This document shows positions 1-64,000 of a stretch of 64,000 nt of DNA, one piece after another. A model generated the notes under the pieces. The model was not told the DNA's origin. It worked only from the letters and a program-made list of their open reading frames with translations, and ran no database searches. Source of the DNA: Aminipila sp. (GTDB taxonomy: Bacteria > Bacillota > Clostridia > Peptostreptococcales > Anaerovoracaceae); the NCBI RefSeq assembly GCF_032051575.1, contig NZ_DAMBYD010000005.1, forward strand, positions 153,528 through 217,527. The letters run 5' to 3'. Each line of letters begins with the position of its first letter. Within the stretch, counting starts at the first letter, position 1. A program made the translations under genes and the position numbers.

Positions 1-1
1 A

Positions 2-208
2 GACAGAAACTATGCCCCTGATATTACAAACAAAAAAATCCATATAGATGAAGGTGATTGTGAAAGTTGTGGAGCATGTATTAAAAAGTGCCCTAACCAT
101 GCCATTCGTTTTAATGACAATGGTTCAGCATCTGTAAATCACGGTGTTTGTTTAACGTGTGGCTATTGTGCACCTGTCTGCCCTGTACGTGCAATAATAA
201 TGTTTTAA
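2..208 (+). CDS. 4Fe-4S dicluster (ferredoxin-type) domain protein, C-terminal fragment; 5' end lies outside the window
   Basis: Frame-2 translation is open from the window edge to TAA at 206-208: ...DCESCGACIKKCPNHAIRFNDNGSASVNHGVCLTCGYCAPVCPVRAIIMF*. It has two CxxCxxCxxxCP motifs. It is absent from the ORF track because no start codon lies in the window. Confidence 0.7.
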   Translation, partial: DRNYAPDITNKKIHIDEGDCESCGACIKKCPNHAIRFNDNGSASVNHGVCLTCGYCAPVCPVRAIIMF

Positions 209-235
209 TGTAGTAAATTAAATAATAACTTTGAA

Positions 236-278
236 GGCATGTGGATAATTTGAAATATCCATATGCCTTATTTGTTTT
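236..278 (+). terminator. Intrinsic terminator after the ferredoxin-domain gene
   Basis: GGCATGTGGATA-N8-TATCCATATGCC forms a 12-bp stem with one G.U on the plus strand, followed by TTATTTGTTTT. Confidence 0.5.
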
Positions 279-301
279 CAAATTTTAAGATAGAGACTTT
301 T

Positions 302-688
302 TTATTTCAATATTGAATTAATTAGTTGTAGTATTGCAATCAATATTGGAATAGCAAGATAAAATATGATAATTTTTCCTGCCAGCTCAACTTTTCCAGC
401 GATGGCTCCCTCCCCTGAATCTTTACACAGTTGAGAAGTGAAATCAGCGATATATGCAACCACAAGTACCTTAATAATGATTGGGAAAAAGGTTTTTCCA
501 TATGTAATATTTCCATATATACTTTCTAAGAATGAAAATACGGCCATAAGCTTTTCTAAAGCTAAAGTAAATATGATTATAACTGTTGCCAGTACTACAT
601 AAATTGCAAACTCAGGTTTAAAACCTTTTATTACTTGTGCACAAATAACCCCTACAAGTGCAATTAGAGCTATTTTTATTATATCCAT
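302..688 (-). CDS. spoIIIAD: Stage III sporulation protein AD
   Basis: 128-aa polytopic membrane protein. The ...AYIADFTSQLCKDSGEGAIAGKVELAGKIII... segment matches the conserved SpoIIIAD core as I recall it from B. subtilis. It is the fourth gene of an AA-AB-AC-AD run. Confidence 0.85.
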   Translation of the reverse strand: MDIIKIALIALVGVICAQVIKGFKPEFAIYVVLATVIIIFTLALEKLMAVFSFLESIYGNITYGKTFFPIIIKVLVVAYIADFTSQLCKDSGEGAIAGKVELAGKIIIFYLAIPILIAILQLINSILK

Positions 689-696
689 AGGACCAC

Positions 697-894
697 CTAT
701 AATTGAAATAATGTTTTTACAGTGTCAAAGAATTCGCTTATCATACGTATTATGAAGAAAAGTACAACCACAATTCCTGCTAAAGTCGTCATTAGTGCAT
801 AATCTTCTCTGCCAGCTTTTGAAAGAATTTGATTAATTACTGCTATTGCAATACCTATTCCAGCGATTTTAAATATGATGTCAACATCCATCAT
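697..894 (-). CDS. spoIIIAC: Stage III sporulation protein AC
   Basis: MMDVDIIFKIAGIGIAIAVINQILSKAGREDYA... is a 65-aa two-TM protein of SpoIIIAC type. I moved the start to ATG 892-894, which lies 9 nt after GGAGG; the ORF-track start at 942 adds an implausible 16 aa. Confidence 0.85.
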   Translation of the reverse strand: MMDVDIIFKIAGIGIAIAVINQILSKAGREDYALMTTLAGIVVVLFFIIRMISEFFDTVKTLFQL

Positions 895-922
895 CCTTTG
901 TTTCCTCCACATTTTTATATTT

Positions 923-1444
923 CTATAAAAGTATAATAACAATTGTTAAGCCAATCGCTATCCCTAAACCTTTGTACATTTTTCCCTTCGTATTATTTTC
1001 CTGAACTGCTTGTTCCAATTGTTTTTCAATTTGTTTATATGCTCTTTGTATAACAGCACTCTGACCGTAAATATCAGTACCACCCAGCACCTTTCCAAGT
1101 TCCTTTATGGTGTACATATCTTCTGTAGTAAAGGAACAGCTCTCATCTAATTTCTCAGTATATTTAAACCAGCTTTCAATAAAGCTGCAATTGTTATTTC
1201 CTTTTAGATCTGCAGATACGTTAGAAAATAAATTTTTTGCAGCGTTATTTGCCTTTTCATCAGAAACAATTTTCAATGCTTCTGGAAGCGGTGTCTTCCG
1301 GTATAATATTTCATCCTCCAAGTTCTTTAAACCATCTAGGAAGCTTTGCAAATTTATAACCCTGCATTGATAATCCTGTGCCTTGAAATATCCTAGTGCA
1401 CAACAGATTATAAAAATTAGAGTGTTTAATATAATATTAAGCAA
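923..1444 (-). CDS. spoIIIAB: Stage III sporulation protein AB
   Basis: 173 aa with N- and C-terminal TM helices flanking a soluble helical domain. It sits between spoIIIAA and spoIIIAC. Confidence 0.75.
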   Translation of the reverse strand: MLNIILNTLIFIICCALGYFKAQDYQCRVINLQSFLDGLKNLEDEILYRKTPLPEALKIVSDEKANNAAKNLFSNVSADLKGNNNCSFIESWFKYTEKLDESCSFTTEDMYTIKELGKVLGGTDIYGQSAVIQRAYKQIEKQLEQAVQENNTKGKMYKGLGIAIGLTIVIILL

Positions 1445-1487
1445 AATAGCTCTTCCTTTCTATCAGTTTACATAAAATAGTTATTGT

Positions 1488-2384
1488 TCAATCTTTATCC
1501 TGCTTTGAATACATAACTTCTCTGATTGAACCTGTCTTAGGTATATTTGATAAGAATATAATACAGGAGAAAGTACCTTTTTTCACTAAACTGCCTATTG
1601 CTGAATTTAAAATATCTTCATAAGAATTCCCATGTATAGTAGTAATTAAATTAACCCCTGCGCACATGGCAGCCTCTATAGCATAAATATCAGCACTCTT
1701 ACCAATTTCATCGGTAGCAATTATATTGGGCGACATGGCTCTAATAAGCATTATAATCCCCTGTTCTTTTGGGCAGCCATCTAATATATCCGTGCGTGGC
1801 CCCAAATCATAGCAAGTTTTGCCTTTGTAGCTGCCTGCTATTTCGGATCGTTCATCACAAACGCCAACTCTAAACCCTTTACAGCTTAAGTTCCTTACTA
1901 AATCACGAAGCAAGGTTGTTTTGCCACATTTAGGTGGGGAAACAATTAAAGTATTATGAATGCTGCCATCCTTTTTAAGGATTTTTTTTAAGCATTCTTC
2001 TGAAGCACCTATGACTTCTCTGCTGCATCTAATATTTAGTGATGATATATCTTTGATTAATCTTACATTCTCTTTTTCAAGAACTACTTTCCCACATACC
2101 CCCACTCTATGACCACCTTCAATTGTAATATAACCATTTGCCAGTTCTGTCTCGTAAGCATAATAAGAGTAATTCAATAAACGGTTTATTAAATTGTTTA
2201 GCATTTCATAATCAACTGCGTAAGATATGTGATACTCCTCATTTAGCGAAATTATAGAAATGGGCTGTCCGATTCTAAATCTAAATTCTTCAGCATTATT
2301 AATAATTTTATCGGGCAAAGCTCTAAAGGTCTTCTCAAGATCCTGTGGCATCTTAATCAGTATACTCTCAATATTTTTCTCCAT
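1488..2384 (-). CDS. spoIIIAA: Stage III sporulation protein AA (AAA+ ATPase)
   Basis: Walker A is PPKCGKTTLLRDL and the Walker B-like segment is IIATDEIG. I set the start at ATG 2382-2384, 7 nt after GGAGGTG; the longer track ORF (to 2426) has no SD. Confidence 0.85.
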   Translation of the reverse strand: MEKNIESILIKMPQDLEKTFRALPDKIINNAEEFRFRIGQPISIISLNEEYHISYAVDYEMLNNLINRLLNYSYYAYETELANGYITIEGGHRVGVCGKVVLEKENVRLIKDISSLNIRCSREVIGASEECLKKILKKDGSIHNTLIVSPPKCGKTTLLRDLVRNLSCKGFRVGVCDERSEIAGSYKGKTCYDLGPRTDILDGCPKEQGIIMLIRAMSPNIIATDEIGKSADIYAIEAAMCAGVNLITTIHGNSYEDILNSAIGSLVKKGTFSCIIFLSNIPKTGSIREVMYSKQDKD

Positions 2385-2454
2385 GATGTAACACCTCCAT
2401 ATCATAAACATATTGCTTGGACACAAAATTATGATAAAAATTTTAAAGTGTGTA

Positions 2455-2487
2455 TAAAAAAAAACACATTCTCATAAGAGAATGTGT
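2455..2487 (-). terminator. Intrinsic terminator after the CNNM-type transporter gene
   Basis: ACACATTCTC-ATAA-GAGAATGTGT is a perfect 10-bp stem followed on the minus strand by a T8 run. It separates this gene from the spoIIIA operon. Confidence 0.6.
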
Positions 2488-2497
2488 TTGTATTTTT

Positions 2498-3850
2498 TTA
2501 TCCTTCCTTTCCAAGAGTATCCTCCTCATTTGGATTTGGAACAATATATAGTTTTACTTTTTCAATTCTTCGTTCTTTTACAGATTCTATTTTGAACACA
2601 CAGTTTTCATATTCGATAACACGTTCTTCTGGTTCATCTTCATCGGGTATTTCACCAAGTAAATCAATTAAAAGACCTCCAAGCGTCTCACTGTTTTCGG
2701 ATTGAAGATTTAAATTTAGTTTTTCATCTAAATTATCTAAATTGATAAATCCATCGACAATAAATGTATTATCGTCAATTTTCTCTATAGGAAGCTCTTC
2801 TTCGTCATATTCATCATCAATATCGCCCATTACTTCTTCAATAATGTCTTCCATTGTAACAATACCGGAAAATCCTCCGTATTCGTCGATTAAAATCGCA
2901 ATATGCTGTTTTGAGCTTTGTAAATCAAAGAATAAAGAATCAATATTTTTGGTTTCAGGAACAAAATATGGTTTCCTTAGAATTGATTTTATATCAACAT
3001 TTTCAAAGCCATCTTCCCTAGCTTTTATTAAATAATCTTTTATGTGTAATATACCGATGATATTATCACTGTCATCTTCATATACCGGAATTCTTGAATA
3101 TCTTAGCTCCATTAATTCATCAATATATTCTTCAGTAGGATCATTAATATCAATATAAAATACATCTGTTCTCGGAGTCATTACTTCATATGCAAGTTTA
3201 TCATCAAAAGCAAAGATCCGATTAATCATTTTTCTGCCTTTTTCTTTAAGTAAACCTGTTTCCTGTCCAAATTCAAGCATAGACATAACTTCATCTTCAG
3301 AGAATTCTTCATCTTCAATTTTTATCTTTTGTTTAGTAATCCATAAAAGTATATTTACAGAAGAAGATAAAATCCATACAAATGGTCTCGTTAGCTTTGA
3401 TAATATTATAATTGGCTGCACAACATGAAGTGCAATGGTTTCTGCATGTTGTAGTGCTATTCTTTTAGGATATAACTCACCAAAAACAAGTGTAACATAA
3501 GATAAAATAATAGTCACAACAAGAATAGCTATATATCCACCATAAGGTAATCCTAAGTTCGTTAATAATTCACCCAAATTATCAGACATCCCTACTGCCG
3601 CCGATGCACTAGCAAGAAATCCTGCCAAAGTAATGACTACTTGAATGGTAGATAGGAATACATTTGGTTTTTCTAATAGTTCCCGCAACATTGCAGCTTT
3701 TTTGTTTCCTTCTTGAGCAAGAAGTTTAATCTTATTTTTGTTTATAGATACGATAGACATTTCTGCAGCTGCAAAAAACGCATGTATAAAAATTAAAAAT
3801 ATTAAAAATATTATTTGCGCCATTACTGGCGTACTGGGGTCCGAAGACAT
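2498..3850 (-). CDS. HlyC/CorC (CNNM) family transporter: DUF21 membrane domain, CBS pair and CorC_HlyC domain
   Basis: 450 aa. The N-terminal 4-TM DUF21 pattern is FFAAAEMSIVS. The CBS region is VMTPRTDVFYIDIND. The C-terminal region is IEKIDDNTFIVDGFINLDNL. Confidence 0.85.
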   Translation of the reverse strand: MSSDPSTPVMAQIIFLIFLIFIHAFFAAAEMSIVSINKNKIKLLAQEGNKKAAMLRELLEKPNVFLSTIQVVITLAGFLASASAAVGMSDNLGELLTNLGLPYGGYIAILVVTIILSYVTLVFGELYPKRIALQHAETIALHVVQPIIILSKLTRPFVWILSSSVNILLWITKQKIKIEDEEFSEDEVMSMLEFGQETGLLKEKGRKMINRIFAFDDKLAYEVMTPRTDVFYIDINDPTEEYIDELMELRYSRIPVYEDDSDNIIGILHIKDYLIKAREDGFENVDIKSILRKPYFVPETKNIDSLFFDLQSSKQHIAILIDEYGGFSGIVTMEDIIEEVMGDIDDEYDEEELPIEKIDDNTFIVDGFINLDNLDEKLNLNLQSENSETLGGLLIDLLGEIPDEDEPEERVIEYENCVFKIESVKERRIEKVKLYIVPNPNEEDTLGKEG

Positions 3851-3919
3851 TCTTTTTCTCTCCTTTTTTTCCTTTATTACTGTAATTAATACTTAAACCA
3901 TGTGGAAAATTATATCATT

Positions 3920-5143
3920 TTATTTTCTTTTACGCAACATAAATCCAGCAGTAACGGGATGATCTACTTTTATCTGAAGAAGTTGTTGAGGATGGGGTGC
4001 TGATTCAACAGGATTACCATCTTCATTCAACATGATTTCAAGAGTCTGCGTAAAGGAATGCCAGTTAGGGCCAAAGATTTCTATTTCTTCACCAATACTC
4101 ATTTTATTTCTCTGTTCTACTAATGCCATTCCTGTTTCAGAATTATAATCTTTTACAAAACCTACAAAAGAATATTCTCTGGTATATGCACTAGTTTGAT
4201 AGTCCTGATCTTTGTTTGTAGGCTTATCAAAATAAAACCCAGTTGTAAATTGTCTGTGACTAACCTTTTTTAGTTCATTTAGCCATTCTTCATTGAAAAC
4301 ATAGTTTGCAGGATCTTCATAATAAGCGTCAATGGCTTTTCTATATGCACTTACAATTGTAGCTACATAGAAAACACTTTTCATTCGGCCTTCTATTTTC
4401 GCAGATACAATTCCTGAATCAATCAATTCTGGTATATGATCAATCATACATAAATCTCTAGAATTTAGAATATACGTTCCTCTTTCATCTTCTTCAATAG
4501 GAAAATATTCACCGGGTCTCTGCTCTTCCACCAGACTATACTTCCATCTGCAAGGATGCGCACATTGCCCTCTGTTGGCATCTCTTTCTATCATAAAGTT
4601 GCTAAGCAGGCATCTCCCTGAATAAGAAATACACATTGCTCCTTGAACAAAAGCTTCTATTTCCATTTCTTCAGGCATTTTGCTTCGAAGTTCCTTTATT
4701 TCCTTAAAAGTAAGCTCTCTGGCAAGAACAATTCTTTTTATTCCTTGTTGGTGCCAAAATTCCGCAGTTTTAAAATTAGTCATATTTGCCTGTGTACTTA
4801 AGTGAAGCTCAGCATTTGGTATAGCTTCTTTTATTAATAGCATTATGCCAGGATCTGATACTAAGAAAGCATCAATCGCGATATCTTTAATTTTATTTAA
4901 ATATTCCTCAAAAGGTTTGATATCTTCATTATGTGCATAAATGTTAACTGTTAAATAGGCTTTTTTACCTCTAGCATGAGCATATTCCACTCCTTCTTTT
5001 ATTTCTCCAATAGTAAGATTCCCTGCTCCGGCCCTAAGACTAAACATCTCACCACCAAAATATACCGCATCTGCGCCATAATCTATGGCAATTTTTAATT
5101 TTTCTAAATCCCCGGCAGGAGCTAGTAATTCGATTTTTTTCAT
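3920..5143 (-). CDS. U32 family peptidase-like protein (YrrO/TrhP-type, tRNA U34 hydroxylation family)
   Basis: The N-terminus MKKIELLAPAGDLEKLKIAIDYGADAVYFGG is typical of U32 proteins. Cys-rich core CISYSGRCLLSNF...GQCAHPCRW is present. It shares synteny with mltG and an O-methyltransferase, as in the Bacillus yrrL-yrrM-yrrN-yrrO cluster. Confidence 0.8.
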   Translation of the reverse strand: MKKIELLAPAGDLEKLKIAIDYGADAVYFGGEMFSLRAGAGNLTIGEIKEGVEYAHARGKKAYLTVNIYAHNEDIKPFEEYLNKIKDIAIDAFLVSDPGIMLLIKEAIPNAELHLSTQANMTNFKTAEFWHQQGIKRIVLARELTFKEIKELRSKMPEEMEIEAFVQGAMCISYSGRCLLSNFMIERDANRGQCAHPCRWKYSLVEEQRPGEYFPIEEDERGTYILNSRDLCMIDHIPELIDSGIVSAKIEGRMKSVFYVATIVSAYRKAIDAYYEDPANYVFNEEWLNELKKVSHRQFTTGFYFDKPTNKDQDYQTSAYTREYSFVGFVKDYNSETGMALVEQRNKMSIGEEIEIFGPNWHSFTQTLEIMLNEDGNPVESAPHPQQLLQIKVDHPVTAGFMLRKRK

Positions 5144-5180
5144 TTTTACCTCTCGTATCCATAATATATTTACTGTAAAT

Positions 5181-5843
5181 CTATTTATCTATAACACTAA
5201 TTGCCAACCCGTCTCCCACTGGAATAACTGAAGTATGGCAATAATCCAATTCATTAATATATTGTACATATTCTTGCATCTTACGGATATTTGTTTTATG
5301 TTTACCATGAATGTCATATTCACTGGATACAGTCATTGCTTTCATAAGTACATTATCTGATACTATTATAGTATCTTGGTGAGCTAATTTTATGGCAGAA
5401 TCCCAAAATCTCTTATAGTGACTTTTGGCGGCATCGATAAATATCAAATCAAAGGGTTCACTGCCTTCGTTATACAACTTTTCTATAACCTCACCACCGT
5501 CACCATGATAAACTGTAATTTTATCAGACAATCCAAGATTTTCTATATTTTGTAAAGCTGTTTCATATGTTTCTTCATTATATTCTATAGTAACAACTTC
5601 TGCACCATCATAAACAATAGCAAAACAAGAAGATGAATATCCTACTGCAGTACCAATTTCCAATATTCTTTTAGGACGATGAATACGAATTAGATTTAAA
5701 AGCAAGCTTTCTGTATCTTTTAATATGATGGGTACATTAGCTTCTTCAGCCTTCATGCGTAGTTGTCCCAGCTCTTGCGTTAAAGGTTTATATAATTCAT
5801 CAATATATTGAGTTACTTTTTCATTTGTAATATTCATAAACAT
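5181..5843 (-). CDS. trmR: Class I SAM-dependent O-methyltransferase (family 3, YrrM/TrmR-like)
   Basis: SAM-binding motif ILEIGTAVGYSS and segment DLIFIDAAKSHY are present. The gene sits between mltG and the U32 gene, as Bacillus yrrM does. Confidence 0.65.
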   Translation of the reverse strand: MFMNITNEKVTQYIDELYKPLTQELGQLRMKAEEANVPIILKDTESLLLNLIRIHRPKRILEIGTAVGYSSSCFAIVYDGAEVVTIEYNEETYETALQNIENLGLSDKITVYHGDGGEVIEKLYNEGSEPFDLIFIDAAKSHYKRFWDSAIKLAHQDTIIVSDNVLMKAMTVSSEYDIHGKHKTNIRKMQEYVQYINELDYCHTSVIPVGDGLAISVIDK

Positions 5844-5849
5844 TCTCCA

Positions 5850-6926
5850 TTACAGTGAATTAATATAGGATTTCTTATTTTTTAAAAACTCTTCATAAGT
5901 GTTTGAAAACTTATGCGTACCATTATTTTCAGCACTGAGTACATAATAATAATAATTTGTGCTCTCTGGATATAAAGCGGCCTTTATGGAATCAATACTT
6001 GGCGAGCAAATAGGCCCTGGAGGAAGACCGGTATTTTGATAAGTGTTATAAGGTGAATCCACCTGTAAATCATTATAATCAAGTCTGTCCTTGTGTTCAG
6101 GCAATGCATACTGAACAGTTGCATCTATTTGTAACGGCATATTAATAGCCAATCTATTATATATAACACTGGCAACTGTAGCCTTTTCAGAAGAAACTAA
6201 GGTTTCTCTTTCAATTAAAGATGCTATAGTAATGATTTTATACATATCATAGCCCATTTCAGCTGCTCTAGTGTAATATTCATCTAAAACAAGTTTATTA
6301 AATTGTGCCAGCATTTTATTTATGATTTCATGTTCACTGGCTGTAGTATAAATATCATATGTTTCAGGATATAAAAAACCTTCAAGTCGGTTTTCATTAT
6401 TGGGTAAAAGAGACATAAATTTATAATCAAAGGTACCAGATTGTATTTCTGAGATAAAGGAATCTTTATTAATTAAATTTTTTGCAGCAAGTTTTTCTGC
6501 AGTTTGCTTTACAGTAAGCCCTTCCGGAATTGTAAACCGACTGATATTCGATTCTCCCGATATGATTATTTCCATAATCTGCTCAATTGTCATGGCTGGT
6601 GATAGTGAGTATTCCCCTGCTTTATACTTTCCATCGTTTCCCTGTAATTTTGATAATAGTTTAAAATGATTTGCATTTGAAATTATTTTATTATCTTGTA
6701 ATATTTGACCAATATTTTTTGTTCCTGAGCCTGGAGGTATACTGACAGCTACTATTTGAGTATTGTCTTTATCTAAGGGGTTTCCTAAATTGCTTAGATA
6801 GTATACTGAACTTCCAATTAATATTATAACTAGCACTAAAATTAAGGCTATTAAATTAAATTTTTTCCCTTTTCCCTTGCTTTGATTTGTTTTTCCCATA
6901 AATATTTCCTCTTTTGTATTATTCAC
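5850..6926 (-). CDS. mltG: Endolytic murein transglycosylase MltG (YceG-like)
   Basis: 358 aa with an N-terminal TM anchor. YceG-family segments EGFLYPETY, ASLIERE and NTYQNTGLPPGPICSPS are present. Confidence 0.9.
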   Translation of the reverse strand: MNNTKEEIFMGKTNQSKGKGKKFNLIALILVLVIILIGSSVYYLSNLGNPLDKDNTQIVAVSIPPGSGTKNIGQILQDNKIISNANHFKLLSKLQGNDGKYKAGEYSLSPAMTIEQIMEIIISGESNISRFTIPEGLTVKQTAEKLAAKNLINKDSFISEIQSGTFDYKFMSLLPNNENRLEGFLYPETYDIYTTASEHEIINKMLAQFNKLVLDEYYTRAAEMGYDMYKIITIASLIERETLVSSEKATVASVIYNRLAINMPLQIDATVQYALPEHKDRLDYNDLQVDSPYNTYQNTGLPPGPICSPSIDSIKAALYPESTNYYYYVLSAENNGTHKFSNTYEEFLKNKKSYINSL

Positions 6927-6930
6927 ATTA

Positions 6931-6957
6931 AATAGAAAGGGACGTTTAGAACGCCCC
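6931..6957 (-). terminator. Intrinsic terminator after efp
   Basis: On the minus strand GGGGCGT-TCTAA-ACGTCCC forms a 7-bp stem with one G.U, followed by TTTCTATTT. Confidence 0.5.
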
Positions 6958-6985
6958 TTTTAATTCATTTATTCAGTTACTGCTT

Positions 6986-7546
6986 TTATTTAGATCTTCC
7001 TAAATAATCGCCTGTTCTTGTATCTATCTGAATAACTTCGCCTTCTTCAATAAAAATAGGGACTTGAACAATCGCGCCTGTTTCAACAGTTGCTGCCTTA
7101 GTTACGTTAGTAGCCGTATCTCCTTTAACGCCTGGCTCAGTTTCAATTACCTTTAGATTTACAAAGTTAGGAGGTTCTACCATAAATGCTGACCCCTTGT
7201 AGAATTTAATAGTAGCTTCATCATTTTCTCTTAAGTACTTGATAGCTTCTTCAACCTGTTCTTCCATTAGAGGAACCTGCTCAAAAGTTTCTTGATCCAT
7301 GAAGTAGTATAATTCCCCATCATTATATAAGTACTGCATCTGCTTTGTTTCAATATGAGCCTTAGGGAATTTATCATTTGGGTTAAATGCTTCTTCTCTA
7401 GTGGCACCAGTAAGAATATTTTTGTACTTTGTTCTTACAAAAGCAGCACCTTTTCCTGGTTTCACATGCTGGAAATCTAAAATAACATGTGGTTCACCAT
7501 TTAATTCAAAAGTAATACCTTTTCTAAAATCACTTGCGTATAACAT
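6986..7546 (-). CDS. efp: Translation elongation factor P
   Basis: 186 aa. [43 protein letters not shown] is a canonical EF-P N-terminus. Confidence 0.95.
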
Positions 7547-7686
7547 ATTTTACTCCTTTATAATTAGTGTCAAAATAACTAAAAACCTTGGTTCTTAGAG
7601 AATTATTAAGTCTTTTGTAGATTTTACGGTATTTATTATATCAAAAGATGTAACAATTGCCAAGTCCTCAATATAACCTCTAACCT

Positions 7687-8025
7687 TTATTTGTTATTTC
7701 CAAGATTAATTACTTCTCCTAAAATCTTATATATATCATTCATCATAAGTGAAAACCTAAGTTCTGACTGCAGATATTGAGCTGCAAGAGGATCACTCAT
7801 CATAATACCATAAAGCTGTTGAATCTGGCCAGTAAATTCTTCATCAATTTCCTGGCCTAGTATTTGCTTTGTCTGCATTTCCATTTGCTTCGCCTGAAAA
7901 TCATTTATCATTTCAGTAAGCTCACTATTTTGAGAAACAGTCGCCTTCATAGCTTCATACTGTTTTAATTCCTCTGAATCCTTAATTGCTGTAGCTAGAG
8001 TTCTAGCTGCATCATATACATTCAT
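7687..8025 (-). CDS. YlbF/YmcA family (UPF0342) regulatory protein
   Basis: 112-aa all-helical protein with the pattern ...AIKDSEELKQYEAMKATVSQNSE...INDFQAKQ...; its size and composition are typical of the family. Confidence 0.65.
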   Translation of the reverse strand: MNVYDAARTLATAIKDSEELKQYEAMKATVSQNSELTEMINDFQAKQMEMQTKQILGQEIDEEFTGQIQQLYGIMMSDPLAAQYLQSELRFSLMMNDIYKILGEVINLGNNK

Positions 8026-8027
8026 TT

Positions 8028-9707
8028 TTAAACCTCCAAGAATATGGGCAGTATAACAGGACTCCTCTTTGTCTGCTTATAAATAAAGCTTCTAAGATCG
8101 TCTCTTACTGCTGATTTAAGCGCATTCCAATCTTTAATATTCTCTTCACAACATTTATCAAGTGTGTTTGAAACGAGATTTCTTGCTTGTTCAATAAGAT
8201 TTTCGTTTTCTCTTACGTAAACAAATCCTCTGGAAATAATATCTGGACCAGAACATATTGTACCAGATGCCTTATCGATAGCAGCTACTACAATAATAAG
8301 CCCTGATTCTGAAAGAAGCTTTCTGTCACGAAGTACGATATTTCCCACATCACCTACGCCTAAGCCATCCACATATACAGCCTGTGAAGGTACTTCTTCT
8401 TTGAGTATTTCTGCCTTATTAGCAGTCACACTAAGAACATTGCCATTTTCTAAAATAAAGATATTTTCGGGATCTTCACCCAGGCTCTCTGCAATTTGTG
8501 CATGTCTTTTTAGATGTCGATACTCACCATGTACCGGCATAAAAAACTTAGGTTTAATTAGAGAATGCATTAACTTCAATTCTTCTTCGCAGGCATGGCC
8601 TGAAACGTGAATATCTGCTATATCTGAATAAATTACTTCTGCACCCTTTTCAAAAAGTTTATTTACAACATTTGAAACTGTCTTCTCATTTCCAGGTACA
8701 GGGCTGGAGGATAGTATTACCATATCCCCTTTTTTAATGGTCACTGCTTTATGATCAGCAGACGCCATTCTTGAAAGCGCTGACATTGGTTCACCTTGAC
8801 TGCCTGTAGTGATGATTACAAGTTCTTTATCTGGAATATTTTTAGTTTTATTTATATCTACAAGTACATTTGCAGGGACAGTTAAATATCCAAGTTCCAT
8901 CGCGATATTTACTACATTGACCATGCTTCTACCAGATATTGCCACCTTACGGCCAACCATAACTGCATTATCAATAATTCTTTGTACTCTGTGTACATTT
9001 GATGAAAATGTAGCAATAATAATCCTTGCTTCTGAATTTCTAAATATATTTTCAAGAGTAATGCCTACCGTCTGTTCAGACATGGAATAACCCGGTCTTG
9101 TAGCATTTGTACTATCACAAAGCATAAGCTGAACACCCTTTGAGCCAAGTTCAGCAAGTCTTGCAAAATCCATAGGTGCTCCGCCTACCGGTGTATAATC
9201 AATCTTAAAATCTCCTGTATGGAATACTCTTCCTACTGGTGTATCTATACACCAGCAAATGGCGTCTGCAACAGAATGTGTACTTCTAATGGCTTCTGCA
9301 TTAAATGCTCCCAGCTGGACCCTGTCTCCATGGGCAACTGTGTTTAAATCAGCCTTAATTCCATGTTCTTTAAGCTTATTTTCTACCAGCCCTAAAGTTA
9401 ACCTTGTTCCGTAAATTGGAATATTAATCTGCTTTAGAAGGTAAGGAATAGCTCCTATATGGTCTTCATGACCATGTGTTAATATCATTCCTTTTATTTT
9501 CTCTTTGTTTTTTACAACATAGCTAAAATCAGGAATAACAATATCAATTCCGTACATTTCATCTTCTGGAAAGGACAGTCCGCAGTCAATAATTAGCAAA
9601 TCTTCTTTATATTCCAAAACGGTCATGTTTTTACCGATCTCATTTAATCCGCCAATTGGAATAACGCGTAGTGGGCTGCCACCCTTTTTATTCGTTCTTT
9701 TTCTCAT
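8028..9707 (-). CDS. rnj: Ribonuclease J
   Basis: 559 aa with the beta-CASP metallo-beta-lactamase motif HGHEDHIG. N-terminus LRVIPIGGLNEIGKNM is typical of RNase J. Confidence 0.9.
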   Translation of the reverse strand: MRKRTNKKGGSPLRVIPIGGLNEIGKNMTVLEYKEDLLIIDCGLSFPEDEMYGIDIVIPDFSYVVKNKEKIKGMILTHGHEDHIGAIPYLLKQINIPIYGTRLTLGLVENKLKEHGIKADLNTVAHGDRVQLGAFNAEAIRSTHSVADAICWCIDTPVGRVFHTGDFKIDYTPVGGAPMDFARLAELGSKGVQLMLCDSTNATRPGYSMSEQTVGITLENIFRNSEARIIIATFSSNVHRVQRIIDNAVMVGRKVAISGRSMVNVVNIAMELGYLTVPANVLVDINKTKNIPDKELVIITTGSQGEPMSALSRMASADHKAVTIKKGDMVILSSSPVPGNEKTVSNVVNKLFEKGAEVIYSDIADIHVSGHACEEELKLMHSLIKPKFFMPVHGEYRHLKRHAQIAESLGEDPENIFILENGNVLSVTANKAEILKEEVPSQAVYVDGLGVGDVGNIVLRDRKLLSESGLIIVVAAIDKASGTICSGPDIISRGFVYVRENENLIEQARNLVSNTLDKCCEENIKDWNALKSAVRDDLRSFIYKQTKRSPVILPIFLEV

Positions 9708-9737
9708 TGTTTCTCCGTTCTACTTTTGCTATGAAAC

Positions 9738-12209
9738 TTATCTCACAACGATATTCAATAGCTTGTTAGGTACTGCTATGATTTTAACAACAGTTTTTCC
9801 ATCTATTAAAGCTTTTACTTTTTCATTTTCCATCGCTATCTTTTCAAATGTTTCTTTATCTAAATTATTTGTTACATTCATTTTTTCTTTAACTTTTCCG
9901 TTTATCTGGATAACGATTTCAACAGTATCTTTTACCATTGCTGCTTCATCATACTTTGGCCAGCTAACTGTATGAATAGATTCATTATGTCCTAAACTCT
10001 GCCACATTTCTTCGCAGATATGAGGTGTAAATGGCGATAAAACTAATACCAGGTTCTCAACTGCAGCTTTTAGAAGCCCTAGATTGATATTATCATTTTC
10101 CTTGTATTTATACATTTCATTTACCATTTCCATAATGGAACTGATAGCAGTATTAAAGCTAAATCTGCCGCCAACGTCTTCAGAAACCTTTTTAATAGTT
10201 GTATTCATTTCAAAAGCTAAAGATTTATCTTCTTCTGTTTCTAAAATATATGAATTTGGTGCATGTTCTATAACATTCTCAAGTTCATAAACTAGTCTGT
10301 ATACTCGGTTAAGGAATCTGTAACTTCCTTCAACACCAGCATCTGACCAATCAAGTTCTCTTTCAGGAGGTGCAGCAAATAAAATAAATAATCTCGCTGT
10401 ATCTGCTCCATATTTTTTAATGATTTCTGCAGGGCTTACTACATTACCAATAGATTTTGACATTTTCTTGCCATCTTTGATAACCATACCCTGAGTTAAT
10501 AAATTTTCGAAAGGTTCTTCATTTGTAGTATATCCAAGATCACAAAGAGCCATCTGGAAAAATCTTGCATACATTAAGTGAAGTATAGCATGTTCTACAC
10601 CACCTATATACTGGTCAACATTCATCCAGTATTTTTGCTTATCCTTTGAGAAAGCTTCCTTGTCATTTTTTGCATCTGTGTATCTTAAGAAATACCAAGA
10701 TGAATCAAGGAATGTATCCATAGTATCCATTTCTCTTTTAGCAGGCTTTCCACATTTAGGGCATACGGCTTTAGCAAAAGTCTTACTTGTTGTAAGTGGT
10801 GATTCGCCCTTACCAGTAAATTCCACATCTGTTGGTAGCATTACAGGAAGATTTTCTTCTTTTTCAGGAACCCATCCGCAATCATCACAGTAAATCATAG
10901 GAATAGGTGTACCCCAATATCTCTGTCTTGAAATAAGCCAGTCTCTTAGCCTGTAATTAATGGATTTTTTACCAATCCCTTTTTCTTCAAGATAATCTAT
11001 AATCTTAAGTATTGCTTCCTTATTGTTCATACCAGTGAACATCTCAGAATTTATCATATTACCTTCTGCCACAAAAGCTTCTGTCAAATTATTGATGTCT
11101 ATTGAAGGGTCTGCTGATTCCACTACAGGAATAATTTCACAGTCAAACTTTTTAGCAAATTCAAAGTCTCTCTGGTCATGGGCAGGTACCGCCATTATAG
11201 CCCCAGTACCATAATCCATCAGAACATAGTCGGAAATAAAGATTGGAACCTTCTTTCCATTTAAAGGATTGACAGCATATCTACCAATAAATACACCGGT
11301 TTTTTCATTTGTAGTTGATGTTCTTTCAATATCAGATTTATGCTGAACTTCATCTAAATATTTCTTAACTTCAGTTTCTTTGCCTGAACCTTTTACAAAT
11401 TCTTTTACATATGGGTGTTCTGGTGCAAGTACCATGTAAGTTACCCCATAAAGAGTATCTGGCCTTGTTGTGAAAATTTTAAGTTTTTTATCAAACCCAT
11501 CCACATCAAAGTCAACTTCAGCTCCAACGCTCTTTCCTATCCAGTTCTTCTGCATAATTTTAACCTTGCTTGGCCATCCTTCTAGTTTTTCAAGGTTATC
11601 AAGAAGTCTATCTGCATAATCTGTAATCTTAAAGTACCACTGAGATAATTCTTTCTTACCAACTAATGAACCACAACGTTCACAAGAGCCATCAACAACC
11701 TGCTCGTTTGCAAGTACAGTTTGACAGCTTGGGCACCAGTTTACAGGATTTTCTTTCTTATAAGCTAAACCTTTCTTATAGAACTGAATGAAAATCCACT
11801 GCATCCATTTATAATAGTCAGGGCGGCAAGTAGCTACTTCTCTATCCCAATCATATGCAAATCCTAATTCCTTTAACTGTTCTGTCATTTCTGCAATATT
11901 TTCTGTAGTCCATTTAGCAGGAGCAATGCCATGCTTAATGGCTGCATTTTCAGCAGGAAGACCAAATGAATCATAGCCCATAGGATGTAATACATTAAAA
12001 CCAGCCATAGTTTTGTATCTTGCAATAACATCACCGATAGAATAGTTTCTTACATGTCCCATATGTAGTTTTCCTGATGGATATGGAAACATTTCCAGTA
12101 CATAATACTTTTCTTTACTTTCATCTTCAGAAGTAGCAAAAACCTTGTTCTCGTCCCAATACTTCTGCCATTTTTCTTCGATTTCACTGAAGTTGTACTT
12201 TTCTAACAT
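9738..12209 (-). CDS. leuS: Leucine--tRNA ligase
   Basis: 823 aa with the HIGH motif [15 protein letters not shown] and the KMSKS motif [10 protein letters not shown]. Confidence 0.97.
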
Positions 12210-12212
12210 CGA

Positions 12213-12563
12213 TTAATCCTCCAAATCAAGTTCTAAAAATTCACAATCGCCCCAAACCTTCTCAATGTTGTATCTCTGGCGCATTTCTGTAGTTAAAACA
12301 TTTACAATTACATCACCATAATCCATGAGAATCCAACCTGAACTAGCCTGTCCCTCTATACTCTTTGCAAACATTCCTTCTTTTGCAAATTCATCATCAA
12401 TGTCATCACTTAGTGATTTAATTTGCCTTTCGCTATTACCTGAAGCTAAAACAAAATAATCAGCAAATGAAGATTTAATGCTAATATCAATACATACGAT
12501 ATCCTGTGCCTTTTTTTGGTCCAAAACTTTAGTGGCCAATAATGCTATTTCTTTACTATTCAT
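12213..12563 (-). CDS. rsfS: Ribosome silencing factor RsfS
   Basis: 116 aa. The segment ADYFVLASGNSERQIKSL...GWILMDYGDVIVNV is typical of RsfS/YqeL. Confidence 0.9.
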   Translation of the reverse strand: MNSKEIALLATKVLDQKKAQDIVCIDISIKSSFADYFVLASGNSERQIKSLSDDIDDEFAKEGMFAKSIEGQASSGWILMDYGDVIVNVLTTEMRQRYNIEKVWGDCEFLELDLED

Positions 12564-12574
12564 CTAGATCTCCT

Positions 12575-13135
12575 TTAAATTTTCAATCTTTTTAAGTAAT
12601 CTCTTGCTTCTACAGTATCTTCATCTAAAAATAAATTTTGTGATTTAACATAATCAATAGTTCTTGATAATGATAATATACAAGCTTGGTCTAAATTAAC
12701 AAATGCAGCTTTCCTTAATTCCTCTACTCCTGGATATTCTCTATTTGGTTCTATGGCATCAGCTAAATAGATTATCTTTTCTAACTGTGACATATTTAGT
12801 CTGCCTGTAGTATGATAACTTACTGCATTTAAAATATCCTCATCCGTAATCCCATAATCTTTTGTCATAATAACTGCTGCAACTTTACCATGAGCTAAAT
12901 TTCTGTTATTTAGATATTTTGAACCTAAATTAAATTGCTTAACATATTCATTCATTTCATGCAGAGATATTTCCCTAAACATATCATGAAATAGTGCAGC
13001 AATCTCTGCTTTTTCTAAATCAACGCCATATAAAGAAGCTAATTTCAGAGCCGTGTCTTTAACTGCATAAATATGACGTTTTCTTTTTTCTGATAAGTTT
13101 TTTTCAATATAATTATTTATATAGTCCATTTTCAT
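12575..13135 (-). CDS. yqeK: HD-domain bis(5'-nucleosyl)-tetraphosphatase YqeK
   Basis: 186 aa with the HD motif LFHDMFRE. It keeps the nadD-yqeK-rsfS order seen in Bacillus. Confidence 0.85.
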   Translation of the reverse strand: MKMDYINNYIEKNLSEKRKRHIYAVKDTALKLASLYGVDLEKAEIAALFHDMFREISLHEMNEYVKQFNLGSKYLNNRNLAHGKVAAVIMTKDYGITDEDILNAVSYHTTGRLNMSQLEKIIYLADAIEPNREYPGVEELRKAAFVNLDQACILSLSRTIDYVKSQNLFLDEDTVEARDYLKRLKI

Positions 13136-13718
13136 GGATGTACCTTTCTACAGACTCCGGAACCAGATCTTTAATACTTTCCCCCATTTTAATATGAGTT
13201 TTTATATCCGTTGAAGAAATGGGTAATTCTTCATTATTTAACAATATAATATTAGTATTATAAACCGCTCTTATCTTGTCTATACAGCATTTTAATTGAT
13301 CTTCTTTGTAACCGGGTCTACTGCCTATGGCAAAACTAAAATCACGTAGTAATTCTTTTGACTTGTACCAGCATTCAATATTTAAAAATGAGTCCGTGCC
13401 TAAGATAAAAAAGAATTCTGTATCACTACTATAAAAAGTTCTTATTCTCCTTAAAGTGTTAATAGTATATGAAATTTCATCAATTTCAAGCTCTGCGTAA
13501 GAAATTTCAAGGCCCTTTTTTCCTTGCAGTGCTTGTATTAACATATTTACTCTATGTTCTTCTGGGGTAACCTCCATATCCATCTTAAAGGGCTGGTATT
13601 TTGCAGGAATAAAGATTACTTTATCTAAATGTAGTTCCTCCCTTGCCTGCAAAGCCAGTTGGATATGCCCCCAGTGTATGGGGTCAAAACTTCCCCCGTA
13701 TATCCCTATTTTATTCAT
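13113..13718 (-). CDS. nadD: Nicotinate-nucleotide adenylyltransferase
   Basis: The N-terminus IGIYGGSFDPIHWGHI carries the (H/T)xGH nucleotidyltransferase motif, and the ISSTDIK motif is present. Confidence 0.9.
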   Translation of the reverse strand: MNKIGIYGGSFDPIHWGHIQLALQAREELHLDKVIFIPAKYQPFKMDMEVTPEEHRVNMLIQALQGKKGLEISYAELEIDEISYTINTLRRIRTFYSSDTEFFFILGTDSFLNIECWYKSKELLRDFSFAIGSRPGYKEDQLKCCIDKIRAVYNTNIILLNNEELPISSTDIKTHIKMGESIKDLVPESVERYIHENGLYK

Positions 13719-13746
13719 AACCTCTCCACTAAAGTAAGAACAAATT

Positions 13747-15513
13747 TTAACCTTTGATCTTTATACTAAGTTCTTCAAGCTGATCTTCCGGTACACTAGT
13801 AGGGGCATCACTTACCATACACTGCGCTGCCTGATTTTTAGGGAATGCCATAACTTCTCTAATGCTGTGTTCTCCGGACAGAAGCATTACCAGTCTGTCA
13901 AGCCCATAAGCTAAACCACCATGAGGAGGTGTACCATATTTAAAGGCTTCCAACAAGAAACCAAATTTGCTTTCACAAACTTCTTTACTTAATCCAAGTA
14001 CTTCAAACATTTTTGCCTGAAGGTTCTTATCATGAATTCTGATACTGCCGCCACCAAGTTCTACACCATTAAGAACAATATCGTAAGCCTGAGCCTTAAC
14101 CTTTCCAGGTTCCGTGTCAAGCATCGGTACGTCTTCAAGTCTAGGACATGTAAATGGATGATGCATAGCAGAATAAGAATCTGTTTCGTCATCATATTCA
14201 AATAATGGGAAGTCAACAACCCATAAGAAATTGTATTGTGTATCATCAAGAAGACCAAGTCTTCCAGCAATTTCTCTTCTAAGGAATCCAAGTGTATCAA
14301 ATACAATCTTGGCTTTATCCGCAGCTATTAGAATTAAATCTCCTGTTTTTGCATCAAATACTTTTGCAATTTCAGCCAGCTGTTCCTGAGTAAAGAATTT
14401 ATTTACAGAAGAATTAATTTCACCTTCGGCTAATCTCATCCATACAAGACCTTTTGCTCCGTAATGCTTTGCAGCATCAGTAAGCTTATCTAAATCTTTT
14501 CTGCTGAAATGTTCAGAACCACTATCAATGTTAATGCCTCTTACATCACCATTCTTTTCTAACGCATCAGCAAAAACTTTGAATTCAGTCCCTGCTACTA
14601 CATCATTCAGTTTTTTCAGTTCAAAACCAAATCTGGTATCTGGTTTATCACTTCCGTATCTTTCCATAGCTTCATCATAAGGAAGTCTTAAGAATGGAGT
14701 CTGAATATCAACATTCATGATTTCTTTCATTACTCTCTTTAGAAAACCTTCTTGAATTTCAATTACATCATCCACATCAACAAAAGACATTTCAAGGTCA
14801 ATCTGTGTAAATTCAGGCTGTCTGTCAGCTCTTAGGTCTTCATCTCTGAAGCACCTAGCTATCTGCATATACCGATCCGTACCACCTACCATTAAAAGCT
14901 GTTTGAACAACTGTGGTGATTGCGGTAATGCATAGAATTGACCTGGGTTAACTCTGCTTGGTACAAGATAATCTCTCGCGCCTTCCGGTGTTGGCTTATT
15001 AAGAATAGGTGTTTCAACTTCAGTAAAACCCTGACTATCAAAATAATCTCTTGCAAGTTTTGCTATGCTATGTCTGAAAGTAAGGTTTTTTTGCATCTTA
15101 ACCTTTCTTAAATCTAAGTATCTGTATTTTAACCTTAAATTATCATCAACATTATCATCATCTTTAATGTAAATTGGTGGAGTTTCTGCTTCTGAATAAA
15201 TCACTAAGTCATTCGCAAAAACTTCAATATCTCCTGTAGGAATATCCGGATTTTTTGATTGTCTTTCTTTAACTATACCCTTAATTCCAACAACATATTC
15301 ACTTCTAAGTTTGTCCGCACATTCAAAAAGCTCTTGAGGAATTTTATCATCAAAAACAACCTGAACAATACCAGTCTTATCTCTTAAATCGCAGAAAATA
15401 AGGCCTCCAAGATTTCTTCTTTTTTGAATCCATCCATTTAATACAACACTTTCATCAATATTGCCTGAATTCAAAATGCCGCACATGTGTGTTCTCTTAA
15501 AAACATTGCTCAT
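13747..15513 (-). CDS. aspS: Aspartate--tRNA ligase
   Basis: 588 aa. Class II motifs FRDEDLRADRQPEFTQID and GGGSIRIH are present, with the bacterial-type insertion domain. Confidence 0.97.
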   Translation of the reverse strand: MSNVFKRTHMCGILNSGNIDESVVLNGWIQKRRNLGGLIFCDLRDKTGIVQVVFDDKIPQELFECADKLRSEYVVGIKGIVKERQSKNPDIPTGDIEVFANDLVIYSEAETPPIYIKDDDNVDDNLRLKYRYLDLRKVKMQKNLTFRHSIAKLARDYFDSQGFTEVETPILNKPTPEGARDYLVPSRVNPGQFYALPQSPQLFKQLLMVGGTDRYMQIARCFRDEDLRADRQPEFTQIDLEMSFVDVDDVIEIQEGFLKRVMKEIMNVDIQTPFLRLPYDEAMERYGSDKPDTRFGFELKKLNDVVAGTEFKVFADALEKNGDVRGINIDSGSEHFSRKDLDKLTDAAKHYGAKGLVWMRLAEGEINSSVNKFFTQEQLAEIAKVFDAKTGDLILIAADKAKIVFDTLGFLRREIAGRLGLLDDTQYNFLWVVDFPLFEYDDETDSYSAMHHPFTCPRLEDVPMLDTEPGKVKAQAYDIVLNGVELGGGSIRIHDKNLQAKMFEVLGLSKEVCESKFGFLLEAFKYGTPPHGGLAYGLDRLVMLLSGEHSIREVMAFPKNQAAQCMVSDAPTSVPEDQLEELSIKIKG

Positions 15514-15530
15514 TATTTATATCTCCTATC

Positions 15531-16784
15531 TTACTTTTTTAATTCCTCAATAATATTATCAATTGCAACAACCCTCTGCTCTGATGTAGCCATTGTCTTA
15601 ATGGTAAGTTTGCCTTCATGAAGTTCATTGTCTCCAATTACAACCGTATATTTTGCATGAATTCTATCTGCATATTTAAACTGTCCCTTGAAATTTCTTG
15701 CAAGAAGATCCATTTCAGCTTTTACACCTTCTAATCTCAGTTTTCTCATAAGTGAAAGTCCATATTCTTTAGCCGGTTCACCCATAACTGCAATAAATAC
15801 ATCTACAGGTTCTGGTTCAGGGATTTCAATTCCATTAGCTTCCATAGTCAACAATAATCTTTCAATTCCAAGCCCAAATCCAACACCAGGAGTTGCAGGT
15901 CCGCCAATTTGCTCAATAAGGTGATCATAACGACCCCCACCACATACTGTACCCTGTGCACCAATTTTATTAGATACAAATTCAAATGCAGTTTTTGTAT
16001 AATAGTCTAGTCCTCTTACAATACCAGGGTCTACAATAAATTCAACACCCATAGCGGTTAAATCTTTTTGTAAATCTCCAAATGCCTCGCTGCATTCATC
16101 GCATAAGTAATCCAGCATCATTGGCGCTCCCTTGCCTAACTCCTGACATATTTCAGATTTACAGTCAAGAATTCTTAAAGGGTTTTTTTCATATCTGTTT
16201 TTACATGTATCACATAGTTGGTCATACTTTGGCTTTAAAAATTCTTTTAAAGCCGTTCTGTGCTTTTCTCTGCATTTTGGGCAGCCAATGCTGTTAATTC
16301 TTAGCTCTAGATCTTTAATTTCCAAAGAATTTAAAAAATCATATGCAAGACAGATTACTTCAGCATCCGCCATCATATTATTTGTTCCAAAAATTTCAAT
16401 ACCGAACTGATGAAATTCTCTAAGTCTTCCAGATTGTGGCTTTTCATATCTAAAACAAGGTATATCGTAATACATTTTTGTGGGTTGAACTTCAGCAAAC
16501 TGCTTATGTTCAACAAAAGCTCTTACAACTGGTGAAGTACCTTCTGGCTTTAAAGTAATACTTCGTTTTGCATAATCTTCAAAGGTATACATCTGCTTTT
16601 CTACAATATCAGTAGTATCGCCAACACCCCTTGTAAATAACTCTGTATGCTCAAAAATAGGGGTTCTCACTTCTTTGAATCCATATTTTCCACATATGTC
16701 AGAAAAGGCTTTTTCAACAAAATGCCATTTATATACCTGATTTGGCATAACATCTTTCGTACCCTTTGGCGCATTTGTTAACAT
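15531..16784 (-). CDS. hisS: Histidine--tRNA ligase
   Basis: 417 aa with class II motifs YDIPCFRYEKPQSGRLREFHQFGIE and GGGRYD. Confidence 0.97.
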   Translation of the reverse strand: MLTNAPKGTKDVMPNQVYKWHFVEKAFSDICGKYGFKEVRTPIFEHTELFTRGVGDTTDIVEKQMYTFEDYAKRSITLKPEGTSPVVRAFVEHKQFAEVQPTKMYYDIPCFRYEKPQSGRLREFHQFGIEIFGTNNMMADAEVICLAYDFLNSLEIKDLELRINSIGCPKCREKHRTALKEFLKPKYDQLCDTCKNRYEKNPLRILDCKSEICQELGKGAPMMLDYLCDECSEAFGDLQKDLTAMGVEFIVDPGIVRGLDYYTKTAFEFVSNKIGAQGTVCGGGRYDHLIEQIGGPATPGVGFGLGIERLLLTMEANGIEIPEPEPVDVFIAVMGEPAKEYGLSLMRKLRLEGVKAEMDLLARNFKGQFKYADRIHAKYTVVIGDNELHEGKLTIKTMATSEQRVVAIDNIIEELKK

Positions 16785-16788
16785 TAAA

Positions 16789-18201
16789 CTACCTCCTAAA
16801 TAAATTATCGTCTTTTCTCTGTAACATTTCGTTCAATCTTGATATATAAATTTCAAAATTAGATACATTTGGAACCCGTTCCAGACGGTTCTCTTCTGGA
16901 TAATATGCTTTTGATATTCCACCAGCACCAAGAGCAACAACCGTCTGATGCTCCTCCATTATCCTTATATTATAAATGCCCTCACATCCATTCTTGGCAT
17001 AACCTACATTTTCTAAACTACCCGCCATGTGTTTCTGCCTATAAAGATAATACGGCTTATAATGGTTTTTATAAAGCTTGTCCTTTGATAAGGCAAGCAT
17101 ATCTTTTACTATCAAAGCTTGTTTATAATGAAAATCACTATCCACATCTATTAGTCTTGATGCTCGTTTAACTGCTAAAGTATGGACTGTAATGTTTTCA
17201 GCTCCAAGTTTTATCATCGTATCAATAGTCTTTTCAAAGTCTTCAAGCGTTTCTTCAGGAAGACCAGCAATAATATCTGTATTAATAATAGGAATTCCCA
17301 CACTTCTTGCCATATTAAATGCGTTTAATATATCATTACTATTGTGAGCACGGCCTATTAGTTCTAAAGTTTTATCTTTCATTGTTTGTGGATTAATACT
17401 AATTCTTTCAATGCCATTCTTTTTTAACACTTGAAGTTTTTCAAGTGTTATCGTATCTGGTCTGCCAGCTTCTACAGTAAATTCTTTATTTTTGCTTAAA
17501 TCATAAGCCCTGTTAATTTCTTGTAACAATCTGTCCAATTGTTCTGCAGTAAGTGTTGTAGGCGTTCCTCCACCTATATATATTGATTCCGGATACATGC
17601 CTATTTCTGCCATCATTTTACCAGTATGCCTGATTTCTTTATGCAAGGCGTCCATATATTCTTGGATTTTATCAGGTTCTGATTGATTAGAAGTAAAAGA
17701 ACAGTATAAACACCTAGTTGGACAAAATGGTATGCCAATATAAAGTCCAACACTATTTTGTACTGGTATATCTAAAATTTCTTGCTGTTTTTGATATATA
17801 TTACATATTAGAGAAATTTTTTCATCATTAAAAAGATAAAAATTCTTAAGCTTATCTATAACAAGTCCCATAGATCCCAGCTTATTAAAAAGTTCACCAA
17901 CAAGTTTTACTGGTCTTACTCCAGTATGTATGCCCCATTCAGGCATTTTACCAGTTAAAACTGATAATTTTTTGTAGATAGCCTGTTTAAGAGCGTTTTT
18001 TTCTGTTTCATTAAATTCAAGCAACTGGCCAGTTGCATAATTAACCATTTCATTTATACCAGTTGTATCATTTTGATCTAAATCACAATATAAAGTATAT
18101 TCTTCTGGTCGAAGGAATACTTTTATTAACTCATCGAATTCGTATTTATTTGTTATGCCCTTTAATATTATTTTATACAAATGGATTACTCCTCTTTTCA
18201 A
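16789..18201 (-). CDS. Radical SAM, HemN-like coproporphyrinogen dehydrogenase family protein (HemZ type)
   Basis: 470 aa. The radical SAM cluster motif is GIPFCPTRCLYCSF (CxxxCxxC). The N-terminal extension of about 150 aa is typical of the HemZ subfamily. The start is uncertain because the gene overlaps the upstream gene by 29 nt. Confidence 0.8.
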   Translation of the reverse strand: MKRGVIHLYKIILKGITNKYEFDELIKVFLRPEEYTLYCDLDQNDTTGINEMVNYATGQLLEFNETEKNALKQAIYKKLSVLTGKMPEWGIHTGVRPVKLVGELFNKLGSMGLVIDKLKNFYLFNDEKISLICNIYQKQQEILDIPVQNSVGLYIGIPFCPTRCLYCSFTSNQSEPDKIQEYMDALHKEIRHTGKMMAEIGMYPESIYIGGGTPTTLTAEQLDRLLQEINRAYDLSKNKEFTVEAGRPDTITLEKLQVLKKNGIERISINPQTMKDKTLELIGRAHNSNDILNAFNMARSVGIPIINTDIIAGLPEETLEDFEKTIDTMIKLGAENITVHTLAVKRASRLIDVDSDFHYKQALIVKDMLALSKDKLYKNHYKPYYLYRQKHMAGSLENVGYAKNGCEGIYNIRIMEEHQTVVALGAGGISKAYYPEENRLERVPNVSNFEIYISRLNEMLQRKDDNLFRR

Positions 18202-18793
18202 GTCCTATATTTGTAGAACCCATATGCCCTGGATAAACCATGGTATCCTCTGGAAGAGTAAATAGCTTCGTATGAATGGCATTTTTTAGCTGAGGAAATG
18301 AGCCACCTGGAAAATCAGTTCTGCCAATTGACTGCTGAAATAAAGTATCCCCGCTAAATACTACATTGCCCAGTAAAATACACATTCCACCAGGAGTATG
18401 TCCTGGTGTATAAAGAAATTTAAGTTTCAAGTTGCCAATTTCCAGAGTATCATTATCATCAACCCAGATATCAGCTTCAAGTCCTATTTCTGTGCCGCAG
18501 CAGTCTCTTGACATATTTAATCTTGGATTAGCAAGAAATTCTTTTTCGTGAATGCAAGCCACTAACTTTGCATTTGGAAATAAAGATAAATAATCCTTAA
18601 CGCCACCAATATGATCTCCATGTCCATGAGTAAGAATGATATACTCAACATCACAACGGTCTTTTTTTATTAAATTTTCCATATTTGGGCTGAATCCACC
18701 TGGATCTACAATGAAACCTTTATTCGTATCTTCGTCTCTTACATAATAAGTGTTTACACCCAAAGCTCCACTTGGTATACAATTTATCTGCAT
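18173..18793 (-). CDS. MBL-fold metallo-hydrolase (glyoxalase II-like)
   Basis: HGHGDHIGG motif. I set the start at ATG 18791-18793 (MQINCIP...), preceded by GGTGGGGAG. Confidence 0.8.
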   Translation of the reverse strand: MQINCIPSGALGVNTYYVRDEDTNKGFIVDPGGFSPNMENLIKKDRCDVEYIILTHGHGDHIGGVKDYLSLFPNAKLVACIHEKEFLANPRLNMSRDCCGTEIGLEADIWVDDNDTLEIGNLKLKFLYTPGHTPGGMCILLGNVVFSGDTLFQQSIGRTDFPGGSFPQLKNAIHTKLFTLPEDTMVYPGHMGSTNIGLEKRSNPFV

Positions 18794-18816
18794 ATACTCC
18801 CCACCTTTTAACACAA

Positions 18817-19266
18817 TTAGAACAATTTTTTACTATCAAGTAATATGGTTACAGGTCCATCATTGTTAATTCTCACAAGCATATCTGTTTGAAAAATACC
18901 TTCTCCTGTAAAAATTCCTTTTTCTTTTATCTGCTTAACAAATTCATCATAAAGTTCCTTGGCTTTTTCTGGTCTGGCTGCTTTTATAAAACTTGGCCTT
19001 TTCCCTTTTCTTGCATCACCCAGTAAAGTGAACTGAGAAACGGCTAAAACCTGGCCACCAACATCCATTAACGAAAGATTCATTTTATCATCTTCATCTT
19101 CAAAAACCCGTAAGCCAGAAACTTTATCTACTATATAACTTACATCTTTTAGATCATCGGTATCCTCAACGCCTAACAGTACCACAAACCCTTTATTAAT
19201 TGCTCCAGTAATCTTTCCTTCAACGGTTACATCTGCATCCGTTACTCTTTGTACAACCGCCCTCAT
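18817..19266 (-). CDS. dtd: D-aminoacyl-tRNA deacylase
   Basis: 149 aa with MRAVVQRV... and ...SQFTLLGD...GKRPSF, both canonical Dtd segments. Confidence 0.95.
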
Positions 19267-19315
19267 GCTGCCTCCAAACTAATATGGTTTACATAATTTT
19301 TTTATCGTTTATTTT

Positions 19316-21511
19316 TTATGTTATAGCTCTATATACATCAGCTACACCTGGTACGCTTCTAAGCGAGCGTAAAACCTTTTCCATCTGATTTGTGTTTGAA
19401 ATAGATAGAGTCATAGTAATGTTTATAATTTGATCTTTAGCACTCTTTGCATTAACACCTGTAATATGAACGTCCATATCTTCACAAACTCTGGAAAGGT
19501 CTGAAAAAAGTCCTTTTCGATCCTCTGAAAGAATGCAGATATCGGCATTATAAGATTTAGTGTCTTCATTTGCATCCCATTCTACTTCAATAAATCTATT
19601 TCTTTCAATTTCAGGCATAGTAAGTATGTTTACACAGTCTTTCCTATGTACTGAAATACCACGCCCTTTAGTTATAAATCCAACGATTTCATCTCCAGGT
19701 ACAGGATTGCAGCACCTTGAGAAACGAATAAGGAGATTATCAACCCCCTTAACAGAAACCCCTGTCTGGTCTTTATTATTGTTTTGTTTTTTCTTTTTTT
19801 CATTTACAGTAATATTTGTTATGTTGTTTTCGGTTTTTTTAAGTTCCTCTTGTTTTTCCTCATGAAAATAGCCAATAAGAGTAATTGCAACCCTTCCCAA
19901 GAAAGCTCCACCATAACTCACCTGTGTAAATAAATCATCATGTGAAGTAAGATTTAAATTTTTAACGAGTTTATTAATATATGAATTTTTCATTATATGG
20001 ATAGGATCATAGCCTTTTTTTCTTAGATATTTTTCTAGGAGGTCTTTCCCTTTTTCAACATTATCTGATTTGTTTTCTTTCTTTAAAAAGCCTCTAATCT
20101 TATTCCTGGCATGGCTGCTTTTAGCAATTTTTAGCCAATCAGTGCTAGGTCCCTTAGAATTGGATGAAGTAACTATCTCAACAATATTACCGTTTTCAAG
20201 TCTATGGTCAATTGGTACCATTTTACCATTAACCTTAGCACCAACACATTTATAGCCCACAGCTGAATGAATTTTAAATGCAAAGTCTAACGGTGTAGAA
20301 CCTGCAGGTAATTCTATAACATCGCCTCCAGGAGTAAATACAAATACCTGGCTTGCAAACAAATCAACCTTAAGCGTTTCCATGAATTCTTTTGGATCAT
20401 TCATTTCTTTTTGCCATTCAAGGGTTTGTCTTAACCAAGCCAGTTTTACTTCTTCTCCATTTACCTCTTTAGAGGATATTCCCTCTTTGTATTTCCAATG
20501 AGCGGCTATACCAAGCTCTGCGACTTTATGCATATCATAAGTCCTTATTTGGATTTCAAATGGTTCTCCATTATCTCCAATTACAGTAGTATGCAAAGAT
20601 TGATACATATTCGGTTTGGGCATTGCTATATAATCTTTAAATCTGCCTGGGATTGGTTTCCACATAGTATGAACTATACCAAGTACGGCATAACAATCTT
20701 TAATGGTATCAACTATAATTCTTACAGCAGTTAAATCAAATATCTCGTCTATCTGTTTATGCTGATATTTCATTTTTTTATAAATACTGTAAAAATGTTT
20801 CGATCTGCCATTTATATCATAATGGATTTTAAGATCATCTAAACTACTCTTTATTTCATCAATTACTTGATTAATTAGTTCTTCTCTTTCTTCCTTTTTT
20901 GCTTTTACCGCATTAACTAACTCATAATAAGCTTCTTTATCAAGGCATTTAAGAGCAATATCTTCTAACTCAAATTTCATAGTATAGATGCCCAATCTGC
21001 TTGCCAGTGGTGCATATATTTCAAGAGTTTCTCTACATTTATCAATTATCTTATTTTCATTCATATAATTGATTGTTCTAAGATTATGAAGTCGATCCGC
21101 TAGTTTAATGATTAGGACACGAATATCTTTAGACATGGCCAAAAACATTTTTCTAAGGTTTTCGGCCTGTCTTTCTTCTTTACTTTCAAAAACAATGGAA
21201 CTAAGTTTTGTAACTCCATCAACTAGTAACATTATTTCTTCGCCAAAGTCTTCTTTTAAGTCTTCTTTTGTGTATGGAGTATCCTCGACGACATCATGAA
21301 GTAAACCTGCGACAATTGTATTTTCGTCCATACCAATTTCAGCTAATATTTTTGCAACTGCAACTGGGTGGATTAAATACGGCTCTCCAGATTTTCTTAA
21401 TTGCCCTTCATGCATTTTTTCAGCTTTTTTATAAGCTTTGCTTATTAACTCCACATCGTAATTGGGGTTAATAGCGAAAAGGTCGTCTAAAAATTGTTCC
21501 ATACTTAACAT
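19316..21511 (-). CDS. relA: Bifunctional (p)ppGpp synthetase/hydrolase (RelA/SpoT homologue)
   Basis: 731 aa. The HD hydrolase region is HPVAVAKILAE...LLHDVVEDT. The synthetase region is YRSLHTTV-like (YQSLHTTVIG). TGS and ACT C-terminal domains follow. Confidence 0.95.
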   Translation of the reverse strand: MLSMEQFLDDLFAINPNYDVELISKAYKKAEKMHEGQLRKSGEPYLIHPVAVAKILAEIGMDENTIVAGLLHDVVEDTPYTKEDLKEDFGEEIMLLVDGVTKLSSIVFESKEERQAENLRKMFLAMSKDIRVLIIKLADRLHNLRTINYMNENKIIDKCRETLEIYAPLASRLGIYTMKFELEDIALKCLDKEAYYELVNAVKAKKEEREELINQVIDEIKSSLDDLKIHYDINGRSKHFYSIYKKMKYQHKQIDEIFDLTAVRIIVDTIKDCYAVLGIVHTMWKPIPGRFKDYIAMPKPNMYQSLHTTVIGDNGEPFEIQIRTYDMHKVAELGIAAHWKYKEGISSKEVNGEEVKLAWLRQTLEWQKEMNDPKEFMETLKVDLFASQVFVFTPGGDVIELPAGSTPLDFAFKIHSAVGYKCVGAKVNGKMVPIDHRLENGNIVEIVTSSNSKGPSTDWLKIAKSSHARNKIRGFLKKENKSDNVEKGKDLLEKYLRKKGYDPIHIMKNSYINKLVKNLNLTSHDDLFTQVSYGGAFLGRVAITLIGYFHEEKQEELKKTENNITNITVNEKKKKQNNNKDQTGVSVKGVDNLLIRFSRCCNPVPGDEIVGFITKGRGISVHRKDCVNILTMPEIERNRFIEVEWDANEDTKSYNADICILSEDRKGLFSDLSRVCEDMDVHITGVNAKSAKDQIINITMTLSISNTNQMEKVLRSLRSVPGVADVYRAIT

Positions 21512-21546
21512 TTGATTTTCCTTTAACTGCTATACCTAAACTAAAA

Positions 21547-23757
21547 CTAATTTGATTTTTTTGATAACTTTCCCTGATATTTAGCACCACCTGAAAACTT
21601 ACTTAATTCATAAAATATAGGACTACACATAAAGATTGATGACATCGTTCCTACAAGAACACCAATAAATAATGGTAACATGAATTCTCTTATTGAACTT
21701 GAAGTTAGAACATAAAGAGGTATCATAACGACTAAAGTTGTTGTAGAAGTCATAATTGAACGGGAAAGAGTCTCGTTAATACTAACATCAATTAATTCTT
21801 CAAGTTTATTCTTCTTCATTATTCCTAAGTTTTCTCTGATTCTATCAAATATTACAATGGTATCATTTATGGAATAGCCTACAACGGTTAAAACACCTGC
21901 AATAAACGGACTGTTTACGGTTACGTGGAAAATTCCGTAAAATGCAATAACCGTTAAAACGTCATGTAACACACCCGCAATCGCAGCAACACCAAATTTC
22001 CATTGGAATCGAATGCTTACATAAATTAACATACCTAAAGCAGCAATCAATACTGACTTTACTGCATTATTTCGAAGATCTTTACCTACAGAAGGTCCAA
22101 ATTGTTCTACGGATAATACATTTTTTTCTGTAATACCGTAGTCTTTATTAAATTGAGCTATAACCTTATTTCTATCCGCATTATCCAATGAAGTCATAGT
22201 TCTAATGATAATGTCAGTATTATTTTCACCTGCATATACTAAATTCGCTGATTTAATACCAACTGCTTCTAAAGATTGATCTATTTTAGTAAGTTCTACT
22301 TGTTTTCCCATGTCAAATTGCATCATAGTACCACCAGTAAAGTCTATACCATAGTTAAATCCTCTAACTCCACCTATAACAAGGCCAGTTATAATTACAC
22401 AAGCCGCAATAGCATAATATATCTTTCTATGCTTAATAAAGCTAAATTGTCTTCTAATTGCAAACTTTGGTGTGTTGTCTTCATTCATTCCAAAGTATTT
22501 CTTAGTGCCAAAAGTTTTTGACTCACTAATTAAACCCAAATATAATTGTGTGATAATAGTTGCAGTAAATATACTTGCCACAATACCAATCATAAGTGTC
22601 ATAGCAAAGCCCTTAACTGAACCTGTACCAAACTGATATAATACTATTGCTGCAATTATTGTTGTAATCTGTGAGTCCATAATAGTACTTAAAGCTCTTC
22701 TAAAACCTGACTGTACAGCAACTCTTACAGATTTTCCATTTGTAATTTCTTCCCTAATCCTTGTAAAGATAATAACGTTTGCGTCAACTGCCATACCTAC
22801 GGAAAGAATAATACCAGCAATGCCCGGCAATGTTAAGACACTACCCATGAGAGCCATAACCCATAGAATAATTAATACATAAAGTAATAAAGCAATATTT
22901 GCTGCAACGCCCATTATTCCGTAAAATACAAGCATAATAATAATAATTAATGCAATTGCAATAAGTCCTGCTATTACACTCATCTCAAATGCATTATAGC
23001 CAATTGTTGCAGTTTGTGTAGATGTATTCACTTCCGTCAACGCTACTGGCAGAGAACCGCCTCTGATTAAAGCTGAAAGGTTAGTTGCTTCATCCTGAGG
23101 GAAACCACCAGCTCCTCCTGTAATAATAGCCTGTCCATTCTGAATAACAGAATTTACAACAGGAGCAGAAATAATCTTATCATCTAAAACAATAGCAATA
23201 GCTTTAGGAAGAACATTTGGAATTTTAGCTTCTACAGTTCCTGATAATGCCTTTTGTGTAGCCTGTGCAAAAGCATCCGTACCATTCTTATCAAATTCTA
23301 GTGAAACAGCATATCCACCATTTTCTTTATCTGCTGTAATTCCAGCGTCTTTAACCATGCTTCCGTCAAGTACCATGGTGCCATCGGCTAAAAAGAATTG
23401 TAACTGAGCAGTTCTTCCAATCTGTTTGATTGCTTCATCTGCATCTTCTGCACCTGGAAGCTCAATTCTGATTCTTTTTTGACCTTCAATGGTTACTACT
23501 GGTTCAGATAGACCCATTTGGTTTACTCTCTGCTCAATAACAGCTTGTGTTTGTTCCATTAATTTTTTTAGTTCATCACCAGTGGCTTTTGTTTGTGCTT
23601 CCATAACGACATAAACGCCACCCTTGATGTCTAGACCCAGCTTTATTTTATCTTTAATGGCTGGAATGGGTCCTGCACCTAATATGGTTACTGCCCACCC
23701 CAACAGAATAATAATAATTACAAAGACCGATAAAGCTTTTCTCATTTGTACGCTCAT
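21547..23757 (-). CDS. secDF: Protein translocase subunit SecDF (fused)
   Basis: 736 aa with two 6-TM RND-like halves and periplasmic domains. GLDIKGG and GIDFTGG are the SecD and SecF signatures. Confidence 0.95.
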   Translation of the reverse strand: MSVQMRKALSVFVIIIILLGWAVTILGAGPIPAIKDKIKLGLDIKGGVYVVMEAQTKATGDELKKLMEQTQAVIEQRVNQMGLSEPVVTIEGQKRIRIELPGAEDADEAIKQIGRTAQLQFFLADGTMVLDGSMVKDAGITADKENGGYAVSLEFDKNGTDAFAQATQKALSGTVEAKIPNVLPKAIAIVLDDKIISAPVVNSVIQNGQAIITGGAGGFPQDEATNLSALIRGGSLPVALTEVNTSTQTATIGYNAFEMSVIAGLIAIALIIIIMLVFYGIMGVAANIALLLYVLIILWVMALMGSVLTLPGIAGIILSVGMAVDANVIIFTRIREEITNGKSVRVAVQSGFRRALSTIMDSQITTIIAAIVLYQFGTGSVKGFAMTLMIGIVASIFTATIITQLYLGLISESKTFGTKKYFGMNEDNTPKFAIRRQFSFIKHRKIYYAIAACVIITGLVIGGVRGFNYGIDFTGGTMMQFDMGKQVELTKIDQSLEAVGIKSANLVYAGENNTDIIIRTMTSLDNADRNKVIAQFNKDYGITEKNVLSVEQFGPSVGKDLRNNAVKSVLIAALGMLIYVSIRFQWKFGVAAIAGVLHDVLTVIAFYGIFHVTVNSPFIAGVLTVVGYSINDTIVIFDRIRENLGIMKKNKLEELIDVSINETLSRSIMTSTTTLVVMIPLYVLTSSSIREFMLPLFIGVLVGTMSSIFMCSPIFYELSKFSGGAKYQGKLSKKSN

Positions 23758-23959
23758 TTTAATTTTCCCCTCTATTTTCTAATGTTTTATCATACAAGCT
23801 TCCCGCAGTATGATTTATTGCTGATTTCTCATGGCAAAGCCAAATGTATTGTAATCAACATTATATAAAATACTACACCTAGTATTTATAATCAAAAGTA
23901 CTTCATATTATTTTACTACTTTTTGCGTATTTCCACAAGTACAAATCACTGCAAAATAG

Positions 23960-24325
23960 CTATTTTTTCGCATTTACACCTATTATACCGCCAATACCGC
24001 CAACTATTACAGGAATCATATATTGTATATTAAAGCTATCCAATGTCAGATCTTGAAAGTACGTACAGTTTATACCGAAAATAATCAAAAAAACAAAAAT
24101 AGTAGAAAAGCCTATCGCGGACATAAGTCCCCTTTTTCCTATTAATTTCCCCGAAAATATGCCCAAAAACAATGTAGCGATGCACATTGCTACAATTAAA
24201 TAATAAATTGAGAAGCTTTCAGGCATTGATGTGAATTTAATAAACATTGTGATTGCAACAGTTAAAATTAAAAATATAATAAAAGCTATTAAATAACCTT
24301 TCACTAGTTTACAAATAAAGTTCAT
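23960..24325 (-). CDS. Small 4-TM membrane protein, function unknown (possibly TIGR04086-like)
   Basis: 121 aa with four hydrophobic helices and a glycine-rich last helix (VIVGGIGGIIGV). It lies between yajC and secDF. Confidence 0.5.
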   Translation of the reverse strand: MNFICKLVKGYLIAFIIFLILTVAITMFIKFTSMPESFSIYYLIVAMCIATLFLGIFSGKLIGKRGLMSAIGFSTIFVFLIIFGINCTYFQDLTLDSFNIQYMIPVIVGGIGGIIGVNAKK

Positions 24326-24402
24326 AATATTCCCTCCTAATATTTTACAAGATTTACACTGTAGATATTCTTAATTATATTGATTTTTAAAGGGAATCAG
24401 AA

Positions 24403-24433
24403 CTAAAAAAAACCCCTGCAGTTATTGCAGGGG
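24403..24433 (-). terminator. Intrinsic terminator after yajC
   Basis: On the minus strand CCCCTGCAATAACTGCAGGGG forms an 8-bp GC-rich stem followed by T8-T10. Confidence 0.7.
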
Positions 24434-24445
24434 AAATAATCTTTT

Positions 24446-24886
24446 TTATTTTTCTTCAACTTCTTCTACAGGTGAACTTTCCTGAGCAGTATTTTCTTCC
24501 ATTATTGTGGGTTCTGCTTCATTTTCTTCACTAGCTTTCTTCATTCTTTTAGGAAGTGCTTTTTTAGGAGCTTCTTCAGTCTCTTCAACAGGTTTAGCCT
24601 TCTTTGAGGAAGTCTTGGATTCATCACTGTTTATGACCTTAGAAACAGACCATTTCATCATTTCAAATTTAAGCTTTTCAGCTCCAACCTGGATAACGAT
24701 TGTTTCTTCTTTTACTTTAACTACTTTTCCGCAAATACCACCAATGGTAATTATTTCATCACCAGCTTTAATATTGCTTCTCATTTCATTAACTGCTTTT
24801 TCTTTCTTCTTCTGCGGTCTGATTAACAAGAAATACATGATTAGTATTAAAAGAACCAACGGCAATAAACTTTGTAACGATCCCAT
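24446..24886 (-). CDS. yajC: Preprotein translocase subunit YajC with an extended charged C-terminal tail
   Basis: The N-terminal part LLILIMYFLLIRPQKKKEK...GDEIITIGGICGKVV is canonical YajC. About 55 extra Lys/Glu-rich residues follow. Confidence 0.85.
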   Translation of the reverse strand: MGSLQSLLPLVLLILIMYFLLIRPQKKKEKAVNEMRSNIKAGDEIITIGGICGKVVKVKEETIVIQVGAEKLKFEMMKWSVSKVINSDESKTSSKKAKPVEETEEAPKKALPKRMKKASEENEAEPTIMEENTAQESSPVEEVEEK

Positions 24887-24948
24887 TTCGTAACTCCTCC
24901 TTGTGTAATATCTAAAATCAAAATGTGATTAACTTGTTAATAAAAAAA

Positions 24949-25035
24949 TGGTGCCGGCGATGGGGGTCGAACCCATACGGTGTTGCCACCACGGGATTTT
25001 GAGTCCCGCACGTCTGCCAATTCCATCACGCCGGC
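24949..25035 (-). tRNA. tRNA-Leu (anticodon CAA), CCA encoded
   Basis: The reverse complement folds as GCCGGCG-TG-D arm-CGGGA CTCAAAA TCCCG-15-nt variable arm-ATGGG TTCGACC CCCAT-CGCCGGC-A-CCA. It is 87 nt and a type II tRNA. Confidence 0.9.
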
Positions 25036-25046
25036 GCATTGTTATA

Positions 25047-25075
25047 ATTGTATCATAACACTTTCTAAATTTCAA
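25047..25075 (-). promoter_or_regulatory. Sigma-A type promoter for tRNA-Leu(CAA)
   Basis: On the minus strand TTGAAA-17 nt-TACAAT places the predicted start about 5 nt upstream of the mature tRNA 5' end. Confidence 0.45.
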
Positions 25076-25113
25076 GTACAAATATATTATTAAAAATAAT
25101 TATGTCCAATTAA

Positions 25114-25195
25114 TGGTGCGCCCGACCAGACTTGAACTGGTACGATTGCTCACACGCCCCTCAAACGTGCGCGTCTGCCATTCCGCCACGGGCGC
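25114..25195 (-). tRNA. tRNA-Leu (anticodon GAG), CCA encoded
   Basis: The reverse complement folds as GCGCCCG-TG-GCG GAATGGCAGA CGC-G-CACGT TTGAGGG GCGTG-11-nt variable arm-ACCAG TTCAAGT CTGGT-CGGGCGC-A-CCA. It is 82 nt with a Leu-type D loop. Confidence 0.85.
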
Positions 25196-25258
25196 AAACC
25201 ATAAATCACGAAAATTATAATAGCATAATTTCAAAAAAAAGTAAAGAGTTTATATGGA

Positions 25259-26929
25259 TTATTCATCTTCCAAAGTCTTGTTTGTATTGGAATCAACAAT
25301 TACTGATGTCTCTGATACTGGATATTTGCAATACCAGCTTTCACAGTCATTGTAAACATTGTTAAACATATAACTATTATTATTTCCATTCAAGCATTCT
25401 GCATTCAAAGCCCCATATGTTTTGTATAAAATACAGTAATATGGTAACTCATCTATGATTATATCTTTTATAGCTTTGATATTTTCTACTTTTTGTTCCT
25501 GTGTTATTCCTGATTTTAATTTATCCAAAAGTTTATCAACCTTTTCATTTGAATAACCAATTGCATTATTATAATTTGAATGAAGCAGGCTCCTCAAATC
25601 GTAAGTTTCATTAATCTTCATTCCACCTACAAATATATCATAATTCTTTGAGTGTAACTTACTATTAAAATCTGCTAAATCAGTAGCATAAGTGATACGA
25701 CTTGAAATAGACAATTTGTCTATGGAAGCCTTTATAGCTTCAGCCGCTATTTTTCTGCTCTGATCTGCACCATTTACCAGTATATCCACAGTAAGCTCAT
25801 TTTCATTTTTATCTTCTACATATCCATTTTCATCTCTATCCAGATAATTCGCTGATGTTAATAATTTCGTTGCTTTCTCTAAATTGTATTTATAATGATC
25901 ACCAGTATTCTTAATGCCTAAATACCCTGGGAAATATATAGTGTCACAAGCTATGCCATTTTTATAGTAAGCGCTCTCATTTAAGGACTTAGTATCAATA
26001 GCATAAGCTATTGCCTTTCTGACTTTTTTATTTGCCATAGCCTCTCTTGAAAAATTATAACCTACAACTTCAACTTCATTTGAAACAAAATTAGAGGTGG
26101 TTATTTTTTTGTCAGAAACTAAAGTGTCTCTAGACAATTCTTCTAAACAACCTAAAGAAATATTATTTACTTCTAATAGAGGTATAACATCATCTCTCTC
26201 TGGTAAAACAGTAAAACACAACGTATTTTTTGGCTTTACACCAGTATAATTTTCATTTGCAACTAACTTTAATTCAGAAATATCATTATATTTTTCTATT
26301 GCATAAGCACCTGAACCAATAGGGATAAACTCACTTGAAGTAACCTTTGCAGCAGAATATTTCCCAAAGTTTCTCTCTGATACTATAGGGAATACGAAGT
26401 TCTCCATAGAAACATCACTTTTATCTTTAAATTTTACCACAACGGAATACTTATCATTTTTCTCTACTGATACAGACTTGATGTTGGATACGTAGCTACT
26501 ATAAATTGTATTATTAGATGCAGCAGCAGCAATATAATTGTCAATAGAATATTTTACATCCTCTCCTGTGACATTAGATCCATTACTAAAATAAGAATCT
26601 GTTTTTATTTCAATGGTCACTGACATTTTATCAGCAGCATAATTATAGTTGCTAGCCAATCCATTTGTCAAAGACAAATTCTCATCTAAATTAAACAAAC
26701 TTTCAAAAATCAATTTGCTAATCTGATAGGTGTCAGAATCCTTTGACGTAATAGGATTAAGAGTTCTGACTTTTTCCATAGGTAATTTAACCGTCTGAGA
26801 TTCAGTATAAACCACTTTTTCTTTATCTGATTTATTCAATAAATTGTATACCTGTCCATGTTGGCTATAAACAATTATTCCAATACAAATCATTATAGCA
26901 AAACTTATAATTAATACTTTTTTAACCAT
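25259..26929 (-). CDS. ABC transporter substrate-binding protein, family 5 (peptide/nickel type), with no adjacent permease or ATPase genes
   Basis: 556 aa with an N-terminal signal anchor (VLIISFAIMICIGIIVY). Its length and segments such as GSGAYAIEKY and NEKVDKLLDKL are typical of OppA/DppA-like SBPs. Confidence 0.7.
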   Translation of the reverse strand: MVKKVLIISFAIMICIGIIVYSQHGQVYNLLNKSDKEKVVYTESQTVKLPMEKVRTLNPITSKDSDTYQISKLIFESLFNLDENLSLTNGLASNYNYAADKMSVTIEIKTDSYFSNGSNVTGEDVKYSIDNYIAAAASNNTIYSSYVSNIKSVSVEKNDKYSVVVKFKDKSDVSMENFVFPIVSERNFGKYSAAKVTSSEFIPIGSGAYAIEKYNDISELKLVANENYTGVKPKNTLCFTVLPERDDVIPLLEVNNISLGCLEELSRDTLVSDKKITTSNFVSNEVEVVGYNFSREAMANKKVRKAIAYAIDTKSLNESAYYKNGIACDTIYFPGYLGIKNTGDHYKYNLEKATKLLTSANYLDRDENGYVEDKNENELTVDILVNGADQSRKIAAEAIKASIDKLSISSRITYATDLADFNSKLHSKNYDIFVGGMKINETYDLRSLLHSNYNNAIGYSNEKVDKLLDKLKSGITQEQKVENIKAIKDIIIDELPYYCILYKTYGALNAECLNGNNNSYMFNNVYNDCESWYCKYPVSETSVIVDSNTNKTLEDE

Positions 26930-26942
26930 ATTCTTATTTTCC

Positions 26943-27530
26943 TTATTTACTTTCCAATAATTTGTCTATTTGTTCATACAAAGCTTCTGTAGTAGTGGAA
27001 TTATCCAATACATAACTTGCTCTCTTATGTTGTTCTTCCCTGCTCATTTGTTTTTCTACTCTTGCCAGAACTTCCTCTCTTGTAGAGCCATCTCTTTTTA
27101 TAACTCTTTCAATTCGGATTTCATCTGTAGCATCCACTACCCAGGTTTCATGTGATTTTTTATCCAGGCCAGTCTCAAAGAGTAATGGAGCATCAATAAA
27201 AATTAAGGTTTTACCCTCTTTGTCATATGACTCAATTTCTCTCAGAATAGTTTGTACAATTTCATTAAGCATAATATGGTCAAGCTTTTCTTTTTGTTCC
27301 TTACTTGAAAAAGCAATTGTAGCTAAGTGTTTCCTGTTTAAACTGCCGTCTTGGTTTAAAATATTCTTACCAAAACAATCAACAAGTGTAGACAATATTT
27401 CTGAAGCAGGTTTTACCATTTGTCTGGCAATTTTATCAGCATCTATGATGGGATAACCCCTTTGTAATAAATAATTTGAAATGGTTGACTTTCCACTTCC
27501 GATGCCGCCTGTTAGTCCTATTATTTTCAT
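26943..27530 (-). CDS. coaE: Dephospho-CoA kinase
   Basis: MKIIGLTGGIGSGKST P-loop. The protein is 195 aa and the DAPLLFE motif is present. Confidence 0.92.
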   Translation of the reverse strand: MKIIGLTGGIGSGKSTISNYLLQRGYPIIDADKIARQMVKPASEILSTLVDCFGKNILNQDGSLNRKHLATIAFSSKEQKEKLDHIMLNEIVQTILREIESYDKEGKTLIFIDAPLLFETGLDKKSHETWVVDATDEIRIERVIKRDGSTREEVLARVEKQMSREEQHKRASYVLDNSTTTEALYEQIDKLLESK

Positions 27531-27548
27531 TACTGCATCACCTTCTAC

Positions 27549-30281
27549 TTATTTTAAATCATACCAATTATCACCTTGATTTAACTCTACAGCAAGCTTT
27601 ATTTTAAGCTTCATTGCACTCTCCATACAATCTCTCAAAAGAATTTCAATTTCTTTTGTTTCTTCTTCAGCTGTTTCTATAATCAGTTCATCATGAACCT
27701 GTAAAATCAGTCTGGATTTTGCATTTTTCTTATTAAGCTCCCTATACACTTTAATCATTGCCAATTTTATTATATCAGCAGCACTTCCCTGTATAGGGCT
27801 ATTCATAGCAAGTCTTTCTCCAAGCTGCCTTACCATGTAATTACTTGCGTTTATCTCAGGGATAGCTCTTTTTCTTCCCATAATAGTAGCTGCATATCCC
27901 TTTTCTTTACAGAGTTGAATCTGTTCATCCATAAAGATTTTTACGTTAGGGTTCGTCTTAAAGTATTCATCTATATACTTTTCCGCCTCTTTCCTTGTAA
28001 TGTTTAATTCCCCAGAAAGTCCAAAACCACTCATTCCATATATTACTCCAAAATTTACAGCCTTTGCATTACTTCTCTGTAATGTTGTTACATCTTCTTC
28101 TGGAACCTTAAATACCCTTGCGGCCGTTATTCTGTGAATATCATCTCCGTCATTAAAAGCATTAATTAAATGCTGCTCTTCAGCCATATGTGCTAAAACT
28201 CGAAGTTCAATCTGAGAGTAATCCGCCCCAACCAAAGTAAAATTGTCGTCTGACACAAAAGCTTTTCTAAGTTTTCTTCCCAGTTCCTGTTTAATAGGAA
28301 TATTCTGTAAGTTAGGCTCTGTACAACTTATTCTTCCAGTAGCCGTTACTGTCTGCTGAAAATGAGCATGGATTCTTCCGTCCTCATGAACTAATGGAAG
28401 TAAACCATCAATATAAGTTCCCTTTAGCTTTGAAAGAGTTCTATATTCAAGGATGCAAGGAATTATGTCATGTTCATACTTAATTTTTTCAAGGATTTCT
28501 GCGTTTGTAGAGTAACCACGCTTTGTTTTCTTACCTGCAGGCAGTCCCATTTTTTCAAAAAGAATAACCCCCAGCTGTGCCGGAGAATTAATGTTAAATT
28601 CTTCCCCTGCATAACCATAAATGTTGCTTGTCAATATTTCTAATTGTTCAGAAATTGTTTCACCTGCAGTTGTCAGTTCTTTTTTGTCAAGCTTAAATCC
28701 GTAACATTCCATTGAAGCCATAGATTCTATTAAAGGAAGTTCTACGTCAAAATATACCTGTTCCAAATTTTCCTGTTTTAATCTGCTTTCTTGAATAAAT
28801 CTTAATTCTTCAAGAACTTCAGCCCACTTTTTAGTATATGCCAGGTAACTCTCGCTTGAATCTCCAAAAAGATTTATTTGTCCATTAGCAGCCATAAATT
28901 CTTCTACATTTTCAATCTCACTATGAAGTAATTCAAAAGCTACAGTTTTCAATTCATAATTGCTTTTTGACGGTTCCAAAACATATTGAGCGATGGCACT
29001 ATCAAAAACAGTATTAAAGAAAAAGCCCTGTTCATTAGGAATTTTTTGAGTTTTTGAGTTTAACAGTACTGTTAAAAGTACATAGTAATCATTTATTAAA
29101 TAATATCCATATATTTTTAAGCTTTTTTCCACCATCCCAACTGCAAATTTCTTCAAAATATCAATATTTCCATCAGAGTCAATAAAAGCAATTACATTTG
29201 TTGACATAATTCCAATACCGTACACCATTGGTGCTGCCTTGTGATTATTGTCAGAATAAACCTTTATTGCTACTTCTTCTTGATTCTGTAGTTCTGCTAA
29301 AAATTTTTCTAATTCTTCCATAGAAGAAATTTTAATTAGTCTTTTTTCTACTCTTTCAAACTTTTGGATTTCAGTAGTCTTTTCAGAAAGTTTGTCTGTA
29401 GCCACTGTTAAGTCCGTTAATTTCAAACGTTTTAGAAGACTATTAAATTCTAATTTCACATACACTTCAATTAATTTTTCATAGTCTGCTTCCTCCATTA
29501 GGTACTCAGAAAAATCAATATCAATAGGTACATGTGTATTAATAGTAGCAAGTCTTTTACTCATCATAGCGGATTGTGCATTTTCTTCGATTTTTTGTTT
29601 TAGCTTTCCATTAGCCATGTTATCAACACTACTAATAAGTTGCTCTACTGAACCATATTCTAAGATAAGTTTTTGAGCAGTTTTTTCGCCTACACCTGGA
29701 ATTCCTGGAATATTATCAGATTGATCTCCCATTAATCCTTTAAAATCAATAAATTGAGTTGGCGTAAATCCATATTTCTCTATCATCGCACTTTTATCAT
29801 AAATTTCAAATTCAGAAATTCCTTTTTTAGTAATCAAAACCTTAGTTTTGTCAGTAGCAAGCTGTAAAGCATCTTTATCTCCAGTTATAATTAAAGGTTC
29901 AAGCTGCTCTTCTTCCGCTGTTTTGGCAATCGTTCCAATCAAATCATCTGCTTCATATCCCTCAAGCTCTATAATCTTAATGTTCATAGCTTCAAGAACT
30001 TCTTTTAAAAGTGGGAACTGCATGGCTAATTCAGGAGGCATTTTTTTTCTTCCTGCTTTATATTCCTCATATTCAAGGTGTCTGAAAGTAGGTGCTTTCT
30101 TATCAAAAGTAACTACTATGTAACCTGGCTCATAGTCATTTTTTATTTTTGTGAGCATATTAAGAAAACCGTACACTCCCTGAGTGTACAGCCCATTTTT
30201 CGTCATCATAGGTCGTTGCATAGCATAATATGCCCTATTTATTAAACTGTTTCCATCTATAATTACAATTCTTTTTTCCAT
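27549..30281 (-). CDS. polA: DNA polymerase I
   Basis: 910 aa. The 5' nuclease N-terminus is IVIIDGNSLINRAYYA. Polymerase motifs DYSQIELRVLAH, RSNAKAVNFGVIYG and QVHDELI are present. Confidence 0.97.
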   Translation of the reverse strand: MEKRIVIIDGNSLINRAYYAMQRPMMTKNGLYTQGVYGFLNMLTKIKNDYEPGYIVVTFDKKAPTFRHLEYEEYKAGRKKMPPELAMQFPLLKEVLEAMNIKIIELEGYEADDLIGTIAKTAEEEQLEPLIITGDKDALQLATDKTKVLITKKGISEFEIYDKSAMIEKYGFTPTQFIDFKGLMGDQSDNIPGIPGVGEKTAQKLILEYGSVEQLISSVDNMANGKLKQKIEENAQSAMMSKRLATINTHVPIDIDFSEYLMEEADYEKLIEVYVKLEFNSLLKRLKLTDLTVATDKLSEKTTEIQKFERVEKRLIKISSMEELEKFLAELQNQEEVAIKVYSDNNHKAAPMVYGIGIMSTNVIAFIDSDGNIDILKKFAVGMVEKSLKIYGYYLINDYYVLLTVLLNSKTQKIPNEQGFFFNTVFDSAIAQYVLEPSKSNYELKTVAFELLHSEIENVEEFMAANGQINLFGDSSESYLAYTKKWAEVLEELRFIQESRLKQENLEQVYFDVELPLIESMASMECYGFKLDKKELTTAGETISEQLEILTSNIYGYAGEEFNINSPAQLGVILFEKMGLPAGKKTKRGYSTNAEILEKIKYEHDIIPCILEYRTLSKLKGTYIDGLLPLVHEDGRIHAHFQQTVTATGRISCTEPNLQNIPIKQELGRKLRKAFVSDDNFTLVGADYSQIELRVLAHMAEEQHLINAFNDGDDIHRITAARVFKVPEEDVTTLQRSNAKAVNFGVIYGMSGFGLSGELNITRKEAEKYIDEYFKTNPNVKIFMDEQIQLCKEKGYAATIMGRKRAIPEINASNYMVRQLGERLAMNSPIQGSAADIIKLAMIKVYRELNKKNAKSRLILQVHDELIIETAEEETKEIEILLRDCMESAMKLKIKLAVELNQGDNWYDLK

Positions 30282-31144
30282 ATTTTACCATCCTTACCGT
30301 AATACACGGCATCTTCCTTTATTTCTTTTCCCTCAGAATCGGTTGTAGAAATTGTTAGATCAATTATCCACATGTCATCATCATTCTTGGTATAAGAATT
30401 TACTTCATAGTTACTTTCAACCAAAAGTTCATCAAGTTGTTTTAAATAGCTATTAAGTTCTTCATCCGTATCTTGAACATTTATCGATTTGAGCATTTGA
30501 GATTCACCACCTGAATTAAGTGGTGCTTCGGCCTGCTTAGGGGCATTTCTCAATTCATTTACAGTACCAGTTCCAGCACTAGGACTTTCCTCAACAGGAG
30601 CTTTATCAGCAGAAAAAGTTTGACTATTATCTACAGATTGTTTTGGCTGAGTATTGGTCTTATCAGAAGAAGTCGAATGTTCAACATTTTCATTATTTTG
30701 ATTGTTTTGCTTCAACATTGTATCATTTGTTTGTGAATTTTCAGCTTTATCATCTGACACATAGTTATATTTTAAATTTTCTTTATTGAATTCATCTAAA
30801 TTATTATTATACAATATAACCGAGAATAAACCAACTAGAAAAACCGCAGCTATTGAATATATTCTTTTCCATTTAATACTTTTCTTTTTCTTCCTAGTAT
30901 CTTTTGAATTCCTGATATTTTTTCCTTCAACTACTAAAGCTTCATGAAGTCTCTTATGGAAGGCTTCAGGGACAGGGACATCTTCAAGACTTGCGAGCTC
31001 TGCAATTACAATTTTTAATTCTTGTACGTCTTTCCTGCATTGGGCACAGTTCTGTATATGTTCCTGTATTTCTTTCTTTATCTCTTCATCAAGTTCATTA
31101 TCAATAAATGCCGATAAAAGTTCTTGTACTTCTAAACAAGTCAT
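30263..31144 (-). CDS. Anti-sigma factor (zf-HC2) with one TM helix and a low-complexity extracytoplasmic region
   Basis: The N-terminus is MTCLEVQELLSAFIDNELDEE...HIQNCAQC (Hx3Cx2C). The TM helix is IYSIAAVFLVGLFSVILY. The gene follows an ECF sigma gene, and its 3' end overlaps the polA start by 19 nt. Confidence 0.7.
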   Translation of the reverse strand: MTCLEVQELLSAFIDNELDEEIKKEIQEHIQNCAQCRKDVQELKIVIAELASLEDVPVPEAFHKRLHEALVVEGKNIRNSKDTRKKKKSIKWKRIYSIAAVFLVGLFSVILYNNNLDEFNKENLKYNYVSDDKAENSQTNDTMLKQNNQNNENVEHSTSSDKTNTQPKQSVDNSQTFSADKAPVEESPSAGTGTVNELRNAPKQAEAPLNSGGESQMLKSINVQDTDEELNSYLKQLDELLVESNYEVNSYTKNDDDMWIIDLTISTTDSEGKEIKEDAVYYGKDGKIWKKEL

Positions 31145-31223
31145 CCGATATCTCCTTTCCTATAATTTCATTTATTTATTTTAGACGAAAATTTAATGGT
31201 TTTGTTCCATTTTGATATTTTTT

Positions 31224-31799
31224 TCAATCTGAGTTGTTAGTTAAATATACTTCTTTAAAATTATTTCGTGCTCTAGATATTCGTGATTTAACGGTTCCTA
31301 TAGAGCATTCCAATATTTCTGAAATTTCCTCATATGTAAATCCTTTTATATCTCTTAAAACAATGATTTCTCTATGATCTATAGGTATTTTCTCTAGGCA
31401 ATCTAATATATATTCACTATGTTCTTTATTTAATATAACCGCTTCGGGTGGAGGTGTATTGTCAGGAATATCCAATTCTTTTTCATGATCATTTTCATCT
31501 AAAAGAACCGAGATTTCATTATGCTTGTTTTTGTTTTTTCGCAGAAAATCATTGCACGTATTGACGACTATACGATATACCCAGGTTTCAAATTTACTTT
31601 CTTCATTAAACTTAGACAAGTTCCGAAATATTTTTATAAAGCTCTCTTGTAATACATCCAAAGCGTCATTCTCATTTTTTACATATCGTAAAGCAATATT
31701 ATATGCTTTTCCTTTGCACGACAAAATGAGGGCTTCAAAACTACCCTCGTCTCCTTCTTTAGCTTTTTTAATTAGTAAGCTTTCCTTCTCAGAAATCAT
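31224..31799 (-). CDS. ECF-type RNA polymerase sigma factor (sigma-70 family, regions 2 and 4)
   Basis: 191 aa. Region 2 is DALDVLQESFIKIFRNL...TWVYRIVVN. Region 4 HTH is YEEISEILECSIGTVKSRISRAR. Confidence 0.85.
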   Translation of the reverse strand: MISEKESLLIKKAKEGDEGSFEALILSCKGKAYNIALRYVKNENDALDVLQESFIKIFRNLSKFNEESKFETWVYRIVVNTCNDFLRKNKNKHNEISVLLDENDHEKELDIPDNTPPPEAVILNKEHSEYILDCLEKIPIDHREIIVLRDIKGFTYEEISEILECSIGTVKSRISRARNNFKEVYLTNNSD

Positions 31800-31952
31800 A
31801 ACGTCATGCTCTTTTCAATCTATCATTTTTATGATAATATATAGATTTAATATTACACATTAAATATTAGCTCTTTAAATTTTAATATAACGAAAAGCCA
31901 ATATATTTTATTATACCAAAATTTACTCATATTGCACAAGGAGATTATAAAC

Positions 31953-32753
31953 ATGTACGATTATCATACTCATTCTTTTTTTTCTGATGATTGCGGTATA
32001 CCAACAAAAGATATGATAGAAGCCGCTATTCTAAAAGGAGTTAAGGAAATGGCTATCACAGATCATTATGATCCTGATTACCCTGACTCTGAATATCCTT
32101 TTATTATAGCCTTTGAAAAATATCATGAAACATTATTAAAGGTAACAGAAGAATATAAAGATAAAATAAAAATAATTAAAGGACTTGAAATAGGCATACA
32201 ACATGGAGAAACTATGCATAAATGCCGCACTGCTGCTAATTCATTCCCTTATGATTTTTTACTGGGTTCTTTCCACTGTACAGATAATAAGGACCTATAT
32301 ATGGGATATTTTACAGAAGGTGTTGATATACCTAAAGCCTTTGAAAGGTATTATGAATATGCTTTTGAATGCTTAAAAGATTATACTGATTTTGATGTTA
32401 TGGGCCATATAAATGTAGTAGATCGATATGTTCCCTTTGATAAAATACCAAAATATACACCTTATATGGATACGATTGAATCCATTTTAAAAAGATTAAT
32501 TGAGAATAATAAAGGCATTGAATTTAATTCATCCTGTTATAGATATCTTTCACAGGGAAGAACTACACCTACACTAGAAATTTTATCTTTATATAAAGAT
32601 TTGGGCGGTGAAATTATAACTTTTGGTTCTGATTCTCACAATCCTAGCTGTATAGCAGGCCACTACAAGGATGGTATTGAACTCCTTAAAAAAATTGGAT
32701 TCAAATATCTCTCTACATTTGACAATAGAAAAGTTAATTTTGTGAAACTATAG
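31953..32753 (+). CDS. PHP-family histidinol-phosphatase (HisJ/HisK type)
   Basis: MYDYHTHSFFSDD... and ITDHYD are PHP metal-binding motifs. I set the start at ATG 31953, which follows AAGGAG; the track start at 31932 is a TTG inside the SD region. Confidence 0.75.
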   Translation: MYDYHTHSFFSDDCGIPTKDMIEAAILKGVKEMAITDHYDPDYPDSEYPFIIAFEKYHETLLKVTEEYKDKIKIIKGLEIGIQHGETMHKCRTAANSFPYDFLLGSFHCTDNKDLYMGYFTEGVDIPKAFERYYEYAFECLKDYTDFDVMGHINVVDRYVPFDKIPKYTPYMDTIESILKRLIENNKGIEFNSSCYRYLSQGRTTPTLEILSLYKDLGGEIITFGSDSHNPSCIAGHYKDGIELLKKIGFKYLSTFDNRKVNFVKL

Positions 32754-32772
32754 AAAAGAAGGAAAATAATTT

Positions 32773-34068
32773 ATGATTAATTTAATTAATATTATTATTG
32801 TATTGTTACTTGTGTTCATGAATGCATTTTTTGTGGCTACAGAATTTGCCATGGTAAAAGTCAGAAAGTCAAGAATAGAGACCTTAGCTGATAATGGAAA
32901 TCATAGTGCAAAACATACTTTAACTATTGTAAGAAATTTAAATTCATATTTATCTGCATGTCAGCTAGGCATCACTTTAGCATCTCTAGGCTTAGGATGG
33001 GTTGGCGAGCCTGCAATCGCTAAAATGCTGGAACCTCTGTTTGAATTATTAAATATTTCAACTAGCATGGTCCATTCAATCTCATTTATTCTGGGATTTT
33101 CCATTATTACTGCCTGTCATATTGTTCTTGGCGAATTAGTTCCCAAATCACTGGCAATTATTACTGCTGAAAAAATTGCATTATATACTGCTCTGCCGTT
33201 AATCATGTTTTATAGAGCAACATATCCGATTATGTGGGCCTTTAATCATACTACTAATTTGATTTTAAAGATTGTTGGTCTTTCACAAGTTGATGAACAC
33301 GAAGCAGCACATACTGACCAAGAAATAAAACTGTTAGTTGAGGAAAGCTATAAACAGGGTTTGGTTGATAAGACAGAGTTAGCCCTTATTGATAATATTT
33401 TTGATTTTTCCGAGACAACCGTGAAAGATGTAATGATTCCCCGCACTGATATGTCATGTATTTTTATTGAAAACTCTTTTGAGCAAATTCTATCATATGC
33501 CTTAGAAAGACAACTGACTAGATATCCAATATGTAAAAAAGACAAAGATCATGTTATCGGCTTTGTGCATATTAAGGATTTATATAAGCAAAAAATCCTG
33601 GGAGGTAATCAAAATATAGAGGACATTATTCGTAATGTTAACTTTGTTCCAGAATCTATGTCAATCAGTCAATTATTAAAAATATTTAAAAAGGAAAAAG
33701 CCCAAATTGCTATAATAATTGATGAGTATGGTGGAACTTGTGGATTAGTAACCATTGAAGATGTTCTAGAAGAGATTGTTGGAGAAATTCAGGATGAGTT
33801 TAATGCAGAATGTAGTGAAATTACAGAAAATGAAGATGGTAGTTACATGGTAGTTGGCAAAGCCCGTCTTGAAGACATCGAAGAATTGTTAGATATAAGC
33901 ATTGGCGCTGAAAATATCGATACCATCGGAGGGTGGGCATTTTCACAGTTGAATTCAAACCCAGAGGTTAACGATAAATTTATTTATCAGGATTATGAAT
34001 TTATCATATCGAACTGTGATCAAAGAAGAATAATTCAACTTTTAATTAAAAAAGTAGAGAGCATGTGA
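32773..34068 (+). CDS. HlyC/CorC (CNNM) family transporter, second paralogue
   Basis: 431 aa with DUF21 (FFVATEFAMVKVR), a CBS pair (VMIPRTDMSCIFIEN) and CorC_HlyC (ITENEDGSYMVVGKARLEDIEELL). Confidence 0.85.
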   Translation: MINLINIIIVLLLVFMNAFFVATEFAMVKVRKSRIETLADNGNHSAKHTLTIVRNLNSYLSACQLGITLASLGLGWVGEPAIAKMLEPLFELLNISTSMVHSISFILGFSIITACHIVLGELVPKSLAIITAEKIALYTALPLIMFYRATYPIMWAFNHTTNLILKIVGLSQVDEHEAAHTDQEIKLLVEESYKQGLVDKTELALIDNIFDFSETTVKDVMIPRTDMSCIFIENSFEQILSYALERQLTRYPICKKDKDHVIGFVHIKDLYKQKILGGNQNIEDIIRNVNFVPESMSISQLLKIFKKEKAQIAIIIDEYGGTCGLVTIEDVLEEIVGEIQDEFNAECSEITENEDGSYMVVGKARLEDIEELLDISIGAENIDTIGGWAFSQLNSNPEVNDKFIYQDYEFIISNCDQRRIIQLLIKKVESM

Positions 34069-34095
34069 GGCGGCTATAAAAGCCGCCTTTTATTT
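34069..34095 (+). terminator. Intrinsic terminator after the second CNNM gene
   Basis: GGCGGCT-ATAAA-AGCCGCC is followed by TTTTATTT. Confidence 0.7.
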
Positions 34096-34099
34096 AATA

Positions 34100-35059
34100 T
34101 TAAAAATCACATGCTGCTTTTAGCCCATATGCGGGTTCTGCATTTAATACAGCACTATTTATAGCTTTAGCCATTACATGGGTTGCTAATGCACCCAGGG
34201 AGTCTGGAGCTGCATCTACTTCACCTGTTGCCATAACAAATACAGAATCACCATCTGCCGAAGTATGGACCGGTCTTATTGCTCTAGCGTATCCATTATG
34301 ACTAATAGAGGCTAATTTATTCGCCTGGGGTTTTGTCAGTCTGGCATTGGTAATGATACACCCAATAGTAGTATTACCGCTAAATACATTTCTGGAAGCT
34401 GATATCTCAGACAGCATAATCTCTTCTGTATTTGCAATTCTAGCTTTATCTTCGCTTAAAATTCCTGCAATTCTTTTACCTGTTTCAATATCAAGCACAT
34501 CTCCCAGAGCATTAACAGCAACTACTGCCGCACATTGTATTTCCCCTGCCTGTACAGCATAAATACCAAGTCCGCTTTTCATAAGTCTTTCTATTCCTAA
34601 AAATTTTCCTACAGTTGCTCCTGTGCCTGCGCCCACATTACCCTGTGCTGGATTATTTTGTTCTGAGGCAATACAAGCGGCATACCCCATATCCTTATCA
34701 GGTCTGCATTTGCTATCTCCCACGATTAAATCAAATAGAGATGCTCCACATACAATAGGTACTACTCCAACTCCTACATCAAAGCCAATGTTTTTCTTCT
34801 CTAAATAAGCCATTGCTCCAGAGCAGGCATCAAGTCCATAAGAACTACCCCCGCTTAACATGACACAATGTATCTGCTGCACCATATTTTCAGATTTCAG
34901 GAGGTCGGTTTCTCTTGTGGCAGGTCCACCGCCACGAACATCAACCCCTGCCCATGCTCCCTTTTCACATATGATAGCAGTACAGCCCGTGCCGCCTTCC
35001 ATGGACTGGGCGTGTCCTATCCTAACACCTTTTATTTCATTTATGTTAATCTCTTTCAT
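34100..35059 (-). CDS. P1/S58 family peptidase (DmpA-type L-aminopeptidase/D-esterase)
   Basis: The segment GVRIGHAQSMEGGTGCTAII...VDVRGGGPATRETDLL is typical of DmpA/S58. I set the start at ATG 35057-35059 (MKEIN...), 9 nt after GGAGG. Confidence 0.8.
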   Translation of the reverse strand: MKEININEIKGVRIGHAQSMEGGTGCTAIICEKGAWAGVDVRGGGPATRETDLLKSENMVQQIHCVMLSGGSSYGLDACSGAMAYLEKKNIGFDVGVGVVPIVCGASLFDLIVGDSKCRPDKDMGYAACIASEQNNPAQGNVGAGTGATVGKFLGIERLMKSGLGIYAVQAGEIQCAAVVAVNALGDVLDIETGKRIAGILSEDKARIANTEEIMLSEISASRNVFSGNTTIGCIITNARLTKPQANKLASISHNGYARAIRPVHTSADGDSVFVMATGEVDAAPDSLGALATHVMAKAINSAVLNAEPAYGLKAACDF

Positions 35060-35111
35060 AGTGCTCATCCTCCAAAACAATTATGGTACTTTATAAGTTC
35101 GTTTACTATAA

Positions 35112-36752
35112 CTAGACCAAAATTCGAATAGCAACAATTAATGCTAAGATAACACCAACAACTGCTTCGCCACCAAGTAATCCTGACGCAATGATTGAGC
35201 CGGTGCCCTTCTTTTCAAATTCCGGAAACACTTTATCTGCAAATAGTCTAAGCATTCCACCTATAAATGCTGTAGCAGATAAATAAAATGGCAAGTATAC
35301 TCCCAGACCTAGAGTCATAACAGGGAAATTTACACAATATAGTATTACCGCTAAAACTAATCCTATTATAAATGCTGGCATATGTGATATGCCCCCTACC
35401 ATAGCTGCCACAGCACTGGCCTGTGCAGCAGGAAAAATCTCTGTTCCAAATACATGAGGACCATAAGCGTTCACAATAATCAAAAGGACTGCGACAGATA
35501 CAAAGGCACCTATAATTGAGCCTACAGCTTCTGCAATCCATTGGGCTTTTGGGTCTGTATTTAATATATACCCTGCTTTAAAATCATTCATAACATCCCC
35601 TACAAGACCACAGGCAACGGCAACGGCAGCTGCAACCAAAAATGCTTCTGTTTGACCTATACTTGAAACTGCTTTAGCCGCAATTAGTACGATTATACCA
35701 AATATCTCCATAGGATTTATACCTGATTGACCAACACACTGCGCAGACATTGCTGTTGCCAGCCATATACCAAGTATAGTTATAATGGAGGCGACAATGC
35801 CCATATTAGCTAAGATTGTAAAGAGAAAAGCAATTACCATCATGACAATTGGCGCCCATCTTAGATGTACAATACTATCACCTATACTATCTTTTTTAAA
35901 CATTGCGCCAAAAATTTCTTTTGCTTTAGGTAATATTCCTTTTATGATAATGCCTATACCCGTTCCAACCATTAAACCTATTCCTAAAGAAGCTTTTACT
36001 GAAGAGGCTGTAGCTGCATCCCATATACCAAAATACTGGCCCCCTATCAAAATACCAAAGTCTCCTATTATAGCGCCTACAAACCATATTCCAATAAATA
36101 AAGGTCCAATTATGTATCCAACGGAAATAAGCATTGGAGATAGCCAAATGCCCCCATAAGACCCATATGAAACCATCTTAGAATTCATAAAAGTTGCAGG
36201 AATTTTTCCAAGACTGTCTCTTAACACAGTAAAAATAGCACCAACCCCCATAGAAGCAAACAACATAACGGCTTTTTTACCTCCTGCATCACCTATTATC
36301 AGGGCTTCTGCTGCTGCTTGCCCCATAGGATAAGGAAGTTCCTTAGTAACAACAAAATATTTTCTAATTAGTGATGTAAATATCAGTCCCAATATTACAC
36401 CACCCAAAGTTATTATTATAAGCGTTAATGGTTTGATTTCTGCATCTGGATTTAGCATCCAGATACCAGGCAATGTAAAAGCTAAACCTCCTGCTACCAT
36501 TGCACCAGCTGACATAGCTGTATGAGTAACATTGATTTCATTGATATTGGTGGTTCCACATGCTTTCAGTGCAAACATAGAAACAAGAGCAACAAACATA
36601 ATTGGCCAGGGTAAGGAACTAAGCTTTAGTGCAACAAACATAGAACTCATGGTCAAAATTATTGCACCAACGCTGCCAATAATTAATCCTCTGGCAGTTA
36701 TTTGTTCTTTATAAGAACTAGCATACTTTACTTTAGTGTTTTGTGAAGACAT
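35112..36752 (-). CDS. OPT-family oligopeptide transporter
   Basis: 546 aa with about 14-16 TM helices, glycine-rich. The N-terminal ITARGLIIGSVGAIILT and overall pattern match bacterial OPT superfamily proteins. It is co-oriented with the S58 peptidase gene. Confidence 0.8.
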   Translation of the reverse strand: MSSQNTKVKYASSYKEQITARGLIIGSVGAIILTMSSMFVALKLSSLPWPIMFVALVSMFALKACGTTNINEINVTHTAMSAGAMVAGGLAFTLPGIWMLNPDAEIKPLTLIIITLGGVILGLIFTSLIRKYFVVTKELPYPMGQAAAEALIIGDAGGKKAVMLFASMGVGAIFTVLRDSLGKIPATFMNSKMVSYGSYGGIWLSPMLISVGYIIGPLFIGIWFVGAIIGDFGILIGGQYFGIWDAATASSVKASLGIGLMVGTGIGIIIKGILPKAKEIFGAMFKKDSIGDSIVHLRWAPIVMMVIAFLFTILANMGIVASIITILGIWLATAMSAQCVGQSGINPMEIFGIIVLIAAKAVSSIGQTEAFLVAAAVAVACGLVGDVMNDFKAGYILNTDPKAQWIAEAVGSIIGAFVSVAVLLIIVNAYGPHVFGTEIFPAAQASAVAAMVGGISHMPAFIIGLVLAVILYCVNFPVMTLGLGVYLPFYLSATAFIGGMLRLFADKVFPEFEKKGTGSIIASGLLGGEAVVGVILALIVAIRILV

Positions 36753-36793
36753 TTTTCCCTCCTTAAATAAGAAATGTCCGCCCTTTTCCTCAT

Positions 36794-36822
36794 AAAAAAA
36801 GCAGCCTGATTGAATCAGCTGC
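36794..36822 (-). terminator. Intrinsic terminator inside the 5' leader of the OPT/S58 operon (candidate attenuator)
   Basis: On the minus strand GCAGCTGATT-CAA-TCAGGCTGC forms a stem with one bulge followed by T7. It ends about 40 nt upstream of the OPT start codon. Confidence 0.6.
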
Positions 36823-36983
36823 CTATGTTTCTGAACTTAAAAACATTGAAAGAATCATGATACTAGATTCTTCATATTTTTCTTTAAATTTGTCAGTCCC
36901 ATTCCTTAGGATATAGGCTTCATAATAAAAAAATTAAATAATTTATATGGGTACAGTTACTGTTTATACTGTCCACGATAGTC

Positions 36984-37012
36984 AATATAGCATAAAAAAT
37001 GCAATAATTCAA
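36984..37012 (-). promoter_or_regulatory. Sigma-A type promoter of the OPT/S58 operon
   Basis: On the minus strand TTGAAT-17 nt-TATATT predicts a leader of about 225 nt. Confidence 0.5.
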
Positions 37013-37032
37013 TATTTATTGTAATTATTTTA

Positions 37033-37593
37033 CTAATCTTCCTCCACATGAAAGCTTTGTACGACCTTCTCTCCCAGGAGCGTAAGGGCTGCACTTCCAA
37101 GCTCTATCTCTGCTCTATCACAGAGAAAACCGGGTTTACCTGTTCCATCTTCAACCGTTTCTATAAAATACTTATATAACTCAGATTCGGTATGTGTTGT
37201 ATAGTCGTAACCCTGCAATGAAATATCATAATCTAAAGAAATCAATCCCTTTTCTTCTAACTCTTTTAAAACGTTACCTATTTTTTTAACAGTTTCCATA
37301 CTATCCTTTAAAGTTCTTATATATACTGGAGCTAAACTGCTAAATCGTATGTGATGATTTTCACTGCTGCTCATCACAAATTCGCTAATTGGCAAGTAGG
37401 TAAATTCCTTTAATTCCAGTAAAATCTCTATTTCATCTTTGCTAAGGCTAATTGGTCCTTGTTCTTGCTTTGAACAACAGCCGCCACAATTTTCTTCCTG
37501 TTCATGACTATGCCCATGTGCGGTGCAGCTGCAGCCACAACCGTGTTCATGATGCGCATGCGATTGTTCATTAATTTCTTCGTTGTAACTCAT
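37033..37593 (-). CDS. Hypothetical protein with a His/Cys-rich N-terminus and a possible winged-helix C-terminal part
   Basis: 186 aa. Residues 11-42 are SHAHHEHGCGCSCTAHGHSHEQEENCGGCCSK. Later comes ...KKIGNVLKELEEKGLISLDYD. An SD (AAGGAGAA) precedes the ATG. I recognise no family. Confidence 0.6.
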   Translation of the reverse strand: MSYNEEINEQSHAHHEHGCGCSCTAHGHSHEQEENCGGCCSKQEQGPISLSKDEIEILLELKEFTYLPISEFVMSSSENHHIRFSSLAPVYIRTLKDSMETVKKIGNVLKELEEKGLISLDYDISLQGYDYTTHTESELYKYFIETVEDGTGKPGFLCDRAEIELGSAALTLLGEKVVQSFHVEED

Positions 37594-37697
37594 CTTTGTT
37601 CTCCTTGTCTCGATCCAATAAAATGGGAATGCACTATTGTAGTATATATTATCACATTATTATTAGAAAAAACTCTCTTTTTTAGAATTAAGCAATT

Positions 37698-37723
37698 CTA
37701 AAGTTAGCTTAAGCTAACTTTAG
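37698..37723. promoter_or_regulatory. Perfect 26-bp palindrome (candidate operator) overlapping the predicted transcription start of the His/Cys-rich protein gene
   Basis: CTAAAGTTAGCTT|AAGCTAACTTTAG has two perfect 13-nt arms. It lies immediately downstream of the predicted -10 element. Confidence 0.5.
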
Positions 37724-37727
37724 ATAT

Positions 37728-37757
37728 ATATTACCATGCTTTTTATTACAATGTCAA
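37728..37757 (-). promoter_or_regulatory. Sigma-A type promoter (extended -10) for the His/Cys-rich protein gene
   Basis: On the minus strand TTGACA-18 nt-TAATAT, with TG two nt upstream of the -10. Confidence 0.45.
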
Positions 37758-37868
37758 TACACTCTAAAAATTAAGATTCAGCTATTCTGTGTGAACTTTA
37801 ATGAAAATATTAATGCCCATTTTGGGAATAAAACAATTTAATTCTCAAAATGGACATTATTAAGTAAT

Positions 37869-38696
37869 CTATGCTTTTTTATAAACAAACCAATATGCTA
37901 TGCCGACAAAAATACCGCCACCAACTATATTGCCCAGTGTTACCGGAATCAGGTTATCTATGAAAAATCCACTCCATGTAAGCTGGTTTAAAGCTTCCGC
38001 GGAAATGTGTGATAATTCAACAAAGCTTTCATTAGCCTTTGCCATGATACCAGCTGGTATGTAATACATATTTGCCACACTATGTTCAAATCCCGAAGTT
38101 ATAAATAACCATATTGGAAAAAATATGCCTAATATTTTTCCTGCCATTGTGTCTGCTCCATATGACAGCCATACAGCTAAACAAACAAGCCAGTTACACA
38201 TAATGCCTAAATAAAATGCCTGCATAAAACTCAATCCCGTTTTATATGCAGCAATTTTTAAAGTAACTGCACCAAGTACATCTGCTCCGCTGGAGAACAA
38301 ACCTGACTGATACATCATATATGCTATTAATAATGAACCGATTAGATTTCCTATGTATACTATAACCCAATTTCGAAGCATGGTAGTGACCTTTACTCTT
38401 TTCTCGCATACAGCTGCAAGAATTAAAGTATTTCCCGTAAACAATTCACCACCACAAAGGACAACCAACATAAGACCTGTCCCAAAAATAGCACCAGCTA
38501 AAACTTTTCCTAATCCATACGTGGTGGGCTGATAAAATAAATTGAAGGCGGCCATGTTTGAGCCTTCTGCCGCAAAAGCAATAAATGCTCCTGCCATAAT
38601 ACTTAAAAATAATAGCTTAAAAAAACGTCCACCTGATTTTGCCACTCCGGTTTCTATGGTGTAATCAAGTATCTCAGCGGGTTTTAACGGCTTCAT
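37869..38696 (-). CDS. Formate/nitrite transporter (FNT) family channel
   Basis: 275 aa with both FNT signatures: LCGGELFTGN and GIMCNWLVCLAVW, plus GFEHSVANM. Confidence 0.9.
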   Translation of the reverse strand: MKPLKPAEILDYTIETGVAKSGGRFFKLLFLSIMAGAFIAFAAEGSNMAAFNLFYQPTTYGLGKVLAGAIFGTGLMLVVLCGGELFTGNTLILAAVCEKRVKVTTMLRNWVIVYIGNLIGSLLIAYMMYQSGLFSSGADVLGAVTLKIAAYKTGLSFMQAFYLGIMCNWLVCLAVWLSYGADTMAGKILGIFFPIWLFITSGFEHSVANMYYIPAGIMAKANESFVELSHISAEALNQLTWSGFFIDNLIPVTLGNIVGGGIFVGIAYWFVYKKA

Positions 38697-38937
38697 TCTT
38701 TTTCCTCCATTTGTAAAATACAGTATACAAAATTTTAACTTAATAAAAATCCCGACATGCCGTCAGGTTATAATTCACACCCTATCAGTAGATAGGGGGG
38801 TATCCTGCTTCCGCTTCTGTCTTCCACTGCTAAGGAGGCTTGACATAAGCTGCAAAGACTCGGATTCCCAAGGTCACAGTGTAGGTTGAATTATAATACC
38901 TTAACAAACACTTCAGGATTTCTTGCATTAATATTAT
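38697..38937 (-). promoter_or_regulatory. Structured GC-rich 5' leader of the FNT gene ending in an intrinsic terminator (riboswitch-like, class not recognised)
   Basis: On the minus strand, nested helices are CACTG...CAGTG, CTTGG-GAAT-CCGAG and CCCTATC-TACT-GATAGGG. The terminator CCTGAC-GGCAT-GTCGGG plus ATTTTTATT lies at 38742-38767. The segment is far more GC-rich than its flanks. Confidence 0.45.
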
Positions 38938-38943
38938 ATGTTT

Positions 38944-38971
38944 ATTATACTATTTCATTCAGATTTTGCAA
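38944..38971 (-). promoter_or_regulatory. Sigma-A type promoter of the FNT leader
   Basis: TTGCAA-16 nt-TATAAT on the minus strand. Confidence 0.4.
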
Positions 38972-39003
38972 TAGGTATAGACTAGTATCTTTTGGAAAAA
39001 CAA

Positions 39004-39981
39004 TTAAAAATCATCTTTTAAATAATAATTACAAACCTTATCCAGCTCTGAAGAAAATTGATATAAGTTATCCTCAATTTGCTCTTGATCAAACTGGTCA
39101 CGGTTTTCGTATATAGGTTGTATCAGTTCCTGCCATAAATTCTTTATGGTTATAAGCTGATCATAAATAAAATAATTCTCATTGTTGTCATAATCCGTTT
39201 CAATTTGCTCGATCTGTGATATATATGGTTGGAAATCTTTTAAACTATATAAAGATTCATCATACCATTGCATCTGATATGTATCATCGTAGAGCATTCT
39301 CAGATAACTTGTAATCAGACTCTCACTTCCCAAAGGACAGCTATCTATATTCTCTACAAGAGAACTATAAACAATAGGAGTCTCTGGGAAACTATAATCT
39401 GCTGTTTCTTCATATGCTTCATTAGTTTCCACATAACTATAATCGTCATGACTAGATGTGTTAACAAATGTTGTTATAAGAGCTAAAACAATCGTTATAA
39501 TTAATCCTGCAATTTTAATTATACTGGTCTTCTCTTCTTTAGAAGAATTAGAGAATTGCCGAAAAACTTTTTCTGCAGAATCCTTTACTTTTTTTATATC
39601 TTTCAAGCCTAAATATTCTGGGTCTTGATTAGTATATGTATCTGATGTATTTATATTTTCACTTATCGTATTCTCTTTAGTCTGCCCTGAACCTTCTTGA
39701 GTATAATTATCATATAATTCTTTTAGCGTACTTCCTTTTTTCTTTATGGTATCTTTTAGACTTTTATTTATTCTAGTCGTTCTTGTTAAAGTAACATCTT
39801 GCTTATATTTGGGGAGGTATGTAGAAAACCTACTAAAAATGCTTATAAATTTATCCCAAACGGAAAGACTTTCATAAAATTCGCAAGCATAATGACTGTA
39901 TTCAAGCTTAACAGGTCTGCCACAATGAGTACAAAATATGATGTTATTTCTTACTTCTTTTCCACAATGAACGCAACGCAT
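39004..39981 (-). CDS. Zinc-ribbon membrane protein, function unknown
   Basis: The N-terminus MRCVHCGKEVRNNIIFCTHCGRPV has CxxC-N13-CxxC. A single TM helix is IIKIAGLIITIVLALITTFV. The extracytoplasmic domain of about 150 aa is acidic and Tyr-rich. Confidence 0.6.
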   Translation of the reverse strand: MRCVHCGKEVRNNIIFCTHCGRPVKLEYSHYACEFYESLSVWDKFISIFSRFSTYLPKYKQDVTLTRTTRINKSLKDTIKKKGSTLKELYDNYTQEGSGQTKENTISENINTSDTYTNQDPEYLGLKDIKKVKDSAEKVFRQFSNSSKEEKTSIIKIAGLIITIVLALITTFVNTSSHDDYSYVETNEAYEETADYSFPETPIVYSSLVENIDSCPLGSESLITSYLRMLYDDTYQMQWYDESLYSLKDFQPYISQIEQIETDYDNNENYFIYDQLITIKNLWQELIQPIYENRDQFDQEQIEDNLYQFSSELDKVCNYYLKDDF

Positions 39982-40072
39982 AATGATTCCCCCTAACCCC
40001 GTAAAAAACGTATAAAATTATTATACCTTAAGTCATTTGATTAAACAATGATTATTAGAGTCTTCTCCTTCA

Positions 40073-40101
40073 TTGTTATATAGACCAAGTAATGATATAA
40101 T
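40073..40101 (+). promoter_or_regulatory. Promoter of the small toxin ORF (extended -10)
   Basis: TTGTTA-17 nt-TATAAT, with TGA immediately upstream of the -10 (TGATATAAT). Confidence 0.55.
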
Positions 40102-40156
40102 ATCTATAGGATTACCATTGGGTGGTTAGTCACTTCCTTATAAAGGGGGTGATGCT

Positions 40157-40246
40157 ATGGTTACATATGAAGGGCTTTTTGCCTATTCTCTTGTGATTGT
40201 TGGAATTATTTCCATTTGCATTACATTAATAATGCACAAAAAATAG
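40157..40246 (+). CDS. 29-aa hydrophobic peptide, BsrG/BsrE-like (holin-like) type I toxin candidate
   Basis: The ORF ATG...TAG encodes MVTYEGLFAYSLVIVGIISICITLIMHKK. The SD GGGGGTGA lies 5 nt upstream. It has one TM helix and a Lys-Lys C-terminus. It is below the ORF-track size cut-off. Confidence 0.65.
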   Translation: MVTYEGLFAYSLVIVGIISICITLIMHKK

Positions 40247-40335
40247 CACAGCCACCTAAATTAGCATTTTAGATGGCTTTCTTTGAACTTTGTTTTTGGA
40301 CTGACCACCATTGCAAAAGTGGTAATCCTTTTATT
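40238..40335 (-). ncRNA. Predicted cis-antisense RNA (antitoxin candidate) overlapping the toxin stop codon and 3' UTR
   Basis: It would be launched by the consensus promoter at 40342-40370. It ends at an 11-bp hairpin (40250-40278), which has G.U on the minus strand but a C.A mismatch on the plus strand, and then T6 (40238-40243). The 6-nt gap between stem and T run weakens the terminator call. Confidence 0.45.
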
Positions 40336-40341
40336 AATTTC

Positions 40342-40370
40342 ATTATATGTAGTTTCTAGCTATTAGTCAA
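40342..40370 (-). promoter_or_regulatory. Near-consensus sigma-A promoter convergent with the toxin ORF
   Basis: On the minus strand TTGACT-17 nt-TATAAT. No protein-coding ORF lies downstream of it. Confidence 0.55.
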
Positions 40371-40480
40371 CTATGTTTTAATGATATGCTATCTTTATTT
40401 TCAATCAAAATATTTTAACTCTAATTGAGGAAATTGCATAACTCCTCAATTACTAATTTATTAATTATATTTTACCTAGT

Positions 40481-40522
40481 AAAAACCCCTTACCGTATAG
40501 GAATAACCTAATCAATAAGGGG
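40481..40522 (-). terminator. Intrinsic terminator after yebC
   Basis: On the minus strand the outer stem is CCCCTTAT...GTAAGGGG and the inner stem is TAGG-TTATT-CCTA, followed by TTTTT. Confidence 0.55.
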
Positions 40523-40579
40523 TGTATAAACATAATTATTCCATATTGCTACAAACAATTAAATCATTTGAAATTCCAA

Positions 40580-41311
40580 TTATTCAAATTCTTCTAAATC
40601 AAGTGAACAATTGTGGTGAACTTTCTGAACGTCATCGTTATCTTCTAATATGTCAATCATCTTCTTAAGTTTTTTGATATCATGTTCATCTGTAGGGGCA
40701 CTTTCCATGGAAGGCACATATTCAATATCTGATTCAATCAATTCATAGCCTGCTGCTGTCAATGCACTATGTACATCTGTATATGCAGCTGGTTCAGTTT
40801 GGATTTCAAAAGAATCTTCATGAACAATCATATCCTCTGCTCCAGCTTCAAGAGCAGCTTCCATAAGAGCATCTTCATTTATATCACCAGTATTTTCGAT
40901 GATAATGACACCTTTTCTAGCAAACATATATGATACGCACCCTGGTGCTCCAAGGTTTCCACCATATTTATCAAAAGTTGATCTTACTGCTGCGGTAGTT
41001 CTGTTCTTGTTATCAGTTAACGCTTCAACTATAACAGCAACTCCTGCTACACCGTATCCTTCAAAACTTAATTCTTCATAAGTTTCACCTTCAAGTTCTC
41101 CAGTTCCCTTTTTGATAGCTCTGTTAATAGTATCATTTGGCAGATTAATGCCTTTAGCTTTTTCTATTGCCACTTTCAGTGACGCATTGTATTCTGGATC
41201 TCCACCGTTCTTAGCTGCTACTGTAATAGCCCTAGAGTATTTTGTAAATACCGCAGCTCTTTTTGAATCTTGTGCTGATTTACGTCCTGCGATTGTACCG
41301 TGTCTTCCCAT
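40580..41311 (-). CDS. yebC: YebC/PmpR family DNA-binding transcriptional regulator
   Basis: 243 aa. MGRHGTIAGRKSAQDSKRAAVFTK... is the canonical N-terminus of the family. Confidence 0.92.
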   Translation of the reverse strand: MGRHGTIAGRKSAQDSKRAAVFTKYSRAITVAAKNGGDPEYNASLKVAIEKAKGINLPNDTINRAIKKGTGELEGETYEELSFEGYGVAGVAVIVEALTDNKNRTTAAVRSTFDKYGGNLGAPGCVSYMFARKGVIIIENTGDINEDALMEAALEAGAEDMIVHEDSFEIQTEPAAYTDVHSALTAAGYELIESDIEYVPSMESAPTDEHDIKKLKKMIDILEDNDDVQKVHHNCSLDLEEFE

Positions 41312-41350
41312 GGAGACACCTCCTAACTTCTTTAAATTTCGACTCAGCCA

Positions 41351-44300
41351 TTATACTACTTTTTCACCTGAATTGCAATCCGACTTTTCCATATTTTTAT
41401 ACGCAGTGGCCATCATAAGTTTAATTCGGTTTAATTGGTTAACCTCACTGGCCCCTGGATCGTAATCCACGGCTACAATATTGGCATGGTTATTATATTT
41501 TCTTAATGCTTTCATCATTCCCTTTCCAGTCACATGGTTAGGAAGGCAGCCAAAAGGCTGAAGGCATATAATATTATTGACACCGCTATCAATAAGCTCC
41601 ATCATTTCCCCAGTAAGAAGCCAGCCTTCTCCACATTGATTTCCTAAAGAAATTAGTTGTTGGGCTTTTTGAGCAGTTTCTTCAATATAGTTTGGACCCC
41701 TAAACCGTTTGCTTTGGTTTAATGCACATCTTGCTGGCTCTCTAAGCTTTTCAATTAACTTTATTGCTAACTGATTTGCCACCATAGTACTGTATTTGCC
41801 AGCTAAATGTTTAAAATTAAATTCTTTACTATGCATACCATATAAGAAAAAGTCAATTAAATCAAGAACGACTGCTTCTCCGCCTTCGTTCTCAATAATA
41901 CGAACAATGTCATTATTGGCAGTAGGATGATATTTAACCAGAATTTCGCCTACTACACCAACTTTTGGCTTTTTTATATCCTGAAGTGGTAAATTATCAA
42001 AATCATACACGATCTGTTTTATTATGTGTTTGAAGGACATAATACTGCCATTTCTTATATTTTTATAAATAACATGTGACCATTTTTCATAAAGATTATC
42101 TGCAGAGCCAGGCACTTCTTCATAAGGTCTAGTTGAATAGAGCATACGCATTAGCGTGTCACCATATATAGCACCCAGTAAAATCCTCTTAATCATGGGC
42201 ATGGTTAACTTAAAACCACTATTTTTTTCAAGCCCCACCATATTGAAAGATATTACAGGTACCTGTTCCATTTTTAAGTCTATTAAAGCTTTACGTAATA
42301 ATGCCACATAGTTACTTGCTCTGCATCCACCACCTGTCTGAGACATGAATACTGCCGTTTTATTTAGATCATATTTACCGGATTTTAATTCCGAAATAAT
42401 TTGACCTAATGTAACAATAGTTGGATAACAAGCATCATTATTAATATATCTTAAGCCTTCATCTACTGCATTTTTATCAACGGAAGGAAGCAATCGAACA
42501 TTATATCCACACTTCTCTAAAGCGGGTGCTATAAAGTGAAAATGAATTGGAGACATCTGTGGAATTAGTATTGTATAATCCTTACGCATTTCTTTAGTAA
42601 ATACTTTTCTGACAAACTTACTTTCACAATCAATATGCCTTATATTGCTCTTTTCTCTTTCTTCAATGGCTGCTTTAAGGGAACGTATTCGTATTTTTGC
42701 TGCACCCAAATTTGAGCCTTCATCAATTTTTAAAACAGTATACATATTATTACTGTTTTTCATGATTTCCTCTACTTGATCTGTTGTTACAGCATCAAGC
42801 CCACATCCGAAAGAATTTAACTGCACAAGCTCAATATCATCATCTTTGCTTGCTACTAAAGCTGCTTTATAAAGTCTTGAATGATACATCCATTGATCCA
42901 ACACTCTAAGCGGCCTGTTTAGCTTTGCCAGATGTGCAATCGAATCCTCTGTTAACACAATCATATCAAAAGATGAAATTAATTTATCAATTCCGTGATT
43001 TATTTCAGGATCTAAATGGTATGGTCTGCCCGATAAGACGATACATTTTTTACTATTTTTTTTAGCATATCTTATGGCAAGGGCCCCTTGTTTCTTTATA
43101 TCATCCTTAAATGTTTTATTTTCTTTTCTACCTTTTTTTACAGCTTTTACAACTTCTGCATAAGTAACTCTTAAATGTTTTAGTATATTATGCAGTTCTC
43201 TAATTAAACTTTGGTCATCATCATAAGGTAAAAATGGATGTGTAAAAGTCACATCATGCTCTTCAAATATTTCGTCCATATTTTTGCCTATTACTTCAGG
43301 ATATGTAGCAACAATTGGGCAGTTATAGTGATTAGGAGCCGTTTCATCTTCGTTTATTTCATAGTTAATACTAGGATAAAATATCCATTTGACTCCCTGC
43401 TCTACCAGCCATTTTATATGACCGTGAACCATTTTGGCAGGATAACATGCTGTATCAGAAGAAATCGTATCCATTCCATGTTCATACATAGTTTTTGAAG
43501 ATGGAGGCGAAAGAACTACCCTGAATCCTAAACTTGTAAAGAAAGTAAACCAAAACGGATAATTCTCATACATGTTAAGTACTCTTGGAATTCCAACAAC
43601 TCCACGTTTTGCATACATATCTGCAATGGGCTCATATGCAAAGAGTCTTTTATATTTATATTCATATAGATTAGGAAGCTCATTTGCACTTCGCTCTTTA
43701 CCTGCTCCCTTATCGCATCTATTTCCCGTGATAAACTTGGCTCCACTATTAAATTTATTTATAGTGAGTAAGCACTGATTTTCACAGCCGTTACATCTAG
43801 TATGAGTATTTCTGACTGTAAAAAGTTCCATATCTTCAAGTTTAATAATGGAAGATTCTGTTCCTTTTACATAATGTTCTTTAGCAATAAGCGCAGCGCC
43901 GTAAGCTCCCATAATACCTGATATATCTGGTCTTACAACTTCCTTCCCTAAAATTTTCTCTATGCTCCTAAGAATTGCATCATTTAGAAAAGTGCCACCC
44001 TGAACGACTATCTTTTCACCAGCTTCATCTGTATTTCTAAGTTTAATCACTTTATAAAGTGCATTTTTAATAACTGAATAAGAAAGTCCTGCTGAAATGT
44101 CACCAATAGTTGCACCTTCCTTTTGCGATTGTTTTACCTTTGAATTCATGAATACTGTACATCTGGTACCTAAATCTACTGGCGCTTTGGCAAAAATAGC
44201 CTCTTTGGCAAAAGCCTTTACATCCATGTTAACAGATTTAGCATACGTTTCAATAAACGAGCCGCAACCAGAAGAACATGCTTCATTAAGCATGATATTA

Positions 44301-45598
44301 TATATAGAACCGTCCCTTATTTTCATGCATTTCATATCCTGCCCGCCAATGTCTAAAATAAATTCTACACCTGGCAAAAAAGATTCTGCTGCTTTGTAAT
44401 GTGCTATAGTCTCTATTTCCCCTAAGTCAACTTTAAAAGCTGCTCGAATAAGTCCTTCCCCATAACCTGTTGCTGTAGCATTGGAAATTGGCATATTTTC
44501 TGGTAAAAGACTATACAATTCTTTAAGCATTGCCATAGTTGCTTCTAAAGGTCTACCCTCATTATTTCTATAAAAAGAATATAAAAGATTATTTTCACTA
44601 TCTATTAATGCTGCTTTTGTTGTTGTTGAACCCGCATCAATCCCTAAAAATATGTTTCCCTTAGCTTTTTTTATATCTTTACGTTTGATTCGATCTCTGT
44701 CATGTCTTTGTATGAATTCATTATAATCATTTAAGTCTTTAAATAATGGGTTAGTCAGCTTTGTTTCGGATAACGCCGATGCATCAACTTTTATTAATGC
44801 ATGAAATATTTCATCAATATTCTTAACTTCATATTTCTCAGCAATCAGAGCAGCTCCAATAGCAACAAAATACTGTGAATCTTCTGGGAAAATCACATTT
44901 TCTGGTTTTAGCTGTAATGTTTCAATAAATCTAGTTCTAAGCTCTGATAAAAACGAAAGCGGCCCACCTAAGAAGGCTATATTTCCTTTAATAGTCCTGC
45001 CACAAGCCAGCCCACTAATAGTCTGATTAACTACTGCCTGAAAAATGGATGCAGAAAGATCTGCTACACTTGCACCTTCGTTAATTAAAGGCTGTATATC
45101 AGTTTTAGCAAAAACACCACATCTCGCAGCAATGGGATAAATTAAAGTATGATTCTTGGCAGCCTCATTAAGCCCACCTGCATCAGTATTTAATAATACT
45201 GCCATTTGGTCAATAAAGGAACCTGTACCACCTGCGCAGGTTCCGTTCATTCTCTGCTCAATAGTAGCACCGTAAAAAGTTATTTTGGCATCTTCGCCAC
45301 CCAGTTCAATAGCAACGTCAGTGTCAGGAATCATTGTTTCAACAGCTTTACTGCAAGCAACAACCTCTTGCTCAAAGGGAATATTTAAAAGTTGAGAAAG
45401 TGCTAATCCTCCCGAACCTGTAATAGTCATATGTACTTCTGTATCCCCATATTTATGGTGAAGTTCTCCTATTAAATTTGAAACCTTTTCAAAAATATTA
45501 GACATATGTCGTTCATATTTCTTAAACAAGATATTATTATTTTTATCCAAAAGGATAATTTTGACTGTAGTTGAGCCAACATCAATACCTAATTTCAT
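41351..45598 (-). CDS. Fused double BcrAD/BadFG-type activase ATPase plus 2-hydroxyacyl-CoA dehydratase-like (DUF2229-type) protein
   Basis: 1415 aa from ATG 45598, 10 nt after GGAGGG. Two acetate/sugar-kinase-fold modules begin GIDVGSTTVKI and GIDAGSTTTKAAL, each with an HgdC-like cluster Cys (RCGVFAKTD, RCTVFMNSK). The mid-protein Cys cluster is CNGCENQC. A large C-terminal dehydratase-like region follows. Confidence 0.85.
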   Translation of the reverse strand: MKLGIDVGSTTVKIILLDKNNNILFKKYERHMSNIFEKVSNLIGELHHKYGDTEVHMTITGSGGLALSQLLNIPFEQEVVACSKAVETMIPDTDVAIELGGEDAKITFYGATIEQRMNGTCAGGTGSFIDQMAVLLNTDAGGLNEAAKNHTLIYPIAARCGVFAKTDIQPLINEGASVADLSASIFQAVVNQTISGLACGRTIKGNIAFLGGPLSFLSELRTRFIETLQLKPENVIFPEDSQYFVAIGAALIAEKYEVKNIDEIFHALIKVDASALSETKLTNPLFKDLNDYNEFIQRHDRDRIKRKDIKKAKGNIFLGIDAGSTTTKAALIDSENNLLYSFYRNNEGRPLEATMAMLKELYSLLPENMPISNATATGYGEGLIRAAFKVDLGEIETIAHYKAAESFLPGVEFILDIGGQDMKCMKIRDGSIYNIMLNEACSSGCGSFIETYAKSVNMDVKAFAKEAIFAKAPVDLGTRCTVFMNSKVKQSQKEGATIGDISAGLSYSVIKNALYKVIKLRNTDEAGEKIVVQGGTFLNDAILRSIEKILGKEVVRPDISGIMGAYGAALIAKEHYVKGTESSIIKLEDMELFTVRNTHTRCNGCENQCLLTINKFNSGAKFITGNRCDKGAGKERSANELPNLYEYKYKRLFAYEPIADMYAKRGVVGIPRVLNMYENYPFWFTFFTSLGFRVVLSPPSSKTMYEHGMDTISSDTACYPAKMVHGHIKWLVEQGVKWIFYPSINYEINEDETAPNHYNCPIVATYPEVIGKNMDEIFEEHDVTFTHPFLPYDDDQSLIRELHNILKHLRVTYAEVVKAVKKGRKENKTFKDDIKKQGALAIRYAKKNSKKCIVLSGRPYHLDPEINHGIDKLISSFDMIVLTEDSIAHLAKLNRPLRVLDQWMYHSRLYKAALVASKDDDIELVQLNSFGCGLDAVTTDQVEEIMKNSNNMYTVLKIDEGSNLGAAKIRIRSLKAAIEEREKSNIRHIDCESKFVRKVFTKEMRKDYTILIPQMSPIHFHFIAPALEKCGYNVRLLPSVDKNAVDEGLRYINNDACYPTIVTLGQIISELKSGKYDLNKTAVFMSQTGGGCRASNYVALLRKALIDLKMEQVPVISFNMVGLEKNSGFKLTMPMIKRILLGAIYGDTLMRMLYSTRPYEEVPGSADNLYEKWSHVIYKNIRNGSIMSFKHIIKQIVYDFDNLPLQDIKKPKVGVVGEILVKYHPTANNDIVRIIENEGGEAVVLDLIDFFLYGMHSKEFNFKHLAGKYSTMVANQLAIKLIEKLREPARCALNQSKRFRGPNYIEETAQKAQQLISLGNQCGEGWLLTGEMMELIDSGVNNIICLQPFGCLPNHVTGKGMMKALRKYNNHANIVAVDYDPGASEVNQLNRIKLMMATAYKNMEKSDCNSGEKVV

Positions 45599-45705
45599 AT
45601 AAATAATGCCCTCCACGTTGTTTGGTTTTACCCTATATTAAAGATGTATTATATCACAAATATAGCAGAATAAAAACCAACAAATTTTATCAAATATATA
45701 CTCTA

Positions 45706-46284
45706 TCATTGATAAATCACTTCATATTTTATATTCATTGACTCCCTGTCATTTGAGTCCATTTCTACTAAATCAAAAATCAATGTGTCTTTAACTAGGT
45801 GCTTCCATACAGTATACGTTGCTTTTATAAACTTTTTGTTTAGTTCTATCTTTTCAGAAATCAATGGACAAGAATAGGGTAATTCTGAAGTAGACAATAT
45901 TAATTGTAATTTTCCTTCCTCAGAAAAGTGAGGGGCTAATGGGAAAAATCTACATTGTAGTGGTCTAGCTTCTCTAGGGCAGACAGGTGGTGTCTTACAT
46001 CTGACAAAATATACCTTTCCAAACCATGAATCTGGAAAATCGTAGTCTTCTGCATATTCGACACTCCATTTTAGCCAATCCTCTTTCATTGTAAACAGCT
46101 TTTCTTCACCTGGAAGCAGATAAATACCCAAATCATAGTCAAGGCCATCTTGGTCCATACTATCTCCACCACAAGTGCAGCAGGCAGCATTACAAAGTTT
46201 TCCACAGTCCCCTTGTATTGGTGATACCATATCAAGTAATCGATATATTGCCCTATAAGTTTTTTTCTTAATAATACTTTTCAT
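45706..46284 (-). CDS. Cysteine-cluster protein, YkgJ/UPF0153-like (putative Fe-S or Zn binding)
   Basis: 192 aa with GDCGKLCNAACCTCGG and later CKTPPVCPREARPLQCRFFP. This resembles the CxxCxxCC...RPxxCRxFP pattern of the family. Confidence 0.5.
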   Translation of the reverse strand: MKSIIKKKTYRAIYRLLDMVSPIQGDCGKLCNAACCTCGGDSMDQDGLDYDLGIYLLPGEEKLFTMKEDWLKWSVEYAEDYDFPDSWFGKVYFVRCKTPPVCPREARPLQCRFFPLAPHFSEEGKLQLILSTSELPYSCPLISEKIELNKKFIKATYTVWKHLVKDTLIFDLVEMDSNDRESMNIKYEVIYQ

Positions 46285-46292
46285 ATTCTCCC

Positions 46293-47639
46293 TTATCCTA
46301 ATGGTTCTATTTCATTTTTATAAAGTCTCTTTACAAATATTACTGAATATATAATCCCTAAAATTTCTGCCAAAGGCCAAGCCCACCATACCAGTGAAAG
46401 CCCTCCTATTTTTATTAATACCCACACCAGCGGAACTATACCAATTAATTGTCTGATTAAGGCCTGCCACATACTTAATATTCCGTGTCCTGTAGCCTGA
46501 AATATTGTTGATGTTAAAATTCCAAAAGCAGCTGGAATAAAACATAAACAAATAATACGAAGTGCTGGTACACCTATTTCCAGCATATAATCAGATGCGC
46601 TGAATAACTTTAAAAGCTGTACTGGGAAGGCTAAAAATATAATTGTTCCTATTGACATAATAGCCATTGCAATCATGATTCCAACTTTATATGCTTTCAT
46701 TAGCCTTTCTTTATTTCGTGCCCCAAAATTATATCCCATAATAGGCATAGCTCCCTGATTTAATCCAAACACAGGCATAAATATAAAGGATTGCAATCTA
46801 AAGTAACTTCCAAGTACAGCAACTGCAGTTTGGGAAAATGACAGGATCCCATTTATGCAGAAAAGCATTACAGAGCCAATTGACTGCATTAGCATTGCTG
46901 GAAATGCTACATTGTATATATCTTTAACGGTTTCCCAGTTAAACTTAAACCCTTTAATCTTAACTGTAACCTGATGTTTATGCTTAAATAGTAAAGTTAA
47001 ACCAAAGCACATAGATACGAATTGACCAAATATAGTTGCAACAGCCGCACCTACAACACCCATCTCAGGGAAAATGCCAATACCAAATATCAGTAAAGGG
47101 TCAAACACTATATTTATTATGGCACCCGACAAGCTGCAAAGCATAGGCATAAGCATATTGCCTGTCGCCTGTAAAACTTTTTCTGTGTTTACCTGTATAA
47201 ACACAAATAATGAAAAAAATGTAATTATCATAAGATACAAAGCACCATTTTCTACTATGTATGGTGAGTTTGAATATGCTGCCATATATGTATGTGAAAA
47301 TAACATTCCAAATACCGCAAACACAATCCAGTTTATAAATGCAATTCTAAAACCATGGCTGGCAGCTAAATCTGCTTCTTCAAGTCTTTTTGCACCTAAC
47401 CTTCTTGCTATAAGAGAATTAACTCCCACGCCAGTTCCAATTGCCACTGATATAAGTAACATCTGTATAGGGAATATAAGAGTAACCGCTGTAAGCGCAG
47501 ATTCACTTATCATAGCTACAAATATACTATCCACTACATTATATAAAGCCTGTATCAGCATTGAAAGCATCGCAGGCCAGGACATAGTCAACATAAGCCT
47601 TCCAATTGGCATGGTTCCCATTTTATTTTCTTCTGTCAT
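46293..47639 (-). CDS. MATE family efflux transporter
   Basis: 448 aa with 12 TM helices. The N-terminus PIGRLMLTMSWPAMLSMLIQALYNVVDSIFV is typical of MATE (NorM/DinF) proteins. Confidence 0.9.
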   Translation of the reverse strand: MTEENKMGTMPIGRLMLTMSWPAMLSMLIQALYNVVDSIFVAMISESALTAVTLIFPIQMLLISVAIGTGVGVNSLIARRLGAKRLEEADLAASHGFRIAFINWIVFAVFGMLFSHTYMAAYSNSPYIVENGALYLMIITFFSLFVFIQVNTEKVLQATGNMLMPMLCSLSGAIINIVFDPLLIFGIGIFPEMGVVGAAVATIFGQFVSMCFGLTLLFKHKHQVTVKIKGFKFNWETVKDIYNVAFPAMLMQSIGSVMLFCINGILSFSQTAVAVLGSYFRLQSFIFMPVFGLNQGAMPIMGYNFGARNKERLMKAYKVGIMIAMAIMSIGTIIFLAFPVQLLKLFSASDYMLEIGVPALRIICLCFIPAAFGILTSTIFQATGHGILSMWQALIRQLIGIVPLVWVLIKIGGLSLVWWAWPLAEILGIIYSVIFVKRLYKNEIEPLG

Positions 47640-47803
47640 AAAGCCACTCCTTGTTTTTCTTTAGCCACACTTTTTTAGTGCAATATTTATAGGGAACGAT
47701 AAATCGTTCCCTATTAGTTAAACATATTAATTAATGTTCCGGGTTAATAATGTTTTGGCAAAACTTTTACTTTATAGTAAACAATTTGCGTTAACCTTTA
47801 GAT

Positions 47804-47831
47804 ATTATACCATCAATTGCTGTTCTGTCAA
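47804..47831 (-). promoter_or_regulatory. Sigma-A promoter (extended -10) for the MATE gene
   Basis: On the minus strand TTGACA-16 nt-TATAAT with TGG immediately upstream of the -10. The predicted leader is about 160 nt. Confidence 0.45.
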
Positions 47832-47847
47832 CTTTTTTCTAAGTAAG

Positions 47848-49050
47848 TCATTGTACTTTATCAACTGTAAACATTATTATCAATGCACCTAAAGCCGTAA
47901 CAACTGTTGCAGTCATATTTAAAAGAGCTGCTCCACTTATATCTAGTATAAAGCCTCCTAGCATGCTGGAAATGACTGTTGTTGCAGTAATGGTCATAGT
48001 GAACAGAGCCTGACCCTTTACAGCCTCTCCACGATTCATAATCTCATCTATAAAATGAACCATTGCAGGAAGGAATAGAGCAAATGAAAATAATTGAAGA
48101 AATTGTGCTGCAAATATCATAGCCACTGATTGTGCCAAATAGCACATTCCAATTTTAAGAGCAAAGCATATAGAAGCCACTTTCAGCATGAACTGACAGG
48201 TAAACTTTTTTCGGAACCATTCAAAACAGAACATAGTAGGTATTTCTAAAAATGCCATTACTGCAAAAATTCTTCCCATATCTTCACTATTACCGCCTAC
48301 ACTAGTAACAATTTGCATCATAAAACTGTTCAGCACGGAATTACTGAAAAATACTCCTAAAACCCCCACATTTAAAATCATGAATATTTTATTTCTCTTT
48401 ACAAATTCAATAAGATTTATTTCTACATCACTTTGTAAATCTTTATAATTTAGTGTATGCTCTACTAATGTTATATTTGATTTTTGGGCACTCTTAAAAT
48501 GCATTTTAGTCAATGCAAGACTTAAAAGTAATAAAATCAGCACCACTTCTCCTGTAAGGGGTAAAGCCTTAACACCATATTCTTCAACTAAAGTGCCTAG
48601 TACGGCACATAAAAATGAATATCCAAGGGATCCCATGCTTCTTGCTATTCCAAAATTGATATGTATACCGCATTCTTGGAGTTTAAAGTTCAGTGAATTA
48701 AATAATGGTTGCAAAACCGTCAGCCATGCTACGCACAATATAAATATGACAGAAAGAGCTAAAGATTTTCGTTCTAAAACAAACAACCCAAAGGTCATCA
48801 TCATTAAAAATAAAGTCATAAGCTGACTGATTCCAATTAATGATATTTTCTTTGACCTGTCTGCCAAATCTGCTGTTACAGGCTGCAGGAAAACGGCTAA
48901 AACATTTCCAACAGCCAGTATAATTCCAATCTCAGAATTTGAATAATTTTTTTCTAAAAGAAACACCGAGGCAAAGCTGCATATTACACCATAATACATC
49001 CAATACGTTCCGTGTATCGACGCATATTCAATATTTAATAGTTTCTTCAT
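47848..49050 (-). CDS. MFS transporter
   Basis: 400 aa with 12 predicted TM helices in a 6+6 arrangement around a central loop. The DLADRSKK motif lies after TM2. Confidence 0.8.
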   Translation of the reverse strand: MKKLLNIEYASIHGTYWMYYGVICSFASVFLLEKNYSNSEIGIILAVGNVLAVFLQPVTADLADRSKKISLIGISQLMTLFLMMMTFGLFVLERKSLALSVIFILCVAWLTVLQPLFNSLNFKLQECGIHINFGIARSMGSLGYSFLCAVLGTLVEEYGVKALPLTGEVVLILLLLSLALTKMHFKSAQKSNITLVEHTLNYKDLQSDVEINLIEFVKRNKIFMILNVGVLGVFFSNSVLNSFMMQIVTSVGGNSEDMGRIFAVMAFLEIPTMFCFEWFRKKFTCQFMLKVASICFALKIGMCYLAQSVAMIFAAQFLQLFSFALFLPAMVHFIDEIMNRGEAVKGQALFTMTITATTVISSMLGGFILDISGAALLNMTATVVTALGALIIMFTVDKVQ

Positions 49051-49206
49051 TCGTTTAATTCCTCTCTGATATTACAAAATCACTCAACTGGCTGCCCTCA
49101 AACAAATCAATAATTTCATAGTTATCATCAACAAAACCCTTTAGACAATTTTTAACCAGTAATCAAGTTTTGTTCAACAAACACAGCTGATTATACCTAT
49201 ACAATA

Positions 49207-50793
49207 CTATCTAAAATCTTCTTTACTTGCTGTCATTGGTGCCAGGCTATCATTCATTTTAGACACCTTATCTTCATTAGTAAGTATGATTAAATAGTCG
49301 CCTGGAAAGATAACTGTATCGCCATTTGGAAGTATCTCCTGCTCCCCTCGCTTAACGGCGACCAATAGGCAATATGAAGGCCATTTTACTTCTTTTATTT
49401 TCTTACCATCAAGTTCTGATCCCATGCAAACTGCATATTCCAATATAGCCTTATTTCTCTGATTACCCATAGATTTTTTTTCTCCCTGATTGTGTAGCAG
49501 GTTTTCAAGTAATGATTCATATATAGGCTTTGAACCCAATAAATCTGCAACCAAATACGCAACGATAGATACTATAGCTAAAGAAAGCAAATGGCTAAAA
49601 GACCCAGTCATTTCAGTAATCAGAATAGTTCCTGTTATAGGGGCCCTGACTACAGCTGTAAAATATCCTGCCATTGCAAGAATTATAAAATTGTTTACAT
49701 ATATACTATCAAAGTTCACAAAATGTACTAATGTTAGGCCATAGATATTCCCTATCAAAGCACCAATAGCAAGTAACGGAAGGAAAATCCCTCCAGGTGC
49801 TCCTGAGCCATAACAAAACATAGTAAATATAAACTTCACAACAATTAAAATAAATAAAAATGTTAAAGCAAAATGTTCTGAAATTAAAGAAGTAATAAGA
49901 TTATGACCACCGCCTAAAACTTGCGGCAACCAAAATCCAAGAAAAACTGAAAGAAGTAAAGGAACTATTATTCTCATTTCTTTTGGCAGCCAGGCTTGAG
50001 CTGCGTATAGCTTCTGAGTTTTTAGAAGCATCTTATTAAATACCACCCCTAAAAGACCTAATAAAACACCTAAAATAATTATATAAAAATATAATCTTAG
50101 CGGTAATATTTCCAGATTTTTAAGTGTAAAGACTGGTTTTAAGCCAAAGAAGCCACTAGCTACAAAATCAGCAGATAAAGCCGCTGATAAAGCTGAAATC
50201 ATAACTAAAGGTGAAAAATTCTTATGTACCTCCTCCAATGCAAACATGACACCTGCTAAAGGTGCACCAAAGGCCGCTGACAATCCAGCGCTAGCTCCAC
50301 TTGTTATAAGGTATTTTTCTTCAACTTTTACTCGTTTAAAAACTCCACTAAATCCTTGACCAACAGCTGCACCTAATTGAACTGACGGGCCTTCTCTCCC
50401 CAAGGAAAGCCCTAAACCTATTGAAAGAACCCCTCCAACAAACTTACCAATTATAACTTTCCACCATGTCATATTAAGCTTTCTAAGCAGAACTCCTTCT
50501 ACCTGGGGTATTCCACTTCCGCTGATCATGGGCTCATATTTAACCGCTAAACCTACAATATATCCAATAATTATCAAAGCTACAATCCAAGGTAAAATAA
50601 GTATAGGTTTTACTGTTAAAGTTTCATAAACTTCAGTTAAAAATTCACCTGATAACTCAAGTGCATATCGGTATAATACAATTAATAGGCCTGTAATAAT
50701 ACCTACGCCCATTCCTTCCCATACAAGCTTTAATCTAAAGCTATTCCAATGAAATAACGTATTCTCAGTATTATGTTTGTTCTTTACTGCCAT
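49207..50793 (-). CDS. ClC-family chloride channel/antiporter with a C-terminal TrkA-C (RCK_C) domain
   Basis: 528 aa with ClC selectivity motifs GSGIPQ, GREGPSVQ and GAPGGIFLP. The C-terminus LEYAVCMGSELDGKKIKEVKWP...GDYLIILT is RCK_C-like. Confidence 0.9.
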   Translation of the reverse strand: MAVKNKHNTENTLFHWNSFRLKLVWEGMGVGIITGLLIVLYRYALELSGEFLTEVYETLTVKPILILPWIVALIIIGYIVGLAVKYEPMISGSGIPQVEGVLLRKLNMTWWKVIIGKFVGGVLSIGLGLSLGREGPSVQLGAAVGQGFSGVFKRVKVEEKYLITSGASAGLSAAFGAPLAGVMFALEEVHKNFSPLVMISALSAALSADFVASGFFGLKPVFTLKNLEILPLRLYFYIIILGVLLGLLGVVFNKMLLKTQKLYAAQAWLPKEMRIIVPLLLSVFLGFWLPQVLGGGHNLITSLISEHFALTFLFILIVVKFIFTMFCYGSGAPGGIFLPLLAIGALIGNIYGLTLVHFVNFDSIYVNNFIILAMAGYFTAVVRAPITGTILITEMTGSFSHLLSLAIVSIVAYLVADLLGSKPIYESLLENLLHNQGEKKSMGNQRNKAILEYAVCMGSELDGKKIKEVKWPSYCLLVAVKRGEQEILPNGDTVIFPGDYLIILTNEDKVSKMNDSLAPMTASKEDFR

Positions 50794-51102
50794 TTTATTT
50801 CCCCGTTACTAGATAAATAATTACTTTTATTTCATATTTAATTTATTAAAAAATATAATTTTACGTCTTGTTATATAATAACATAAATCAGAAAGGCTAA
50901 AACAAGAAATTCATATTTATTTGCAATAATTTACAAATAATGACTTCTTACTATTTGTAAATCTAAACCAAAATAAACATTTTATAACACAAAAACCTCC
51001 ATATCGTGTACAAGTTCCACCCAATTTAGTGTGAAAAGCCTTGTCCATTATATAGAGGTTAGATGTTAAAAATGTTAGAATTTCAATTGTTTTAAATCAT
51101 AT

Positions 51103-51450
51103 GTTTTGGGCAAGTCTATAAGCCGGGTTCTGTATTAAACAATCATCTATCTAGGCGTACCATTACTGATACGCTCAAGCGACCTACCTACCGGGCAGCG
51201 ACGGGCCGCCGCCTTTTGTGCCCTATTTGGTCTTGCTCCGAGTGGGGTTTACACGGCCGTTATGTCTCCATAACGCCGGTGAGCTCTTACCTCACCATTT
51301 CAACCTTACCACAGCCTAACTGTTTCGGCGGAATGTTTCTGTTGCACTTTCCCTATAGTTACCTACGCCAGACGTTATCTGGCACTCTTGCCCTATGGAG
51401 CCCGGACTTTCCTCGTGCATAAGCACGCGACTGTCTGGCTTACCCAAAAC
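51103..51450 (-). ncRNA. rnpB: RNase P RNA (bacterial, type A-like)
   Basis: The reverse complement contains GAGGAAAGTCCGGGCTCCATAGGGCA and ACAGAACCCGGCTTA. P1 closes GTTTTGGG with CCCAAAAC. The segment is a strong GC island in AT-rich DNA. Confidence 0.9.
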
Positions 51451-51474
51451 ATGCTCTAGTATTATATCATATGA

Positions 51475-52266
51475 CTATAAAAAGTCAAATGGATTTATAT
51501 TGACTTCAGATTCAAAGATTTCAACCTTATCTCCCAATACATCTTTCAACAGTTTAGCCATATTAGGTACAAATATCTTCTCTGTTCCATAATGTCCTGC
51601 ATCTATAACATTCATACCCATTTCTTTTGCCTTAATGGCATCATGATATTTAACATCACCTGTTATAAAAAGCTGGCATCTATTTACTGCTGCTATGTCA
51701 ATCATATCAATGCCGGCACCTGTGCAAAGTCCGATTTTACTAATCACATTTTCTAAATTTCCTATTACTTTAATTTCATTGGTCTGCAAATTTAAAATAT
51801 TTTTTAAATCACTAATGAGGTCTTTTAGCTTCATCTCTTTTGGTAATTCACCAAGTACTCCAATATAATTATCACCAAACTCTTGAAAATGCTTGATTTT
51901 TTTTAAATTTAGAAGCTGTGCTAAATAAAAATTATTTCCAAATTGTACTTTATCAAAGTTTGTATGTGCAGAAAAAACTGAAATTCCTTGTTGGATTAAG
52001 TCTATGGTGTACTTGCCTGTAATTTTATTATGGTCAACATTCTTAAAGGAAGAAAAATACAATGGATGATGTGTAACAATAAAATCAACACCTAAAATTT
52101 TTGCTTCATTTACAATTTCTTTTGTAATTTCAAGGGTTACAAGAATTTTATTAATTTGTTTAGATTCTAAATTTATCTGCATTCCACAATTATCCCAAGT
52201 CTCTGCCAACTGTATTGGTGCAATCTTTTCCATTGTTTCCATAAGTTCAAATTTGAAAATTCCCAT
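51475..52266 (-). CDS. Nif3-like dinuclear metal centre protein (YqfO family)
   Basis: PIQLAETWDNCGMQI and FIVTHHPL motifs. I set the start at ATG 52264-52266, one nt after the trmK stop codon. Confidence 0.85.
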   Translation of the reverse strand: MGIFKFELMETMEKIAPIQLAETWDNCGMQINLESKQINKILVTLEITKEIVNEAKILGVDFIVTHHPLYFSSFKNVDHNKITGKYTIDLIQQGISVFSAHTNFDKVQFGNNFYLAQLLNLKKIKHFQEFGDNYIGVLGELPKEMKLKDLISDLKNILNLQTNEIKVIGNLENVISKIGLCTGAGIDMIDIAAVNRCQLFITGDVKYHDAIKAKEMGMNVIDAGHYGTEKIFVPNMAKLLKDVLGDKVEIFESEVNINPFDFL

Positions 52267-52267
52267 A

Positions 52268-53035
52268 TTAGTCACCTCTTTTCTCATATTTGTTCAATAA
52301 ACTCTGAAGATATTTGATACGAGTTTCCGATAGGCAAACTTTTTCGTAGTCCATCAAGGTTGCTTTTTTTATATTTTCAAAGACATTCAATTCAACCTCT
52401 AACTTTTTTTCTATAAATTCAAGGGCTAAAGCTCCATTACTTATAAGTATTGATTCTGGAACCTCACATTCTATGTCTTCTGATTGTTTTTTTAGCTCTT
52501 TTTCTTCATCTTTTGGCAATTCTATAAGATTAGGATCATTATTTATTGGTTCAGCACCTATAATCTCGCAAATAAACTTGCCTTCTCTTACTATTTTTTC
52601 TTCTTTTATGTTAAATCCATTGTTTAACAACCACCATCTAAGCTTACCCTGACCGTTTCTTGGCTGCAAAATTATTTTGTTTAAACTCTTAGTTTTCACC
52701 AAATCTTGACCTAATATTTCGGTCATTAAGACGCCGCCCATACCAGCTATAACTACAACATCTACTTCACCATTTTCTAGAATCTGAATACCATTTCCTA
52801 ACCTAAAGTCAAAATATTTTTTTACAATTTCTTCGTTATAATTCTGCATCTGAACATTATCAATTGCTTTTTGAAGTGAGCCGTTGCTTATATCCGCCAA
52901 TATTACCTTTGGACTTTTTTTGCTTTCCCATAAAAAAATAGGCAAAAAACCGTGGTCAGTACCAACATCAGCCACGGTTTGTCCATTTTTTATAAGGTCA
53001 GCAATCATTTGTAATCTGTCTGATAGTTTAATCAT
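52268..53035 (-). CDS. trmK: tRNA (adenine22-N1)-methyltransferase TrmK (YqfN)
   Basis: MIKLSDRLQMIADLI...VADVGTDHGFLPIFL is the canonical TrmK N-terminus. The rpoD-trmK-nif3 order matches Bacillus. Confidence 0.85.
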   Translation of the reverse strand: MIKLSDRLQMIADLIKNGQTVADVGTDHGFLPIFLWESKKSPKVILADISNGSLQKAIDNVQMQNYNEEIVKKYFDFRLGNGIQILENGEVDVVVIAGMGGVLMTEILGQDLVKTKSLNKIILQPRNGQGKLRWWLLNNGFNIKEEKIVREGKFICEIIGAEPINNDPNLIELPKDEEKELKKQSEDIECEVPESILISNGALALEFIEKKLEVELNVFENIKKATLMDYEKVCLSETRIKYLQSLLNKYEKRGD

Positions 53036-53067
53036 CCTATTACCTCTAATCTGCCTTCTTTACTAAT

Positions 53068-54210
53068 TTATTCTAAATAATCCTTTAACTTTTTACTTCT
53101 TGAAGGATGTCTAAGTTTTCTTAAAGCTTTTGCCTCAATCTGTCTGATTCTTTCTCTTGTAACATCAAATCTCTTTCCTACTTCTTCAAGAGTTCTTGCT
53201 CTACCATCTTCAAGACCAAAACGTAATTTTAAAACTTTTTGCTCTCTTTCAGTTAAAGTATCAAGTACTTCCACAAGTTGTTCTTTCAGCATAGAAAAAG
53301 CTGCTGCTTCAGCAGGTGCTGGAACATCCTCATCTGGGATAAAATCTCCAAGATGACTATCCTCTTCTTCACCAATAGGGGTTTCAAGTGATACCGGCTC
53401 TTGAGCAATCTTTAAGATTTCTCGAACCTTTTCCTCGGAAATATCCATTTCTTTTGCAATTTCTTCTGGAGAAGGTTCTCTGCCATATTCCTGAAGCAAT
53501 TGTCTTGATATACGAATCAACTTATTAATCGTTTCAACCATGTGGACGGGAATACGTATTGTTCTTGCCTGATCCGCAATAGACCTTGTAATTGCCTGTC
53601 TAATCCACCAAGTAGCATAAGTACTGAATTTATATCCTTTTCTCCAGTCAAACTTATCTACAGCTTTAATTAATCCAAGATTCCCTTCCTGAATAAGGTC
53701 AAGGAAAAGCATACCTCTTCCTACATAACGTTTTGCAATACTTACAACTAGCCTTAAGTTCGCTTCGCAAAGTCTCTTTTTTGCTTCATCATCACCTTGC
53801 TCCATTCTTTTAGCAAGTTCAATTTCTTCATCAGCTGAAAGTAGTGGGACTTTGCCTATCTCCTTTAAATACATTCTTACCGGATCATCTACCGCAATTC
53901 CTTTAGGCAAAGTAGCTTCTAAATCAATTTCACTAGAATCATCAGATACTGAGATTATATCAACATCATCATTTTCATCTTGTTCTATAGAAAGAAGCTC
54001 AAATTCATCAGGATCAACCTCCGATATTATTTCTATTCCCATAGCAGTAAGTGAATCGTAAATTTCATCCATTTGATCCTTATTTAAGTCTATACCTTCT
54101 AAATAGTCTGCAACTTCCCTAAAAGATATTGACCCTTTAGCTTTTGCTTTTTCCGCAAGGTCTTGAACATAGTCCTTTTTTTCCATAGCGTTTCCTTCTT
54201 CAAAGCTCAT
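53068..54210 (-). CDS. rpoD: Primary RNA polymerase sigma factor (SigA/RpoD)
   Basis: 380 aa with regions 1.2-4.2, including the [18 protein letters not shown] and [27 protein letters not shown] motifs. ATG 54186 is an alternative start. Confidence 0.95.
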
Positions 54211-55980
54211 TTATTTACCCCTTTCCATTTTCCTTTTTTGCAAATTCATTAGTTCTTCTGTTAATAATTTTATCATTTCCTGATTTTCTTCTTCATCGGC
54301 CATAGAAAGTCTCATCAACAATGAATTTTCTTTTTCTTTTAAGTCTTCTACTTCAATTTTATTTAAACTTTCCTGCAAAATCTGTTCTTCTTTGTCTGCC
54401 AGCTGTACATTATCAATAATATCTGATAGTACTATCATTTCATCTGTTTCCAAAGAATCCTGCAGTTTCATAACATCGAGTTCTTTCTCTTCTTTATAAA
54501 GTGAACTTACTACTGAAAAAAGCTTTTCCCCATAACTGGATTTAAAAGCATATTCAAATTGTGAAATAATTTTAAAGTATTCGTAATCAGTAATCATAAG
54601 TTTAATAAGATTCTTCTCAACCAATAACATTGAAGAATTGATTTCTTTTATCTTTTTTTCTTCTTTATCATCAAAGTGATTGTGAATTATCTGTTGTTCC
54701 TGTGTATTATTGCCATTTATTTCTAGTCTTATTGCATTTTCTGAGATTTTAATTTCAGAAGCTAGTTTTTTTATATGAATATCAGCTTCTATAGGGCTTA
54801 AATTCCTTAAAACATCCGCTGCATCCTTTAAAAAGTCAATACTTTCTTCATAGGAATCTAAATTATATTTTTTACGTAGTACTGAAATTTTATAATCTAC
54901 AAAACCTAAAGACTTATCTACCAATTCTTTGAAAGCATCCTTCCCATGTTTTTTTACAAACTCATCCGGATCTTTTCCATCAGTAACATGCAATACCTTT
55001 GGCTTACACCCCTCCTTAAATAAGATATCAATACCTCTAAGGGCTGCTGCCTGACCTGCGCTATCAGCATCATAAGATAAAACAATATTTTTTGTATATC
55101 TTCTCAGCATTTTAGCCTGATTTTCCGTCAAGGCCGTTCCTAGGGATGCACTAACATTCCTAATACCACTTTGATACAAGGATATCACATCCATATAACC
55201 CTCTACCAAAATTGCACAATTCTCTTTACTTATATCCTGTCTGCTCAGATTTAAACCATATAAATTGTTTTTTTTCATAAATACTGTACTTTCAGGTGAG
55301 TTTAAATATTTGGGAGATGAGTCATCTATTGCTCTTCCTCCAAAACCAATGACTTTACCTCTTGTATTTATAATCGGAAATATTACTCGGTTTCTAAACT
55401 TATCATAAAATCTTCCCTTGGATTCTGAAACAAGTCCAAGTTCTTTTAATATTTTAACATCAATGTTTTTTGACATAAAATATTTATAAAGGCTGTCCCA
55501 ATCTCCATCGGCATATCCTATGCCAAATTTTTTTAACGTGTTAGGCTCAATTCCTCTTTTTAACATATAAGTTAAGCCTGGATTCGAACTTTGACAGAAA
55601 GCCTTTAAAAAATATGTAGCTGCTTCTCTGTTTATTTGATAGTATAATTCTTTTTTTCCATCTTCTTTATAGTTATTCACATACTCAACGCCATATTCCT
55701 TAGCTAACTTCTCAACTGTCCCCGGAAAATCTAGATTATAATATTTCTTCACAAATTCAAAAACATCTCCAGTAGCTCCGCATCCAAAACAAGTAAAAAT
55801 CTGTTTTGTTTCAGAAACAACAAAAGAAGGCGTCTTTTCATTGTGAAACGGACAAACTCCTTTAAAATTGCTTCCCATTCGTTTCAATGAAACAACTTGT
55901 CCAATAACATCAACTATGTTACACCTGCTTTTTATCTCTTCTGTTAAATTGTCATTAAAAGAATTACTCAAATCAATCAC
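54211..55980 (-). CDS. dnaG: DNA primase
   Basis: 589 aa. The zinc finger is CPFHNEKTPSF...CFGCG. The TOPRIM motif is LVEGYMDV. Confidence 0.95.
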   Translation of the reverse strand: MIDLSNSFNDNLTEEIKSRCNIVDVIGQVVSLKRMGSNFKGVCPFHNEKTPSFVVSETKQIFTCFGCGATGDVFEFVKKYYNLDFPGTVEKLAKEYGVEYVNNYKEDGKKELYYQINREAATYFLKAFCQSSNPGLTYMLKRGIEPNTLKKFGIGYADGDWDSLYKYFMSKNIDVKILKELGLVSESKGRFYDKFRNRVIFPIINTRGKVIGFGGRAIDDSSPKYLNSPESTVFMKKNNLYGLNLSRQDISKENCAILVEGYMDVISLYQSGIRNVSASLGTALTENQAKMLRRYTKNIVLSYDADSAGQAAALRGIDILFKEGCKPKVLHVTDGKDPDEFVKKHGKDAFKELVDKSLGFVDYKISVLRKKYNLDSYEESIDFLKDAADVLRNLSPIEADIHIKKLASEIKISENAIRLEINGNNTQEQQIIHNHFDDKEEKKIKEINSSMLLVEKNLIKLMITDYEYFKIISQFEYAFKSSYGEKLFSVVSSLYKEEKELDVMKLQDSLETDEMIVLSDIIDNVQLADKEEQILQESLNKIEVEDLKEKENSLLMRLSMADEEENQEMIKLLTEELMNLQKRKMERGK

Positions 55981-56076
55981 CGTCTATTAAAGATACTGCA
56001 TAGTTATATATACGACATATTTAAGCAAATCCTTTTTTATTTTTTATTTTTTTGCTGTTTTTTTTTACTAATTAGC

Positions 56077-57087
56077 TTATTTCCATCCTTTAGGAATAAA
56101 TATTTCATTATATATGTTTAAAGCATATCTATCCGTCATTCCTGCAACATGATCTTTGACTATTTCTGCAACTCCGTACTCTTCAATCATTTCCTGCCTT
56201 TCCGCAGGCAGCAGTTCAGGGTGGTCTAGATAATAATCATACAAGGAACTTATAATTGTCTCCACTCTATGTAAATCCTCATGTCTTTTTACCTTTTCAT
56301 TGTGATAGACATTTTCAAACATATAGTTTCTCAGCTTATCCATATGTTCTTGGCAGCTATCTCCCATGGCGATTATCTGTTTATTATCACTGTTAATTAT
56401 TATATCCATTACTAGCTTATTGATTCTCGCTCTATGGGAACTTCCTAGAACATCAATGCAATCCTGAGGTAAATCATCAAGCTTTATAACCCCACTTCTG
56501 ATTGCATCATCAATGTCATGATTTATATAGGCAATTCTATCACTAAATTTAACAATTTGTCCTTCTAATGTAAATGGTCTGACTGGACCAGTATGATTTA
56601 CAATTCCATCTTTAACTTCAGCCGTAAGATTCATTCCAAATCTGCCTTTACTGCCTTCTAGTACTTCTACAACTCTTAAGCTTTGAATGTTATGCTTAAA
56701 TCCACCTGGATGTAAATTGTTTAAAATTGTCTCTCCACTATGTCCAAAAGGCGTATGTCCTAAATCATGTCCTAGAGCTATAGCTTCTGTTAAATCCTCA
56801 TTTAAGCCTAATCCTCTTGCAATTGTTCTCGCAATCTGAGAGACCTCTAATGTATGCGTTAATCTAGTTCTAAAATGGTCTCCTTCAGGCGCAAGAAAAA
56901 CCTGAGTCTTATGCATAAGCCGCCTAAAAGACTTAGAATGAACGATTCTATCTCTATCCCTTTGAAACTCTGTACGCACCTGGCACTTTTGTTCTTGTAA
57001 CGCCCTTCCTCTGGACTCCGCTGACTTAGCAGCAAAAGACGATAAGTTCTCATATTCTTTTTTTTCTAAATCTTCTCTTGTAATCAT
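56077..57087 (-). CDS. dGTPase-like deoxynucleoside triphosphate triphosphohydrolase (HD domain)
   Basis: 336 aa with FQRDRDRIVHSKSFRRL and HD motif RLTHTLEV...LGHDLGHTPFGH. Confidence 0.9.
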   Translation of the reverse strand: MITREDLEKKEYENLSSFAAKSAESRGRALQEQKCQVRTEFQRDRDRIVHSKSFRRLMHKTQVFLAPEGDHFRTRLTHTLEVSQIARTIARGLGLNEDLTEAIALGHDLGHTPFGHSGETILNNLHPGGFKHNIQSLRVVEVLEGSKGRFGMNLTAEVKDGIVNHTGPVRPFTLEGQIVKFSDRIAYINHDIDDAIRSGVIKLDDLPQDCIDVLGSSHRARINKLVMDIIINSDNKQIIAMGDSCQEHMDKLRNYMFENVYHNEKVKRHEDLHRVETIISSLYDYYLDHPELLPAERQEMIEEYGVAEIVKDHVAGMTDRYALNIYNEIFIPKGWK

Positions 57088-57133
57088 ATCACACCCACTT
57101 ACTTACAAAAAACTTTATGATTTCTCATTAAAA

Positions 57134-58135
57134 TTATAAAAATTTTCCTATTATAAAGGCTGCAATCCCACCTAAACACATGGTAATTGGCAATGTTACA
57201 ATCCATGCAGTTACAATGCTTTCTGCAATGCCCCATTTGACAGCTGATTTTCTTTTAACACTGCCTGCACCCATAATAGCAGTAGTAATAACTTGGGTTG
57301 TACTAACAGGAGCACCAAAAGCTGACATAGTTTCAATAACTAGTGCTGCACCTGTTTGTGCGGCAAATCCACTGGCAGGCTGTAGTTTAGTTACACCACC
57401 ACCCATAGTTTTCATAATTTTCCAGCCTCCAATTGAAGTACCAAAGGCCATTGTTGTCGCACAAGCCAATTTTACCCAGAGTGGAATTCCGCTGTTGCTA
57501 TCTAAAACGCCTCCAGTTATTAATGCAAGGGTCATAATACCCATTGTTTTTTGAGCATCATTATTTCCATGAGAATATGCAATAAGTGCCGCTGATAAAA
57601 TCTGTAACTTTAAGAATAATTTATTAACCCTTCCTTGAGACCAATTTACAAAAGCAATAAAAATAAATTTCATAAATAGGAATCCAAATAAAAACCCTAT
57701 AATTGGAGAAGTGAATAATGGAATAATTACTTTTTCCAAAACACCAGACCAAACAACATGTTGTAAAGATGATGTATAAACAATAGTTGCACCTAATAAT
57801 CCACCAATCAATGCATGTGACGAGCTACTTGGAATTCCTTTCCACCAAGTTATAAGGTTCCAGATAATAGCCCCTATTAAAGCAGACAGTATAACGTATT
57901 GTTCTAACTCAATATTTACTAACCCTTTAGAGATCGTTAGTGCAACTTTTTCACTTACTAATGCACCACAAAAATTCATGATAGCTGCAAGCAGAATAGC
58001 TTCTTTCGCTGTTAAGGCTCTTGTATATACAGAAGTTGCAATTGCATTTGCCGTGTCGTGGAACCCATTAATAAACTCAAATATTAATGAAAACACTATA
58101 ACACATATTAGTATGCCACTAAGCCCACTAAGCAT
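57134..58135 (-). CDS. Inorganic phosphate transporter, PiT family
   Basis: 333 aa. GFHDTANAIATSV and the repeated GNDAQKTMGI are PiT signatures. Confidence 0.9.
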   Translation of the reverse strand: MLSGLSGILICVIVFSLIFEFINGFHDTANAIATSVYTRALTAKEAILLAAIMNFCGALVSEKVALTISKGLVNIELEQYVILSALIGAIIWNLITWWKGIPSSSSHALIGGLLGATIVYTSSLQHVVWSGVLEKVIIPLFTSPIIGFLFGFLFMKFIFIAFVNWSQGRVNKLFLKLQILSAALIAYSHGNNDAQKTMGIMTLALITGGVLDSNSGIPLWVKLACATTMAFGTSIGGWKIMKTMGGGVTKLQPASGFAAQTGAALVIETMSAFGAPVSTTQVITTAIMGAGSVKRKSAVKWGIAESIVTAWIVTLPITMCLGGIAAFIIGKFL

Positions 58136-58751
58136 ATTTCATTACCACACCTTCCATGATATTTGCTACATTTTCACAAGAGTCAAGGCTTGCTTCTAGC
58201 TCTTCAAATAAGTGTTTCCACTTTATTAATTCAATAGGATCTTTTTCTTCTCTAAATAGTTTAGCCAATGCTTTTCTGTAGATTACATCACCTTCGTTTT
58301 CTATTCTGTTAACCTCAATAATCTGTTCTCTTACAATTTGATTTTTTTTCATTTCTGAAAGATGTTTAAATAATACATCTAATTCTCTTATGCTCTGCAT
58401 AATCAAATCTGCCATATATACAGCTTCAGGTTTGACAGCATGTACATTAAAAACTAAAAATCTGTTAGCAACTTCTTCTAATGAATCTACAATGTCATCC
58501 ATTTCCCTTGTAACAGAATAGATGTCTTCTCTGTCAAAAGGGGTAACAAATGAACCGTTTAAAGCTTTAAGGATTTTATGAGCTTCCATGTCACATTCTG
58601 TTTCTAAAACCTTTATAGAAGATACTTTGTCCTCAACCTCCTCATAGTTTTTTACTAAATCCACAAAAGATTCTCCAGCTTTTACAATTTTTTCGGCATA
58701 CTCTATAAATAATTTATAAAAAATATCCTCTTTCCTCTTTGCTGTAAGCAT
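58128..58751 (-). CDS. DUF47 (YkaA/PhoU-like) phosphate transport regulator
   Basis: 207-aa helical protein. Segments FVTPFDREDI and NVANIMEGVVMKY are typical of DUF47. It overlaps the PiT start by 8 nt. Confidence 0.85.
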   Translation of the reverse strand: MLTAKRKEDIFYKLFIEYAEKIVKAGESFVDLVKNYEEVEDKVSSIKVLETECDMEAHKILKALNGSFVTPFDREDIYSVTREMDDIVDSLEEVANRFLVFNVHAVKPEAVYMADLIMQSIRELDVLFKHLSEMKKNQIVREQIIEVNRIENEGDVIYRKALAKLFREEKDPIELIKWKHLFEELEASLDSCENVANIMEGVVMKYA

Positions 58752-58816
58752 GATTTCCTCACTTTCATTATAATAGTTAAATTTATTACAAACATATAAA
58801 ATTTATCTCTATCTTA

Positions 58817-58869
58817 ATTATACGCTAAAAAGTGTAGTTTCTGTTAAGGCAATGTTAAATAACTGTAAA
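58817..58869 (-). promoter_or_regulatory. Pho-box-like promoter of the DUF47-PiT operon
   Basis: The minus strand reads TTTACA-N5-TTAACA-N5-TTAACA-N5-TACACT-N8-TATAAT. Four hexamers at 11-bp phase replace a -35 element, matching the Bacillus PhoP TT(A/T/C)ACA repeat pattern. Confidence 0.5.
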
Positions 58870-58921
58870 AAACATGTAAATTAGGCCTAATAAGGCCTTA
58901 TTTATATCTTTTTTATAAAAT

Positions 58922-59107
58922 TCATAATTGTTTTTGAATGGTATTTCCAAGTTCTTCATTTATAAGCTTCAAACATTCAATAACTTTTTCCTGAACATCA
59001 TCACTAATAAACATTAAACTTTCTACCAAATTATAAATTAATGCTTCTTTATCTGCTGTACTAAAAGATTTAAGACTTTCATTTGCCTGCTGGTATACCA
59101 TTTCCAT
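58922..59107 (-). CDS. 61-aa ORF resembling the catalase C-terminal (catalase-related) helical domain, translationally coupled to the upstream catalase-core ORF
   Basis: MEMVYQQANESLKSFSTADKEALIYNLVESLMFISDDVQEKVIECLKLINEELGNTIQKQL. The ATG 59105-59107 lies 7 nt after AAGGAGG and 4 nt after the TAA of the preceding ORF. The track ORF (to 59149) starts further upstream in the overlap. Confidence 0.5.
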   Translation of the reverse strand: MEMVYQQANESLKSFSTADKEALIYNLVESLMFISDDVQEKVIECLKLINEELGNTIQKQL

Positions 59108-59111
59108 TACA

Positions 59112-60059
59112 TTACCTCCTTCTATTTCTCCACCCATCGTCATGAGCAAAACACATAAGAGCTAAAAGTTCATCATTTGGTATTTCTATTCCTGGCACAA
59201 TATTTGATGGACTGAAATAACACATTTCAACTTCATCATGGAAATCTGATGGTAACCGATTTAAAGTAAGTTTTCCCACTTTGATATGAGGGCATGCACG
59301 TTCAGGCCATATTATAGTTTTATTTAAAATATCAAAATGAAATTCTTTTGCAGCATTTTCTGGAATAAGTTGTACTGATAACTCATATTCAGGGTAAATC
59401 TCGCCTTCAATAGCATTATATAAATCATTGGTTAAAGCATCAGGATCATATCCTGCTAAGAACTCTGCTTCTTGAGCTGAAATATTTTTATTCCCCATAA
59501 GTGGCAGCCACTGATATCTTACATAAAAAGTCTTGTCGTCTTGATTTCGCCATACGTATGTATTCACGCTGTATGACTCCATATATCTATAACTTTTTAT
59601 AGTCCCTTTATTGGTAAAAAGCCACATAATCAAATGAAAAGATTCTGGATTATTGGCCATAAATTCCCAAAACCTCTGTCTATCATGAGACAAACCATTT
59701 TCTGGACGTAACGCATGATATAAATCTGAAAATTTTCCAGCTTCGTTTATGAAAAAGATAGGCATGTTCTGACATAATAAATCATAGTCTCCACCTTCTG
59801 TAAAAAACTTTACAGACATGCCTCTTATATCTCTAGCAGTTTCTGCCGAGCCCCTTCGTCCAAGCGCTCTGGAAAATCGAACAAAAACTTCCGTAGAGCC
59901 TTCCATTTTATTTAAAAAATCTGCTTTTGTGTAGTCGGAAAATGGCATATAAAGATTAAATTCGCCATAAGCCCCTACACCTTTTTCATGAAATAACCGT
60001 TCTGGCGTCATTTCCCTGTTCATTTCAGCCAGTTTATTGAATAAAAGAAAATCTGTCAC
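59112..60059 (-). CDS. Truncated catalase-core-like protein lacking the proximal Tyr/Arg heme-ligand signature (possible relic or neofunctionalised)
   Basis: 315 aa, colinear with monofunctional catalase. It has NREMTPERLFHEKGVGAYGEF (distal His kept), VRFSRALGRRGSAETARDIRGMSVKFFT and CQNMPIFFINE (distal Asn kept). It ends MCFAHDDGW, where catalases have R-x-F-x-Y-x-D. The start is GTG with a GGGGTGG SD. Confidence 0.65.
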   Translation of the reverse strand: MTDFLLFNKLAEMNREMTPERLFHEKGVGAYGEFNLYMPFSDYTKADFLNKMEGSTEVFVRFSRALGRRGSAETARDIRGMSVKFFTEGGDYDLLCQNMPIFFINEAGKFSDLYHALRPENGLSHDRQRFWEFMANNPESFHLIMWLFTNKGTIKSYRYMESYSVNTYVWRNQDDKTFYVRYQWLPLMGNKNISAQEAEFLAGYDPDALTNDLYNAIEGEIYPEYELSVQLIPENAAKEFHFDILNKTIIWPERACPHIKVGKLTLNRLPSDFHDEVEMCYFSPSNIVPGIEIPNDELLALMCFAHDDGWRNRRR

Positions 60060-60110
60060 AATACCACCCCATTATGTAATAGTATATGCAGCAGACCCTA
60101 TTTTGTTTAT

Positions 60111-60140
60111 AATGACCTATCCCAATTTATGAAGTAAATT
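60111..60140. repeat. Copy 1 of a 30-nt direct repeat containing a hairpin
   Basis: AATGACCTATCCCAATTTATGAAGTAAATT, with hairpin AATTTAT-GAA-GTAAATT. Confidence 0.6.
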
Positions 60141-60197
60141 GATGGAAGGTCAGATGCTGAAAAATCATGAACTCTAGTTCATAGAGTTTTATCGTAA

Positions 60198-60227
60198 AAT
60201 GACCTATCCCAATTTGCGAAGCAAATT
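60198..60227. repeat. Copy 2 of the 30-nt direct repeat; it abuts and overlaps the cbiC stop codon
   Basis: AATGACCTATCCCAATTTGCGAAGCAAATT has 27/30 identity to copy 1. All three differences lie in the hairpin stem, and both copies still fold (AATTTGC-GAA-GCAAATT). Confidence 0.6.
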
Positions 60228-60867
60228 ACAACTTGCCATCACGCATCATATATAGTACTGCATTGCAGATTGCAGCTGCTACATTACTGCCGCCCTTCCT
60301 GCCTGCTGCTACAATGTATGGCATCTGGGATGACATGATTAATTCTTTAGATTCTACTACATTTACAAATCCAACAGGAACGCCAATTACTGCCTCGGGG
60401 ATTACTTTTTCCTCGCTAAATAGTTCATATAAACGCACCAGTGCTGTAGGTGCATTGCCAATTGCAAAAATTATAGGCCTTTCTAATAAAGAGGCTTTAT
60501 CCATAGAAGCAGTCGCTCTGGTTGTTCCATTTTCTTTTGCTGTTTTTGCCACATCTTCATCCGACATATAGCAGAACACCTCACCACCAAAAGTCTTTAA
60601 AAGCTTTTTATTGATTCCTGATTTAGCCATCTGCGTATCAGTAACTATACAAGCACCACGGCGGATAGCCTCCGCTATCTTAATTACAACACCTTCAGAG
60701 AACTGCATGTTATCATAATAATCAAAGTCAGCTGAAGTGTGAATAACCCTCTTTACTATAGGTGCTAAATCTTCAGGTATCTTTCTGTCTCCTAGTTCTT
60801 CTGTAATGATTTCAAAACTACGTTTTTCTATATCAGCTGGTAATACTTTTTGTAATTCTATCTTCAT
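60226..60867 (-). CDS. cbiC: Precorrin-8X / cobalt-precorrin-8 methylmutase
   Basis: 213 aa with segments EKRSFEIITEELG...VKRVIHTSADFDY...FAIGNAPTAL, typical of CbiC/CobH. Confidence 0.9.
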   Translation of the reverse strand: MKIELQKVLPADIEKRSFEIITEELGDRKIPEDLAPIVKRVIHTSADFDYYDNMQFSEGVVIKIAEAIRRGACIVTDTQMAKSGINKKLLKTFGGEVFCYMSDEDVAKTAKENGTTRATASMDKASLLERPIIFAIGNAPTALVRLYELFSEEKVIPEAVIGVPVGFVNVVESKELIMSSQMPYIVAAGRKGGSNVAAAICNAVLYMMRDGKL

Positions 60868-60868
60868 C

Positions 60869-62395
60869 TTAAACTCCTTCGTTTAATATTCTGTAAATAG
60901 CTTCAATATCCATGTTTTCACGAAGCCCATCTGCAAGTAAGTCATACTGTCTTTCTTTATATGCTTTCACATCAAGACCTGAAACCGCTGATTCATCAAG
61001 TCCCTTATTTTTAAGTAACACTGAAACTATAGTTTTTACTACATTTTCTTTATCAAAAACGCCATGGATGTATGAACCATATACATTATCTTTATATAGC
61101 CCGGCCATTTCATTAGCCCCATCACCAGAAATCTCTGTTATTCTAGTTAAACTACTTATAGCACCCTGTTCTGATGCTTCCACTGTAGATTGCCCCATAT
61201 GTATTTCATAGCCTTCTATTTCTACTCCCTCAAGTGCTGCAAAATACCCTTTACCATTTGTTACAAAGTGACCTTTTATCTGAGTCCTTGTTTTTTCTTT
61301 CTCAAATACAGTAGTAGAAGGTAATAAACCCATGCCCTTCAAGCTGCCACCATGTTCTACATTATACGGGTCTTCCAGCTGTCTGCCAAGCATTTGAAAA
61401 CCGCCGCAAATGCCAAACACAGGCTTTCCTGATGATGCATGCTTTATAATTGCAGTTTCAAGACCACATTGACGCATCCAGAGTAAATCTTCCATCGTAT
61501 TTTTAGTCCCTGGTATAATAATTAAATCAGGATTTCCAAGCTGCCCTACCGACTCAACATATCTTAGACTGACAGCATCTGAGTATTCAAATACATTAAA
61601 GTCTGTAAAGTTTGATATTCTAGGCAGTCTGATAACCGCAATATCAATTAATGCCACCTTATCCTTGCGGGTGAATCTTTCTGTAAGGCTGTCCTCGTCA
61701 TCTATATCTACATGGAGATAAGGCACAACACCAACTGTAGGCACATGTATAATATCCTCAAGCATATCAAGTCCAGGCTGAAGTATAGTCTTGTCTCCTC
61801 TAAACTTGTTAATAATTGTTCCTTTAACCATAGCTCTGTCTTCTTCACTAAATAGGGTCATCGTACCAACTAAAGAAGCAAATACGCCGCCTCTGTCTAT
61901 ATCACCTGCAAGAAGCACAGGAGCTTTAGCAAGTTTGGCCATATACATATTTACTATGTCATTTTCCTGAAGGTTTATTTCTGCAGGACTGCCTGCACCC
62001 TCCAGAACAATAATATCATATTGTGATGCCAGTTTATCATAAGCTTTTTTTATTTCAGGAACCATATCACGCTTATGTTGATAATATTCCTTGGCATTCA
62101 TATTACTGTAAACCTCACCATTTACAATAACCTGAGAAGCCATATCATTTGTAGGTTTTAAAAGAATTGGGTTCATAAGTACAGATGGCTCTATCCCAGC
62201 CGCCTCAGCCTGCACCACTTGAGCTCTGCCCATTTCAAGACCTTCTTTTGTAATAAAAGAATTTAAAGCCATATTTTGAGATTTAAAAGGTGCTACTGAA
62301 TATCCGTCCTGCTTAAATAGTCTACATAATCCTGCAACCAGTAAACTCTTGCCTGCATTTGACATTGTTCCTTGAACCATTATTGCCTTTGCCAT
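60869..62395 (-). CDS. cbiP: Cobyric acid synthase
   Basis: 508 aa. The N-terminus is [21 protein letters not shown]. The C-terminal GATase1 region has ICGGFQMLG and the YEIHMG motif. Confidence 0.95.
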
Positions 62396-62408
62396 AAAAA
62401 ACCTCCAT

Positions 62409-63479
62409 TTAAATTGATTTTAACGCATTTATAAGTCGTTCATTTGAACTATGAGATTTAACTGCAATTCTATAGTATCCTTCTTTTAACCCTATGTAAT
62501 TACTACAATCCCTGATAATAATGCCTTTCTTTAAAAGCTTGTCCTTAAACGTAGAAACTTCATACCTACTCGCTTCATCTATCTTTATAAATATGTAATT
62601 AGCAGCAGGTTTATAGTTTTTTACTCCTAACTTATTAAGTTCTGCTACTAAATATTGTCTCTCTGCCCTTATTTCCTTAAGGGACTCCTCTAAATACTCA
62701 GTTTCCTTCAAAGCTTGAACCCCAGCAATTTGCGCCAGTACAGAAACTGTCCAAGGCTGCCCCATATCTGTAATCTTCTTGAGAAGCGCTTTATCACTTG
62801 ATAATCCATAACCTAATCTAAGTCCTGGCATTGCATAGCTCTTTGTAAAAGCCTTCAATATAAATAAATTCTTACACTGTTCAATATAAGATTTCATCGT
62901 GTATTTTTCATAATTCTCAACAAATTCTATAAAGCATTCATCAAGAACCAATAGGATGTCTTTTTCCACACATGCTTTTAGCACTTTATCTAATAAGTCT
63001 TTTGAAATAAGCTGGCCCGTAGGATTGTTAGGATTGCACAAGAAAACCACATCATAAGAAGAATCAAGTTTATCCAGATACTCTTCTCTTAATTTAAAAT
63101 CCTCATTCTCTTTCAGCTCATAGTGAACTGTTTCACATCCGACAGTATCTAAAGCTATTTCATACTCTGCAAATGTAGGAGCTAAAACTAATGCCTTTTT
63201 AGGCTTCAATGCCAGTGCAAACCTGAAAATTATATCGGCAGCACCATTACCACATAAAATGCACTCTCTGTCAATCCCCTCAAATTCAGACAGTGCTGAT
63301 GTGAGTTCTCTGCAAAGAGGATCAGGATAATTTACACAAGCGTCAAGGCCATCTATTATGGTCTGCTTTACTCTTTCTGGAAGGCCTTTCGGATTGATAT
63401 TCGCTGAAAAATCCAAAATATCTTCGATTCCCTTTTCCTTTGCACTATATATATCTCCACCATGAATTAAATTAGCCAT
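62409..63479 (-). CDS. cobD: Threonine-phosphate decarboxylase (class I/II aminotransferase fold, CobD type)
   Basis: HGGDIY N-terminus, [10 protein letters not shown] motif and a PLP lysine region ([16 protein letters not shown]). I set the start at ATG 63477-63479. Confidence 0.85.
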
Positions 63480-64000
63480 CTTACCATTACCATTCCTAAC
63501 ATACAAACAATTAAAGTAATCCAAGCTGTACCATAAAGCAGCCTGTTTGAAAGAATAATATCTCTTTTCTCTATAGGTCTTGCATTATCCCCTATTGTTT
63601 TTTTCTCATATAATTTACCAAAATAATAAGCATTTCCAGCAAGTTGAACATTTAATGCCCCAGCACAAACAGCCTCTGTCTGTGCACTGTTTGGACTGGC
63701 ATGATTCAATCTGTCCCTTTTAAAAATTTTAGCTGCATTTTTAAAATCAAGTCCACAAAACAGGGATGCTATAATCATAAATATTCCGGATAATCTGGCT
63801 GGAATAAAATTTAAAACATCGTCAAGCTTAGCTGCAAATCTGCCAAAATATAAATATTTGTCGTTTTTGTATCCAATCATGGAATCCATAGTATTTACGG
63901 CTTTATATAAAAAGCCCAATGGAGCCCCGCCGATTGCCATGAATATCATTGGCGCAACAGTTCCATCCGAAGTATTCTCTGCTACGGTTTCCACAGTAGC
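63467..64000 (-). CDS. cbiB: Adenosylcobinamide-phosphate synthase CbiB, C-terminal part (5' end outside the window)
   Basis: The frame is open to the window edge. The AENTSDG motif and C-terminal TM helices are typical of CbiB/CobD membrane proteins. Confidence 0.85.
   Translation of the reverse strand, partial: ATVETVAENTSDGTVAPMIFMAIGGAPLGFLYKAVNTMDSMIGYKNDKYLYFGRFAAKLDDVLNFIPARLSGIFMIIASLFCGLDFKNAAKIFKRDRLNHASPNSAQTEAVCAGALNVQLAGNAYYFGKLYEKKTIGDNARPIEKRDIILSNRLLYGTAWITLIVCMLGMVMVRWLI

Follow-up and report, generated by a model that had tools for sequence, protein, structure and literature searches.

A putative chromosomal type I toxin‒antitoxin module related to BsrG/TxpA in an Aminipila genome

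Identity and Location of the Module

The window analysed here is a continuous stretch of 64,000 nt of Aminipila DNA, and in the gap between yebC and a Zn-ribbon gene it carries a module that is probably a chromosomal type I toxin‒antitoxin system of the Hol_Tox (TxpA/BsrG/BsrE-like) superfamily. Judged from its sequence, the module appears to be a divergent Clostridial relative of the BsrG/TxpA type I systems of Bacillus, i.e., a known kind of element, and it reveals no new principle. The assignment is supported by sequence elements, structure-forming potential, conservation, co-variation, a coding signature and family relationship. A preliminary description had proposed a BsrG/SR4-like module with a 3'-overlapping antisense RNA. 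This stands as far as the best Rfam match, the fold, conservation and the existence of sibling modules are concerned, while the peptide escapes the thresholds of Pfam, NCBIfam and Rfam, the Rfam match lying below the gathering score. The host is not a Bacillus: the DNA belongs to Aminipila, a Clostridium-class anaerobe. Type I toxin‒antitoxin genes are routinely missed by annotation, and the gap adjoining yebC, described earlier as lacking a called gene, lacks one in every assembly that carries the module. The module is located in the core chromosome and not in a prophage. This would extend the BsrG/TxpA (Hol_Tox) lineage, described chiefly from prophages of Bacilli, to the core chromosome of Aminipila.

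The Putative Toxin Gene and Its Predicted mRNA

The unannotated 29-codon ORF at nt 40157–40246 (+ strand), first pointed out in the preliminary description, is confirmed and encodes the putative toxin MVTYEGLFAYSLVIVGIISICITLIMHKK. The peptide consists of MVTYEG, which provides an acidic N-terminal motif, followed by 20 hydrophobic residues and an HKK tail. The hydrophobic stretch (residues 7–26) is of transmembrane length and has a mean Kyte-Doolittle hydropathy of 2.6. This is the layout of Hol_Tox peptides (25–38 aa, an M-x-x-[YF]-E start, a single hydrophobic helix and a Lys/Arg tail), and the order MxxYE-helix-Lys/Arg is common to about 110 family peptides. Five independent assemblies carry the ORF intact, and across the four other Aminipila loci the peptide is identical at 28–29 of its 29 residues. 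Nucleotide changes are mostly synonymous (pS 0.154 and pN 0.015 between the window and locus L044). Within the wider subfamily described below, pN/pS over codons 9–29 is 0.52, whereas a shifted frame gives 1.16, and variation is lowest at second codon positions. The synonymous bias and the pattern of substitution by codon position are those expected of a coding gene. Three other small ORFs were considered and set aside: a 24-aa ORF with a GTG start at nt 40122 (+), which has no Shine-Dalgarno sequence (SD) and overlaps the 5' UTR structure; a 28-aa ORF at nt 40273–40359 (+), which also has no SD and is lost in L044; and a 24-aa ORF at nt 40343–40269 (-), the ATG of which lies inside the antisense -10 hexamer, upstream of the predicted RNA start.

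A sigma-A-type promoter precedes the toxin gene at nt 40073–40101 (+), as originally reported. It reads TTGTTA-17-TGaTATAAT (hexamer score 10/12), the TG of an extended -10 element occupying nt 40093–94. The predicted mRNA start is A40108 or G40109, giving a 5' UTR of 49 nt and a predicted mRNA of about 230 nt (nt 40108–40335, +) that is backed by its fold and by a match to the Rfam BsrG family; its 3' end is a predicted one. The 230-nt RNA has a minimum free energy (MFE) of -78.4 kcal/mol compared to -49.5 +/- 4.3 for shuffled sequences (z -6.66), a value that none of 200 shuffles equalled, and the MFE fold reproduces both a 5'-3' closure and an SD hairpin.

The closure is formed by a long helix, P1, in which the first ~24 nt of the mRNA pair with a segment 53–82 nt past the stop codon. 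Both complementarities noticed previously are present, GGATTACCA (nt 40109–40117) pairing with TGGTAATCC (nt 40320–40328), and GGTGGTTAGTC (nt 40121–40131) with GACTGACCACC (nt 40299–40309). The 5' strand of P1 (nt 40109–40131, +) is accordingly GGATTACCA ... GGTGGTTAGTC. The 3' strand (nt 40298–40328) is followed on the + RNA by TTTTATTAATTT, and on the - strand it corresponds to the 5' stem-loop of the antisense RNA; it sits in a ~60-nt stretch that is invariant across four aligned Aminipila lineages. The + strand shows no separate terminator after P1. The 5' end of the window mRNA forms a duplex of -34.0 kcal/mol with its cognate 3' end vs -19.4 kcal/mol with non-cognate 3' ends. A fixed-window score of the 5' UTR/3' helix was low for this locus (z 1.9) because the 5' UTR is short (49 nt) and promoter DNA fell inside the scored window; the valid tests of closure are the whole-transcript fold and the matrix of cognate duplexes.

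The SD is sequestered in a hairpin at nt 40130–40152 (+). As proposed in the earlier work, AAGGGGGTG (nt 40143–40151) pairs with CACTTCCTT (nt 40131–40139) across a 3-nt loop (AUA), but the helix has 10 bp in the MFE fold and not 9. The SD is 7 nt upstream of the ATG.

The Predicted Antisense RNA Gene

A convergent promoter on the opposite strand, TTGACT-17-TATAAT at nt 40370–40342 (-), is also confirmed. It matches the consensus at 11 of 12 positions, and the end of its -10 hexamer is 95 nt past the toxin stop codon. Promoters scoring at least 11/12 are sparse in the window: both strands together have seven, or about one per 18 kb per strand. From this promoter and the geometry of the terminator, an antisense (antitoxin) RNA of about 95–100 nt (nt 40238–40335, -) is predicted, both ends being estimates. 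It would be fully complementary to the toxin mRNA from its last 1–2 codons through the stop codon and the 3' UTR; at the level of sequence, a cis-encoded, overlapping antisense gene is present. A 98-nt RNA from the - strand folds into two hairpins (z -4.0).

The candidate terminator is the hairpin just after the toxin stop codon (nt 40250–40278), which has the 11 bp attributed to it previously, including a C.A mismatch on the + strand that becomes a G.U pair on the - strand. On the + strand it would be a stem-loop of the toxin mRNA. On the - strand a T-run begins 4 nt after the stem. A scan of nt 39700–40900 returned this as the sole terminator-like site (0.2 expected from shuffles). The 7-nt loop of the mRNA hairpin (nt 40261–40267) is complementary to the loop of the antisense terminator, which makes this pair a candidate kissing contact. 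In an in silico model of the mRNA bound by the antisense RNA, the mRNA 5' end refolds as a hairpin of its own and the SD helix goes from the 10 bp of the free mRNA to 11 bp. Since the SD lies in a helix of 10–11 bp in both modelled states, a translational switch of the bsrG type is not evident.

Relationship to Known Peptide and RNA Families

BsrG begins with MTVYESL, and the preliminary description drew attention to the resemblance. Scored against peptides of Bacilli alone, the similarity is not statistically significant. The window peptide gave no match to the Pfam family Hol_Tox (PF16935) at E<=10 (cutoff 23.3 bits; positive controls scored 52–53 bits) and none to NCBIfam. An HMM constructed from 16 family peptides of viral contigs scored it at 2.7 bits, which placed it seventh among 320 small ORFs, and this score was also reached by 228 of 2000 shuffles of the peptide. 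Searches with tblastn returned only two Listeria phage matches (E=5) among phage records and nothing among plasmid records, and a large protein search with the X-padded peptide found no protein with shared words.

With direct membership rejected, homology was reached through siblings. Gut metagenomes contain a subfamily of peptides with the signature MVTYEG/A-LF that are 41–68% identical to the window peptide. Two of them, from loci L057 and L075, align to it with z values of 12–13 (0/5000 shuffles), and score 25.4 bits (above the 23.3 cutoff) and 18.4 bits, respectively, against Hol_Tox. Overall, 18 of 22 aligned subfamily members, three of which are Aminipila variants, match Hol_Tox at E<=0.01 (best 6e-9). 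An HHalign comparison of the subfamily with the profile from Bacilli (94.5%, E 8e-8) spans the first ~20 columns only. By way of these intermediates and profiles, the window peptide qualifies as a homolog of Hol_Tox.

At the RNA level, the best + strand match in Rfam is BsrG (RF01412), which aligns to nt 40118–40259 with 32.8 bits (E 3e-6, local search). The gathering score of 55 bits is not reached, and a gathering-level scan of the whole window did not report BsrG. The alignment spans model positions 20–159 of 259 and covers the SD hairpin, which aligns to that of the Rfam family, as well as the ATG, the xxY/F-E-x-L start and the KK-stop. Both structural marks of RF01412, an SD held in a hairpin and a long helix between the 5' end and the 3' UTR, are found in the predicted mRNA. 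Among the other Clostridial modules scored, the highest value was 38.9 bits (L111), and seven other Clostridial loci had E values above 0.01; a Brevibacillus control scored 94.7 bits. Weak Rfam matches (rli28, E 0.1–0.18; lactis-plasmid, E 0.5–0.9 on the - strand) were judged to be due to chance.

Related Modules in Clostridia and Gut Anaerobes

A genome scan detected many such modules in Lachnospiraceae, Blautia, Hungatella, Peptoniphilus, Filifactor and Oscillospiraceae. The first DNA pattern used, SD-ATG-xxY/FE without a constraint on the tail, also matched an unrelated 43-aa phage ORF and longer ORFs, and after addition of a KK-stop a few longer, unrelated ORFs were still matched. A convergent promoter scoring at least 10/12 accompanies 58% of 113 modules vs 5% in a same-strand control. 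For the MVTYEG/A-LF subfamily the figures are 36/50 and 0/50, with a median distance of 85 nt past the stop codon.

The 5' and 3' ends of the mRNAs co-vary across the subfamily. The mRNAs of L075 and L057 are predicted to close with P1 helices whose sequences are unrelated (fold z -9.0 and -7.5), the mean energy of 5'/3' duplexes is -40.7 kcal/mol for cognate and -27.2 kcal/mol for non-cognate pairs, and in an RNAalifold analysis of 21 sequences P1 is kept through double-sided changes at 4–5 pairs. The SD hairpin is nearly invariant in the same 21 sequences, changing only between G-C and G-U. A first cross-lineage RNAalifold analysis on a crude MAFFT alignment had given a covariation term near zero; the later alignment, which includes the sister group, is better, with the inner half of P1 still misaligned by a 1-nt indel. 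These data point to a sizeable, mostly uncatalogued branch in Clostridia and gut anaerobes with the same RNA architecture, and its members could serve as starting sequences to broaden the Pfam and Rfam models.

Conservation and Decay in Aminipila

Four other Aminipila assemblies (L001, L041, L042/43 and L044) carry the module in the same yebC/Zn-ribbon gap, so that the peptide and its flanking features are conserved in close relatives. The module core is 91–97% identical, on a par with yebC (93–98%) and above the adjacent intergenic DNA (77–94%). As the relatives are close (93–98% nt identity in yebC), conservation at the locus alone has limited power. The two promoters, the SD and P1 have all been preserved intact. 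Within the promoters it is the spacers that drift and the hexamers that stay: the hexamers of the toxin promoter persist in L041 (TTGTCA / TATACT), L042 and L044, with mutations in the spacer, and for the convergent promoter, the conservation of which was in question, neither hexamer varies among the four aligned lineages, although L044 has several spacer changes.

Two further loci are incomplete. L045 has lost the toxin promoter, 5' UTR and ORF, and retains the hairpin, a 5' stem-loop and the antisense promoter (TTGACG-17-TATAAT); a C>T change makes the stem of its post-stop hairpin perfect. In A. terrae the sequence of the 40250–40278 hairpin survives beside the yebC stop codon and the remaining module is absent. 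This last arrangement would fit an alternative in which the minus-strand features are simply the 3' end of yebC (a terminator or 3' UTR), and the ORF is fortuitous or part of a decayed inverted-repeat element. It would also fit L044, where the separate yebC terminator region is deleted and read-through from yebC would end at the hairpin, and the 5'/3' complementarity superficially resembles terminal inverted repeats. In the window, however, yebC is directly followed by a terminator-like hairpin and T-run of its own (about nt 40483–40525), both hexamers of the 11/12 promoter are conserved, and related modules with the same convergent promoter occur at 185 other loci, none of them beside yebC, in line with a module that is autonomous of the yebC neighbourhood. 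The substitution pattern of the ORF is that of a coding sequence, and the module has no second copy in the window; a MITE or inverted-repeat element was rejected on these grounds. We regard the yebC explanation as very improbable.

The incomplete loci also bear on whether the module is a decaying, non-functional toxin‒antitoxin remnant, with a permanently locked SD and a peptide that has drifted outside the profile, so that only the antisense gene, or nothing, still matters. L045 and A. terrae demonstrate that the locus does decay within the genus, most siblings are recognised by Hol_Tox but the window peptide is not, and the SD helix is 10–11 bp in both states. Set against this are the intact ORF in the five assemblies, with its near-identical product and synonymous-biased change, and the preservation of both promoters, SD and P1. 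Moreover, wild-type bsrG mRNA gave no detectable in vitro translation, yet that system is functional (PMC3834814). A mere remnant is, on balance, highly unlikely, and a toxin‒antitoxin module remains the preferred reading.

Proposed Mechanism and Comparison with Known Systems

By analogy with characterised members of the superfamily, we infer transcription of both strands, the RNA ends given above, a role for RNase III and toxicity of the peptide. The promoter at nt 40073–40101 would drive synthesis of the mRNA (about 230 nt), which encodes a membrane peptide of 29 residues with a single helix, and this mRNA would be silent by design, being closed by P1 and having its SD in the 10-bp hairpin. 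The near-consensus convergent promoter (nt 40370–40342) would give an antisense RNA of about 95 nt, ending at the nt 40278–40250 hairpin. As in bsrG/SR4 and txpA/RatA, the two RNAs may make first contact through their complementary hairpin loops (nt 40261–40267), after which the spreading duplex would displace the mRNA 5' end from P1. RNase III would then cut the ~95-bp duplex and so remove the toxin mRNA, while the SD would remain buried on antisense binding, in a helix that the bound-state model puts at 11 bp. On loss of the antisense RNA, the peptide would accumulate, insert in the membrane and arrest or lyse the cell.

The closest parallel is bsrG/SR4 of the B. subtilis SPbeta prophage. 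Both encode a single-helix peptide with an M-x-x-Y-E-x-L start and a lysine end, and both have a convergent antisense RNA over the mRNA 3' end, with an antisense terminator loop that faces a complementary mRNA loop. BsrG is longer (38 aa vs 29 aa for the Aminipila peptide), as is SR4, which at about 183 nt overlaps bsrG mRNA by 123 nt, whereas the predicted Aminipila antisense RNA of about 95 nt is complementary to the toxin mRNA from end to end. Downstream of P1, bsrG mRNA carries a terminator of its own, whereas the Aminipila P1 3' strand runs into a U-tract, and bsrG is carried by a prophage of Bacilli, in contrast to the Clostridial core chromosome here. A long P1 helix between the 5' end and 3' UTR, and an SD within a hairpin (SL1), are also shared (PMC3834814). 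When SR4 binds, the SD helix of bsrG lengthens from 4 to 8 bp, while that of Aminipila is already 10 bp (11 in the bound model). In bsrG/SR4, antisense binding frees the mRNA 5' end, and translational repression adds to RNase III-dependent decay (PMC3834814).

Profile-profile comparison and the sibling peptides place the module in the same protein superfamily as txpA/RatA (B. subtilis skin element; E. faecalis EF3263) and bsrE/SR5. BsrE, at 30 aa, is close in size, whereas TxpA has 59 aa and the window peptide is below Hol_Tox detection. The TxpA/RatA and BsrE-G-H families have the 3'-overlapping antisense organisation (PMC8594479), and degradation of the txpA/RatA duplex by RNase III is documented (PMC6563280). 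That the family reaches Clostridia was known from TxpA-like sequences reported in Clostridiales by Fozo et al. 2010 (PMC2887945; PMC6563280), and these were peptide homologs in a few genomes (C. bolteae is named in a later review, PMC6563280). The type I literature cited here contains no description of the MVTYEG/A-LF subfamily, the Aminipila locus or its RNA architecture. Type I modules of Clostridioides difficile (e.g., CD2517.1/RCd8) share a Clostridial host and small peptides that combine a transmembrane segment with a charged C-terminus (PMC6563280). Their toxins (34–59 aa) have no sequence similarity to the B. subtilis families, and most are in prophages or adjoin CRISPR arrays (PMC6563280); the Aminipila module differs in belonging to the Hol_Tox lineage. 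With the C. difficile modules as precedent, the compact 300-bp module may be a possible tool for counter-selection or stabilisation in anaerobes that are hard to manipulate.

The locus could instead encode a true small membrane protein with a physiological role, e.g., modulation of a membrane process as by the 30-aa competence inhibitor ComI, and a cis-antisense RNA that tunes the level of this protein. Family peptides of the Bacilli type also match the NCBIfam ComI (competence inhibitor) model, Fozo et al. note that some family members are non-toxic or are toxic only in certain hosts (PMC2887945), the locus belongs to the core chromosome and not to a mobile element, and so tightly buried an SD leads one to expect very low expression. 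The architecture, however, is that of the characterised toxic members, with a silenced mRNA, a 3'-overlapping antisense RNA and a strong, constitutive-looking antisense promoter. L045, moreover, has lost the toxin half and kept the antisense gene, as one would expect of a decaying module in which prior loss of the antisense RNA kills the cell. We therefore consider a non-toxin role unlikely.

A more specific version of the toxin‒antitoxin reading is offered tentatively, as a possibility somewhat against the odds: that the 25–30-aa MVTYEG/A-LF peptides form a distinct Hol_Tox clade, widespread in gut anaerobes and essentially unannotated, with a design departing from that of Bacillus in three ways and a decay series within one genus. 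The SD would be locked in its 10–11-bp helix with or without bound antisense RNA. P1 with its U-tract would double as the mRNA terminator and, on the opposite strand, as the antisense 5' stem-loop; because the P1 strand is shared, the antisense RNA would mimic the mRNA 5' end and compete for the same 3' strand. Such a strand-exchange design may need a specific trigger for activation (processing, temperature), not simply loss of the antisense RNA. Decay would proceed from the intact module to an orphan antisense gene and then to a lone hairpin, and the loss of the module can be studied within the genus on naturally occurring loci at each stage, from intact through half-decayed to fully decayed.

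Organisation of the module

The predicted type I toxin-antitoxin module (nt 40073-40370) lies on the core chromosome of an Aminipila sp., a Clostridial anaerobe, not a Bacillus. It is flanked on one side by yebC (minus strand, 40580-41311) and on the other by a zinc-ribbon gene (minus strand, 39004-39981; product 325 aa, assigned to Aminipila sp. in its source records), past which are a 6S RNA gene and a formate/nitrite transporter gene. No annotated gene is called in this gap in the assemblies carrying the locus. The elements listed in the preliminary description were all located: a 29-codon putative toxin ORF on the plus strand (40157-40246, peptide MVTYEGLFAYSLVIVGIISICITLIMHKK), its promoter (plus strand, 40073-40101; TTGTTA-17-TATAAT with the TG of an extended -10), the Shine-Dalgarno (SD) sequence AAGGGGGTG (plus strand, 40143-40151), which pairs with 40131-40139, two plus-strand sets of complementary 5' and 3' segments (40109-40117 with 40320-40328, and 40121-40131 with 40299-40309), a convergent minus-strand promoter (40370-40342; TTGACT-17-TATAAT, 11/12) and, after the stop codon, an 11-bp hairpin readable on both strands (40250-40278). 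The asymmetry claimed for this hairpin, G.U on the minus strand and C.A on the plus strand, is borne out.

The elements and folds of the module exceed chance expectation. Promoters of at least 11/12 number seven in the 64-kb window, both strands together, and the 40250-40278 hairpin is the sole terminator-like site in 39700-40900 (0.2 expected from shuffles). For the predicted 230-nt plus RNA the fold energy is -78.4 kcal/mol, where dinucleotide shuffles give -49.5 +/- 4.3 (z -6.66); the predicted 98-nt minus RNA forms two hairpins (z -4.0). The plus-RNA fold reproduces the proposed 5'-3' closure, and it includes the helix sequestering the SD, although at 10 bp instead of the 9 bp originally claimed. 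The 3' strand of the closing helix (P1) passes directly into TTTTATTAATTT, with no separate plus-strand terminator there. A shorter plus RNA, ending at 40250-40278, could use an alternative helix (40118-40125/40252-40259), which is the pairing aligned by the Rfam BsrG model. No second copy of the module was found within the 64-kb window.

Relationship to the TxpA/BsrG family

The window peptide gave no match to Pfam or NCBIfam even at E<=10, so that the Pfam holin-like-toxin search suggested in the preliminary description did not recover it. As controls, bona fide family peptides from viral contigs scored 52-53 bits on Hol_Tox (PF16935, TxpA/BsrG-type holin-like toxins; cutoff 23.3) and additionally matched NCBIfam PepG1 and ComI. 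Against a purpose-built HMM of 16 of these viral-contig peptides the window peptide scored 2.7 bits, which placed it seventh among the 320 small ORFs of the window; its own shuffles did no worse in 11% of cases. The proposed resemblance to the BsrG N-terminus is therefore, alone, not evidence. At the RNA level, Rfam BsrG (RF01412) is the best plus-strand match (40118-40259, 32.8 bits, E 3e-6, local search), short of the gathering score of 55, and the alignment takes in the SD hairpin, the GGGGGUGAUGCU-AUG spacer, the ORF start and the AAAAAAUAG end. A Brevibacillus control scored 94.7 bits and the best Clostridial module tested 38.9 bits, while seven other Clostridial loci were above E 0.01. 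The window's score is thus typical of a Clostridial branch beyond Rfam's curated boundary.

The family link comes through sibling peptides. A family-level DNA pattern (SD, spacer, ATG, xxY/F-E, 55-85 nt, KK-stop) matched at least 119 genome loci. About half of the matches listed are from Bacilli, and the remaining ones listed are from Clostridia and other Bacillota (Lachnospiraceae, Blautia, Hungatella, Peptoniphilus, Filifactor, Peptostreptococcaceae), with Ruminococcaceae/Oscillospiraceae and an uncultured Aminipila also among them. Two window-like peptides among the matches listed, MVTYEGLFTFCLVIIGIIGLFQDKKK (locus L075) and MVTYEALFAFCLVIISIIALFQGNKK (L057), align with the window peptide at Smith-Waterman z 12-13 (0/5000 shuffles as good) and score 18.4 and 25.4 bits, respectively, on Hol_Tox. 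A subfamily-specific pattern returned 67 metagenome loci, which encode 33 different MVTYEG/A-LF peptides (31 complete, of 25-30 aa, two cut short and one read-through, as counted), among them 28-29-aa forms with about 55-60% identity to the Aminipila peptide. Hol_Tox was matched at E<=0.01 by 18 of the 22 aligned subfamily members, the three Aminipila variants being among the four non-matching, and HHalign matched the subfamily profile to that of the Bacilli at 94.5% probability (E 8e-8), the aligned part being the first ~20 columns. The sibling peptides and this profile match lead us to conclude that the window peptide is a divergent member of the Hol_Tox superfamily, detectable solely via intermediates.

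Related modules are often tandem or multiple, a few hundred bases apart (L059, L069, L091, L102, L104, L132, L147, L192), in Peptoniphilus, Filifactor, Peptostreptococcaceae, Parasporobacterium, Lachnospiraceae and Oscillospiraceae; L102 carries three copies, one with a read-through ORF. Hol_Tox-type modules also occur on short contigs binned as Muribaculum, Bacteroidaceae, Alistipes and Mailhella (L055, L081, L124, L155), probably mis-binned Firmicutes DNA or possibly horizontal transfer.

The combination of a convergent promoter and 5'/3' closure is a property of the family. Across 113 modules, a convergent promoter of at least 10/12 lies past the stop codon in 58% (same-strand control, 5%), and significant complementarity between 5' UTR and 3' region is present in 75%. 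Within the subfamily such a promoter is found in 36/50 unique modules (same-strand control, 0/50); the median distance from the stop codon is 85 nt (range 75-109), and in the window it is 95 nt. Folds of the putative L075 and L057 mRNAs resemble that of the window (z -9.0 and -7.5) despite unrelated closing-helix sequences, and the UTRs of the sister group are visibly homologous to the window's. In an RNAalifold consensus of 21 sequences the outer P1 helix is kept via double-sided changes at four pairs (e.g. C-G in 13 vs U-A in 5; G-C in 15 vs A-U in 5), and the SD hairpin is nearly invariant. Cognate 5' and 3' ends form duplexes of -40.7 kcal/mol on average, against -27.2 for non-cognate ends; for the window 5' end the values are -34.0 and -19.4 kcal/mol, its cognate end being equalled by that of its Aminipila relative alone. 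With the eight codons fixed by the search pattern left out, the subfamily ORFs show a coding signature (pN/pS 0.52 in frame vs 1.16 when the frame is shifted), with the least variation at second codon positions. None of the 185 other loci has yebC nearby, and the module is therefore autonomous, not a yebC feature.

A 2010 study reported TxpA-like peptides from Clostridiales (PMC2887945), and a 3'-overlapping antisense organisation is textbook for the TxpA/BsrG family (PMC8594479), matching the geometry that had been likened to bsrG/SR4 and txpA/RatA. The module is a new, divergent member of these known systems, and there is evidence for a sizeable uncatalogued Clostridial branch of them. The gain is a solid annotation, not a new principle.

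Proposed mechanism

The analysis shows the elements of the module, their folding potential, conservation and co-variation, and the family relationship; from bsrG/SR4 and txpA/RatA (PMC3834814, PMC6563280, PMC8594479) we infer the following steps. P1 and the SD hairpin would hold the predicted plus mRNA translationally silent. The antisense RNA, predicted to be ~95 nt (start about 40335, end about 40238-40243), would pair with the entire 3' UTR and stop codon of the toxin mRNA, first contact probably being between the complementary 7-nt loops that the 40250-40278 hairpin presents on the two RNAs. The antisense RNA would push the mRNA 5' end out of P1, and the RNA duplex would be degraded, the presumed nuclease being RNase III. 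The antisense 5' stem-loop is complementary to the P1 3' strand, so that the antisense RNA would imitate the mRNA's own 5' end and compete with it. With the 3' part taken away in silico, the mRNA 5' end makes its own hairpin and the SD helix lengthens from 10 to 11 bp only, whereas that of bsrG goes from 4 to 8 bp (PMC3834814). A bsrG-like translational switch is thus not evident in the Aminipila module, and decay would be the more likely mode. The window peptide has an acidic N-terminus, 20 hydrophobic residues and an HKK tail, and by analogy with BsrG, which is membrane-located and perturbs envelope synthesis, it would insert into the membrane.

Conservation and decay at the locus

Syntenic loci were collected via homologues of the zinc-ribbon protein. 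The peptide and the convergent promoter, whose conservation the preliminary description had proposed to check, both recur in relatives. Three of these loci (L041, L042/L043, L044) carry the module in the same gap with a peptide 28-29/29 identical, and in a near-identical MAG contig (L001, GCA_032091395.1) the locus is present and the peptide differs by H27Y alone. Between the plus start site and the antisense -35, the core of the module shows 91-97% identity, comparable to yebC (93-98%) and above the flanking intergenic DNA (77-94%). In the alignment of Aminipila loci the hexamers of both promoters are kept while the spacers collect changes, and a stretch of ~60 nt (roughly 40290-40350) is invariant; it takes in the P1 3' strand, which doubles as the antisense 5' stem-loop, together with the antisense -10. 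Changes in the ORF are mostly synonymous and third-position (CTT>CTA, TTT>TTC, GTG>GTA, ATT>ATC), with one conservative replacement type (L>I); between the window and L044, pS is 0.154 and pN 0.015. The locus comparison alone has limited power, since the relatives are close and the zinc-ribbon gene is simply fast-evolving.

Decay is seen at more distantly related loci. In L045 (2868-3060, JGI metagenome 3300011157) the toxin promoter and 5' UTR are gone, as is nearly the whole ORF, of which 'NMHNKQ' is left where the window has 'IMHKK*'. The locus keeps the antisense promoter (as TTGACG-17-TATAAT), the hairpin (made perfect by C>T) and a 5' stem-loop of reduced length. Judged by sequence, it is a probable orphan antisense gene in the yebC/zinc-ribbon interval, and loss of the toxin half with the antisense gene kept is the order expected of a toxin-antitoxin pair. 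In A. terrae (L046:2830-3000, CP047591) the hairpin AGCCATCTAAAT..ATTTAGATGGCT alone is left, ~20 nt from the yebC stop. Either it is all that remains of the module, or the module reuses an ancestral terminator of yebC; a second, unrelated hairpin adjoins it. Nothing of the module was found at the L049 and L050 loci.

Neighbouring features

Compared with the genes around it, the zinc-ribbon gene evolves much more rapidly (73-87% nt and 62-82% aa identity where yebC has 93-98%), and its product varies from 179 to 381 aa among relatives. The likely yebC terminator (minus strand, 40483-40525) consists of a long, imperfect hairpin (CCCCTTA...TAAGGGG) with TTTTT after it. L041 and L042 keep this terminator; it is deleted in L044, where yebC read-through would enter the antisense gene. 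Between the antisense promoter and this terminator is a perfect 9-bp inverted repeat (40424-40452; AATTGAGGA-N11-TCCTCAATT), not conserved in L042 or L044. Rfam gathering-level matches, all on the minus strand, are 6S RNA (38745-38922, between the transporter and zinc-ribbon genes), class A RNase P RNA (51103-51446, with an 11/12 promoter at 51488), a pan motif (36890-36975) and two tRNAs (24952-25035 and 25117-25195). Perfect 12/12 sigma-70-type consensus promoters are found on the minus strand at 47831 and 26671.
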